Shown here: piece by piece, positions 1-45,193 of the stretch
Layout of the letters: the number at the start of each line of letters is the position of its first letter
How positions within the stretch are numbered: the first letter of the stretch is position 1
Assembly (NCBI GenBank): GCA_039927395.1
Contig: JBDSUZ010000296.1
Coordinates: 1-45,193 of the forward strand
Length of the DNA: 45,193 nt
Reading direction: 5' to 3'
Source: Saprospiraceae bacterium
Lineage (GTDB): Bacteria > Bacteroidota > Bacteroidia > Chitinophagales > Saprospiraceae
Position numbers and translations under genes: made by a program
The notes under the pieces: model-generated
What the model saw: the letters and a program-made list of their open reading frames with translations, nothing else
The model's database searches: none
Told to the model about the DNA's origin: nothing

Positions 1-1
1 T

Positions 2-724
2 CAGGAAATATATAATGCCACTGAGGGGTATTTTGCAGCACAAGATGGGTTAGATTCCAAGGACTTGTTGTTGCTTCTTGATAATGGCATGTATTTCGAA
101 TTTCTGCCCATTTCTGAATGGGCTAAAGATCAACCGACAGCGATTCCATTGGAGGAAGTTGAAGTTGGCGTCAATTATGCATTGATGTTAAGCTCCAACG
201 CCGGCCTCTGGCGATACGTTCCAGGTGATACCATTCAATTTACAGGGACCAAGCCCTATCGAATCCGAGTGACTGGACGAACTAAGCAGTTTGTCAATGT
301 ATTTGGTGAAGAAGTAATGGTTTCAGATACTGACAAAGCGATCGCAGAGACTTGTCGTCAAATGAATGCCTCAGTCAGAGAATATTCCCTGGCACCAATA
401 TTCCTCGAGAATCGACTCAAAGGTGGTCATGAATGGGTAATTGAATTTGATCAGGATCCTGGTGATCTTGAGTTATTTGCCGAACAACTTGACGCAAATC
501 TGCAAAAGATAAATTCGGATTATGAAGCCAAGCGCTTCAAGGGAATTGCATTGCAACGACTCAAACTTACTTGCGTGCCGCAAGGCTCATTTATACAATG
601 GATGCGCCAAAGGGGCAAGTCAGGTGGCCAATACAAAGTGCCCCGCCTCTCCAATAGCAGAGTATATGTTGAGGAATTGTTGGAATTTACCCGACATTCC
701 AACAATATCAATCAAAACTTCTAA
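2..724 (+). CDS. GH3 auxin-responsive-promoter family protein (acyl-acid amido synthetase-like), C-terminal part; the 5' end lies upstream of the window
   Basis: The frame is open from base 2 (QEIYNATEGYFAAQDG...) into ORF 65..724. The segment WRYVPGDTIQFTG...RIRVTGRTKQFVNVFGEEV is the conserved C-terminal region of bacterial GH3-family proteins. Confidence 0.75.
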   Translation, partial: QEIYNATEGYFAAQDGLDSKDLLLLLDNGMYFEFLPISEWAKDQPTAIPLEEVEVGVNYALMLSSNAGLWRYVPGDTIQFTGTKPYRIRVTGRTKQFVNVFGEEVMVSDTDKAIAETCRQMNASVREYSLAPIFLENRLKGGHEWVIEFDQDPGDLELFAEQLDANLQKINSDYEAKRFKGIALQRLKLTCVPQGSFIQWMRQRGKSGGQYKVPRLSNSRVYVEELLEFTRHSNNINQNF

Positions 725-740
725 CCTAAATCCGCCCTTA

Positions 741-1061
741 ATGGATCAACGGATTTCAGATTTAGTTGTTCAGCAATTCTCATTAGATCCCCAAAAGCAA
801 TTCATCAACGAAGAGGATCTGCTGCAGGCATTGACCGAACAAGTGCATTTTATGATTGACAATAGACTCGAACTTTTGTTGAGCCTACTATACCGCATGG
901 ATATATCCGAGAGCAAAATCAATCAAATGTTATCGCCCGCCTCTCCCATTGATGCGGACCGGGGACTTGCTATCTTGATACTTGAGCGGCAGAAGCAAAG
1001 ATTGCTTACTAAAAAGACATATCAATCTGGAGATCCTGACTTTTGGTCAAGAGATTTGTAG
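741..1061 (+). CDS. small hypothetical protein (about 106 aa)
   Basis: The first ATG (741) after the stop of the upstream gene lies in the frame of ORF 522..1061. The longer start would overlap the GH3 gene by about 200 nt. No motif recognised. Confidence 0.5.
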   Translation: MDQRISDLVVQQFSLDPQKQFINEEDLLQALTEQVHFMIDNRLELLLSLLYRMDISESKINQMLSPASPIDADRGLAILILERQKQRLLTKKTYQSGDPDFWSRDL

Positions 1062-1087
1062 ATGCTGATAATTTCCACATATCATCC

Positions 1088-1810
1088 ATGTTAGTCAAGA
1101 CCAGAGCGATCGTATTTCGCAAGCTCAAGTATGGCGATAGCGGTCTGATCGTCGATCTATACACTGAAGAGTTAGGACTGCGTTCATACCTTGTCCAAGG
1201 AGTCAGAAAACCAGGCGACAAAGGACGTGCTGCATTATTTCAACTCTCTAGTTTACTAGATATCGTCGCTTACCAACAGGAGGGCAAATCACTACAAAGG
1301 GTAAAAGAATTTCAATTGAGCAGTCCCTATCAAACGCTGCTATTTGATGTTGTCAAATCCACAACAGCGCTATTTTTGATTGACATCAGCCGAAAGGTCA
1401 TAAAGGAGAAAGAATCCAATCCATATTTGTTCAACTTTCTGAGTGATTGGTTTTTATTCCTAGACAAACCCGAAAATAAGGCAACCCAAGTTCCATGGGT
1501 ATTTATCCTTCAGCTAAGCTCCTTCATTGGTTTCGAGCCAAATGGACAGTATTCGGAGGAAACACCATACTTTGATCTTCAAGAAGGTTGTTTTTGTGAA
1601 AATTCACCTAGGCATGCATTCTATCTGGAGCCTGCTCAGGCTCGATGGATTTCTGAAGCGCTACATGCTACCAAAGAGGACATTTGTCAATGGACCGTGC
1701 CAAAGGTCATGCGAAAGGATTTGCTTGAAAAACTACTCTTGTACTATCAATTGCATGTGGAAGATTTCAAAGGCTTGCAGTCGGCTGACATAATTAGCGC
1801 CATTCTCTGA
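1088..1810 (+). CDS. recO: DNA repair protein RecO
   Basis: An ATG at 1088 gives MLVKTRAIVFRKLKYGDSGLIVDLYTEELGLRSYLVQGVRK..., a typical RecO N-terminal OB-fold region. Length is about 240 aa. Confidence 0.85.
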   Translation: MLVKTRAIVFRKLKYGDSGLIVDLYTEELGLRSYLVQGVRKPGDKGRAALFQLSSLLDIVAYQQEGKSLQRVKEFQLSSPYQTLLFDVVKSTTALFLIDISRKVIKEKESNPYLFNFLSDWFLFLDKPENKATQVPWVFILQLSSFIGFEPNGQYSEETPYFDLQEGCFCENSPRHAFYLEPAQARWISEALHATKEDICQWTVPKVMRKDLLEKLLLYYQLHVEDFKGLQSADIISAIL

Positions 1811-1825
1811 AGCAATCGGCAGGAA

Positions 1826-2626
1826 CTAGATAATAAATTGCCTGCCTATAATATCTTGTAATTCTCTGTGAACCAATTTATTAGAAGCAATAAGAGATTT
1901 GCCAGTCAGTGCATCAGGAATTCCATAGAAATCGCTTATTTGTCCTCCTGCTTCTTCCACGATTACCAGACCAGCCGAGATATCCCAAGGCTGCAAATGG
2001 TATTCCCAAAATGCATCAAAGCGACCGGCCGCCACATAAGCAAGATCAATTGCCGCCGAGCCAATTCTGCGCAAGCCACGGCAGGAAGACATCAATATGC
2101 CCATCGTGTTGAGATAGGCATCCAACATGCCATAATCATGATATGGAAACCCTGTTGCAAGCAAAGTATCAGCGAGCCGAGTCTTCTTGCTTACATGAAT
2201 TTCATGACCATTTAATGTCGCACCATTTCCCTTGCAAGCTGAAAAACACTCATTTCTATTTGGGTCATAAATTACTCCTAAAACGCCTTTGCCCTTATAT
2301 TCAAGACCAATGCTGACCGAGAAAACAGGTATATTAAATAAGAAATTAGTGGTGCCATCTAGTGGATCGATAACCCATCGATATTCACCTGTTGAAGTTT
2401 CAATTGTTGCCTCCTCTGTAAGAAATACTGAACCAGGAATCAATGCTGAAAGTGCTGAAACAATCTGTATTTCTGCCGTTTTGTCGACATATGAGACCAA
2501 GCTATTTAGGCTTTTTTCCTCGATCTGAGCAGTATTGACTTTGCCAAATTCCGACAATAAATAACCCCCTGCCTTTTTTGCTATTTTCTCAACTTCAACT
2601 AGGATTTCCTTTAACTGCAATTCCAT
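1826..2626 (-). CDS. inositol monophosphatase family protein (SuhB-like)
   Basis: Carries the WVIDPLDGTTNF metal-binding motif plus the downstream GFPY / AAG..D motifs. ATG start at 2626. Confidence 0.9.
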   Translation of the reverse strand: MELQLKEILVEVEKIAKKAGGYLLSEFGKVNTAQIEEKSLNSLVSYVDKTAEIQIVSALSALIPGSVFLTEEATIETSTGEYRWVIDPLDGTTNFLFNIPVFSVSIGLEYKGKGVLGVIYDPNRNECFSACKGNGATLNGHEIHVSKKTRLADTLLATGFPYHDYGMLDAYLNTMGILMSSCRGLRRIGSAAIDLAYVAAGRFDAFWEYHLQPWDISAGLVIVEEAGGQISDFYGIPDALTGKSLIASNKLVHRELQDIIGRQFII

Positions 2627-2646
2627 ACTATTTCGATTAATCCAAA

Positions 2647-4413
2647 TTAAAATTCCAAGCGATATACGGGATATCGATTGTGACTCGGCTCATAATATGG
2701 AGAATGCTTGTACACCCAATCCAGTTGAGCTTCGCCAGATGAATTCAGAGCATTATCTGTCGATTTTGCCTTTTCAAAAGCCGCTTTTAGTTCAGGGTCA
2801 TTCTCAAGCATTTTAGCCGCTTGATCTTCGAATACATAAGCACTATAACCCTCCTTCTGCATCAAAATGGAATCAAAGTAATTCCACGCAAAAAAGGCAT
2901 CAGGTGCATTTGGCTCCAGTGTCTCAATGATATACCTATTCTTAGATTGATTGCATGGAATATAGAAATCTCCTTTACGGCAAGCCACTCGTATTTCCTT
3001 CTTGTCGGCCACGACACCGTAATGCAAATAGTGCCCTTCGTAAGGACTTGGACTGCTCTGATACTGCTTGATAAAATATGCGCTCAAGGTCATAATGGTA
3101 TCCTTTTGCAGAACTTCCATCGCTACACCATTCCATTCTAGCCGGCGAATGACATCTTCCCAAGCCTGAGGGATTATATATGCTTTAGGCTTTTGGACAG
3201 TGTCGGAGGCGATACAATAGCTATAGAAAGGGATGTCTTTTTCAAATGGCTTTGATCTATCAAAAAACATTCGCTCTTTGCCTGAGACACCACTCTTGAG
3301 CATTTCACTTTCATATCCCTTGAAATGCACCTTTTCAGATCGAGTCCGATCTGATGCCCACCTGATCGGAAACTGTTCGGCATTAGCAATATTTAGACGG
3401 TCGATCGCCTTGATATTACGGATTTTATTGCCTGATTTATAAAGAAATTCTCCCAGCACCACCATCAGATCATATGTTGATTTGACCCTTTGAGGAAATG
3501 GTTTTAGCATATGGGTCTCTGGGACTAGGCCAATTATTTGATGAAGCGCTGCATAACCTGAGGTATATCGTGGGTCATCAATAAATGAGGGAATTTCGCT
3601 GACATTGGTGCCGTGAACATTGATATATGGTACCATATCCCAATGTTTTTTCTTCATCGCTGAGTAGACCTCCGGTAGCATTTTATCGCGCAAAAATTTG
3701 CCACTTTCACCCCCCAGTTTGTCAGCTTGAGTGGCTAGCAATGTCATGGTATGTTGATAGTCTGCTCCATTGGACGTGTGATTATCGACTAACAGATCTG
3801 GGTCAAGCCAAGTGATCAATTGATTGAATAATCTCGCTTCCCTAGTATCAGTCTTGATACAATCCCGGTTGAGGTCATAGTTTTTTGCATTGCCTCTAAA
3901 CCCATATTCATCCGGTCCATTTTGACTTGCTCTTGAGTATTTGTTGCGATTATTGGCCCCGCCAAGATTATACATCGGAATGCACACAAAAACGACCCGG
4001 TCCAACAAAGATTTTAATTCAGGATTCTGCATAAGATCTCTGAACAACATCATTGTGGCGTCCACACCTTCAGGCTCTCCCGGATGTATCGCGTTGTTGA
4101 TCAGTATTATGGCCTTGCCCTGACGATGCAGGTAGATTGGGTCCATATTGGGCTCGTTTGTACAAAAAACTGTCTGCAAGGTATAGCCACCGTCAGTCGC
4201 ACCGAGTGGCATAATCTGAATCTGAGAGTAGGTGGCCGCTAGGCGTTCATAATATGCCATACATTCTGATGGTGTAGCCGAATGCGAAGTATCAATTTCA
4301 AATGGGGTAAGCCAGCTCTTGTCTTGGCCATACACCTTATTGCCAATCAATAAGAATATGGCTGAAAAAATAAAAGCACAAATGCGAACCATTCTCTTGA
4401 AATTCATAGCCAT
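2647..4413 (-). CDS. M14-family zinc carboxypeptidase, secreted
   Basis: Has the HPGEPEG (HxxE) zinc motif. An internal ATG at 4413 gives MAMNFKRMVRICAFIFSAIFLLIGNKVYGQ, a clear signal peptide. The longer ORF to 4719 overlaps the opposite-strand gene 4572..4922. Confidence 0.8.
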   Translation of the reverse strand: MAMNFKRMVRICAFIFSAIFLLIGNKVYGQDKSWLTPFEIDTSHSATPSECMAYYERLAATYSQIQIMPLGATDGGYTLQTVFCTNEPNMDPIYLHRQGKAIILINNAIHPGEPEGVDATMMLFRDLMQNPELKSLLDRVVFVCIPMYNLGGANNRNKYSRASQNGPDEYGFRGNAKNYDLNRDCIKTDTREARLFNQLITWLDPDLLVDNHTSNGADYQHTMTLLATQADKLGGESGKFLRDKMLPEVYSAMKKKHWDMVPYINVHGTNVSEIPSFIDDPRYTSGYAALHQIIGLVPETHMLKPFPQRVKSTYDLMVVLGEFLYKSGNKIRNIKAIDRLNIANAEQFPIRWASDRTRSEKVHFKGYESEMLKSGVSGKERMFFDRSKPFEKDIPFYSYCIASDTVQKPKAYIIPQAWEDVIRRLEWNGVAMEVLQKDTIMTLSAYFIKQYQSSPSPYEGHYLHYGVVADKKEIRVACRKGDFYIPCNQSKNRYIIETLEPNAPDAFFAWNYFDSILMQKEGYSAYVFEDQAAKMLENDPELKAAFEKAKSTDNALNSSGEAQLDWVYKHSPYYEPSHNRYPVYRLEF

Positions 4414-4571
4414 ATCGTTCTTTTGAGGATTCGAAATTACCAAATAAGAAAGAACTATCCGGATAAAATGCCATTGGATATCGAATGGATGAGCTTTGCT
4501 GAAATACAAAGGAAAATGTCCCTCAAATTGGGAACTATTTGACCTACATTTAAATAGAAAATCGAGAGAAA

Positions 4572-4922
4572 ATGAAATATGAAAAGTATTCTCAACCACT
4601 TGTACCGGTGCAAGTCTATGCGCTGAGGGTCCTAAACAATATCCTCTTTGCCACGGTAGTAATTGCCATTGCTCTGGCGATTGGAGTGATTGGCTATCAC
4701 CATTTTGGCCAACTGCCATGGGTAGATTCGCTTCTCAATGCAAGCATGATCTTAGGGGGTATGGGTCCGGTAGATCTATTGAAAACCGACGCTGCAAAGG
4801 TGTTTGCATCGATGTACGCCCTCTTTAGCGGAGTAGTTTTTCTAACCGTAGTAGCGTTGACGATCGCTCCGATATTACATCGTTTTCTTCACCGCTTACA
4901 TATTGAAGAAAATCAATCTTGA
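4572..4922 (+). CDS. 116-aa two-TM membrane protein with a K+-channel-like pore-helix/loop region (non-canonical filter)
   Basis: The layout is TM1 (ILFATVVIAIALAIGVIGY), then WVDSLLNASMILGGMGPVD, then TM2 (VFASMYALFSGVVFLTVVALTIAPIL). This resembles the Ion_trans_2 topology. Confidence 0.6.
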   Translation: MKYEKYSQPLVPVQVYALRVLNNILFATVVIAIALAIGVIGYHHFGQLPWVDSLLNASMILGGMGPVDLLKTDAAKVFASMYALFSGVVFLTVVALTIAPILHRFLHRLHIEENQS

Positions 4923-4932
4923 TTGGGATGAT

Positions 4933-5223
4933 TTACACCTTCGCATTTCTGAATAATCGCTCAAGGAAGAAAGTACCTGTTGGTATCAGAGATAGTAAGA
5001 ATGCCTTGACAAGTAAGGAAAATGGCCATTTCAACTTGACAGCGCCAAGTAAGAGATAGATCATATACAATACAAATAGCACACCGTGCAGACTACCGAC
5101 GATTTTTACTGCCTGAGGCATATCAGCCATATATTTGAGTGGCATGGCTATTAGCAATAAGACGAGGTATGAGACCCCTTCAGCATGTCCTATTTGGATA
5201 AATTGTCTACGTAGATTTTTCAT
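4933..5223 (-). CDS. DUF3817-type small integral membrane protein
   Basis: The 96-aa sequence IGHAEGVSYLVLLLIAMPLKY...GSLHGVLFVLY... matches my recollection of DUF3817. ATG start. Confidence 0.7.
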   Translation of the reverse strand: MKNLRRQFIQIGHAEGVSYLVLLLIAMPLKYMADMPQAVKIVGSLHGVLFVLYMIYLLLGAVKLKWPFSLLVKAFLLSLIPTGTFFLERLFRNAKV

Positions 5224-5334
5224 AACTTAAAGATAGGAGAACGTATATTTAATCCCTTGGATCTATCAGTTGACAGGAAAATATTACTTAAAAAGGACAA
5301 TAGACCTGCATCAACTACTACATAAACTTCATCA

Positions 5335-5838
5335 ATGACTGCTAAAGAGTTTTTCGATCTGCTAGCCACACATCCATATTTACTGATGTTGTTTTTTCTG
5401 GGCCTCCCGCTATTATCACTTTTGGTTGCTTGGATTAGCATGGGGCACGCATCTGAATCACCCTGGAAATACTTTTTCACCGTATTGGTTTATGCCTGCA
5501 CCATACCAGGAGTATTTGCAATCACTTTGAATATTTACTTATTCGTTTGGGAAAGGCGTTCAATATTCGAAACCGATATCTACACCCAAATCCTACCTAT
5601 CGTTTCGATGGCAATCACTTTGTTTATCATTCGCAAATTTGTGCGCTTTGAGCTAATTCCTGGATTTGGCAAATTGTCGGGATTGATAGCAATGATATCT
5701 GGCATATTGATCCTTATGTGGATCATTGACAAGACCCATATTATCGTATTCTCCTATCTACCATTTTCGCAAGTCTTGATCGCCTTTATCTTACTGATAA
5801 TCATAGTAAGGCTTGGCTGGAGCAAAGTATTTTCTTAG
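5335..5838 (+). CDS. hypothetical multi-pass membrane protein
   Basis: 167 aa with 4-5 hydrophobic helices and an ATG start. No recognisable motif. Confidence 0.55.
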   Translation: MTAKEFFDLLATHPYLLMLFFLGLPLLSLLVAWISMGHASESPWKYFFTVLVYACTIPGVFAITLNIYLFVWERRSIFETDIYTQILPIVSMAITLFIIRKFVRFELIPGFGKLSGLIAMISGILILMWIIDKTHIIVFSYLPFSQVLIAFILLIIIVRLGWSKVFS

Positions 5839-5880
5839 AGAATACAAAGAATTTGGCCACCTGGACTGAAACAAATTTTG

Positions 5881-7137
5881 TTACAGGTCCAGAAGCAACA
5901 AGGAGGGATCTTCTAATAGATTTTTGACTCTGACAAGGAAGGTAACGGAAGAACTTCCATCGATTACTCTGTGATCATATGAAAGCGCCAGATACATCAT
6001 TGGACGGATTTTTATTTCTCCTTTGATCACCATCGCCCTTTCTAGAATGGCATGCATGCCTAGAATCGCCGATTGTGGTTCATTGATAATCGGAGTGCTC
6101 ATCATCGATCCGAAGACGCCTCCGTTTGTGATGGTGAATGTTCCTCCTGACATTTCTTCAAGGGTCAATTTGCCTCCACGAGCTTTTTCTGCGAGGACCT
6201 TTACTTCCTGTTCGATCTGGGCAAAGCTCAAGGATTCAACATTCTTGATTGGAGGAACCACCAAACCAGTCGGTGTTGAAATTGCAATTGAGATATCAGC
6301 ATAATCGTGGTAGATCAGCTCCTCATCAAGGATTTGTGCATTGACTTCGGGCATTTCCAAAAGCACTTTTGCGCAGGCCTTAGCGAAAATGCTCATGAAA
6401 CCCAGTTTGATACCATTCTTCTTGACAAATGCGTCCTGATACTTACTTCGCATGGCCATAATCTCGGTCAAATCCACTTCGTTGAAAGTGGTGAGCATCG
6501 CTGTATTGTTTTTTGCTGAGACCAAACGCTTGGCGATAGTACGCCGCATTCTACTCATCTTCTCTGTCCGAGTATTTCTGCTAAATGTCGATGGAGTTTC
6601 AGATACCGTTACCTGCAGAGCATCTTTTGGCTCAGTTGCGGGACTTTGGCTTGAAGCTTTTTCTGCGTCTTCCTTAGTGATACGTCCATCTCTTCCGCTC
6701 CCAGCAATGCTGTCTGGCAGGATATTTTTCTCAGCCAAAATCTTGTTTGCCGCAGGTGAAGGATGACCTTTAGCATATGAATCAGATTCGCTCTTAGTAG
6801 CCTGCTTTTCAGGAGCAACACTAATTGTAGCAGCCTCTTGTTTTTCAACTTTAACAGGCTCATCTGCTATTTTTTCTTCTTTAGCAATTGAAGCTTTGGC
6901 GCTCGTATCAATTCTGGCAACAATGGCTCCGATAGCCAGATCGTCACCTTCTTTTGCAACACGGATTAACTTACCAGCAACTTCAGCTGGAAATTCTAAT
7001 GTTGCTTTGTCGGATTCAAATTCGCAAATTGCTTCGTCCAATTGGACCATTTCGCCCTCCTGCTTGAGCCATTTGGCCAAAGTAACTTCGGTGATTGATT
7101 CGCCGATAGATGGAACTTTCAAATCGATAATACTCAT
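5881..7137 (-). CDS. sucB: dihydrolipoyllysine-residue succinyltransferase (E2 of 2-oxoglutarate dehydrogenase)
   Basis: N-terminal lipoyl domain ([14 protein letters not shown]), an Ala/Pro/Glu-rich linker, and a C-terminal catalytic domain ending in [10 protein letters not shown]. Confidence 0.9.
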
Positions 7138-7180
7138 AACCAGTTTTTCAAATTCAACACTTAATGCTCTGAATTGACTG

Positions 7181-7188
7181 CAAAGTTA
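7181..7188 (-). promoter_or_regulatory. candidate Bacteroidota -7 box TAACTTTG upstream of sucB
   Basis: The reverse complement of caaagtta matches the TAnnTTTG consensus. It sits 44 nt upstream of the sucB ATG. No convincing -33 element seen. Confidence 0.3.
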
Positions 7189-7337
7189 ATCCTTTTCGAA
7201 TCCTTACTTATCAGTAAATCCTTTATTTCCTATGGACCAAAGGAATACTATGGGCATTTTGGACTAAGTCGATGCTCAGCTGATCCACAAAATTTGATAC
7301 TTGATATAAGATCTCAGATTATAAATTGTTCAAATCT

Positions 7338-7345
7338 TAACTTTG
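7338..7345 (+). promoter_or_regulatory. candidate Bacteroidota -7 box TAACTTTG upstream of the DUF5916 gene
   Basis: Matches TAnnTTTG and lies 21 nt before the ATG at 7367. This argues against the earlier alternative start at 7343. Confidence 0.3.
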
Positions 7346-7366
7346 TATCAATACGCCCGTGTAAAA

Positions 7367-9844
7367 ATGAGACCAGCTTTACTGTTTGTACTCTTACTGT
7401 CTGTAATCAATTGCCTTGCGCAGGTTGGGGGCAAAAAGATAATTGCCACGCCATTGGTGGGAAATATCAACATTGATGGAAAACTCAATGAAGCAGCATG
7501 GTTTGATGCAATGCCTGGCGAAGATTTTGTCCAACGAAGCCCCAATCCCGGAGCTGCAGCCTCACAAAAGACACAGGTAAGGGTACTATATAGCTCAAAA
7601 TCCATTTTCGTAAGTGCTTATTGCCACGATACGCTACCACAAAGCATAAGCCGCCAACTGTCTAAGAGAGATCAAGTGGACAATGCTGATTGGTTTTATG
7701 TGGCCATTTGCCCTTACAGGGACGGGCAGAATGGCACCGCATTTTCCGTGACTGCAGCTGGTGTGCAGCTTGATCTCAAGTTGTTGCCCGATGACGAAGA
7801 TTTTACTTGGGATGCGGTTTGGAAGTCTGCGATTTCATTTCCAGGAGATGGATGGATCGTAGAAATGGAAATTCCATATTCAGCACTGAGATTTCCCTTG
7901 TCAGATATGCAAACATGGAGCATCAATTTTGGACGAAATATTCGTCGTTTACGCGAAGAATCATGGTGGAATCCAATCAATCCAGCGATTGATGGCTTCC
8001 TAAACCAGTCGGGCCAGATCGAAGGAATCAGGGATATCAAATCGCCTTTACGATTGTCCATCAACCCTTACCTCTCTGCATATCTGCAATGGGATAAGGA
8101 TCCAGAAACTGAATTCAATCAAAAATCCAGTTCTCTCAACGGTGGTATGGACATCAAGTATGGTATCAATGATGCATTTACAATCGATATGACACTAATT
8201 CCCGATTTTGGACAGACCAGATTCGATAATAAAATACTAAACGTCAGCCCTTTCGAAATACAATACGCAGAGAACAGAAATTTCTTCACAGAGGGGACAG
8301 AACTATTCACTAAAGGGAACCTATTTTATTCGCGCAGAATTGGATCTGAGCCCTATGATCTTGAGAAAGTTGAAGGACAATTATCACCCGTCGAAACAAT
8401 AGTAAAATATCCACTTCAAAATCGTCTGATCAATGCCTTGAAATTGTCGGGCAGAACAAAAAAGGGATTGGGGATTGGTGTATTTAACGCTGTGGAGGCC
8501 AGAAGTTTTGCTCATATCGTCAATGGCGAGACTGGGCAAGTCAAAGATGTGACCATCAATCCCCTGACAAATTATTCGGTGGCGGTGCTAGATCAAAATC
8601 TTAAGAACAATTCCTCCATCACACTGCTCAACACAAATGTCAGCAGAACAGGTTCAAATAACAATGCCAATGTGAGTAGTTTGCTCTATAATTTACGCAA
8701 CAAAAAGAATGATTATTACACTGGAGGACATATTAAGTACAGCAATAAGAGATTGAGTTCAAGTGACATAAAAGAGGGTTACAATATGAATCTGGCCGCA
8801 GGAAAAAATAGCGGCAAATTTACTTATGAAGCCAATTATCAAATTTCAAGCCCTGATTTTGATCCAAATGATCTGGGGTATCTGGCATTTACCAATTATA
8901 AATTTTTGAACCTTTCTGGCGAATATTCTGCCTTCAAGCCATTTTGGAAATTCAATGAATTGCAGACCAGCATCGAGTTTGACTATAATCGATTATATAA
9001 GCCAGATCATTTCACCGCTGCCTCCATCAGCGCAAGATTCTTTGCTACCACAACGAAGTTTCACGCCATGGGCGGATCATATAAGTATGTGCCAGTCAAA
9101 ACCTTCGATTATTTTGAGCCTCGCAGTTCAGATTTTAGCCGCTATTTACTTGTTCCAGAGAAAATATCGCTTAATCCTTGGATATCAAGTGATTACAGCA
9201 AGAAATTTGCGATCGATATGGGCGTTGGCTTTGATTATTTTGCTGAATACGGGCGAAAATCCAATAATTTTTACGTTTCACCGCGCTATCGATTTTCAGA
9301 TAAATTCAAAATTATTCTCCATCAGGGCTGGAAGTGGCTTTATAACAATCCCGGTTTTGTAAGACCGAACATTAGTGCCGTTGGATATGCGTCAATAAAT
9401 ACCGGAGATATTGTCATTGGACAGAGAAACCTCAGAATCGTCGAAAGCAGAATAAGCGCAGAATATGCCTTCAATAATAAAATGGCAATTACGCTGGAAG
9501 CGAGACAGTATTGGAACACAATTCAATACCGTCAATTCAAATTATTAGCAGCGGATGGCAATTTGATTCCTACTGAATATTTGGGTAGAAATGATGTTGA
9601 AAAACATCTGCATGATATCGATTTCAATATCATGAATATCGATCTGTCCTATTCTTGGAGGTTTGCTCCTGGAAGTGACCTCTTTATAGTGTACAAGCAA
9701 TTTATTCAGGGAAATGAAGAACAAATCAACATTGATTATCCTTCCGCTATTCGAGGTCTATTTGCAAATTCCGAAAGCAATAATATCTCGCTCCGTATAG
9801 TGTATTATCTGGATTATCAAATGATCAAGAAAAGGGCAAAATAA
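7367..9844 (+). CDS. CBM9-like / DUF5916 domain protein (probable outer-membrane or secreted)
   Basis: The ATG at 7367 gives the signal peptide MRPALLFVLLLSVINCLAQ. The N-terminal DGKLNEAAW...F.Q..P region is typical of the CBM9-like domain that precedes DUF5916. Confidence 0.65.
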   Translation: MRPALLFVLLLSVINCLAQVGGKKIIATPLVGNINIDGKLNEAAWFDAMPGEDFVQRSPNPGAAASQKTQVRVLYSSKSIFVSAYCHDTLPQSISRQLSKRDQVDNADWFYVAICPYRDGQNGTAFSVTAAGVQLDLKLLPDDEDFTWDAVWKSAISFPGDGWIVEMEIPYSALRFPLSDMQTWSINFGRNIRRLREESWWNPINPAIDGFLNQSGQIEGIRDIKSPLRLSINPYLSAYLQWDKDPETEFNQKSSSLNGGMDIKYGINDAFTIDMTLIPDFGQTRFDNKILNVSPFEIQYAENRNFFTEGTELFTKGNLFYSRRIGSEPYDLEKVEGQLSPVETIVKYPLQNRLINALKLSGRTKKGLGIGVFNAVEARSFAHIVNGETGQVKDVTINPLTNYSVAVLDQNLKNNSSITLLNTNVSRTGSNNNANVSSLLYNLRNKKNDYYTGGHIKYSNKRLSSSDIKEGYNMNLAAGKNSGKFTYEANYQISSPDFDPNDLGYLAFTNYKFLNLSGEYSAFKPFWKFNELQTSIEFDYNRLYKPDHFTAASISARFFATTTKFHAMGGSYKYVPVKTFDYFEPRSSDFSRYLLVPEKISLNPWISSDYSKKFAIDMGVGFDYFAEYGRKSNNFYVSPRYRFSDKFKIILHQGWKWLYNNPGFVRPNISAVGYASINTGDIVIGQRNLRIVESRISAEYAFNNKMAITLEARQYWNTIQYRQFKLLAADGNLIPTEYLGRNDVEKHLHDIDFNIMNIDLSYSWRFAPGSDLFIVYKQFIQGNEEQINIDYPSAIRGLFANSESNNISLRIVYYLDYQMIKKRAK

Positions 9845-12076
9845 TCATCGCGTTATTACGCCAAGTTCTGCTGCTGATATAAATGGTTTACCATCAGCAG
9901 TCTCCAAGAAATTCCATTGAATGTATCGTGTTGACAACGGTGCTGAAAACATGATCTTCTTAGGATTTCGATCCCTTAGTACATTATCAAGCTTATCTGA
10001 TATCAAAGGCACAATCACCCAATCCTTTCCATTGTTACTTGCTCTAATTTCAATTTTTTGAGGTAGCCCATCGCGGATATCGATTGGTGCTTGGTAGCTC
10101 AGTCCTCTAAGGCTCAGGCTATCGCCAAAATCAATGCTCAATGACTGTGGCAAATTGCCACCAGATTGATTTGAGATCCAAATTGTGGCTGGGTCGCCAT
10201 CAATGGCATTGTTTGCACTATAATAATCTGTAGAAAGTTGACTTGAGAACTTGCTAATTCTCCACTTTGTCGGTGGAATATCGAAAGAGGCCGAAGCTAC
10301 CATTGACCTTCGATTACCACTGACGCTGATGGCTTTGACAGTACCTCCCTGCGGCAAATCGACTGGAAAGAAGAATGTTTCAGATTGAAATGTCGGAATC
10401 GTACCATCAATCGTGTACTTAAATTTTTCCGACGATGGAATGCTGCTAAAAAATACTCGCCCTTGCTTATCGCGACGAATCGTAGGAGTAGGCATTCTGA
10501 TCTCGCGGTTGTAAACCGCTATTTCGGACAAAACCGGCATACCCCTGCAAGACAGGATCCGCAATCGCAATTGATTAGATCGGACGGAAATACTGCGGAT
10601 CAATTTGCGATATCCGACGGTTTGGCCTTTGCCAATTTCTTCCCAGTGGTTGTCAATCCAAGCGTCGATGGTAAACGATTCGATACGTTGACCTGTTTTG
10701 GAAATTGGTTCTCTCAATTCCACAACATTAAATTCCTTGAATCCCTTGTCGAACTCCAAATACAGCTCGTATGTTTTAGCATTCAGTGCAGGAGTCCACA
10801 CGGTCTGCGAATTACCGTCGGTGAGATTGCGGGAGCGATAACGTGCATTTTCATGGATGGTGATGACATCGGCCTTCAAAGCTAGGTTATTGGAAAATGT
10901 CCGTTTGATTTCTGCTCCCATTGCTTCAAGTGTTGCGGCATCCTTGCGTGGAATCTGGCCAGTTCGATCTGGCGTCATATTTAGCAAAAACACAGAATTA
11001 CCACCCACGGAATTGTACCAGACATCTAATAATTCGTCCTGACCTTTGAGAAATTGGAGTGTATCTCGATAAAACCAACCGTAGCGCATGGAGGTATTAG
11101 TCTCTGCGGGATACCAGTATAGAAATTTTGCTTTTGCTAGCTTGTCCCGACTCCCTAGGTCTGCTTCCATGCGATCTTGCCACCGCTGTTCGAGAACAGG
11201 GGCGTCGAGTGGAATCACACTCCATTCGGACCCACGCGTGTTGCCTGCTTCGTTGCCACACCATCTGACATCAGGTCCTTTGACTGCAATGACGGCATTG
11301 GGCTGTAATCGGCGAATCAGTTGATACCAGGCTTGATAATCGTAAGTTTGAGATCCGGGCTTTGGATTTGCTCCGTCTAACCAGATTTCACTTACAGGGC
11401 CATAATTCAGTAACAACTCTGCGAGCTGCTCCATATAGTACTTGTTGTAGTCATCAACCAAGTACGGCATCGAATCTCTGTGGCCACTCGGTATATAGAC
11501 CAATTGTGACTTGCTTCCATTGCCATAACGCTTCCCGGGCAGCATTTCGTGGAGATCGGCAGGGGATAGATAAAATCCAAGACTTAGCCCAGCGGCATGG
11601 CAAGAATCTGCCAATGATTTCATCAAATTAGGATCGGCCGGAGAGTTCTTGATCGAGTGATCTGTCCATTTACTTGGCCACATGCAAAATCCGTCATGGT
11701 GCTTTGCTGTGAAAATCAATCCTTTCATTCCAGCAAGTTTGGCTGTGCGAATCCATTGTGAGGGGTCGAGATTTGACGGAGAAAACTGGGAGGGCAATTC
11801 TGTGCCAGTTCCCCATTCATTTCCTGTAAATGTGTTCATACCAAAATGTATGAATCCAATAAATTCTTGCTCCTGCCATTTCATCTGACGAAGTTCGGGA
11901 CGAACTTCAGTTGCCAATTGAGCAATTTGTTCAGCATTGTATCCCGGTGGAACCGCAACTATCGGGTTGGGAGGCATTTCAGGCCAAATTCCGGACGAGC
12001 TGCTCTTACAGCCATTGAATATTAACATGCCCAACACAGAGAGCCAACAAATAAACTTAATGGGGTCTTTTTTCAT
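9845..12076 (-). CDS. GH29 alpha-L-fucosidase with C-terminal F5/8 type C (discoidin) domains
   Basis: Signal/lipoprotein N-terminus (LIFNGCKSS), the GH29 core motif FTAKHHDGFCMWPS, and a C-terminal NAIDGDPATIW discoidin-type motif. Confidence 0.85.
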   Translation of the reverse strand: MKKDPIKFICWLSVLGMLIFNGCKSSSSGIWPEMPPNPIVAVPPGYNAEQIAQLATEVRPELRQMKWQEQEFIGFIHFGMNTFTGNEWGTGTELPSQFSPSNLDPSQWIRTAKLAGMKGLIFTAKHHDGFCMWPSKWTDHSIKNSPADPNLMKSLADSCHAAGLSLGFYLSPADLHEMLPGKRYGNGSKSQLVYIPSGHRDSMPYLVDDYNKYYMEQLAELLLNYGPVSEIWLDGANPKPGSQTYDYQAWYQLIRRLQPNAVIAVKGPDVRWCGNEAGNTRGSEWSVIPLDAPVLEQRWQDRMEADLGSRDKLAKAKFLYWYPAETNTSMRYGWFYRDTLQFLKGQDELLDVWYNSVGGNSVFLLNMTPDRTGQIPRKDAATLEAMGAEIKRTFSNNLALKADVITIHENARYRSRNLTDGNSQTVWTPALNAKTYELYLEFDKGFKEFNVVELREPISKTGQRIESFTIDAWIDNHWEEIGKGQTVGYRKLIRSISVRSNQLRLRILSCRGMPVLSEIAVYNREIRMPTPTIRRDKQGRVFFSSIPSSEKFKYTIDGTIPTFQSETFFFPVDLPQGGTVKAISVSGNRRSMVASASFDIPPTKWRISKFSSQLSTDYYSANNAIDGDPATIWISNQSGGNLPQSLSIDFGDSLSLRGLSYQAPIDIRDGLPQKIEIRASNNGKDWVIVPLISDKLDNVLRDRNPKKIMFSAPLSTRYIQWNFLETADGKPFISAAELGVITR

Positions 12077-12095
12077 TTACATTTCTTGGAGCCGG

Positions 12096-12103
12096 CAAAA
12101 ATA
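12096..12103 (-). promoter_or_regulatory. candidate -7 box TATTTTTG upstream of the fucosidase gene
   Basis: The reverse complement of caaaaata matches TAnnTTTG. It sits about 20 nt upstream of the ATG at 12076. Confidence 0.3.
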
Positions 12104-12206
12104 CAACCATTTGGTTGCCTTTGAATTTCATTTCGAAATTGTGGGATTCAATGAATACTAAAACTATTCATGCCGCTTATTTATTTTCAAGGAATAAAAC
12201 TATCAA

Positions 12207-12764
12207 ATGTCTCTTACTGAATCGAAAATGTTGCCTCTAGGTTCCTTAGCCCCCGATTTTACACTTCCTGATACTATCAGTGATCAATTGTTGAGTCTTC
12301 AGGACTTGAAGGGAGAGAAAGGAACTGTCATTATGTTCATCTGCAACCACTGTCCATATGTGTTGCATGTCAACGATGAGTTGATCAGAATTGCCAAAGA
12401 TTATCAGAGCAAAGGGATTGCATTTATAGCCATAAGCTCCAATGATGCTCAAAAATACCCGATGGATGGCCCCGCAAAGATGAAGATCCATGCCAAAACT
12501 GTTGGCTATCCATTTCCATACTTATATGATGAAAGTCAGGACGTCGCCCGAGCCTATGATGCTGCTTGTACTCCGGACCTATATGTATTTGACGCTGAAT
12601 CCAGGCTTAGCTACCGCGGACGTTTAGATGGCTCAAGGCCAAATAATCAGGTAGCCCTGAGCGGTGAAGATTTGAGGGCGGCGCTCGATGCAATATTGCA
12701 TGGGAATGCTGTTGCTGAAAAGCAGTATCCTAGTGCCGGTTGTAATATTAAATGGAAAAACTGA
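12207..12764 (+). CDS. thioredoxin-fold (AhpC/TSA-like) thiol-disulfide oxidoreductase
   Basis: CNHCPY CxxC motif in a thioredoxin-fold context (VIMFICNHCPYV). ATG start. Confidence 0.8.
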   Translation: MSLTESKMLPLGSLAPDFTLPDTISDQLLSLQDLKGEKGTVIMFICNHCPYVLHVNDELIRIAKDYQSKGIAFIAISSNDAQKYPMDGPAKMKIHAKTVGYPFPYLYDESQDVARAYDAACTPDLYVFDAESRLSYRGRLDGSRPNNQVALSGEDLRAALDAILHGNAVAEKQYPSAGCNIKWKN

Positions 12765-12788
12765 AGTGGCTTCTTAATGACAACTAGG

Positions 12789-13394
12789 TCATTTTTGAGT
12801 TTCGACCTTGTTGATCTGCGATTCTAAGATCAAACTCTGTACGGTTTCAACACTAGGTTGGATCTGACGAACATCATACCTGTACAGCTCATAAGTCTCG
12901 ATCGTTTCGATCAAACGCTCAGCATATTTTGGATTCGTGGCATATCCACAGGCTTTGATACCAAGGGCCCAGGCTTTGTAATCTGATACATCCAATTTGA
13001 AAAGTCCACTGTAATATGAACGGTTTCGCAAAAATTCGGAGTGGTCGATAAATGAAGCTTCGGCTGAGTCGTAGACCCTGAAACAAGACTTGATCAAATT
13101 GCCGTTCTTGTCACGGTCGTCGTCCTCCATTTGGAAAGTTGGACCTTGCCATGTGTTTTTGCATTTGATCCCAAAATAGTTGTTGGTTGATTGAGACAGG
13201 CGGCTGGTGCCAAAATCTGTCTCAACTATAGCTTGAGCTAGTTTAACGCTTGCTGGAATGTTCGTTCGTTTCATTTCCTCTAGAGCTACAGGGTAGAACC
13301 GTTCGATGAAAGCGAATTTGTATTCATCCGCATCTTTGAATCCTGTACTTATACATGCAAGTATCAGGCAAACTAATGTTGCTATTTTATTCAT
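12789..13394 (-). CDS. glucosaminidase-domain protein (mannosyl-glycoprotein endo-beta-N-acetylglucosaminidase-like)
   Basis: Signal peptide plus ASVKLAQAIVETDFGTS...NNYFGIK, typical of GH73/FlgJ-type glucosaminidase. Confidence 0.75.
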   Translation of the reverse strand: MNKIATLVCLILACISTGFKDADEYKFAFIERFYPVALEEMKRTNIPASVKLAQAIVETDFGTSRLSQSTNNYFGIKCKNTWQGPTFQMEDDDRDKNGNLIKSCFRVYDSAEASFIDHSEFLRNRSYYSGLFKLDVSDYKAWALGIKACGYATNPKYAERLIETIETYELYRYDVRQIQPSVETVQSLILESQINKVETQK

Positions 13395-13574
13395 ATCTGG
13401 GGGAAGTAATTCATGAACAAAAGGGGTAAGCGACGACGATTGACAAAAATACCTTTTCGTACGCTGACGGGCAGTATAACATAGGGTAAAATTATTTGTG
13501 CAAAATTCATGCCATAAGCTGATTAAATCGGGACTTGATCAAGAAATCCCGAAGTTTCAAAAATTGATCTATTT

Positions 13575-14300
13575 TTGATCCTCAATTGTCTAAATAACAT
13601 TCTGTTGAAGCGATCAACTCTTGTCCTAACGATCCTTGCACTCGTGTTGTTGCTGGACCAAATGCTCAAACTCTGGGTCAAAACTCACCTTTCGTATGGT
13701 GAGCAATTCAGCATATTCGGTACCGATTGGGCTTATATCCACTTTGTTGAAAACAATGGGATGGCCTTCGGAATCAGCTTCGGTGGCGAACTCGGCAAAC
13801 TTGCCCTAAGTCTCTTCCGTATTGCTGCGGTTGTGTTTCTGGGATTTTTGATCCGCAATCTGATCAAACAGTCTGCCACTAAAGGACTGCTTGTCTGTCT
13901 ATCTCTTGTAATGGCCGGAGCCATTGGCAATATCTTAGATTCAGCTTTCTACGGACTTCTATTTTCGGCTTCCGACTATCACGGAGGATTGTCGCAGTTT
14001 ATGGGGGACGACGGTGGTTATGCTCCCTTCTTGCATGGCAAGGTGGTAGATATGTTCTACTTCCCAATTATCGACACCATCCTTCCGGATTGGTTTCCTA
14101 TTTGGGGGGGGCAACGTTTTGAGTTTTTCAAACCTATATTCAATGTGGCTGATACCGCCATTAGCATAGGAATCATTTCTCTATTGCTCTTTCAGCGCAA
14201 GTTCATTACGCATTCAGATAATTCCAGCAATCCAATTCAACACCCTGTAGAACCAGAGGCTAGCACAAATGATGTCGATAAAGTCGACAACGTCGAGTAA
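13575..14300 (+). CDS. lspA: lipoprotein signal peptidase (signal peptidase II)
   Basis: Carries the FVENNGMAFGI and FNVADTAISIG motifs. The start is uncertain: TTG at 13575 or TTG at 13605, with no upstream ATG. Confidence 0.85.
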   Translation: MILNCLNNILLKRSTLVLTILALVLLLDQMLKLWVKTHLSYGEQFSIFGTDWAYIHFVENNGMAFGISFGGELGKLALSLFRIAAVVFLGFLIRNLIKQSATKGLLVCLSLVMAGAIGNILDSAFYGLLFSASDYHGGLSQFMGDDGGYAPFLHGKVVDMFYFPIIDTILPDWFPIWGGQRFEFFKPIFNVADTAISIGIISLLLFQRKFITHSDNSSNPIQHPVEPEASTNDVDKVDNVE

Positions 14301-14329
14301 TTTGACAAATTTGAGCGTAACTGTTTGTT

Positions 14330-14647
14330 CTATGCGTTTGCTTTAGCGTTATAATAATGATTAACGGCTTTCATCGCATTGGCGACTTTGGCGTAATCAA
14401 TACTGTAGTGCACATACTTACCATCTCGTTCAGTAATTACGACTCCAGCACCCCGCATGATGCGCAGATGTTGAGAGGTGATTGACTGTTCTAAATTGAG
14501 CGTATTGTAGATCTTGTTTACATTGATCACTTTGTGTTGATCAATAAACTCCAAAATCTTAATGCGGAGGGGGTGCGCTAGTGCGCGGAGAATTTCAGAG
14601 GAAATCTGGATTTTCTCGTTGTTAAAAGTAACCTTAGTCCTTTTCAT
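14330..14647 (-). CDS. ArsR/SmtB-type winged-helix transcriptional regulator (no metal-site cysteines)
   Basis: ATG at 14647 (MKRTKVTFNN...). HTH region LRALAHPLRIKILEFI...QSITSQHLRIMRGAGVV. The longer ORF start would run through a terminator hairpin. Confidence 0.8.
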   Translation of the reverse strand: MKRTKVTFNNEKIQISSEILRALAHPLRIKILEFIDQHKVINVNKIYNTLNLEQSITSQHLRIMRGAGVVITERDGKYVHYSIDYAKVANAMKAVNHYYNAKANA

Positions 14648-14715
14648 GGGAAAAAGCAATTTGTAGTTTTCGACGACCTTGATGCCAACAAATATGCGGC
14701 AAAAAAAGATAGCTA

Positions 14716-14752
14716 CAAACAAAAAGACCACAAAATTTTCATTTTGTGGTCT
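14716..14752 (-). terminator. rho-independent terminator between the two ArsR-like genes
   Basis: A perfect 12-bp stem, AGACCACAAAAT/ATTTTGTGGTCT (14725-14752), with a 4-nt loop. On the minus strand it is followed by TTTTGTTTG. Confidence 0.7.
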
Positions 14753-14845
14753 GATTTTCTTTAGATAAGGTCTATAAACTAAATGTACCCTTTAGGCATC
14801 TAGTCTAAAACTCTTGAGGGTCAATACGTTAAGTAACTTTTGTTA

Positions 14846-15184
14846 TCAGATCGCTAAATCTTCAACCAATTTAAATATTTGTATCAAACGGTCTCTGTCA
14901 AGGGCATAGTGTATAAATTTACCCTGTCGATCCGTTCTAACGACTCCAGCTCTTCGCAAAATAGCCAAATGTTGGGAGGCAACGGATTGCTCCAGGCGCA
15001 ATTTGATATAGATGTCGGTTACAGTCAGTGCCTCATTCTCATCGAGTACATCAATGATTCGTTGGCGTAGCTTGTGGTTCACGGCACGTAACACCAGAAC
15101 GGCCTTGCGTAACTTAGCATAGTCAAGATGTACATCTTGGTTGCCATGCTTTAGAGTTACGATCTCGTTCTTCTGTTTTTTCAT
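14846..15184 (-). CDS. ArsR/SmtB-type winged-helix transcriptional regulator, paralog of 14330..14647
   Basis: ATG at 15184 (MKKQKNEIV...). HTH region LRAVNHKLRQRIIDVL...QSVASQHLAILRRAGVV. Confidence 0.8.
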   Translation of the reverse strand: MKKQKNEIVTLKHGNQDVHLDYAKLRKAVLVLRAVNHKLRQRIIDVLDENEALTVTDIYIKLRLEQSVASQHLAILRRAGVVRTDRQGKFIHYALDRDRLIQIFKLVEDLAI

Positions 15185-15340
15185 ATCGTAATGATTTATT
15201 CTGTTTTTGGGTTTCCATATCGTACTTACCAAAACTGTACCAAAATCACTCATTTGAAAAACTTTTAAATTGTATCATGTTTGACTACCATTCAAATAGA
15301 ATGATAATTAACATTATTCATATATATAACAAACAGAACG

Positions 15341-16030
15341 TTAGCTAAAAAGTTGTCGTTTTGAGGTCGTTATATTCGGCTTTTTAAAATATATAGGGCT
15401 CGCTAAAGCGGCCTGAGAAAAGCGGGATTCCTCAAATGCCGCTAAAGACAATTCAGCCATATGTTGAGCGGATGGCAAAATGCCTGAATTCTGAACTTCG
15501 GAAGATAAACCGACAATAGCCCATTTATCAGTGCCAGTCCCTGATAAGACTAAGTTGGAGAATATCAATGAAGTGCCGGCAAATGCTCCCTCATTCAAGA
15601 TTAAGTCTGGGAAATGCTCAATCAACCTACCATCATGATCATATAATGCAGCGGCTACTTCCATCCTTCGCGCGTCAATCATGGCAAGATGAAAAATGTC
15701 CTTGCCTGGAAATAATTTCCTGCTGGCGGCAGCTAATGCCTCGAGAGTCGATATTTCTATGAGTGGGATCGATAGGCCAAGACAAAGTCCTTTTGCGACG
15801 GAATAGGCCACCCTAAGGCCAGTATAAGAGCCAGGACCAGCGCTAATGGCTATCGCATTTAGTTGCTGCAATTTGAAGCCTGCTTTGGCTGCGCATTCAG
15901 AGATAAGATTAGTAAGTACAACCGATGGATTATCACCTGGATTACTGAAGAGCTCCACTGTGCCATCTAAATTGGTCCAAGCCACTGAGCATTGGTCACT
16001 CACAGTATCAATCAATAAAATGTTAGCCAA
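15341..16030 (-). CDS. tsaB: tRNA N6-threonylcarbamoyladenosine biosynthesis protein TsaB
   Basis: ILLIDT...GPGSYTGLRV motif and about 229 aa. TTG start, so the start is uncertain. Confidence 0.8.
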   Translation of the reverse strand: MANILLIDTVSDQCSVAWTNLDGTVELFSNPGDNPSVVLTNLISECAAKAGFKLQQLNAIAISAGPGSYTGLRVAYSVAKGLCLGLSIPLIEISTLEALAAASRKLFPGKDIFHLAMIDARRMEVAAALYDHDGRLIEHFPDLILNEGAFAGTSLIFSNLVLSGTGTDKWAIVGLSSEVQNSGILPSAQHMAELSLAAFEESRFSQAALASPIYFKKPNITTSKRQLFS

Positions 16031-16058
16031 GCTCTTGTGTTTAATGCGGAGGAACTGA

Positions 16059-17693
16059 CTATTTCAAGGCTTTCTCATACTTCGAAGGATCTTCGAGATA
16101 CTGAATTGCCGTCAAGATCTCATTGTCGTTTTTCAAGTCGTACTGGATCTTGCCCTTCTGATAGTAGTACCTAGAAACGATTTCTTCTTCGATCTCCTTA
16201 ATGATCTCTGACTTATATTGCTGCATGTCGTCTTTCTTCTCCAAGCGAATCTTTGCTTGCAATGTTTCAATTTCAGTGGCAACCTCCTTACTAAATTGAT
16301 CCTCGGTACTTTTTTCCTGAAGAGTTTTCAGCAGTTTTTCAGATTCAGTCTCATATGTAAATTTTGACTTCTCTGCAAAGCGGACAAAATCATCGTAGTC
16401 AAGAAATTTGAAATCAGCAGCGGCCACAATACTTGGATGCGCTTGATAATATTCTGTAGCATATTTGAATATGACGCTCTTCTCATTCAATCCCTTGACG
16501 ATGGATGGGGAAGCCATTTTCACAATGCGTATATCAGGAGTGACTCCACCACCATCGAGAACTTTTCTGCCACTTCGAGTGCGATAAGTATTGCGAAGCG
16601 AGTCGGCAATATCCTTCGGTTCTCCGTCAATATATTGCACACTCTGTATACAGCGTCCGCTAGGAATATAGTATTTGGAAGTAGTCAACTTAACTCTAGA
16701 ATTGTATCCCACATCTCTTGTGTTCTGCACTAGTCCCTTGCCGTAAGAGCGCTGACCAATCAATAGGCCACGATCCAAATCCTGAATTACACCCGATACG
16801 ATCTCTGACGCAGATGCCGAGTGCTTGTTGACTAGCACGGCTAACCTCACTTTTTCGTCTATCGAGTTATTGAGTGTCTTGTATGACTTGTCCCATTCAC
16901 GTACCTTACCTTTAGTCGATACGACCAATTCATTTTTGGGAATGAATACATTGCAAATATTTACCGCCTCATTCAGCAATCCTCCGCCATTTTCCCTTAA
17001 GTCCAAAATCACCGATTCCATCAAAGGATTTTTAGATTTCAGATCATTATAAGCATCTGCAACGTGCTCTCCAGCATCTTGAGTAAAAGTGGTCAAAACG
17101 ATGTAACCAACTTTTGGCGAAACCATACCCCAATAAGGCACATTCTTCATCGACACTTCTGATCGGATAAGCTTCACAATAATCGGATCTTTTTGCCCAG
17201 GTTTCAGCACACTCATTTCGATATCTGTACCGGGAACACCTCTCATGATGGCAGTTACTTCGTCGTTGTCTTTGCCTTTGGCGCTCTTGCCATTGATCGA
17301 CAAGATGATATCTCCTGCTTTTAGCCCTGCTTTATCTGCAGCAAAGCCTTCATAGGGTTCGATGACCGTAGGATAATCGTCTACTTTTCTCACTACAGCA
17401 CCGATGCCATTGTATTTGCCTTCGGTCATATAACGGTAGCTCTCGATTTGATTCTCCGTGATGTAATTGGTGTATGGATCCAAGCTTCCAACCATCGCAT
17501 CGATGCCTGTTTTCATCAATTTATTAGGATCCAGATCATCAACATAGTAAGTGTTGAGGTCTTTATATAGGTTGGCAAAAATCTCCAGGTTCTTGGCTAT
17601 TTCAAAATATTTATCCCCTTCATCGCGAATCGCGGCAATGCCTAGAACGGCAATTAAGGCAATGACGGAATATTTTAGGACCTTCTTTTTCAT
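16059..17693 (-). CDS. S41-family C-terminal processing peptidase with PDZ domain
   Basis: The ATG at 17693 gives the signal/anchor MKKKVLKYSVIALIAVLGIAA. PDZ region (AGLKAGDIILSINGKS) and the catalytic-serine context NKHSASASEIVSG. Confidence 0.85.
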   Translation of the reverse strand: MKKKVLKYSVIALIAVLGIAAIRDEGDKYFEIAKNLEIFANLYKDLNTYYVDDLDPNKLMKTGIDAMVGSLDPYTNYITENQIESYRYMTEGKYNGIGAVVRKVDDYPTVIEPYEGFAADKAGLKAGDIILSINGKSAKGKDNDEVTAIMRGVPGTDIEMSVLKPGQKDPIIVKLIRSEVSMKNVPYWGMVSPKVGYIVLTTFTQDAGEHVADAYNDLKSKNPLMESVILDLRENGGGLLNEAVNICNVFIPKNELVVSTKGKVREWDKSYKTLNNSIDEKVRLAVLVNKHSASASEIVSGVIQDLDRGLLIGQRSYGKGLVQNTRDVGYNSRVKLTTSKYYIPSGRCIQSVQYIDGEPKDIADSLRNTYRTRSGRKVLDGGGVTPDIRIVKMASPSIVKGLNEKSVIFKYATEYYQAHPSIVAAADFKFLDYDDFVRFAEKSKFTYETESEKLLKTLQEKSTEDQFSKEVATEIETLQAKIRLEKKDDMQQYKSEIIKEIEEEIVSRYYYQKGKIQYDLKNDNEILTAIQYLEDPSKYEKALK

Positions 17694-17809
17694 AATACTG
17701 CGCGGTAAACTTCGTGACTGAAACGACAAATTACTGGAAATCTATACGATGGCAAGCGATTTTAGACCAGATAAACGCTAAGTCTAGATCAAATCGACCT
17801 AATGTGCTC

Positions 17810-18577
17810 TTAACCGACCAAAAACAAACGAATCGACTGCAATATTTGTTCTGGCTTGTCAGCATGTACCCAATGGCCGGCGCCTTCGATGCGCTCGAAT
17901 TGCGCATGGGTGAATTGCTTCCGAATCATAGGAAGATCGGAGTCCAAAATATACTCTGACTCAGATCCTCGAATAAATAGCGTAGGATTGGTAAATGGCA
18001 CTGAAAATTTGATTTCCCTTGAGATCTCATCATACTTATTGACTAAGACCGGCAGATTCATTTTCCACTGTAATTCACCATTGGTGCTTCGATTGAGATT
18101 TTTTAGCAAGAATTGCACCGTGCCCTGATCATGAATCCCTTTCTCCAGTTTCTTTTGCACTTCTGACCTTGACTCGATCGACTCTAAATCTATGCTGCTT
18201 AAGATCTTGAGAATATCCTCATGGCCACCCACGTAAGCCTTCGGAGCAATATCCACAATAACCATCTTATGTATCATATCAGGGTATTCAGTGGCGAATT
18301 GCATAGCCGTCTTGCCACCCATGGAATGTCCGATCAGTCGCAATTTTTCGAATATCCATTGCTGATCAAGAAATTCCTTAAGATCTTCAGCCATGGCCGC
18401 AAAATTCATTTCCGTTGAATGGGGTGATTTGCCATGATTGCGCTGGTCAATAAGAAATACTGTATACTCTTCGGCCAAATGACGACCAATAGTCTGCCAA
18501 TTATCCAAAGTCCCTAAGAAACCATGCAAAATCACCAGGGGTTCGCCTGAACCCATGCTTTTGAATTTTAAATCCAT
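17810..18577 (-). CDS. alpha/beta-fold hydrolase
   Basis: HGFLG oxyanion region, GHSMGG nucleophile elbow and a C-terminal GHWVH histidine. Confidence 0.8.
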   Translation of the reverse strand: MDLKFKSMGSGEPLVILHGFLGTLDNWQTIGRHLAEEYTVFLIDQRNHGKSPHSTEMNFAAMAEDLKEFLDQQWIFEKLRLIGHSMGGKTAMQFATEYPDMIHKMVIVDIAPKAYVGGHEDILKILSSIDLESIESRSEVQKKLEKGIHDQGTVQFLLKNLNRSTNGELQWKMNLPVLVNKYDEISREIKFSVPFTNPTLFIRGSESEYILDSDLPMIRKQFTHAQFERIEGAGHWVHADKPEQILQSIRLFLVG

Positions 18578-18718
18578 ATCGGATTCGAATTGGCTTTTGT
18601 ACTTTTATAAGTTACGATGCGGAGAATACAATGAACATTCAACATGATTGTGATGTTCAAATCGCTTGGATTCAATAAAGATACATCGAGTTATTATACG
18701 CTGAACACGGATTGAATT

Positions 18719-20749
18719 ATGGCATTTCAGTTAAATTCTCATTACAAACCAACGGGTGATCAACCACAGGCGATCCGCAAAATAGTTGATGGCCTAAACA
18801 GTGGAGCGCCAGCCCAAGTGCTATTGGGAGTGACAGGCTCAGGTAAGACATTTACTGTAGCTAATGTGATCACCCAGGTCAACAGACCAACACTTGTGTT
18901 GACGCACAACAAGACCTTAACTGCACAGCTCTATGGCGAATTCAAGGAATTTTTTCCCGACAATGCCGTAGAGTACTTTGTATCGTACTATGATTATTAT
19001 CAGCCTGAAGCCTACATTTCATCCTCAGATACTTTCATAGAGAAAGATCTACAGATCAACGAAGAGGTCGACAAATTGAGGTTGAGAGCAACATCTTCTC
19101 TGCTATCTGGAAGAAGGGATATCATCTTGGTGGCTTCCGTGTCCTGCATTTATGGAATGGGAAATCCTGAAGACTACAAGAAAGGAATCATCAGGATTCA
19201 GAAGGGTCAAATCATTTCGAGAAATATATTTCTCTACAAACTTGTGGAGTCACTGTATTCAAGGACAGAGATACATTTTGGCCGGGCAACCTTTAGAGTT
19301 AGAGGAGATACGGTGGATATTAATTTGCCTTATGTCGATTTTGGCTACAGGTTGACATTCTTTGGTGACGAAATTGAGACCATTGATATTATCGAGACAG
19401 AATCTGGTAAAAGGGTCGAAAGTCTCGAGCATGCTGCAATATTTCCTGCAAATCTCTATATAGCCCCTAGAGATAGAATTCATGAGATCATTCGCGAGAT
19501 CGAACAGGAGATGTGGGACCAAGAGAAATTCTTTGAGTCTGAAGGTCGATTGATGGAGGCGCGAAGAATAAGAGAGCGGACCAATTTTGATTTGGAAATG
19601 TTGCGCGAATTGGGCTACTGCAATGGGGTAGAAAACTATTCCCGTTTCTTCGACGGTCGTCATCCCGGCACACGTCCATTCTGTCTACTCGATTATTTCC
19701 CTGATGATTATCTTATGGTCATCGATGAAAGCCATGTGACGATACCTCAGCTACGTGGAATGTGGGGCGGTGATAGAGCCAGAAAACTGAATCTAGTCAA
19801 CTATGGCTTCCGACTACCATCGGCAATTGACAACCGTCCACTGAACTTCAATGAATTTGAAGAACAGATACATCAAGTCATCTATGTTAGCGCTACTCCA
19901 TCTGATTTTGAGCTGCAGCAAACTGAAGGGGAAGTAGTCGAACAGATTGTTCGTCCAACAGGATTACTAGATCCGCCGATCGAAGTGCGTTCATCCGTTA
20001 ACCAGATCGATGATTTGCTTGCGGAAACTGCGAATAGAGTCAAACTTGGTGAAAGAGTGCTGGTCACTACGCTAACCAAAAGAATGGCTGAAGAATTGGC
20101 AGCTTATTTTACGCGTCTCAATATCAATTGTCGTTATATACACTCTGAGATCGATACGATGGAACGAGTGGAGATTCTAAGAGACCTGCGTATTGGCGTG
20201 TTTGACGTATTGATCGGGGTCAATCTCTTGAGAGAAGGGCTTGATCTACCTGAAGTCTCCTTAGTTGCCATCATTGATGCGGACAAGGAAGGTTTCTTGC
20301 GCAATGCACGGTCCTTAACACAGACGGCAGGTCGGGCCGCAAGGAATTCGAACGGATTGGTAATCTTTTATGCCGACAAGGTTACCGACTCTATGCAACG
20401 GACTATCGATGAGACTAAGAGGAGAAGGGCGATACAGATGGAGTACAATGAAGAAAATGGTATCACCCCAACCACAATCACCAGAACGAAGGAAGAGATC
20501 ATGAATCAGAGTTCGATACTCGATGTAAGAGGCTCGCGGCCGACACAAGTATATATTGAACCAGATACTCTTGATCTAGCTGCTGACCCATTGATGCAAT
20601 ACCTCAACCGCGATCAATTGGAAAAAATGATGATGGAGACTGAGCGCAAGATGAAACTTGCGGCCAAAGACCTCGATTTCTTGTCGGCTGCCCAGTATCG
20701 TGATGAAATGCAGGCAATCAAAAAGAAAATCCAAGCGGCCTTACCTTAA
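18719..20749 (+). CDS. uvrB: excinuclease ABC subunit B
   Basis: Walker A GVTGSGKTF, the beta-hairpin region YYDYYQPEAY, helicase motifs and a C-terminal UVR domain (AAQYRDEMQAIKKK). Confidence 0.95.
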   Translation: MAFQLNSHYKPTGDQPQAIRKIVDGLNSGAPAQVLLGVTGSGKTFTVANVITQVNRPTLVLTHNKTLTAQLYGEFKEFFPDNAVEYFVSYYDYYQPEAYISSSDTFIEKDLQINEEVDKLRLRATSSLLSGRRDIILVASVSCIYGMGNPEDYKKGIIRIQKGQIISRNIFLYKLVESLYSRTEIHFGRATFRVRGDTVDINLPYVDFGYRLTFFGDEIETIDIIETESGKRVESLEHAAIFPANLYIAPRDRIHEIIREIEQEMWDQEKFFESEGRLMEARRIRERTNFDLEMLRELGYCNGVENYSRFFDGRHPGTRPFCLLDYFPDDYLMVIDESHVTIPQLRGMWGGDRARKLNLVNYGFRLPSAIDNRPLNFNEFEEQIHQVIYVSATPSDFELQQTEGEVVEQIVRPTGLLDPPIEVRSSVNQIDDLLAETANRVKLGERVLVTTLTKRMAEELAAYFTRLNINCRYIHSEIDTMERVEILRDLRIGVFDVLIGVNLLREGLDLPEVSLVAIIDADKEGFLRNARSLTQTAGRAARNSNGLVIFYADKVTDSMQRTIDETKRRRAIQMEYNEENGITPTTITRTKEEIMNQSSILDVRGSRPTQVYIEPDTLDLAADPLMQYLNRDQLEKMMMETERKMKLAAKDLDFLSAAQYRDEMQAIKKKIQAALP

Positions 20750-20818
20750 TGACAAACTGCCTCTATTGCCTTCGAAATAGGATTGGGGCCTGATTGCTTT
20801 TTAGAAATTTGACAAAAA

Positions 20819-23329
20819 CTACCTTTTTTGAAAAATTACTGGGCTCTGTTTGCTGTTGTAAAAATCAATCCAATAAAATCCTGGACTTAAAAAATCGATC
20901 TTAATCTTCAATGGCTCTTTGCTTGAAGTCGCCCCAAAGCCAGCACTTTTGACGGAATCGATCATACGCTGACCATAGACATTGAATACAGTGAAATCCA
21001 AAGCTTCTTGACTTTCACCTCTTTGAATATAGAGTTCATCATTAGCTGGATTTGGATAAACTTGAATTTCAGATCTCTCTGAAGCCAAAAATACAATCTT
21101 CGATAATGCATCAGTTCCATCTTGATCGACCATCCGTAGTCTATAATACCATGCCTTCTGGCCTGAATTAATATCTAGGAATTCATAGGAAGCGGCAGTG
21201 GAAGTCCCTTTTGGAGCAATCCTGTCAATAACTTGGAAATTGACTGCGTCACTGGATCTTTCCAATTCATATTGGAAAAAATTGACCTCAGAGGCTGATT
21301 CCCAATGCAGCAAATTGCCATTTTTAGTGCTCCTGCCTTCAAATACCGTCAACTTAACAGGCAGCGGGTCAAAGAGGACAGTCGAATTGAAATCATTGAT
21401 ATCAAAGAACACGTTGCCCTCAGCCTTGATCTTGAACCTTGCTTGTGTGGTGGCGAAATTTGGTATGACGACATCCTCTGTGCCGTCATTTGCAGTGTTG
21501 ACAACCACAACATATGGAAATGTCTGCCCACCATCGATCGACATCAAGATATCGACCTGAACACAACTGACTGGGGCCAGATTTGAACTGTTAACCGACC
21601 AGTTGAAGGTTTGAGTAGATCCGCCTGCCAGTATTAGTCCCGCCGTATTAGGAGTTGTCAATTGAAATGGCCCAGCTATATTACTAACTGTAACAGTCAT
21701 ATTTGCTTCATGAGTTCTTCCGCCTGTAACGACATTATCTCTTGCCGTTACCCGGAAATTCAATGTCCTTCCTACTGATGGTAATACTTCCCAGGTATTT
21801 GTATTTGTTCCGTTGAGTATTGAAGCCAATATTGGGAAGGAACGAGTAGGCTGAGACAATTGAGGGCTCAGCGATCTGAAATTCGGCCCTCCTGTACTTG
21901 TAGATACCGGTGGCATAGTTGCAAGCTCATTGTTCATTTGCTCCCAACAATAATAAATAGGATCACCATTGGGATCTGTTCCCGAAGCTGTTAGTTCAAA
22001 TGGAGTTGATTTTGGAATTGTGCGATTGCCGCCAGGAATGGTTACTACAGGAGCTCCATTTGACATGACAGTTTGTGTGCCACAATTATTTCCAAAGCCA
22101 CCTGTTATAAATGTTGCCGTTTCAGCTAGGCTTTTCGCATGAAAATATGCGTCCGAATGGTTTTGAATGTCCGGTGGACAAATGCCGGCATACCCCATAA
22201 TAGTGGTGCCACTTCCTGGCTCAAATGCAGTGCTATCTGTCCTATTTGCACTACAAGAGTTATTAAACGTATGATTCTCTGCCAATTGATGACCCATTTC
22301 ATGTGCGACATAATCGATATCAAAAGGATCACCGACGGGAAGACTTGTTCCGGTAACGCCCTTTGCTTTTTGGTTGTTTCGACAAACACATCCCAAATTG
22401 GCCACGCCTCCACCATTAGTGCTGTATACATGCCCAAAATCATAATTTGCTGAACCAATTACGCTCGTTAAATTAGTCTGATTTTGGCCGAGCATCGCAC
22501 TACCATTATTGTTTGTATATGGATCCAAAGTGTCTGTGTACACTATAAGATTGTTATTTGAAATTATTTGTAGAACAATCGCAAAATCCTTGGTCATAAC
22601 GCCACTGACACGATTGTTGCTAGTATTGATAGCTGATAATGCTAAAGCGACGGTGCCGCCCTGAAATATAGTATACTCTCCAGTAGCGGCGATTGCTGTG
22701 CGGTAAGTCCGCAATATATTGTCAGAAACTCTCCCTTTCAGATACTCGCCATGTGGATATTCGTCCGGCAGTTCCTGATTCTCAAAACTACATTGAAATA
22801 CTTTATCGGTGATAAAATCGGCCTTGCGGTAGACAATATAGTAGAGGGAATTTAGGTGAATGTACGGGTCGATGAAAACAGTACCAAAGCGCACAGATGA
22901 TATCATCGCATGAAATCCTTGGTATGTCACATCAACCACTCCTGTGATGTTATGATCGCTTTTGCTTCTGATGATTCCGTTTGAGATCAAAGGATATTTT
23001 ACCATCAAATCGGGATGCATCGTATGGCGAAGCATCATCTCGAATGGCATGATATGCCCATCGGGCATCGGTACTTCTATCGTGATGGAATTGGACCAAT
23101 CGTTCTGTCCTAACTTTTCAATTGGAGCCTTATCAAACAAGTCGCGAACAGGCAATAAATTAAGCTGATAGAGCTTAAAGCTCGACGCGCGAATTAGTAG
23201 CGAGCCTTCTGGGACTGCAATATCTTCCTGAACCATAGGCTGCCAATACGACTGGCAGACTGCTATATAGGGAGAGCTTGCGAAAAGAAAGACTAGGAGG
23301 CCAAAGCCCCAATTAGCGCACAATTTCAT
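20819..23329 (-). CDS. reprolysin-like (M12B-type) zinc metalloprotease with T9SS C-terminal sorting domain
   Basis: The ATG at 23329 gives a signal peptide. Zinc motif HEMGHQLAENH. C-terminal VYPNPANDELYI...FYWIDF Por-secretion tail. Confidence 0.8.
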   Translation of the reverse strand: MKLCANWGFGLLVFLFASSPYIAVCQSYWQPMVQEDIAVPEGSLLIRASSFKLYQLNLLPVRDLFDKAPIEKLGQNDWSNSITIEVPMPDGHIMPFEMMLRHTMHPDLMVKYPLISNGIIRSKSDHNITGVVDVTYQGFHAMISSVRFGTVFIDPYIHLNSLYYIVYRKADFITDKVFQCSFENQELPDEYPHGEYLKGRVSDNILRTYRTAIAATGEYTIFQGGTVALALSAINTSNNRVSGVMTKDFAIVLQIISNNNLIVYTDTLDPYTNNNGSAMLGQNQTNLTSVIGSANYDFGHVYSTNGGGVANLGCVCRNNQKAKGVTGTSLPVGDPFDIDYVAHEMGHQLAENHTFNNSCSANRTDSTAFEPGSGTTIMGYAGICPPDIQNHSDAYFHAKSLAETATFITGGFGNNCGTQTVMSNGAPVVTIPGGNRTIPKSTPFELTASGTDPNGDPIYYCWEQMNNELATMPPVSTSTGGPNFRSLSPQLSQPTRSFPILASILNGTNTNTWEVLPSVGRTLNFRVTARDNVVTGGRTHEANMTVTVSNIAGPFQLTTPNTAGLILAGGSTQTFNWSVNSSNLAPVSCVQVDILMSIDGGQTFPYVVVVNTANDGTEDVVIPNFATTQARFKIKAEGNVFFDINDFNSTVLFDPLPVKLTVFEGRSTKNGNLLHWESASEVNFFQYELERSSDAVNFQVIDRIAPKGTSTAASYEFLDINSGQKAWYYRLRMVDQDGTDALSKIVFLASERSEIQVYPNPANDELYIQRGESQEALDFTVFNVYGQRMIDSVKSAGFGATSSKEPLKIKIDFLSPGFYWIDFYNSKQSPVIFQKR

Positions 23330-23431
23330 TCTACAAAAACATTTAATTAATAGGGGTAATGCAAAATTACAAAAATATTGCAAATCCTGAATCACAGCTT
23401 ACGTAGAAGTCATCATCATAGAAAACGCCTA

Positions 23432-26400
23432 CTAATCCAATTTGACAAAACTTCTGACACGCATCTCTGCGCCCTTCAATTGAATCAAATAAGGGCCTGA
23501 AGGAAGGTACTGAAGGTCAATTAGTGCCTTGTTTTGCGCTTGAATAATTTCAGTTTCTGAAACTAGCCTTCCAGTGAAATCCAGAATATCAATTTGCTGA
23601 ATGCCGTAATTCAGTGGCCACTCCACATAAATAGATGAGAATGCAGGATTTGGATACAGTTTGAGCATCTCGTCTCCTGGTTGATTAGTAGCTGATAATA
23701 CGTCGATCACCAATAGAGCGGTATCACCACAGGAAGGATTGGACATAGCTACTTCGACGAATCCAGCTCCTAGATGAGGCCATTCAACCGAAATGGTAGA
23801 TGTCCCCTGTCCGCTGATAATCTCACCGCCAGAAACTGTCCATACATAGACTGCACTATCGATAGCATTAACTGTATATACAGATACTTCGCCAATCAAA
23901 GGATTGAGAGGTCCGGCCAATTCGATGATTTGGATATCAGGATATTCTAAGATCTGATAGCTTGCTGTGGAAGTACAACCATACAAATTAGTGGCCTGTA
24001 CAACAAATACTCCTCCATTTTCAACAGTGACAAATGAATTCATATTGTCGTCAAAAGCATTGCCATCCATTGTCCATTCATAGGTATTTCCTACTTGGTC
24101 AGGCTCTGTGATGAGCACAGAATTTCCAGTACAAAAAGTAAAGCCTGTAAAACCTGGCGTCAGAACAGGATTCGGATAGACCAACAGTAAATTTGAAGTA
24201 TCAGAGAGTGATGTACTGCAATCGGCATTCGAATGAACAACAGCATATATCTCTACTCCGCTTTGTAGCTGATCAGAATTAAAGAAATCAGAAGTGTCAA
24301 TCTTGAGTTTATCGCCATTGATGATCCACTCAATTACCGGAGCGATACCAGCCTGACCAACATTTGCAATCAGATCAACTACTTGATCCGCGCAGAGGTT
24401 CAATTGATTAACTGTTGCGATCTCAATCGAAGGAATCACAACTGGCTTCTGATGGAAGATCAAAACATTGGAACTAGCCTGACTGGGGCTTGCACATGGT
24501 TGGTTGGAGATCAACACTACTTTAATGCTCTCCAGATCGGTCAAGCCGTTGATTGTAAGCAAATTAGTAGAGTCGTGAATCGTCTGTATGGTATCCTGTC
24601 CATTTTTGATTACTACAAAAGTTGGATTAACTCCTCCATTGGCGCTGTTGACAGCAAGTTGCACACTTGTGCCTTCACAGAAAAATAAGTCTGTGCTCGT
24701 GATATTTATTTGAGGTACTGCGGGAGCGAATACTGGAATGGTGAGCCCAACGGAAGTAACTATTTGCACAGCCACGCATAGTTCATCGCTTGTCATCCGG
24801 CATTTGATCACATCGCCTTGATTTAGATTGCTTATCAACAGGAAATCAATAGTCTCACCTGGAATCACATTGCCATTACGCAGCCACTGAAATGTCGGAT
24901 TGATGCCTCCATTCTGCGGACTAGCTTGAAATAGCACTTCAGTTCCAAAACAGATACCTGCATTAGGTCCTGACACACTTACGGCCGCTGTCAATAAAGG
25001 ACTCACTGCAATATCTTCCTGGTTATCTGTCCCAATTATGACGGGATTGGAAGAAACAACGCGAATGCGATAGTTTGATCCATTCGCGGATACCGGAATA
25101 GTGGCATTGATATTTCCCTGAGTGACGCCAGTAATCGAGCCGATATTGGTCGGGTTGCCAAAATCTCCAAATTTATTGGATAGTTGTGCCGTGAATTTAT
25201 TATTTGCAGCAAAATTGCCGCTTGAAGTAAATGGAACTACAATCGGTTTGCCAGCACAATACTCTAATGGAGAAATAAACAATACAGTGATAGACTGGGG
25301 AGCAAAAATGATCGTGTGATCGAAGTTGGAGACATCGTAGAATATATTTCCCGATCCCTTTACTTTGATTCTCACCGTACTAGAAGGCGTATTAGGAACA
25401 ACAATGTCCTGTGTTCCGTCATTTGGAACATTTAGTGCCAATGTTTGGTCATATGTAAAACCGCCATCTGTCGATAGAAATATATCAACATTGGTAGCGC
25501 TGACAGGTGCCACATTCGAACCGGCTACATTCCACTTGATTTCTTCTGTCTCGCCACCTGTCCACACGATATTTTGCAGGTTGGGTTGAGTCACTACGAA
25601 TGGGCCAGAAGTTGCATTTGTCGTGACATTTGTATTTGCTTCGTTGGTACAGCCGATACCTGGGGCATTATCTCTGACAGTAACCCTGAATGCCATCGTG
25701 CGGGTTACTTTAGGCAATACTTCCCAAGTGGGATTGATATTGCCTAGTACATCGGCGGTGCGGGGAAATGAGCGAGTAGGATTATCGTTTGGGTCAAATG
25801 ATCTGAAATTTGGACCTGCTGTACTTGTGTCCTTTGGAGGCATTGGACGAGTCTGATTATTCATCTGCTCCCAGCAGTAAGTTATAGCGTCGCCATTTGG
25901 ATCTGCACCGACTGCTGTCAGCTCAAATGGAGTCTGCTTCGGGATCGTTCTGTTTGGATTGACAATTGTAACAGTAGGTTTTTGGTTTTGTACCGAGCCA
26001 ATTGTTGCGCAGCCATTTCCACTACCTTGGATAAATGTCATTATTTCGCCCAAGCTGAAGGCATGGTAATATACGTCGCTGTGTTGCTGAACATCCGGAC
26101 TGCAAATCCCGGCATAGCCCATGATAGTAGATGCACTACCAGGCTCATGAGCTGCTTTGTTTACACGATTGCAATCGTTGTTTTGAGTATGATTGCCTCC
26201 AAGTTGATGCCCCATTTCATGTGCCACATAGTCAATATCAAATGGGTCGTTGACTGGAGCTCCAGAACCGGTCACACCTCGAGCTTTGGAGCTACCACAT
26301 GGGCTATTTAAGTTTGCCACTCCACCGCCTCCGGTACTGAATACATGCCCAAAATCATAATTTGCAGTGCCAATAACCGCATTGACATTGGTTTGATTTT

Positions 26401-27226
26401 CGTCAAGCATCGTGCCTCCATTTCCATTTGTATATGGATCAGTTGCACCATTGGTGTAGACGATCAGGTCGTTATTGGCGATCAACTGCAGTCTCACCGC
26501 AAACTCATTTTCCATAACCCCAACCACCCTGTTGACTGATGTATTGATTGCTGACATCGCAAGCGCTTTGGTACCGCCTTGGAAGACAGTATATTCTCCA
26601 GTTGCGGCAACGGCCAAACGATAATTTCTCTGTTTGCAATCGCCCACTCTCAGTTCTGCATCATTGGTTACAGAATGCTGCATTTCTTCAACTGCATCAA
26701 CCCCGCATTGAAAAGTTTTGTCGGAATAAAAATCTCTACGGTAATATACTATGTATTGCTCTTGTTCGTGCTGGATGGCAGGATCGACAAACCAATTGCC
26801 AGCCTTGTCAAAAATCATAGCGTGAAAACCCTGATAAGTCACATCAATTCGTCCATAAAGGCCGGGACTTGATTTAGACTGAACGATGAAGTTTTTAATT
26901 TCGGGAAATTTCCTTTGCAAATCCGGATGCATTAAATCTGTAGCAGCAACCTGAAATTCGACCATTTCGCCTTTTGGATTGGGCAGAAATACGGAAACCG
27001 GGCTTTCGGAAACGCGACTTAGGCTCATTTCATTCGGAGCAGTGCTTAGTAGCTTGCGCAACTGAATGAGATCCAGCTGATAAGTTTGGAAAACGCGAGC
27101 CTTGATTTGAAAATTTGTAGTAGCTGGGTTTGGCTGTTTCTGCCAGTATTTGCTTTGTGCTGAAACTTGGGCAATGCTCAATAAAACCAGGGTACTGATC
27201 CCCATAAACAAACGACTAATATTCAT
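23432..27226 (-). CDS. reprolysin-like zinc metalloprotease, long paralog with extra Ig-like repeats and T9SS C-terminal sorting domain
   Basis: The ATG at 27226 gives MNISRLFMGISTLVLLSIAQVSAQ. Zinc motif HEMGHQLGGNH. C-terminal LYPNPAFSSIYV...GPYLIQL tail. The catalytic region is roughly 70% identical (by eye) to the downstream paralog. Confidence 0.8.
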   Translation of the reverse strand: MNISRLFMGISTLVLLSIAQVSAQSKYWQKQPNPATTNFQIKARVFQTYQLDLIQLRKLLSTAPNEMSLSRVSESPVSVFLPNPKGEMVEFQVAATDLMHPDLQRKFPEIKNFIVQSKSSPGLYGRIDVTYQGFHAMIFDKAGNWFVDPAIQHEQEQYIVYYRRDFYSDKTFQCGVDAVEEMQHSVTNDAELRVGDCKQRNYRLAVAATGEYTVFQGGTKALAMSAINTSVNRVVGVMENEFAVRLQLIANNDLIVYTNGATDPYTNGNGGTMLDENQTNVNAVIGTANYDFGHVFSTGGGGVANLNSPCGSSKARGVTGSGAPVNDPFDIDYVAHEMGHQLGGNHTQNNDCNRVNKAAHEPGSASTIMGYAGICSPDVQQHSDVYYHAFSLGEIMTFIQGSGNGCATIGSVQNQKPTVTIVNPNRTIPKQTPFELTAVGADPNGDAITYCWEQMNNQTRPMPPKDTSTAGPNFRSFDPNDNPTRSFPRTADVLGNINPTWEVLPKVTRTMAFRVTVRDNAPGIGCTNEANTNVTTNATSGPFVVTQPNLQNIVWTGGETEEIKWNVAGSNVAPVSATNVDIFLSTDGGFTYDQTLALNVPNDGTQDIVVPNTPSSTVRIKVKGSGNIFYDVSNFDHTIIFAPQSITVLFISPLEYCAGKPIVVPFTSSGNFAANNKFTAQLSNKFGDFGNPTNIGSITGVTQGNINATIPVSANGSNYRIRVVSSNPVIIGTDNQEDIAVSPLLTAAVSVSGPNAGICFGTEVLFQASPQNGGINPTFQWLRNGNVIPGETIDFLLISNLNQGDVIKCRMTSDELCVAVQIVTSVGLTIPVFAPAVPQINITSTDLFFCEGTSVQLAVNSANGGVNPTFVVIKNGQDTIQTIHDSTNLLTINGLTDLESIKVVLISNQPCASPSQASSNVLIFHQKPVVIPSIEIATVNQLNLCADQVVDLIANVGQAGIAPVIEWIINGDKLKIDTSDFFNSDQLQSGVEIYAVVHSNADCSTSLSDTSNLLLVYPNPVLTPGFTGFTFCTGNSVLITEPDQVGNTYEWTMDGNAFDDNMNSFVTVENGGVFVVQATNLYGCTSTASYQILEYPDIQIIELAGPLNPLIGEVSVYTVNAIDSAVYVWTVSGGEIISGQGTSTISVEWPHLGAGFVEVAMSNPSCGDTALLVIDVLSATNQPGDEMLKLYPNPAFSSIYVEWPLNYGIQQIDILDFTGRLVSETEIIQAQNKALIDLQYLPSGPYLIQLKGAEMRVRSFVKLD

Positions 27227-27366
27227 GCTCCTTTTTTTGCGCTGCAAAGATAAGACAGCAGGCAACAAATATTTAGTTATTACAGCTTTACTTTGAAATA
27301 ATAGTTTAAGTTTTCTTCTTTCCAGGCAATAATATATTGTGAATCAAGTCAAGTGGCAAAAGCAAA

Positions 27367-28281
27367 TTATTTCTTTGCCAACTGTTTTAGAACCGTCAAT
27401 TCACGAAATTTGATCTTTACTTCATCTGCAGGCGAGCCAAAATAGGTCTTGCCGGCTTCGAGATCTTTGCCTACTCCTGATTGAGCCAAAACGGTGACTC
27501 CTTTGCCTATTCGCAGTCTTTGTGCTAGGCCGACCTGCCCGTACAGAACAACATCATCTTCAATAATTGTCTTGCCGCCGATTCCAACTTGCGATGCAAA
27601 GAGGCAATTCTTACCGATAACAACACCGTGCCCCACATGTATCTGACAATCGAGTTTGCTGCCTTCGCCAATTATGGTATCACCTGACACTCCTTTATTT
27701 ATGGTGCAACCTGCACCAATATCTACATTGTCTTCAATAATTACTCTTCCTCCGGAGCGCCATTTTATGTATTTCCCATCCTGTTTTTTATAGTAAAATG
27801 CATCAGTCCCGATCAGCGTTCCTGCTTGAATACATACGTCGTTGCCGATCTGTGTGTATTCTCCCAAATATACATTTGCCTGAATCCAACTGTTAGCTCC
27901 GATACTTACATGATGGCCAATTACAACTCCCGGTTCAATAATTGCTGAAGGATGAATTACGGCCGAAGGGCTAATCTGCGCAGTTAAAGGCAGTAGGGGA
28001 CGCTCCTTCAGCACGAGATCATTGTATACTTCAAATGGCTGATCCACAAGCAGCAAAGTCTTACCCGGAGGACAAGTTGCAACCTTATTGATCAAAACAA
28101 CCGAGGCTTGAGAGTTTATTGATTTTTGGAAATATTTCTCCACATCGACAAATGTGATGTCTCCGAGCTCCACCTTGTTGATTTCATTGATCCCCGTGAT
28201 CATCTGCGATTCATCGCCGATTATCTGAGCATTGTACTCTGATGCAATTGCCTTAATCGTCTTGGGTTCTTTAAATTTCAT
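27367..28281 (-). CDS. lpxD: UDP-3-O-acylglucosamine N-acyltransferase
   Basis: N-terminal LpxD-type domain followed by left-handed beta-helix hexapeptide repeats (IG.N..I...V.IG). Confidence 0.85.
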   Translation of the reverse strand: MKFKEPKTIKAIASEYNAQIIGDESQMITGINEINKVELGDITFVDVEKYFQKSINSQASVVLINKVATCPPGKTLLLVDQPFEVYNDLVLKERPLLPLTAQISPSAVIHPSAIIEPGVVIGHHVSIGANSWIQANVYLGEYTQIGNDVCIQAGTLIGTDAFYYKKQDGKYIKWRSGGRVIIEDNVDIGAGCTINKGVSGDTIIGEGSKLDCQIHVGHGVVIGKNCLFASQVGIGGKTIIEDDVVLYGQVGLAQRLRIGKGVTVLAQSGVGKDLEAGKTYFGSPADEVKIKFRELTVLKQLAKK

Positions 28282-28325
28282 ATTGTAAGGTAATTCTTAA
28301 TTAACATGAACCTACGGAGCTGCGC

Positions 28326-31133
28326 TCAATGAGCTTCGAGCCAGTTGTTGCCAATACCCATTCCCACCAGTATGGGAACTTTGAGATTTGGCATTGCGTA
28401 TTTCATTCCGTTTTCGATGATTGGCTTGACCATCTCAAGTTCCGATTTCAGCACATCAAACACGAGTTCATCATGTACTTGCAGAACCATCTTTGACGCA
28501 AAATTGTGCTCCTTGAATTCCTTGTGGATTTGAATCATTGCTGCCTTGATCATATCTGCTGCAGTACCTTGTATTGGAGTATTGACTGCAACGCGTTCAG
28601 CGCCTGAACGTGCAAGATCATTTCGCGAATTTATGTCTCTTAGATTCCTCTTCCGACCCATCAATGTGATCACGTAGCCGTTGTCTCTGGCAAATTTGAC
28701 AGTTTCGTCCATGTATTTTTTTAGCCCATGATATTGGGTAAAATAGGCTTCAATGAGCTCTTTTGCTTCTTGTCGCTTGATACCAAGCTGTTTGGAGAGA
28801 TTTGTAGAGCCCGCTCCGTAAATTATGGAGAAATTGACCGTCTTGGCATTGCGACGCTGAGTAGGAGTGACCTCTTCAAGGGGAACGCCATAGACTTTGG
28901 CAGCAGTAGCCAAGTGAATATCGAGTCCTTTTATAAATGCATCTAACATCGCCTCATCGCCGCTCATTTCGGCTATCAGCCGCAACTCAATTTGCGAATA
29001 ATCGGCTGATAACAATACATGATTTTCGTCACGGGGAATGAAGGCTTCACGGACTCTCGCTCCTTCTGGAGTCTTGATGGGAATATTCTGCAAATTGGGA
29101 TTGTTGGAGCTCAATCTGCCTGTGGCTGCGAGGGCTTGATTGAAGGAGCTGTGAATTCTGCCAGATTTGGGATTGATCATCTTTGGCAATGCATCAACAT
29201 AAGTGCTCAGCAACTTGCTAAGACCTCTAAAGGTCAAAATTGCAGATGCTACAGGGTTTTCATATGCCAATTCGCTCAATTTGTCCTCATCTGTCGAATA
29301 TTGGCCCGAGCTCGTCTTCTTCCACCTATATGGAATCTTCAACACATCAAAAAGCACTTCGCCCACTTGTTTAGGCGACCCAATATTGAATCTCGCGCCT
29401 GCCATTTCATAGACTTTCTCCTCTGCGGTGGCGATCAGGACCATCAATTCCTTGGAATAATTCTTTAGATATTGTGCATCGATATTGATGCCTTCAAACT
29501 CCAGATCAGTCAAAACCTTGACTAAAGGAGCTTCCAGATTATCGTTTAGCGTTGCTACTTCATGATCTAGCAGTTTTGGACTAAGCACTTCTGCCAACTG
29601 CCATGTGATATCTGCATCTTCAGTTGCATATTCCGCTATTTTGTCAAGTTCGACATCACGCATAGTGCCTTGAGTAACCCCTTTCTTACCTATCAGTGTA
29701 GAGATCGATACTGGCGAATAGTTGAGATAAATCTCAGCCAAATAATCCATATTATGCCTCAACTCGGGCTCCAGTAAGTAATGGGCAAGCATCGTATCGA
29801 AATAGGGTCCATTGACTTCGATGCCATACCATTTGAGAATTAAGGCATCGTATTTCAAATTTTGACCAATTTTCTTGATACTTTCTGATTCAAAAAATGG
29901 TCTGAAAGCTTCAATAATTGCAAGACATTCATTGCGATCAGCCGGCAATGGCATGTACCAGCCGCTTGACTTACCCCACGAAAAGGACATGCCGACCAAT
30001 TCAGCCAAGTTCGCATCAACATCAGTCGTCTCAGAATCATATGCTACAGCAGCTTGACTCATCAATTCCTTCAATAATTGCTCCCGCAACTCAACGGTGT
30101 CTGCAATGAGATATTTATGCTCAATCGTTGTAATATTATCACGAACAACCGGAGCCGTCTCTGAAAACTGCTCATTTTCATCTGGCATGCCCGGAAGTGG
30201 CCGCGGCGCTCCAGTATCAAACAATGATTGCTGTACTGGAACTGCCTCTGTGCCAAGGATGCTTCTAGCCAATGTTCTAAATTCCAGTTCGTCAAAAATG
30301 CCACGTAACGCAACTTTATCGGGGGGATCCAGACAGTAGTCAGTTTCGTTGAACTGAATGGGGACCTCGATATCGATACGCGCAAGTCGCTTAGATAGCA
30401 TGCCTTGCTCTGCGAAATTTCTTACATTCTCTTGCTGCTTTCCCTTTAGTTGATCTACACTCGCAATGATATTTTCCATGCTTCCAAAGGCCTTTAGCAA
30501 AATAGCCGCAGACTTAGGACCAATACCTGGGATGCCTGGAATATTGTCGACGCTATCACCCTGCAATCCCAACATATCTATCACCTGATCTACATGCTCG
30601 ATATCCCAGGTCGCTAGGATCTCAGGAACACCGCAGATTTCAACTTCATTGCCTTGCCGTCCTGGCTTGTACATGAAGATCTTATCAGAGACCAATTGGC
30701 CATAATCCTTGTCGGGCGTAACCATATACACGACATAGCCTTCCTTTTCAGCCTGTTTGGCGATGGTACCAATGACGTCATCAGCCTCAAATCCAACTTT
30801 GGTAATGACGGGTATATTTAGCGCTTCAATGATCTTCTTGATCCATGGCAATGCAAATGAAATATCTTCAGGCTGGGCATCGCGATTTGCCTTATAGGGC
30901 TCATACATTTCGTGGCGAAATGTGGGTCCAGGCAAATCGAATGAAACGGCGATATGAGTTGGTTTCTGATTGGTGATCAGATCCCAGAGCGTACGTACAA
31001 AACCATTGATAGCGGATACGTTTTGCCCCTTGGAATTGAATAATGGTCTGGCAATGAATGCGTAATGCGCCCTATAAACTAAGGCATGGCCGTCTAGCAG
31101 GAAAAGTCTCTTATCGGTTTTAGGATCAATCAT
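28326..31133 (-). CDS. polA: DNA polymerase I
   Basis: 5'-3' exonuclease N-terminus (LLDGHALVYRAHYA), a 3'-5' exonuclease domain, and polymerase motifs (DYSQIELR, QVHDE). Confidence 0.95.
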   Translation of the reverse strand: MIDPKTDKRLFLLDGHALVYRAHYAFIARPLFNSKGQNVSAINGFVRTLWDLITNQKPTHIAVSFDLPGPTFRHEMYEPYKANRDAQPEDISFALPWIKKIIEALNIPVITKVGFEADDVIGTIAKQAEKEGYVVYMVTPDKDYGQLVSDKIFMYKPGRQGNEVEICGVPEILATWDIEHVDQVIDMLGLQGDSVDNIPGIPGIGPKSAAILLKAFGSMENIIASVDQLKGKQQENVRNFAEQGMLSKRLARIDIEVPIQFNETDYCLDPPDKVALRGIFDELEFRTLARSILGTEAVPVQQSLFDTGAPRPLPGMPDENEQFSETAPVVRDNITTIEHKYLIADTVELREQLLKELMSQAAVAYDSETTDVDANLAELVGMSFSWGKSSGWYMPLPADRNECLAIIEAFRPFFESESIKKIGQNLKYDALILKWYGIEVNGPYFDTMLAHYLLEPELRHNMDYLAEIYLNYSPVSISTLIGKKGVTQGTMRDVELDKIAEYATEDADITWQLAEVLSPKLLDHEVATLNDNLEAPLVKVLTDLEFEGINIDAQYLKNYSKELMVLIATAEEKVYEMAGARFNIGSPKQVGEVLFDVLKIPYRWKKTSSGQYSTDEDKLSELAYENPVASAILTFRGLSKLLSTYVDALPKMINPKSGRIHSSFNQALAATGRLSSNNPNLQNIPIKTPEGARVREAFIPRDENHVLLSADYSQIELRLIAEMSGDEAMLDAFIKGLDIHLATAAKVYGVPLEEVTPTQRRNAKTVNFSIIYGAGSTNLSKQLGIKRQEAKELIEAYFTQYHGLKKYMDETVKFARDNGYVITLMGRKRNLRDINSRNDLARSGAERVAVNTPIQGTAADMIKAAMIQIHKEFKEHNFASKMVLQVHDELVFDVLKSELEMVKPIIENGMKYAMPNLKVPILVGMGIGNNWLEAH

Positions 31134-31321
31134 ATTGCAAAGGTACTATAGGAATCTACTGGCGAAATTGCTAAAAAGAAAGGACATCATACCGTCAAAA
31201 GAGCAAAATCAGAACCTGTCTGCAATTGATTCTTGAAATCCTTACATAAGTCAAGTGCTGCGCAAAGGGGAACTAATATGAAGAGTGAACGCAAAATTAA
31301 ATTAATTTTACCAGCATAAAC

Positions 31322-32065
31322 ATGTCCATGACCTCAGGAATACCCCTAAATCCTTTGCTTTCTATCATAATACCTGCCTACAACGAAGGAAATACCATTC
31401 ATCGCATATTGGATAAGGTTAGAGCTGTGGAACTAATCGGCAATGTCAGCAAACAGCTGATAATCGTCAATGACTGCTCTACCGATCACACTGAAGAATC
31501 GATACTGAAATATAGCAGAGATTATCCAGATCTGAATATCCAATACTTTGCGCACACAGTCAATCAAGGCAAAGGAGCAGCCATACATACGGGTATTAAA
31601 GTAGCAAGCGGAGATTACCTAATCATACAGGACGCCGATCTCGAATACGATCCCAAGGAATATAATTTGATGCTTGGTCCCATTCTTGATGGCTTTGCTG
31701 ATGTTGTGTACGGCTCGAGATTTATGGGAGGCCATCCGCACAGGATTCTATTTTATTGGCATTCAATCGGCAATAAGTTCCTGACCAATCTGTCTAATAT
31801 GTTTACAAATTTCAATCTGTCAGATATGGAAAGTTGTTACAAATTGTTCAAGAGTGAAATCATTAAAGGTTTTGAATTGAAAGAAAAGCGCTTTGGTTTC
31901 GAACCTGAAGTTACTGCTCGAGTGGCTCGTATTAAAGATATACGGCTGTATGAAGTAGGAATATCATACTATGGCAGGTCATATGCCGAGGGTAAGAAGA
32001 TAGGTTGGAGAGATGGTTTTAGAGCTATTTATTGCATCATGAAGTACAATCTATTTGCCCGCTGA
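31322..32065 (+). CDS. family 2 glycosyltransferase (polyprenol-phosphate sugar transferase-like)
   Basis: SIIIPAYNE and QDADLEYDP (DxD) motifs. 247 aa. Confidence 0.85.
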   Translation: MSMTSGIPLNPLLSIIIPAYNEGNTIHRILDKVRAVELIGNVSKQLIIVNDCSTDHTEESILKYSRDYPDLNIQYFAHTVNQGKGAAIHTGIKVASGDYLIIQDADLEYDPKEYNLMLGPILDGFADVVYGSRFMGGHPHRILFYWHSIGNKFLTNLSNMFTNFNLSDMESCYKLFKSEIIKGFELKEKRFGFEPEVTARVARIKDIRLYEVGISYYGRSYAEGKKIGWRDGFRAIYCIMKYNLFAR

Positions 32066-32338
32066 TCGGATCTGAGAAATAAGTCATATCTCAGAAAGTG
32101 CTAATTTTTGAAAGTGCTTGTATTTTCGAAAGATTCCCTACACATTTGTGCTGAAGTAGTTAATGTCTTGTCTAGACGCCAAAAGGCCGATCGCATTAAG
32201 TTGGTGATTGATAGATGATTGCAATATTTATTTCAAAAATGGAACTTTCAGGCTGCTCCAAAACCTTTACTTAGGAGGATTTTGCACATGGGACAGGGAG
32301 CTTAATGAAAATTTTATTTTTTGATCGCTTTTAAGAAT

Positions 32339-32346
32339 TATTTTTG
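32339..32346 (+). promoter_or_regulatory. candidate -7 box TATTTTTG upstream of the DksA-like gene
   Basis: Matches TAnnTTTG. A TTG sits at 32321-32323 upstream, and the ATG follows 46 nt downstream. Confidence 0.3.
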
Positions 32347-32392
32347 CCGCGAAACCCTAATTACCAACAAGAACTAATAAATCGCATTTAGC

Positions 32393-33046
32393 ATGGGTAA
32401 CAATCCGATCATTCGATATTCAGATACAGAACTTGCTGAATTCAAGGCTTTGATCGTGGATAAGCTAGGGAAAGCTCAACATGAACTAACCTTCATGCAA
32501 GAGCAGATCACAGAGATCAACGAAAACAGCAACAATAATCAAAGTGGCAACTGGTTTGACGACAGCAGTATGCACTTGGAGCTCGAAATGCTCAACAATA
32601 TGGTTTCACGCCAGCAAGTATTTGTCCGTAATTTGGAAAATGCACTGGTTCGTATAGAAAATAAGACATACGGTATTTGCACTGTAACTGGTGAATTGAT
32701 AGAAAAGAAGAGGCTCTCATTGGTGCCACATGCTACAAAGAGTGTTGCCGCCAAAGAATTTGAGACTGAGCAAAGAAAAGTAGAAGCATTGGTAGCTGCA
32801 TATCCTGCAATACCTGAAGAATCGCTTCAAGAGAAAGAAGAGAAAGAATCTCGTAAAACGAAGATTATCACCAAGGTGATTCGCAAGACTGGCGGTGTCA
32901 AAAAGAAGGATTCTCCAGCGCTTCCCCCAGTCGATGATGATTGGGAGATGGATTTGGACCTAGGTGAAGAGGATGAGGAGGAGGATTCAGTAGATGATCA
33001 AGTGGATATCAACGAAATCGCAGATGAGGATAGCGGAGATTATTGA
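32393..33046 (+). CDS. DksA/TraR-family protein with degenerate zinc finger and long acidic C-terminal tail
   Basis: Coiled-coil N-terminus, then ENKTYGICTVTGELIEKKRLSLVPHATKSV, which is a DksA-type finger region retaining one Cys. A C-terminal extension of about 90 aa ends in a D/E-rich stretch. Confidence 0.7.
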   Translation: MGNNPIIRYSDTELAEFKALIVDKLGKAQHELTFMQEQITEINENSNNNQSGNWFDDSSMHLELEMLNNMVSRQQVFVRNLENALVRIENKTYGICTVTGELIEKKRLSLVPHATKSVAAKEFETEQRKVEALVAAYPAIPEESLQEKEEKESRKTKIITKVIRKTGGVKKKDSPALPPVDDDWEMDLDLGEEDEEEDSVDDQVDINEIADEDSGDY

Positions 33047-33414
33047 TCCTGCTTTTCGGCGCCTGATTCTTTAGGTAGCTTTCAAAAATTCTTGATTTTT
33101 ATATACCTGTAAGAGCGCAATGATTTGGACAATCCTTATGCAACCTATAGGGCAAGAGGTGCACACATTTCATTTAATAACAGCATTTGAATCCTACGGA
33201 TTCATAAATCCCAATCAAACTTGACAATCGAGCCTTCTTCAATCCCAGAGGGATTGAATGTTGTTAGTAAGTAGTGTCCCGAGAATTACGACCCCCGAGG
33301 GGTCGAATGTGATAAAATGGAAATAGAAGCATAGAATTTTTCACGCTCCAAATTCAATCGTTTCACATACACAGGGGTCTTGTTTACCATATAGATACTC
33401 GATGCGACCCCCAC

Positions 33415-33440
33415 GGGTAGGGTGTCCAATGTGTTGTTTC
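33415..33440 (+). repeat. IS left terminal inverted repeat
   Basis: 26/26 match to the reverse complement of 34968-34993. Confidence 0.9.
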
Positions 33441-33523
33441 AAAAAAAATCATACATGTTCTATTAACTATATGTATAATCAATTGATTGTATGTAATTTT
33501 ATAATGAACTCAACTAAGAAACT

Positions 33524-33763
33524 ATGAAAAAGGAGACTACAACAAAAGATGAAAACGCTCAATTGATAAAAGCCCTCACGAAGGCGAATAAAGAGAAAGA
33601 GCAACTTGCTAGAAAATTGGAGCAATCAAAAGTCAAAACTGAGCAACTTAAGAAGGAATTAAAAAAAAACGACGTTCGGACAGTGGTGTTGACCAAAGAA
33701 CAAGAACTATTACTTTCGAACCTATCAAAAGATATGAATATTCCGAAATTATTGTCCGATTGA
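33524..33763 (+). CDS. IS orfA: 79-aa lysine/glutamate-rich coiled-coil protein
   Basis: ATG start. Heptad-like sequence KANKEKEQLARKLEQSKVKTEQLKKELKK. Contains the A9 slippery run and ends with a TGA overlapping orfB. Confidence 0.65.
   Translation: MKKETTTKDENAQLIKALTKANKEKEQLARKLEQSKVKTEQLKKELKKNDVRTVVLTKEQELLLSNLSKDMNIPKLLSD
33661..33669 (+). promoter_or_regulatory. A9 run, candidate programmed -1 ribosomal frameshift or transcriptional slippage site joining orfA to orfB
   Basis: In the orfA frame the sequence reads TT-A-AAA-AAA-AAC, which contains an A_AAA_AAA heptamer. The orfB frame is open from 33652, so the run lies inside the frame-overlap window. Confidence 0.6.
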
Positions 33764-34962
33764 GTACTACGCTCTATACCCAAGTTAATTGTGGTTTTCG
33801 TCAAGTAGTCGAGATTTTAAATATTCTAAATGGCGCTTTTGATGGACTTCTTGGAAAAATTCCCAGTCATAATACAATAGAAGATTGGGTTAAAAAGTGT
33901 GGATTAGAAGTTTATGAGAAAGCAGGAGAGGCGTTACGAAATACCAAATATGCACAAATAGTAGATGAAAGTATGATGATTGGCAGTGAGAAATTACTGC
34001 TGACACTGGGTGTTCCGGCAGAACATCAAGGACGCCCTTTAAACTATTACGATATCAATATTCTAAATATAGCAGTATCTGAGAGTTGGAATGGAGAAAA
34101 AATTGGAGCACAACTAAAAGCAGCAACAGAAAAAGTCGGCCATGAGCCACTCTATATCATCAGTGATAATGCCTCAGTGATGAACAAAGGAATAAGATGT
34201 TCGGGAATCCCTCATCGAAGAGACATAAGTCATTCTTTAGGGATGCTATTGGAAAGGATTTATAAGAATGAGGCCGATTTCAAAGAGTACCTAAAACTTA
34301 TGACAGAACCCAAATTTAAGTACAATATGAAGAAAATAGCCTACCTACTCCCGCCCACACAGCGCACTGTTGCCCGATTTATAAATCTATCGGAGTGGGT
34401 AAAGTGGTCGACTAAAATGCTTAACATATATAATAGACTATCGAAGGATGAACAAAAGGTATTCTCTTTTGTCCCCCTCAACGCATCGTTGATAGATGAA
34501 TTGTCAGAAGCACTAACATGTGTGAACTCAATAGAATCCATATGCAAGACCAAAGGCTTTTCAAAAGAAACAGTAAAAGAATGTAAACTAACAGTCAAGA
34601 AGCATCTATTCTGCGGCAATTCCAGGATGATCCAGTTGGGAGAATCCATTTTTGCATTTCTTACTGAGGAAGCAAAGGCTATCAAAGCCAATATTGTCCA
34701 AAACAATTCATCAGATATTATAGAGTCTGTCTTTGGGAAATATAAAGCCCGCAAATCGTTCAATAAGCTAAATGGTGTTACTCCGTTTATCCTGTTTATT
34801 CCTATTTGTGCCAAATTAAGCAGCGAACCTCACAGGAAAAGACATGATTTTAAAGGCGCTTTGGAAAATAAAACGATGAACCACTTAGAGGATTGGAAAA
34901 AAGTGCACTTGACACAAAATCTTGCACAATTGCGAACCTATTGTTTAAGAAAATCAGCGTGA
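33760..34962 (+). CDS. IS orfB: DDE-type transposase catalytic part (probably expressed as a 479-aa OrfAB fusion)
   Basis: Candidate catalytic motifs are IVDESMMIG, YIISDNASVM and SSDIIESVFGKYKAR. There is no ATG/GTG/TTG in this frame between 33652 and the TTG at 33760. Family not assignable by eye. Confidence 0.7.
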   Translation: MSTTLYTQVNCGFRQVVEILNILNGAFDGLLGKIPSHNTIEDWVKKCGLEVYEKAGEALRNTKYAQIVDESMMIGSEKLLLTLGVPAEHQGRPLNYYDINILNIAVSESWNGEKIGAQLKAATEKVGHEPLYIISDNASVMNKGIRCSGIPHRRDISHSLGMLLERIYKNEADFKEYLKLMTEPKFKYNMKKIAYLLPPTQRTVARFINLSEWVKWSTKMLNIYNRLSKDEQKVFSFVPLNASLIDELSEALTCVNSIESICKTKGFSKETVKECKLTVKKHLFCGNSRMIQLGESIFAFLTEEAKAIKANIVQNNSSDIIESVFGKYKARKSFNKLNGVTPFILFIPICAKLSSEPHRKRHDFKGALENKTMNHLEDWKKVHLTQNLAQLRTYCLRKSA

Positions 34963-34967
34963 TTCTA

Positions 34968-34993
34968 GAAACAACACATTGGACACCCTACCC
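34968..34993 (-). repeat. IS right terminal inverted repeat
   Basis: 26/26 match to the reverse complement of 33415-33440. Confidence 0.9.
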
Positions 34994-35033
34994 CACAGGG
35001 TCGAAGACTATTGACTACTCCATTTACTACCAA

Positions 35034-35300
35034 CATTTGAATCCTACGGATTCATAAATCCCAATCAAACTTGACAATCGAGCCTTCTTCAATCCCAGAG
35101 GGATTGAATGTTGTTAGTAAGTAGTGCCCCATGAATTACGACCCCCGAGGGGTCGAATGTGACAAAATGGAAATAATAGCATAGAATTTTCACGCTCCAA
35201 ATTCAATCGTTTCATATACACAGGGGTCTTGTTTACCATATAGATACTCGATGCGACCCCCACAGGGTCGAAGACTATTGACTACTCCATTTACTACCAA
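35034..35300. repeat. intact reference unit of the array (module A 35034-35110, module B 35111-35300) with four perfect hairpins
   Basis: H1 is GAATCC-tac-GGATTC (35039-35053). H2 is TTCAATCCC-aga-GGGATTGAA (35088-35108). H3 is CGACCCC-cga-GGGGTCG (35139-35155). H4 is CGACCC-ccaca-GGGTCG (35254-35270). Confidence 0.9.
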
Positions 35301-35432
35301 CATTTGAATCCTACGGATTCATAAATCCCAATCAACCTTGACAATTGAGCCTTCTTCAATCCCAGAGGGATTGAATGATCCAGACAGGTAAATAAAAATC
35401 AGCAACAGAGGTCCCTGGGCTATCAAGCAATC

Positions 35433-35894
35433 TCAATCAGGAATTGACTCATTCCTCTGGCCACTTAAATAAATATTCAACTCTTTCAAAATGTCAATGA
35501 ATTCTACTTTGAAAGATCTTTTCTTGTGATGCTCCTTCTGATTTCGAATGTATTTCATAACACCATCTATCTGTCCTTCACTGTAAGAAAATGCTCCATA
35601 ACCTTCCTGCCAACTAAATGGAAATCTACAGAAACCGCGTTCATAAATAAACTGATTCGACGATTTCTTGATTTCCCGTACTAAATCTGACAACTTACAT
35701 GTTGGCCTCATTCCAATCAGTATATGAATATGATCTGGCATCCCATTGATTGCCAGCATCTTTTGCCCCTTCAATGAAACTATTCCTGAAATGTATCTAT
35801 ATAATTCTTCCTCCCATTGGGGTTGAATAAAACTCTCTCTACCCTGAACGGCAAAGATGATTTGTATATGTATTTGCGTAAATGTATTTGGCAT
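35433..35894 (-). CDS. HUH/Y1 single-strand DNA transposase, IS200/IS605 TnpA-like (RAYT-like)
   Basis: 153 aa with the HUH motif in MPDHIHILIG, the WQEGYGAFSYS segment and a C-terminal tyrosine motif KYIRNQKEHH. ATG start. Confidence 0.8.
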   Translation of the reverse strand: MPNTFTQIHIQIIFAVQGRESFIQPQWEEELYRYISGIVSLKGQKMLAINGMPDHIHILIGMRPTCKLSDLVREIKKSSNQFIYERGFCRFPFSWQEGYGAFSYSEGQIDGVMKYIRNQKEHHKKRSFKVEFIDILKELNIYLSGQRNESIPD

Positions 35895-35916
35895 ACCATG
35901 AATTTAGATCTAATAA

Positions 35917-37419
35917 CTATTCAGAATCAGCCACCATCTCTCTCAATTTTTGCCGATCAATCTTGCCGCTACCGTTGGTAGGCAATTCCTTTAATACAAT
36001 GAATTTGGCGGGGATCTTAAATCTAGCAAGTCTTGGTCTTAGGAATTCAATTACTTGCTCGGCCTGCAGATCAGCTCTTGCAAGTAGAAATGCCAATCCA
36101 ACCTGACCCCATTTAGCTGAGGGAATACCAATCACAGCTGCCTGTTCAATGTCGTGATGCAACAACAAGGCATTTTCGATTTCTGCCGGATAGATATTCT
36201 CTCCACCGGAGATGTACATATTCTTAATCCTATCGACTACATATAGATATCCTTCCTCGTCTTCTCTCACCAGATCGCCGGTTTTTAACCACTGACCTTC
36301 AAAGGACTCTTGTGCCAATTCTCCCTGATTCCAATATCCGGGGGTGCGACCTGGGCCTTCAAGCCAAAATTCTCCGGCTTCTCCTTTTGCGACATCAAAT
36401 CCCTGGCTATCAACGCAACGATATTTGACATAAAAATTGGCTCTGCCAATCGAACCAATTTTCCGCAAAGCATCGTCGTGATGCAACGAAGTCACATTTG
36501 GACCATATTCAGTTAGACCGTATCCCTGACGCACCGGAACTCCACGATCATGCCAGGCTGTGATCAGATCAGAGGGCATTGATTCGCCACCTACAATGGC
36601 ATATTTGAGGGCGGAAAAATCAGTATGGTCAAATTCCTCAGAAGCAGTTAGCAGACGCATCATGGTCGGAACAGCCATGAATAATGTTGACTTCTCCGAT
36701 TCGATTGCCTTGAGAAATGGTCCAGATTCAAATTTTCTCATAAAACTTACACAAGCTCCATGATGCAATATGGGCGTCGTAAGAATATGCCAGCCACCAG
36801 TATGAAAGGGAGGAAGACAATTCACAGTTCTGGAATCAGCATCGAGGCTCAGACTCAAGCTTGTGTTGATACTATTCCAAAGCATCATTTTATGCGTATA
36901 GATTACTCCTTTTGGCTTTCCGGTCGAACCCGACGTGTATAGAAGAAAGAGAGGATCATCGACCTCGATACTTGGCATTTGTGTCAGGTGCTCCTGTCCA
37001 ATATTTAAGTCAAATAATTGCTCGATTCTCTCCGAATTTGCTTCTGTAATTAGTTTGCATTTTTTCACCAAATCGACAAATGCCTCTGCATAATATACGA
37101 TGGATGGATTATTGTCTTCAATAATTGAGTCAAGCTCAAGGGGGCTCAAGCGATAGTTGAGTGGAACAATGATAATTCCACTCTTTTGAGCCGCAGAAAA
37201 AATGCCAAAATATTCCATGCAAAAGGTGGCTAGCACCGCCACTCTTTCTCCTTTGATCAGATGGAGATCCTCAATCCAGTGTCTAGCTATCGCGCTTCCC
37301 CGATGATTTAGCTCGGCGTAAGTCATTTCTTGCCCTACATCCAAATCCCGCAACGCGACCTTTGTACCTTGGAGCAATGCCCATTTTGACATCCAGTCGT
37401 TCATCTGATCTTCTTGCAT
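35917..37419 (-). CDS. AMP-dependent acyl-CoA synthetase/ligase (class I adenylate-forming enzyme)
   Basis: Motifs YTSGSTGKPKG, GYGLTE, TGDL...DEEGYLYVVDR and NGSGKIDR. The ATG at 37419 is preferred over the TTG at 37461. Substrate unknown. Confidence 0.85.
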   Translation of the reverse strand: MQEDQMNDWMSKWALLQGTKVALRDLDVGQEMTYAELNHRGSAIARHWIEDLHLIKGERVAVLATFCMEYFGIFSAAQKSGIIIVPLNYRLSPLELDSIIEDNNPSIVYYAEAFVDLVKKCKLITEANSERIEQLFDLNIGQEHLTQMPSIEVDDPLFLLYTSGSTGKPKGVIYTHKMMLWNSINTSLSLSLDADSRTVNCLPPFHTGGWHILTTPILHHGACVSFMRKFESGPFLKAIESEKSTLFMAVPTMMRLLTASEEFDHTDFSALKYAIVGGESMPSDLITAWHDRGVPVRQGYGLTEYGPNVTSLHHDDALRKIGSIGRANFYVKYRCVDSQGFDVAKGEAGEFWLEGPGRTPGYWNQGELAQESFEGQWLKTGDLVREDEEGYLYVVDRIKNMYISGGENIYPAEIENALLLHHDIEQAAVIGIPSAKWGQVGLAFLLARADLQAEQVIEFLRPRLARFKIPAKFIVLKELPTNGSGKIDRQKLREMVADSE

Positions 37420-37512
37420 CAGTGTTTTACATTTCTCTAAAAATACAGCCAAAGGAAACAAATATCACTCGATCGAGGTATTAATTCAATTATGAGAAGC
37501 TGATCGCTGAGC

Positions 37513-38034
37513 ATGAAACAAAATGTATTAAGTTTGAATATGATTTGCAATCGCCTTATTGAGTCTACTTTGGGAAATATCTTGCTGAGCTCAAGTGGCG
37601 ATTTTATTACAAGAATTCATTTTGCAGGGGATGAGGAGATTGAAATAAGTCAGTCGAACCATCCAGTCTTGTTAGAAGCTGAAAAACAGTTGGAACACTA
37701 TTTCTCCGGTGATCTAAAGGAGTTCACAATTCCACTTGCACCAGCAGGTACGGTATTTCAACAAAAAGTCTGGCAACTTCTCTTGCAAATACCTTTTGGC
37801 GTTACGTGTTCTTATCAGGAGCTAGCTCTAAGGTACGGGGACCTACTAAGCATCAGGGCAATTGCCTCAGCTAATGGAAAAAACCCGCTGGCGATCGTAA
37901 TCCCATGTCATAGAGTGATCGGTTCTGATGGAAGTCTTACTGGCTATGCAGGTGGCTTGGATCGCAAGAAATGGCTATTAGCCCATGAGGGAGTTCCCGT
38001 ATTCAGACAAACTGCATTATTCTCGCCATTTTGA
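37513..38034 (+). CDS. ogt: methylated-DNA--protein-cysteine methyltransferase
   Basis: Active-site motif IPCHRVIGSDGSLTGYAGG. The start is ATG 37513 or ATG 37540. Confidence 0.85.
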   Translation: MKQNVLSLNMICNRLIESTLGNILLSSSGDFITRIHFAGDEEIEISQSNHPVLLEAEKQLEHYFSGDLKEFTIPLAPAGTVFQQKVWQLLLQIPFGVTCSYQELALRYGDLLSIRAIASANGKNPLAIVIPCHRVIGSDGSLTGYAGGLDRKKWLLAHEGVPVFRQTALFSPF

Positions 38035-38152
38035 ATGTAAATGAATAAATTCGATTAGACTTTCGCCCAATGCTATAAATATGTAATTGGGCCCAAATTC
38101 AAGATGTGATGCCCATTTTTACCTATTATTTGCCTTCCATATTGCATCAAGC

Positions 38153-39676
38153 ATGTCATTAGTTAGAAAACTGGCAAGTGAAACGGCAGTGTATGGCCTA
38201 AGCAGTATCGTGGGAAGGATGTTGGGATTCTTACTTGCTCCTCTATACACGATCTTACTCCCAAAGCATGAATATGGTCATGTCACTGAGCTAATGTCCT
38301 ATGCAGCATTCTTGATGGTCGTATTTACCTATAGAATGGAAATCGCCTACTTCCGATTTGGGGCTGTCGAAAAGGACAAGAAACTCTCCTATTCAACTGC
38401 CCTGCTTTCGATTTTGATTAGTTCTATAGTGCTATACGCTGGCATCTTGTTTTTTTCAAGAGACATAGCGGATGCTTTACTGTACAATGATCATGTCGAG
38501 TATATCATATACATCGGTATGATCTTGGCATTTGATGCTTTAAGTGAAATACCATTTGCAAGGCTGCGGCTCGAAAATAAACCTTGGAGATTTGCTTCAA
38601 TCCGGCTGATCAACATTGGAGTCAACTTGTTTTTCAACTGTTTTTTCCTGATCATCTGCCCTGCAATACTCAACTACAGCCATTCTGAGTTGATGCGGGA
38701 ATTGATCCTGACATTTTACAAACCTGGTTTTGGTGTAGGTTATATCTTGCTATCGCAAACATTAGCAAGTGGTCTTACTGTTCTAATGCTGATTCCATAT
38801 TACCGCGACATTCCACTGCAGTTTGATTGGAAGATGTGGCGAAATATGCTGACATATTCATGGCCTTTGATCATCGTTGGATTTGCCGGTGTGGCAAATG
38901 AAACCTTAGACCGTGCCTTGATGAAATGGCTCCTACCTGGCACACAAATTCAAAATGATGCACAAGTGGGGATATACGGAGCTTGCTATAAGCTTACGAT
39001 GATCCTCACTTTGTTTACGCAAGCATACAGATATTCCGCAGAGCCTTTCTTTCTCAAGCAGGCGGCGGAAGGGCAATCGAGGCATATCTATGCTCAGACC
39101 ACAAAGTATTTTCTGCTAGTCGCCTCCATAGGACTTTTGGTCACCTACTTATACCTCGACATTATCAAACTTTTGATTGCTGCTCCTTATCGTGAGGGAA
39201 TTGGCATTATTCCGATCTTGCTTTTCGCCAATCTATTTCTTGGATTGTACTACAATATGTCGATCTGGTACAAGATCACTGACAAGACGATAATCGCTAC
39301 TTATATCAGTGTGTTCGGGGCATTGATTACTGTCGTTGGCAATTTGGTACTGATACCTTTGATAGGCTATATGGGCGCTGCTTGGTCAACTTTTGCATGT
39401 TATCTGAGCATGCTGGTGATCTGCTACTTAGTTGGTCAGAGATATTATCCAATTCCTTATCAGGTACGCTACTTGAGTTTCTTCATACTATTGGCAGCCT
39501 TGATTTGTTTAATCAATGGATTTCTGGTACAAAGAATCCCCATGCTTTGGCTTCGATTATTGCTAAATACAGGATTGCTGTCGGGATTTTTGGTCTTTAT
39601 CTACCAAATGGAAAAGGACAAAATAAAGAATGCACTCAAGCGCAAGGTCAGCGACAGTGGTTCAACACCCGCTTAG
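38153..39676 (+). CDS. oligosaccharide/polysaccharide flippase (MOP/Wzx-like) membrane protein
   Basis: ATG at 38153 (MSLVRKLASETAVYGLSSIVGRMLGF...). About 12-14 TM helices typical of Wzx-type exporters. Confidence 0.7.
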   Translation: MSLVRKLASETAVYGLSSIVGRMLGFLLAPLYTILLPKHEYGHVTELMSYAAFLMVVFTYRMEIAYFRFGAVEKDKKLSYSTALLSILISSIVLYAGILFFSRDIADALLYNDHVEYIIYIGMILAFDALSEIPFARLRLENKPWRFASIRLINIGVNLFFNCFFLIICPAILNYSHSELMRELILTFYKPGFGVGYILLSQTLASGLTVLMLIPYYRDIPLQFDWKMWRNMLTYSWPLIIVGFAGVANETLDRALMKWLLPGTQIQNDAQVGIYGACYKLTMILTLFTQAYRYSAEPFFLKQAAEGQSRHIYAQTTKYFLLVASIGLLVTYLYLDIIKLLIAAPYREGIGIIPILLFANLFLGLYYNMSIWYKITDKTIIATYISVFGALITVVGNLVLIPLIGYMGAAWSTFACYLSMLVICYLVGQRYYPIPYQVRYLSFFILLAALICLINGFLVQRIPMLWLRLLLNTGLLSGFLVFIYQMEKDKIKNALKRKVSDSGSTPA

Positions 39677-40487
39677 CCACTTCAACGCTAAGTTGCTTGT
39701 TCTTATCCTCATCAGAATATACATCGGCCCTTACTTTGAATATGATGGAGCTCTCAAGCACTACCAATTTTTGACTCAGTTTGTCCCATACTGCTCGTTC
39801 ACCAATAGATAGCATTGGTTCATACCGCTCGACATAACTAAGAGACACATTGAGATCCAGATATGTGCTGTCACTCACAAAAACTGAATCTTGCAACATC
39901 AGATGACGTATAGAATCTGCCTGCTCCAATCCAACATTGCTATATAGCCTCGTAAATGCTTTTTGAGCTTTGAGATCGGAATCATCTTGTGCCCCGAAAT
40001 ACTGAATCTCGCCGATGCCCAACTCATTAGTAACTTGATACGGGAGTTTCCAATTGTCACCAAACAAGGTGTCCATGCGACTTCCGGGCCATTCGTATGA
40101 GCATGTATTGAGTTGAGGAAGATTATCGACTAGATGACTTTCCCTGTTGATGGAGTCGATCATTCCAATCTCGTTGCTACTACTATCGCGTATCATTAAT
40201 TGGTATAAAGTGTCTTCGCTTAACAATTGACAGAGGTCCAATTGATCGGTCAGGCAAGTCAATTTATTGACTTTGGCAGGAATTGGCGTGGGAACGACGG
40301 CCAAAGCTGGATTAGAATCCGTACGGCAACTTTGGATTGCGAAAGTCAGCAATACGCCGCCTACAATAAATGAGCGATAAGAGAACACAAAGCTTGAATT
40401 GAGCTGAAAAATAGACAATTTCTGCAATAAATAATTTAAGTATGCTGATTCCTTTGGGCAAATTAGACGTCCTTCTTGCGCTGCCAA
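39648..40487 (-). CDS. hypothetical exported protein or lipoprotein
   Basis: Hydrophobic N-terminal segment ending in AIQSC. No recognisable domain. The start is uncertain: TTG at 40487 overlaps the rsgA stop, and downstream TTG/GTG candidates exist at 40427, 40418 and 40388. Confidence 0.45.
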   Translation of the reverse strand: MAAQEGRLICPKESAYLNYLLQKLSIFQLNSSFVFSYRSFIVGGVLLTFAIQSCRTDSNPALAVVPTPIPAKVNKLTCLTDQLDLCQLLSEDTLYQLMIRDSSSNEIGMIDSINRESHLVDNLPQLNTCSYEWPGSRMDTLFGDNWKLPYQVTNELGIGEIQYFGAQDDSDLKAQKAFTRLYSNVGLEQADSIRHLMLQDSVFVSDSTYLDLNVSLSYVERYEPMLSIGERAVWDKLSQKLVVLESSIIFKVRADVYSDEDKNKQLSVEVAKRVLNHCR

Positions 40488-41413
40488 TGATTTTGCTCCT
40501 CGATTTCTGATAGAATTTGTATGTAATGATCGTAACGAATTTCACTAATATACCCGTCTACACAAGCCTTTTTGACGGCGCAGTGTGGTTCATTGCGATG
40601 TGTGCAGTTGTTATATTTACATTGACTTGACCATTTGAAGATTTCCCTGAAATTGTGCACCACATCCAGAATTTCCAAATTATTAAAGCTCAAGCTTTTG
40701 ATACCTGGCGTATCGATAATCGCTCCACCACCATCAAGAGGTAGCATCTCCGCAAATGTTGTCGTATGCTGTCCTTTGCCGGAATGATCAGACAGCTCTC
40801 CAGTACGAAGGGTCAAATTTGGCTCCAAGGCATTGACGAGGGAAGATTTACCGACTCCGGATTGCCCAGAGAGCAAGGTAATACTGCCTTGTAGTGCCTC
40901 CTTTAACTCGAGCAATCCTTCACCACTAATCACTGAAGTAAGAAAGGCTTGGTAGCCGAGCGATTTGTATACAGTACAAAGCGTATTTGCAAGATCTATC
41001 TCATCGGGCTCGTACAGGTCAGATTTGTTCAAGGCGATGATGACCGGTATATCCTGCGGTTCTGTCATCATCAGAAATCGATCGATAAATCCTGGCTTTA
41101 GCATCGGATCCCTAACTGTTACTATCAAGAGTGCCTGATCGATATTTGCAGCGATCAAGTGCAACAGATGCTTGTTGTGAGGAGATTGACGGACGATGTA
41201 ATTCTTTCTCGGAGAAATGCCAGTAATGATGGCATTTGTTTCCTCCCCAGCCTCCATCTCGTATTGCACATGGTCGCCGACACCGATTGGGTTGGTCAAT
41301 TTCTTATCCAACAAGCGCAATTTGCCTACTGTGCGGGCCAGTAAGACTGGTCCTGAACTATCCTGGATTTGGTAATAACTGCCGGTAGATTTTAGGACGA
41401 CGGCTTCTTTCAT
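40463..41413 (-). CDS. rsgA: ribosome small-subunit-dependent GTPase A
   Basis: Circularly permuted GTPase motifs (NKSDL ... GQSGVGKSSL ... DTPG) and a C-terminal zinc cluster (C..C.H......C). Confidence 0.9.
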   Translation of the reverse strand: MKEAVVLKSTGSYYQIQDSSGPVLLARTVGKLRLLDKKLTNPIGVGDHVQYEMEAGEETNAIITGISPRKNYIVRQSPHNKHLLHLIAANIDQALLIVTVRDPMLKPGFIDRFLMMTEPQDIPVIIALNKSDLYEPDEIDLANTLCTVYKSLGYQAFLTSVISGEGLLELKEALQGSITLLSGQSGVGKSSLVNALEPNLTLRTGELSDHSGKGQHTTTFAEMLPLDGGGAIIDTPGIKSLSFNNLEILDVVHNFREIFKWSSQCKYNNCTHRNEPHCAVKKACVDGYISEIRYDHYIQILSEIEEQNHWQRKKDV

Positions 41414-41473
41414 ACCGCAAAGTAATGAAAATTGGCTCTTAGATTCACAGCCTCCCTTATACTTGGACTCATG

Positions 41474-42214
41474 CTATAAGTCGCGACAGCCTGCGATTGC
41501 TCTTGCTAGTTCGGGATCCTTTTCAAAGGCAGTTCCAATGACTATAGCATCTGCACCGGCCTTAAAGATAGCTGCTGCTTGTTCAGCTCGCTTGATCCCT
41601 CCACCTACAAGAATCGGTAGGTCCACAAATTTGCGGATCATGCTTATCATCTCGACTGGAACATGTTTGTCGGCTCCGCTTCCAGCTTCTAAGTAGAACA
41701 TCTTTAACCCCAGATATGCGCCTGCTAAGGCTGTACAAGCTGCTATTTCAGGCTTATCTGCAGGGATTGGAATAGTCTGAGTGATATAATTAACAGCCGT
41801 ATATCGACCTCCATCAATGAGTATGTAACCCGTAGGGATGACTTCCAATTTTGATTGAAATAGCCTTGGGGCCGCTTCTACATGCCTGCCGATTAGATAA
41901 TCCGGGTTCCTTCCGCTGATCAATGATAACAACAGAATGGCATCAGCATCATTGGAAATCTGCATTTGATTGCCAGGGAACAAAATTATTGGAATATTGC
42001 AATGCTCCCTAATTTGCTGAATACATTGCTCCAGCACATCTTCAAGTACTACGCTTCCGCCGAGTAGGATATAGTCCACACCGATTTCGACTGAAACCTT
42101 TAAAGTCTCAACCAGGTTGCCAATGCGCAACATATCTGGATCGACGACTAGAATTATTAGCTTTTTGCCTGCCGCATGTGCCTCTTTGATCGATTGCAAA
42201 ATTCCTGCTGCCAT
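41474..42214 (-). CDS. geranylgeranylglyceryl/heptaprenylglyceryl phosphate synthase family protein (PcrB/GGGPS)
   Basis: 246-aa TIM-barrel pattern: DPD near the N-terminus, YLEAGSGA, and GGGIK...A....AGAD.IV.G. Confidence 0.8.
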   Translation of the reverse strand: MAAGILQSIKEAHAAGKKLIILVVDPDMLRIGNLVETLKVSVEIGVDYILLGGSVVLEDVLEQCIQQIREHCNIPIILFPGNQMQISNDADAILLLSLISGRNPDYLIGRHVEAAPRLFQSKLEVIPTGYILIDGGRYTAVNYITQTIPIPADKPEIAACTALAGAYLGLKMFYLEAGSGADKHVPVEMISMIRKFVDLPILVGGGIKRAEQAAAIFKAGADAIVIGTAFEKDPELARAIAGCRDL

Positions 42215-42424
42215 ACATATGATTTGTGCTCAAATGTAATTGACTTTAAAGCATACGACCAAAAAATAAAAAAACCGACAAAGAAAGCTATACCGGGTTT
42301 ACACTGACATTTCTCGAACCATATTCTACTCAATTTGATTTTTTGAGCTATTTCTGTTTTCAAATTCGTAATAAACCTCCATCCAGCATTCTTTAGGAAA
42401 AGTAAAATAATAAATTCGCTCCTA

Positions 42425-43789
42425 TTAGTTTGCCATTTGAAGGCTGTTTTTATCATCTAAGCTTTCCAAATCAACCACCTGTTTTACCTGCTTGTCGATA
42501 TTCAAAAACTGCAAAAACAACCACGCCAGTGCAATAAAAAAGGTAAAGGCAAACAGTGAAGCTTGCCAGTCAAAATTGGACCGGATCGGCCCGATTAATG
42601 AAGCAAAAGTCATTTGACCAATATTTGCAATTGTCATATACAAGGTAAATTGACTTGCCGAAACTTTTTTCCAACAACATTGCATGGCAATGGCAAAAAT
42701 GGCGATACTGGCAAATGTGTAGAGCAAATTATTCAATAGCATAAATGCATAAATAAAACTTCTGTCGTTCCAATAGATTTCTGAAAAAGCTAAAATGGCC
42801 ACTGATAATATAGATCCGATAAAATAAATACTCAGCATCCGCTTTTTGCCATATTTGTCAATCAAAAAACCACCGATGAGCATGCCCACAATCCCTCCTA
42901 TCAGTTTAGCAATTGCATAATTCTGGGAGTATTCCAAATTTGTCCAACCCAATTCCTTGACTGTAAAAATGGGGAGCAGTGTTGAAATATATTTGAAACT
43001 ACCCTGGCTTGCAAATAATACCAGAGCAAGCAATATTGAGTTCCTTAACCTAAATACACTGAATAAAGACTTGAATATCTGACGCCAGTCAGTCAACTGC
43101 GATTTTTTATTTTCAGTCGACGCGCGACCCTTGCTCCAGGGAACAAGTTTTTCTCCTGGCCGCTCCCTTAAAAATATAGGGACCAACATAATAATGCCAA
43201 TAACAATCGCCATCATCCACATCGCAACTGCAAAACTATACTTGTTTAACAGCCAGGTACCCAATGCCAGTGAAATCGATAAACCGCAAATTTTTGAACC
43301 CCACATCAAAGCATTGCCCTTAGCCTGTTGGTCTTCCGGTATTATATCCACTGCCATGCCATCAGTAGCCACATCCTGAAATGCTCCAAAACATGAAACT
43401 ATAAAACCTGCTATCATCAGGTGGTTCAGGTTGTTTAATGGGTCGGGTATAAAAGCCATATAAGTGCAACTGACCACAAGGCCTAATTGACCTACCAGTA
43501 TCCAGGGCCTTTTCCTTCCCATTGACAACAATGTATAACGGTCCATCATGGGTGCAACAATAAACTTTAAACTCCATGGCAGCACTGTAATTACTGCAAA
43601 ACTTGCAATTTCTCCGGCTGATTTTCCATTCATTGCCATCCAGGCCGGAATGCCAAAAGTTAACATTCCTTCAGGAACACCCTGAGCAAAATACAAGGCG
43701 ATAAAATTGAAATATCTTAAAAAAGTATTTTCCGAAAGCGCAGGAATTGTATTGCTTTGATTTAACGGAATACTGATGCTTGCTTTCAA
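42425..43789 (-). CDS. MFS transporter (AmpG/PAT-like, tentative)
   Basis: 12 predicted TM helices and the N-terminal LYFAQGVPEGMLTFGIPAWM motif region. TTG start. Confidence 0.7.
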   Translation of the reverse strand: MKASISIPLNQSNTIPALSENTFLRYFNFIALYFAQGVPEGMLTFGIPAWMAMNGKSAGEIASFAVITVLPWSLKFIVAPMMDRYTLLSMGRKRPWILVGQLGLVVSCTYMAFIPDPLNNLNHLMIAGFIVSCFGAFQDVATDGMAVDIIPEDQQAKGNALMWGSKICGLSISLALGTWLLNKYSFAVAMWMMAIVIGIIMLVPIFLRERPGEKLVPWSKGRASTENKKSQLTDWRQIFKSLFSVFRLRNSILLALVLFASQGSFKYISTLLPIFTVKELGWTNLEYSQNYAIAKLIGGIVGMLIGGFLIDKYGKKRMLSIYFIGSILSVAILAFSEIYWNDRSFIYAFMLLNNLLYTFASIAIFAIAMQCCWKKVSASQFTLYMTIANIGQMTFASLIGPIRSNFDWQASLFAFTFFIALAWLFLQFLNIDKQVKQVVDLESLDDKNSLQMAN

Positions 43790-43857
43790 TGAGGTAGCGT
43801 TTAGATTTGATAAGGGATGCCAAACTTCTTCAGGCCAGATCTAAATAAATTTTTATA

Positions 43858-43891
43858 ATGTCCTCAAGGGCTAAGCAACCCTCGAGGACAT
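43858..43891 (-). terminator. hairpin downstream of gene 43907..44650, a possible terminator
   Basis: A 13-bp stem, ATGTCCTCAAGGG/CCCTCGAGGACAT, with one mismatch and an 8-nt loop. It starts 16 nt past the stop codon. An AT-rich tract follows on the minus strand, but not a clean U-run. Confidence 0.4.
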
Positions 43892-43906
43892 TCAACTTTG
43901 AATAGT

Positions 43907-44650
43907 CTATTTTGAACTTAAATCCTTTCGCATAAAAAGTAATTCACTCCAACTTTCGTCAATATTATCAGCAACATCTTTGAGGTATTGCTCAAAAGAA
44001 CCCTCTCCATTTACCTCCTCATAGGCTTCTTTGAAGGGTTTGCGAAAACCAGCCGCCCTTTCCTTCAAACCTTGCTTGTACCTTGTAACCAAAGTGTATT
44101 GACCTTTACCTGAAGAACTAGCTGAATAAACGGCAACTGTCACTCCGGTAGCGGTCCATGTCTTTTTTAGTTTCCTTATGATCTTTACGACTTCATCGCC
44201 CTTAGCAATTTTGGGATATATATGACTAATATTGATTTTATCAGTAAAGTCGCTCAGGGCTATTGTACTTAATGAATCGATATAAACAGAATAACCTGCA
44301 GACATGCGGTCTGTCAAGTAGACGGATACACTTTTGTTCCAGTCCAGGGTATGCGCTTCACCAAGATCGCCTCGAGCATCTTCACCTGCCCAACTAGTCG
44401 GGCCTTCGGTAATGTGATAGCCACCTGCATCGGGGCCAGATTGAATTGCAAACACATGCCAGGTAGCATCACCGGTATGATATTTTTGGGCATGGGCAGC
44501 CAGTCCCTTTTCAAATTCCAGCACTTTGTCCATTTTAGGAAATACCCGCTGAGTAGATATTACATTCTTTGTTTGACTATTACCTGCAATAGGATTTAGT
44601 ACACAAAGCAAGAAAATCAACTTTGTCGTAAGGCAGAGAATTTTGTACAT
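43907..44650 (-). CDS. hypothetical secreted protein
   Basis: ATG start and signal peptide MYKILCLTTKLIFLLCVLNPIAGNSQ. No domain recognised. Confidence 0.55.
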   Translation of the reverse strand: MYKILCLTTKLIFLLCVLNPIAGNSQTKNVISTQRVFPKMDKVLEFEKGLAAHAQKYHTGDATWHVFAIQSGPDAGGYHITEGPTSWAGEDARGDLGEAHTLDWNKSVSVYLTDRMSAGYSVYIDSLSTIALSDFTDKINISHIYPKIAKGDEVVKIIRKLKKTWTATGVTVAVYSASSSGKGQYTLVTRYKQGLKERAAGFRKPFKEAYEEVNGEGSFEQYLKDVADNIDESWSELLFMRKDLSSK

Positions 44651-44848
44651 GTTTGGATGTTTAATTGGTTAGAAGAAAGTTTAAATTGCTACTGATTGCT
44701 TCTGGCAGCAGTTACAATTGATTTGGTAAAATTCTTCCATTCACCAGCTTTTTGTGCGTACAAATCCACCATTATACCGTACTTTTTTCCTTTTTAACAG
44801 GACAAATTGTGCATCAACAGGATAAATTCACCATTTAACAAAGAAGCT

Positions 44849-45193
44849 TATGCTTGAACGGGTTAAAAGCATCGACGGAAATTACATTTGTGATATGCTT
44901 ATATCCCGGCACCTGCATTTTACACTTTTATTTTGCCTTCTCCTTTTTAGAAATGTTGCTCTTGCACAAGCTGTTCTTGGCTATGAAACTTTCGCGACTA
45001 CGCAGGGTCTTTCACAGGGGATGGTGAATGATATGATTCAAGACAAAGATGGATTTATATGGATAGCTACCAAGGGTGGTCTGAATCGATATGATGGTTA
45101 CAATTTTAAAGTATTCACCACCGACCTGCAGGATAACAATTCCATCAGCAGCAATGCAGTCAGCAATTTGCTTGAAGACAGTAATGGAAGAAT
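44849..45193 (+). CDS. sensor protein N-terminus with two-component-regulator propeller repeats; the 3' end lies beyond the window
   Basis: My own translation from the ATG at 44849 reads ...LLFCLLLFRNVALAQ... then GLSQGMVNDMIQDKDGFIWIATKGGLNRYDGYNFKVF, the typical first blade of Bacteroidota propeller sensor proteins. The frame stays open to the window end. Confidence 0.6.

Follow-up and report, generated by a model that had tools for sequence, protein, structure and literature searches.

The window analysed here, a 45,193-nucleotide stretch of DNA from a Saprospiraceae bacterium, holds a hairpin-dense tandem repeat next to a gene for a Y1/HUH protein. The question this locus raises is whether the repeat belongs to that protein. 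The first-pass annotation had proposed that it is the cognate REP-like substrate of a RAYT-type Y1 enzyme. The link between hairpins and Y1 gene held, in the window, in orthologues and across phyla, but the assignment of the enzyme to the RAYT clade did not. The array is probably a locally amplified, BIME/REPtron-like cluster of short modules that are family-specific companions of subclass 1.2 Y1/HUH enzymes.

The array and the insertion sequence within it

The A-B-A-B-A repeat, reported as running head to tail from 33184 to 35377, is real but not contiguous, being broken by an insertion sequence (IS) of 1,579 bp (Table 1). Module A occurs three times (33184-33260, 35034-35110 and 35301-35377), the first two copies being identical and the third carrying 2 substitutions, and module B occurs twice (B1 and B2). 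Excising the IS in silico gives lengths of 268 bp for unit 1 and 267 bp for unit 2, followed by the 77-bp A. The 7 substitutions and 1 indel counted earlier between the two units are then exact, and the third unit does end precisely at the end of module A. The start of the array has to be moved to about 33171, some 13 nt to the left of 33184, since the repeat includes the head of the first H1; this edge is based on repeat family D1, a model match at 33172-33210 and the orthologous flank in a relative (L110). At the other end, the array edge lies 55 nt from the stop codon of the Y1 gene. As the IS interrupts the array, Tandem Repeats Finder reported no repeat in the window.

Table 1. Positions in the window of the array units, the insertion sequence, the Y1 gene and the hairpin modules
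Feature	Position	Strand	Remarks
Array unit 1, left part	33171..33414		diverged head of first H1, module A1 and B1 up to the H4 loop
Insertion sequence in H4 loop of unit 1	33415..34993	+	1,579 bp; not array; about 72% of the interval 33184-35377
Unit 1, remainder	34994..35033		second CAC copy, 3' arm of H4, B1 tail including head of next H1
Unit 2 (A2 + B2)	35034..35300		unbroken, 267 bp
Unit 3 (module A3 alone)	35301..35377		2 substitutions; array stops exactly after ...GGGATTGAATG
Y1/HUH gene	35433..35894	-	153 aa, IS200-like subclass 1.2 by sequence; HUH (DHIHIL) and Tyr (KYIRNQKEHH) intact
H1 module	35022..35060	+	head CTACCAACAT + T + TGAATCC-tac-GGATTCA; further copies 33172-33210, 35289-35327
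H2 module	35084..35122	-	head CTAACAACAT + T + CAATCCC-tct-GGGATTG; further copies 33234-33272, 35351-35377
H3 module	35133..35171	-	degenerate head ...GTCACAT + T + CGACCCC-tcg-GGGGTCG; further copy 33283-33321
H4 hairpin	35254..35270		CGACCC-ccaca-GGGTCG; head weak or absent; unit-1 copy split by the IS (33405-33414 and 34997-35003)

All four of the short perfect hairpins described earlier, H1 to H4, are present (H2 reads TTCAATCCC-aga-GGGATTGAA and H3 CGACCCC-cga-GGGGTCG on the forward strand). Their orientation within the 267-bp unit is mixed, with H1 on the plus strand and H2 and H3 on the minus strand. Folded as single-stranded DNA, both strands do much better than shuffled sequences (z about -5.2). 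By eye, a possible fifth, decayed module can be read in B (GGGGTC and TTGTTTACCATATAG, at about 33374-33394), which the models missed.

The IS has perfect terminal inverted repeats of 26 bp (33415-33440 and 34968-34993) and is flanked by a target duplication, CAC (33412-33414 and 34994-34996). Its transposase is encoded by two ORFs (33524-33763 and 33760-34962), the gene being split at an A9 run (33661-33669). This IS family, unrelated to the Y1 element, demonstrably targets such hairpin loops. Like the REP-targeting elements of the IS1397/ISKpn1/ISPpu9 type, it inserts into the loop or centre of a short extragenic palindrome (PMC1525189); unlike them, it has a transposase without a Pfam match, whose predicted fold resembles, at moderate confidence, the DDE transposases ISCth4 (IS256 family) and Hermes (hAT). 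It is a new example of a transposon homing to hairpin loops. The text of the first-pass annotation mentioned neither this element nor the decay of the Y1 gene.

The module and the neighbouring enzyme

The real building block of the array is not the 267-bp unit, previously taken as basic, but a module of about 39 nt. After an A/T-rich head of about 10 nt come a single spacer base and a 7-bp stem, whose CC/GG pairs close a loop of 3-4 nt. The family consensus of the head is CTATAAACAT, and in the window it reads CTACCAACAT or CTAACAACAT. Modules recur at a pitch of about 50 nt in both orientations, and the 267-bp unit is a higher-order repeat of these head-plus-hairpin modules of about 50 nt in mixed orientation.

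We searched the full 45 kb with a covariance model, R2, that was built from the Y1-flanking hairpins of other organisms and included no window sequence. It matched only the three copies of H1 (39.6, 39.6 and 32.7 bits; E = 1e-5 to 3e-4), two copies of H2 and a further partial one (34.5 bits and E = 1.5e-4 for H2) and, marginally, the two copies of H3 (21.3 and 22.6 bits; E = 0.04-0.07). The partial match is the third H2 copy, whose head is cut off at the array edge and which aligns with model positions 13-39 only. H4 went undetected by the models in the window scan, and no module copies were found elsewhere in the 45 kb. A search of Rfam with the window and six other arrays returned no family, the sole match being an unrelated CRISPR repeat in one of the loci (L019).

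The protein encoded beside the array end is a HUH/Y1 protein, as first described (PF01797, E = 3e-24), but its sequence does not place it with the RAYTs. Against the NCBIfam model REP_Tyr_transpos it scores 27.5 bits, below the cutoff of 80, whereas its 63.4 bits against the IS200 model exceed the cutoff of 55. Among PDB entries it matches 2fyx and 2xm3, and its DHIHIL and KYIRNQ motifs align with those of ISDra2 TnpA. Quentin et al. 2018 (PMC6006769) define subclass 1.2 by a Y---Q--HH signature, DH[IV]H, WQ, a length of about 150 aa and a conserved C-terminal tail; the window protein has these features, with the tail disrupted. Judged by these motifs, the enzyme is an IS200-like subclass 1.2 protein and not a classical RAYT (class 2) enzyme. 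The same survey lists subclass 1.2 as 'REP: no' and without typical terminal structures, and gives a low copy number (1.7 copies), the copies within a genome being dissimilar.

A 19-nt deletion in the Y1 gene at about 35483/35484, bounded by GAGTTGA direct repeats, leaves the last 13 residues frameshifted; the C-terminal tail can be read in another frame and is intact in L110. The gene is present in one copy in the window, starts 22 bp from the ligase stop codon and has modules on its 3' side only. An exact look-up of the protein returned only a 2-kb Logan contig, broken inside module A, and an exact look-up of protein P0039 gave no match. With the 3' frameshift in Y1, the IS in H4 and a close relative that has one A doublet beside a dead Y1, the locus looks worn and decaying. 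As the Y1 genes of the window and of the relative are both damaged, present-day activity of the enzyme here is doubtful, and the expansion of the array may owe nothing to it.

Modules and Y1 genes in other genomes

Related Y1 genes also have modules beside them. In an orthologue of 70% identity the stop codon is followed directly by a tandem array whose 141-bp units hold three hairpins each, and two assemblies with the same gene context (L018 and L019) differ in the copy number of the 141-bp array, with 4 versus at least 8 units. Another, 71% identical, lies inside a nuo operon with inverted modules on its flanks. In L017 the gene and its flanks form an insert of about 720 bp, the flanks being exact inverted copies. 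The syntenic relative L110 has one copy of A, no B and no IS, with the same right junction as the window, and module B is absent from all other fetched loci. The difference between the window (A-B-A-B-A) and L110 (A) is compatible with gain or with loss. We dropped the derivation of a cleavage position from the array junctions as these were inconsistent: CAT immediately follows the array's right edge in the window, it forms the last three letters of a 25-nt duplication in L019, and a further junction falls within a stem.

The co-occurrence of the motif with Y1 orthologues that the first reading implied was borne out in a sample of 80 metagenomic loci with Y1 relatives, 78 of which carry the Y..Q..HH motif. 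Up to 300 nt from Y1, on each side, the density of perfect CC/GG-closed hairpins is 3.4-3.5 per kb; beyond 1 kb and inside the ORF it is 0.08-0.10 per kb, an enrichment of about 40-fold on both sides of these homologous genes. In 419 kb, where about 3 occurrences of the head TATAAACAT are expected, there are 98, and 81 of them lie within 500 nt of Y1. A perfect stem of 6 bp or more follows the head in 68 of the 98 cases, compared with about 1% of random 30-mers. Among the top 150 model matches, 133 lie within 500 nt of Y1, and their commonest spacing is 50 nt. The stems vary by lineage while pairing is kept (91.9% of cells paired versus 69.6% in shuffles), and double-change cells number 262 versus 72 in shuffles. 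Model matches lie on both sides of Y1 at 18 of the 80 loci. The similarity between flanks is predominantly inverted in 19 of 67 loci, predominantly direct in 18 and neither in 29. Beyond 1 kb from Y1 the module density is near chance (0.046 versus 0.029 per kb).

Under strict definitions, modules are present at only about half of the Y1 loci. These strict counts underestimate the association, because the modules of Bernardetia escape model R1: it gave no match around the Bernardetia Y1 gene, where modules with a variant head and a weak AGCT-type stem can be seen by eye. The 601-kb Bernardetia megaplasmid has 3 matching places only, and the genome-wide copy number of modules looks low. The head variants CTACAAATAT, CTACAATAAT and CTATTATGAT track Y1 lineages, which suggests co-evolution with the protein. 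Members of subclass 1.2 were also seen in Ignavibacteria-type contigs.

A scan for exact H2 in species genomes other than the window's source genome found 15 loci, spread over several phyla, where about 1 would be expected. Bona fide modules are present at 13, and 3 have a Y1 gene inside the locus. Two loci, L003 (KSB1) and L012 (described as an archaeal tandem repeat), fit the H2 pattern but not the module model and were set aside as unrelated. Outside Y1-linked loci, relatives have only sparse solo clusters of the motif; four of these (L006, L008, L009 and L015) are flanked by ordinary genes and have no Y1 gene closer than 1.5 kb.

Origin and possible role of the modules

The locus has much in common with the REPtron/BIME systems of E. 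coli and its relatives (TnpA-REP/RAYT). Shared features are a single-copy Y1/HUH gene adjoining clusters of short GC-rich hairpins, a conserved 5' tag on each hairpin, and extragenic clusters that differ in copy number by strain and are targeted by other IS (PMC3333891, PMC2817692, PMC1525189). Regular spacing, both orientations and tandem amplification as composite units (267 bp here, 141 bp in L018/L019) are shared as well. Tandem composite units had been considered a departure from the classical architecture, but in E. coli BIME-2 clusters border rayt, and about one in three RAYTs lies directly next to BIMEs (PMC2817692; PMC3333891). The enzyme does differ, being of the RAYT clade there and of class 1, subclass 1.2 (IS200-like) here by its sequence. 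The REP tag is GTAG or CGTC, whereas the modules have an A/T-rich, CTATAAACAT-like head of about 10 nt; REPs are lineage-specific, whereas the head is conserved across phyla; and REPs are dispersed and often exceed 100 per genome, whereas the modules are apparently low-copy, though solo intergenic clusters exist.

In sequence the window Y1 is closest to the IS200/IS605 transposases (IS608, ISDra2), with the same HUH and Tyr motifs, and the L017 insert is of IS200-like size. Those elements have one LE and one RE hairpin on the same strand, however, whereas here there are arrays of modules, mutually inverted or direct, and neither multi-copy identical elements nor tnpB were seen. With subclass 1.2 as published (PMC6006769) the genes share motifs, a length of about 150 aa, the C-terminal tail, low copy number and occurrence in Bacteroidota; the published subclass is without REPs, whereas a conserved head-plus-hairpin module flanks many of the members studied here. 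We found nothing relevant in the literature on the head motif or on substrates of subclass 1.2.

The best reading of the observed association is that the modules are candidate cognate single-strand DNA sites of the Y1 family, with binding and cleavage proposed by analogy. When the DNA becomes single-stranded, Y1 would bind the hairpin together with the conserved head, cut nearby through a 5'-phosphotyrosine link and rejoin the strands, as TnpA-REP and IS608 TnpA do; the model draws on in vitro work on TnpA-REP and BIMEs (PMC3333891). Recurrent cleavage and strand transfer, or plain slippage between modules spaced about 50 nt apart, could then multiply blocks of modules into higher-order units, in this case the 267-bp unit with four recognisable hairpin modules at multiples of roughly 50 nt. 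Copy-number differences between strains would come from those same processes.

It is conceivable, though unlikely, that the modules arose when the ends of an IS200-like transposon multiplied. Modules-Y1-modules would then be, or have been, a mobile unit, and the array would be junk from end duplication and not a REP-like population acted on in trans. The clustering of modules at Y1 flanks with near-chance density beyond 1 kb, the unrelated contexts of Y1 (within a nuo operon, beside a CRISPR-Cas9 locus, by the ligase in the window), the small-IS-like L017 insert with its inverted module ends and the few copies in the 601-kb replicon all point that way. Such an origin does not sit easily with the solo clusters without a nearby Y1, or with arrays of at least 24 hairpins, which are more than transposon ends require. 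Nor are the flanks, as inverted or direct repeats of each other, the same-strand LE and RE hairpins of IS608, and the published copies are few and dissimilar within a genome (PMC6006769).

Adjacency could also reflect target choice rather than production, if the arrays were independent sequences (host-factor binding sites, terminators or genome-structuring elements) at which the Y1 element, like the other IS in the window, just prefers to insert. We consider this improbable. In 18 of 67 loci the Y1 gene does lie between direct repeats, as an insertion into an array would; the Y1-blind H2 scan gave more solo clusters than Y1-linked ones; the second, unrelated IS family targets the hairpin loops; and H2, with a T-rich run behind it, scores as terminator-like. 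However, the arrays that would be expected away from Y1 are absent from 260 kb of far flanks, the head tracks Y1 lineages, and the modules would even then be DNA that Y1 recognises. Very improbable, in our view, is that the hairpins work as structured RNA (stabilisers of a 3' UTR, terminators or an array of small RNAs) that regulates Y1 or the convergent dksA-like gene. Stem covariation, the position between convergent 3' ends and the terminator-like scores of two H2 copies would suit an RNA, but within one array modules point both ways, and they lie on either side of Y1, so that no single transcript would contain the head in one sense. The missing Rfam family, a DNA transposon that targets the loops and a neighbouring enzyme that is a single-strand DNA endonuclease also argue for DNA.

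If the array is a BIME/REPtron-like cluster of Y1 companion modules, the finding reaches beyond this locus. Thousands of genomes label these genes "IS200/IS605 transposase" or "RayT", with no known DNA partner or activity. Subclass 1.2 Y1 genes are very common in Bacteroidota and also occur in other phyla, and the modules have a head of about 10 nt, CTATAAACAT, that is nearly invariant across phyla. We judge the chances to be evenly balanced that the two form a third Y1-hairpin partnership beside IS200/IS605 and REP/RAYT, one that is low-copy, gene-hugging, array-forming and unstable in copy number, and that has so far gone unnoticed, the one survey of the subclass recording no repeats. If true, this would explain why a class of intergenic tandem repeats in Bacteroidota and related phyla is unstable and breaks assemblies. 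The covariance model provides an annotation marker for head-plus-hairpin elements, and the enzymology can be tested directly with oligonucleotides, the candidate substrate being defined, conserved and 39 nt long. A Y1 family published as repeat-less now has a candidate substrate in many bacterial phyla. The REPtron idea would thereby be extended outside the RAYT clade, which bears on how often Y1 transposases became domesticated or gave rise to non-autonomous hairpin repeats.

The interrupted array and the neighbouring Y1 gene

Three copies of the 77-bp module A and two of the 190-bp module B were found by reading 32800-35800 alongside a repeat scan. The first-pass annotation had described these as a repeat array with four perfect short hairpins (H1-H4) in each unit. 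All four hairpins are indeed perfect, and the unit sizes and differences are right once an element that splits H4 of the first unit in two is taken out. As it stands, however, about 72% of the interval 33184-35377 is insertion sequence, which explains why Tandem Repeats Finder did not report the array. Removing the element and one CAC in silico restores a first unit of 268 bp; 7 substitutions and 1 indel separate it from the 267-bp second unit, and the third A carries 2 substitutions. A motif search found no recurrence of H1-H4 elsewhere within the 45 kb window.

Features of the window and of loci compared with it
Feature	Position	Strand	Description
Insertion sequence (IS)	33415-34993		1,579 bp; perfect 26-bp terminal inverted repeats GGGTAGGGTGTCCAATGTGTTGTTTC; CAC duplicated at flanks
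Frame switch of IS transposase	33661-33669		A9 run (A AAA AAA, -1 frame)
Folded part of array	35022-35377		as single-stranded DNA, z about -5.2 on both strands
Y1 gene	35433-35894	-	Y1/HUH protein
19-nt loss in Y1 gene	~35483/35484		between GAGTTGA direct repeats; 3' end 35433-35500
H1, window version		+	CTACCAACAT-T-TGAATCC-tac
H2, window version		-	CTAACAACAT-T-CAATCCC-tct
H3, window version		-	...GTCACAT-T-CGACCCC-tcg
L110 (Logan SRR24605843), syntenic locus	2913-3487		single head+A copy
L017, Y1 and flanks	9880-10600		between nuoJ and nuoK, same strand
L018/L019, Y1 and array	~7000-10000		directly after a type II CRISPR-Cas9 locus
L109 (Bernardetia megaplasmid NZ_CP147018), modules	19876-19990 and 20480-20570		two each side of Y1
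L012 (Methanosarcinales MAG), H2-identical hairpin	~2600-2800		in an unrelated ~47-nt archaeal tandem repeat

In the interrupting element a 79-aa ORF overlaps one of 400 aa, where single-ORF homologues of its transposase have 476-489 aa. The transposase belongs to no Pfam family and gave only a sub-threshold match to NCBIfam ISH6; a fold model of moderate confidence (pLDDT 68.7) is nearest to the DDE transposases ISCth4 (IS256 family) and Hermes (hAT). The element belongs to an unclassified family. Eight other copies, from three genomes, all interrupt short CCC...GGG palindromes in the loop or centre, and six carry loop duplications of 3-5 bp (e.g. GCCCT-GTA-AGGGC, CCCC-GTA-GGGG). Two copies about 133 kb apart on one contig have apparently swapped flanks and no duplication; joining the left flank of one to the right flank of its partner restores a GGCCC-gaaa-GGGCC hairpin in which CGAAA is duplicated, which suggests a rearrangement between them. 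Such insertion into hairpin loops, which parallels that of IS1397, ISKpn1 and ISPpu9 into REPs (PMC1525189), shows that the hairpins are recognised at the DNA level.

The gene beside the array, previously called Y1/RAYT-like, does encode a Y1/HUH protein (PF01797, E = 3e-24), but not one of RAYT type: it clears the threshold of the NCBIfam IS200 model (63.4 bits, cutoff 55) and stays below that of the model for REP-associated tyrosine transposases (27.5 bits, cutoff 80). Its motifs DHIHIL, SWQEGYG and KYIRNQKEHHKK give it the subclass 1.2 signature, taken from Quentin et al. 2018 (PMC6006769). It has more than 8,000 homologues, the closest about 70% identical and named "IS200/IS605 family transposase" or "RayT" at source. 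As the gene starts only 22 bp past the stop of the AMP-dependent ligase gene, there is no space for repeats upstream. The HUH motif and Tyr are kept, and the 19-nt loss frameshifts the conserved tail ...IEFxxEYLFxW into 13 unrelated residues, with YLFKW still readable in another frame.

The syntenic relative L110 shares 94.6% nucleotide identity with the window in the dksA-like gene and 91.9% in the ligase. Between these flanks it has no module B and no insertion sequence, and its one copy of A is 100% identical to the window copies A1 and A2, so the array varies in size at this same locus. No other fetched locus yielded module B. The Y1 gene of L110 has degenerated into a pseudogene through a 45-nt deletion and a +1/-1 frameshift pair, the latter abolishing the HUH motif. 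These lesions arose independently of the one in the window, and the damage in both indicates that the enzyme gene is decaying in this lineage.

A module that hugs Y1 genes

Although the 267-bp unit had been taken as the basic repeat, alignment of many Y1-flanking hairpins exposed a conserved head, and the true repeating unit is the head+hairpin module. Its parts are, in order, (T)CTATAAACAT, a single base, a 7-bp stem whose last bases are CC, the loop (TAC, TAAC or TTC) and the complementary arm. The 267-bp unit comprises four recognisable modules, spaced in multiples of roughly 50 nt. From the head orientations of H1 and H2, module A is therefore an inverted-head doublet, CATT-H1...H2-AATG. 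R2, a covariance model of the module built with the window sequence excluded, matched in the whole window only H1 three times (32.7-39.6 bits), H2 (two copies at 34.5 bits and an array-edge copy with a truncated head) and, marginally, H3. The covariance models found no further copies in the window outside the array.

Scanning metagenomes with 20 aligned orthologues as query gave 80 loci, 78 of which have the Y..Q..HH motif in their Y1. The suspected co-occurrence of hairpins and Y1 genes is borne out here: perfect CC/GG-closed hairpins reach 3.4 per kb over the 300 nt before Y1 and 3.5 per kb over the 300 nt after it, against 0.08-0.10 per kb both beyond 1 kb and within the ORF. Anchoring on the head only avoids circularity. 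The TATAAACAT head occurs 98 times in 419 kb where about 3 are expected, 81 times within 500 nt of Y1; a perfect stem of 6 bp or more comes next in 68 of the 98 cases, compared with about 1% of random 30-mers. Among the top 150 matches of another covariance model, R1, 133 are no more than 500 nt from Y1 and 3 are over 1 kb away; their modal spacing is 50 nt, and 44 of the 80 loci have at least one strong match. The stems vary freely while pairing is kept (91.9% paired cells versus 69.6% shuffled and 36-56% when slid; 262 double-change cells versus 72), but pairing was itself a criterion in selecting or fitting the alignments, which makes the head-anchored test the cleaner one. The 50-65% share of Y1 loci with modules is a lower bound, since lineages with variant heads escape the models.

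Modules in other organisms

An exact scan of species-representative genomes with H2 (TTCAATCCCNNNGGGATTGAATG) found 15 loci, against about 1 by chance on our estimate, in Bacteroidota, Ignavibacteria, Chlorobiaceae, Acidobacteriota, Verrucomicrobiota and others. Of the 15 loci, 3 have a Y1 homologue. An H3-like hairpin with compensatory stem changes usually lies 25-45 nt after H2. The hairpin in L012 drew no match from the module model and is probably a coincidental palindrome.

In L018-L020 a Y1 70% identical to that of the window is directly followed by a tandem array of 141-bp units with three hairpins each; one assembly has 4 units and another, identical in gene context, at least 8. The CRISPR-Cas9 locus beside two of these arrays has Cas9, Cas1, Cas2 and a repeat whose Rfam CRISPR-DR2 match is just below threshold; this adjacency is possibly a coincidence. 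In L017 a 71%-identical Y1 sits within the NADH dehydrogenase operon, flanked by exact inverted copies of two hairpins, which implies that gene and flanks moved together recently. The Bernardetia Y1 (53% identical) has modules inverted about it, whose head is the variant TTCTACAAATATT and whose stem is of a weak AGCTGCGTAGCT type; the covariance models missed them. Lineages with variant heads (CTACAAATAT in Bernardetia, CTACAATAAT and CTATTATGAT elsewhere) share the same layout by eye.

Dispersal is the weak point for naming these modules REPs. Farther than 1 kb from Y1 their density comes close to that of shuffled sequence (0.046 versus 0.029 per kb), and the 100-nt two-module stretch lying upstream of the Bernardetia Y1 is matched only 3 times in the 601-kb megaplasmid. 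Solo clusters do occur between genes where Y1 is absent for at least 1.5 kb around: a Chlorobiaceae MAG has one between holA and an ECF sigma gene, and a Prolixibacteraceae MAG with clusters on two contigs has others flanking a cation-efflux gene. The family looks low-copy and gene-hugging, not abundant.

What the modules may be

It is unlikely that the modules are the multiplied ends of an IS200-like transposon, and somewhat less likely still that the arrays are independent elements merely targeted by Y1; either would leave the modules as the DNA partner of Y1. That they are RNA elements seems very improbable, as their orientation is mixed, they have no Rfam match and the insertion sequence targets the hairpins at the DNA level.

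The best-supported reading is a REPtron/BIME-like partnership between the modules and the subclass 1.2 Y1 enzymes, with the modules as the candidate DNA recognised by Y1 and arrays that would arise through amplification of module blocks. A Y1 enzyme with REP/BIME is an already known kind of system; the literature searched gave no description of this enzyme subclass with modules, of a long head motif spanning phyla or of the low-copy, array-forming habit. By analogy with TnpA-REP and IS608, from which the mechanism is borrowed (PMC3333891), Y1 would bind the single-stranded module, cleave near the head and transfer the strand.
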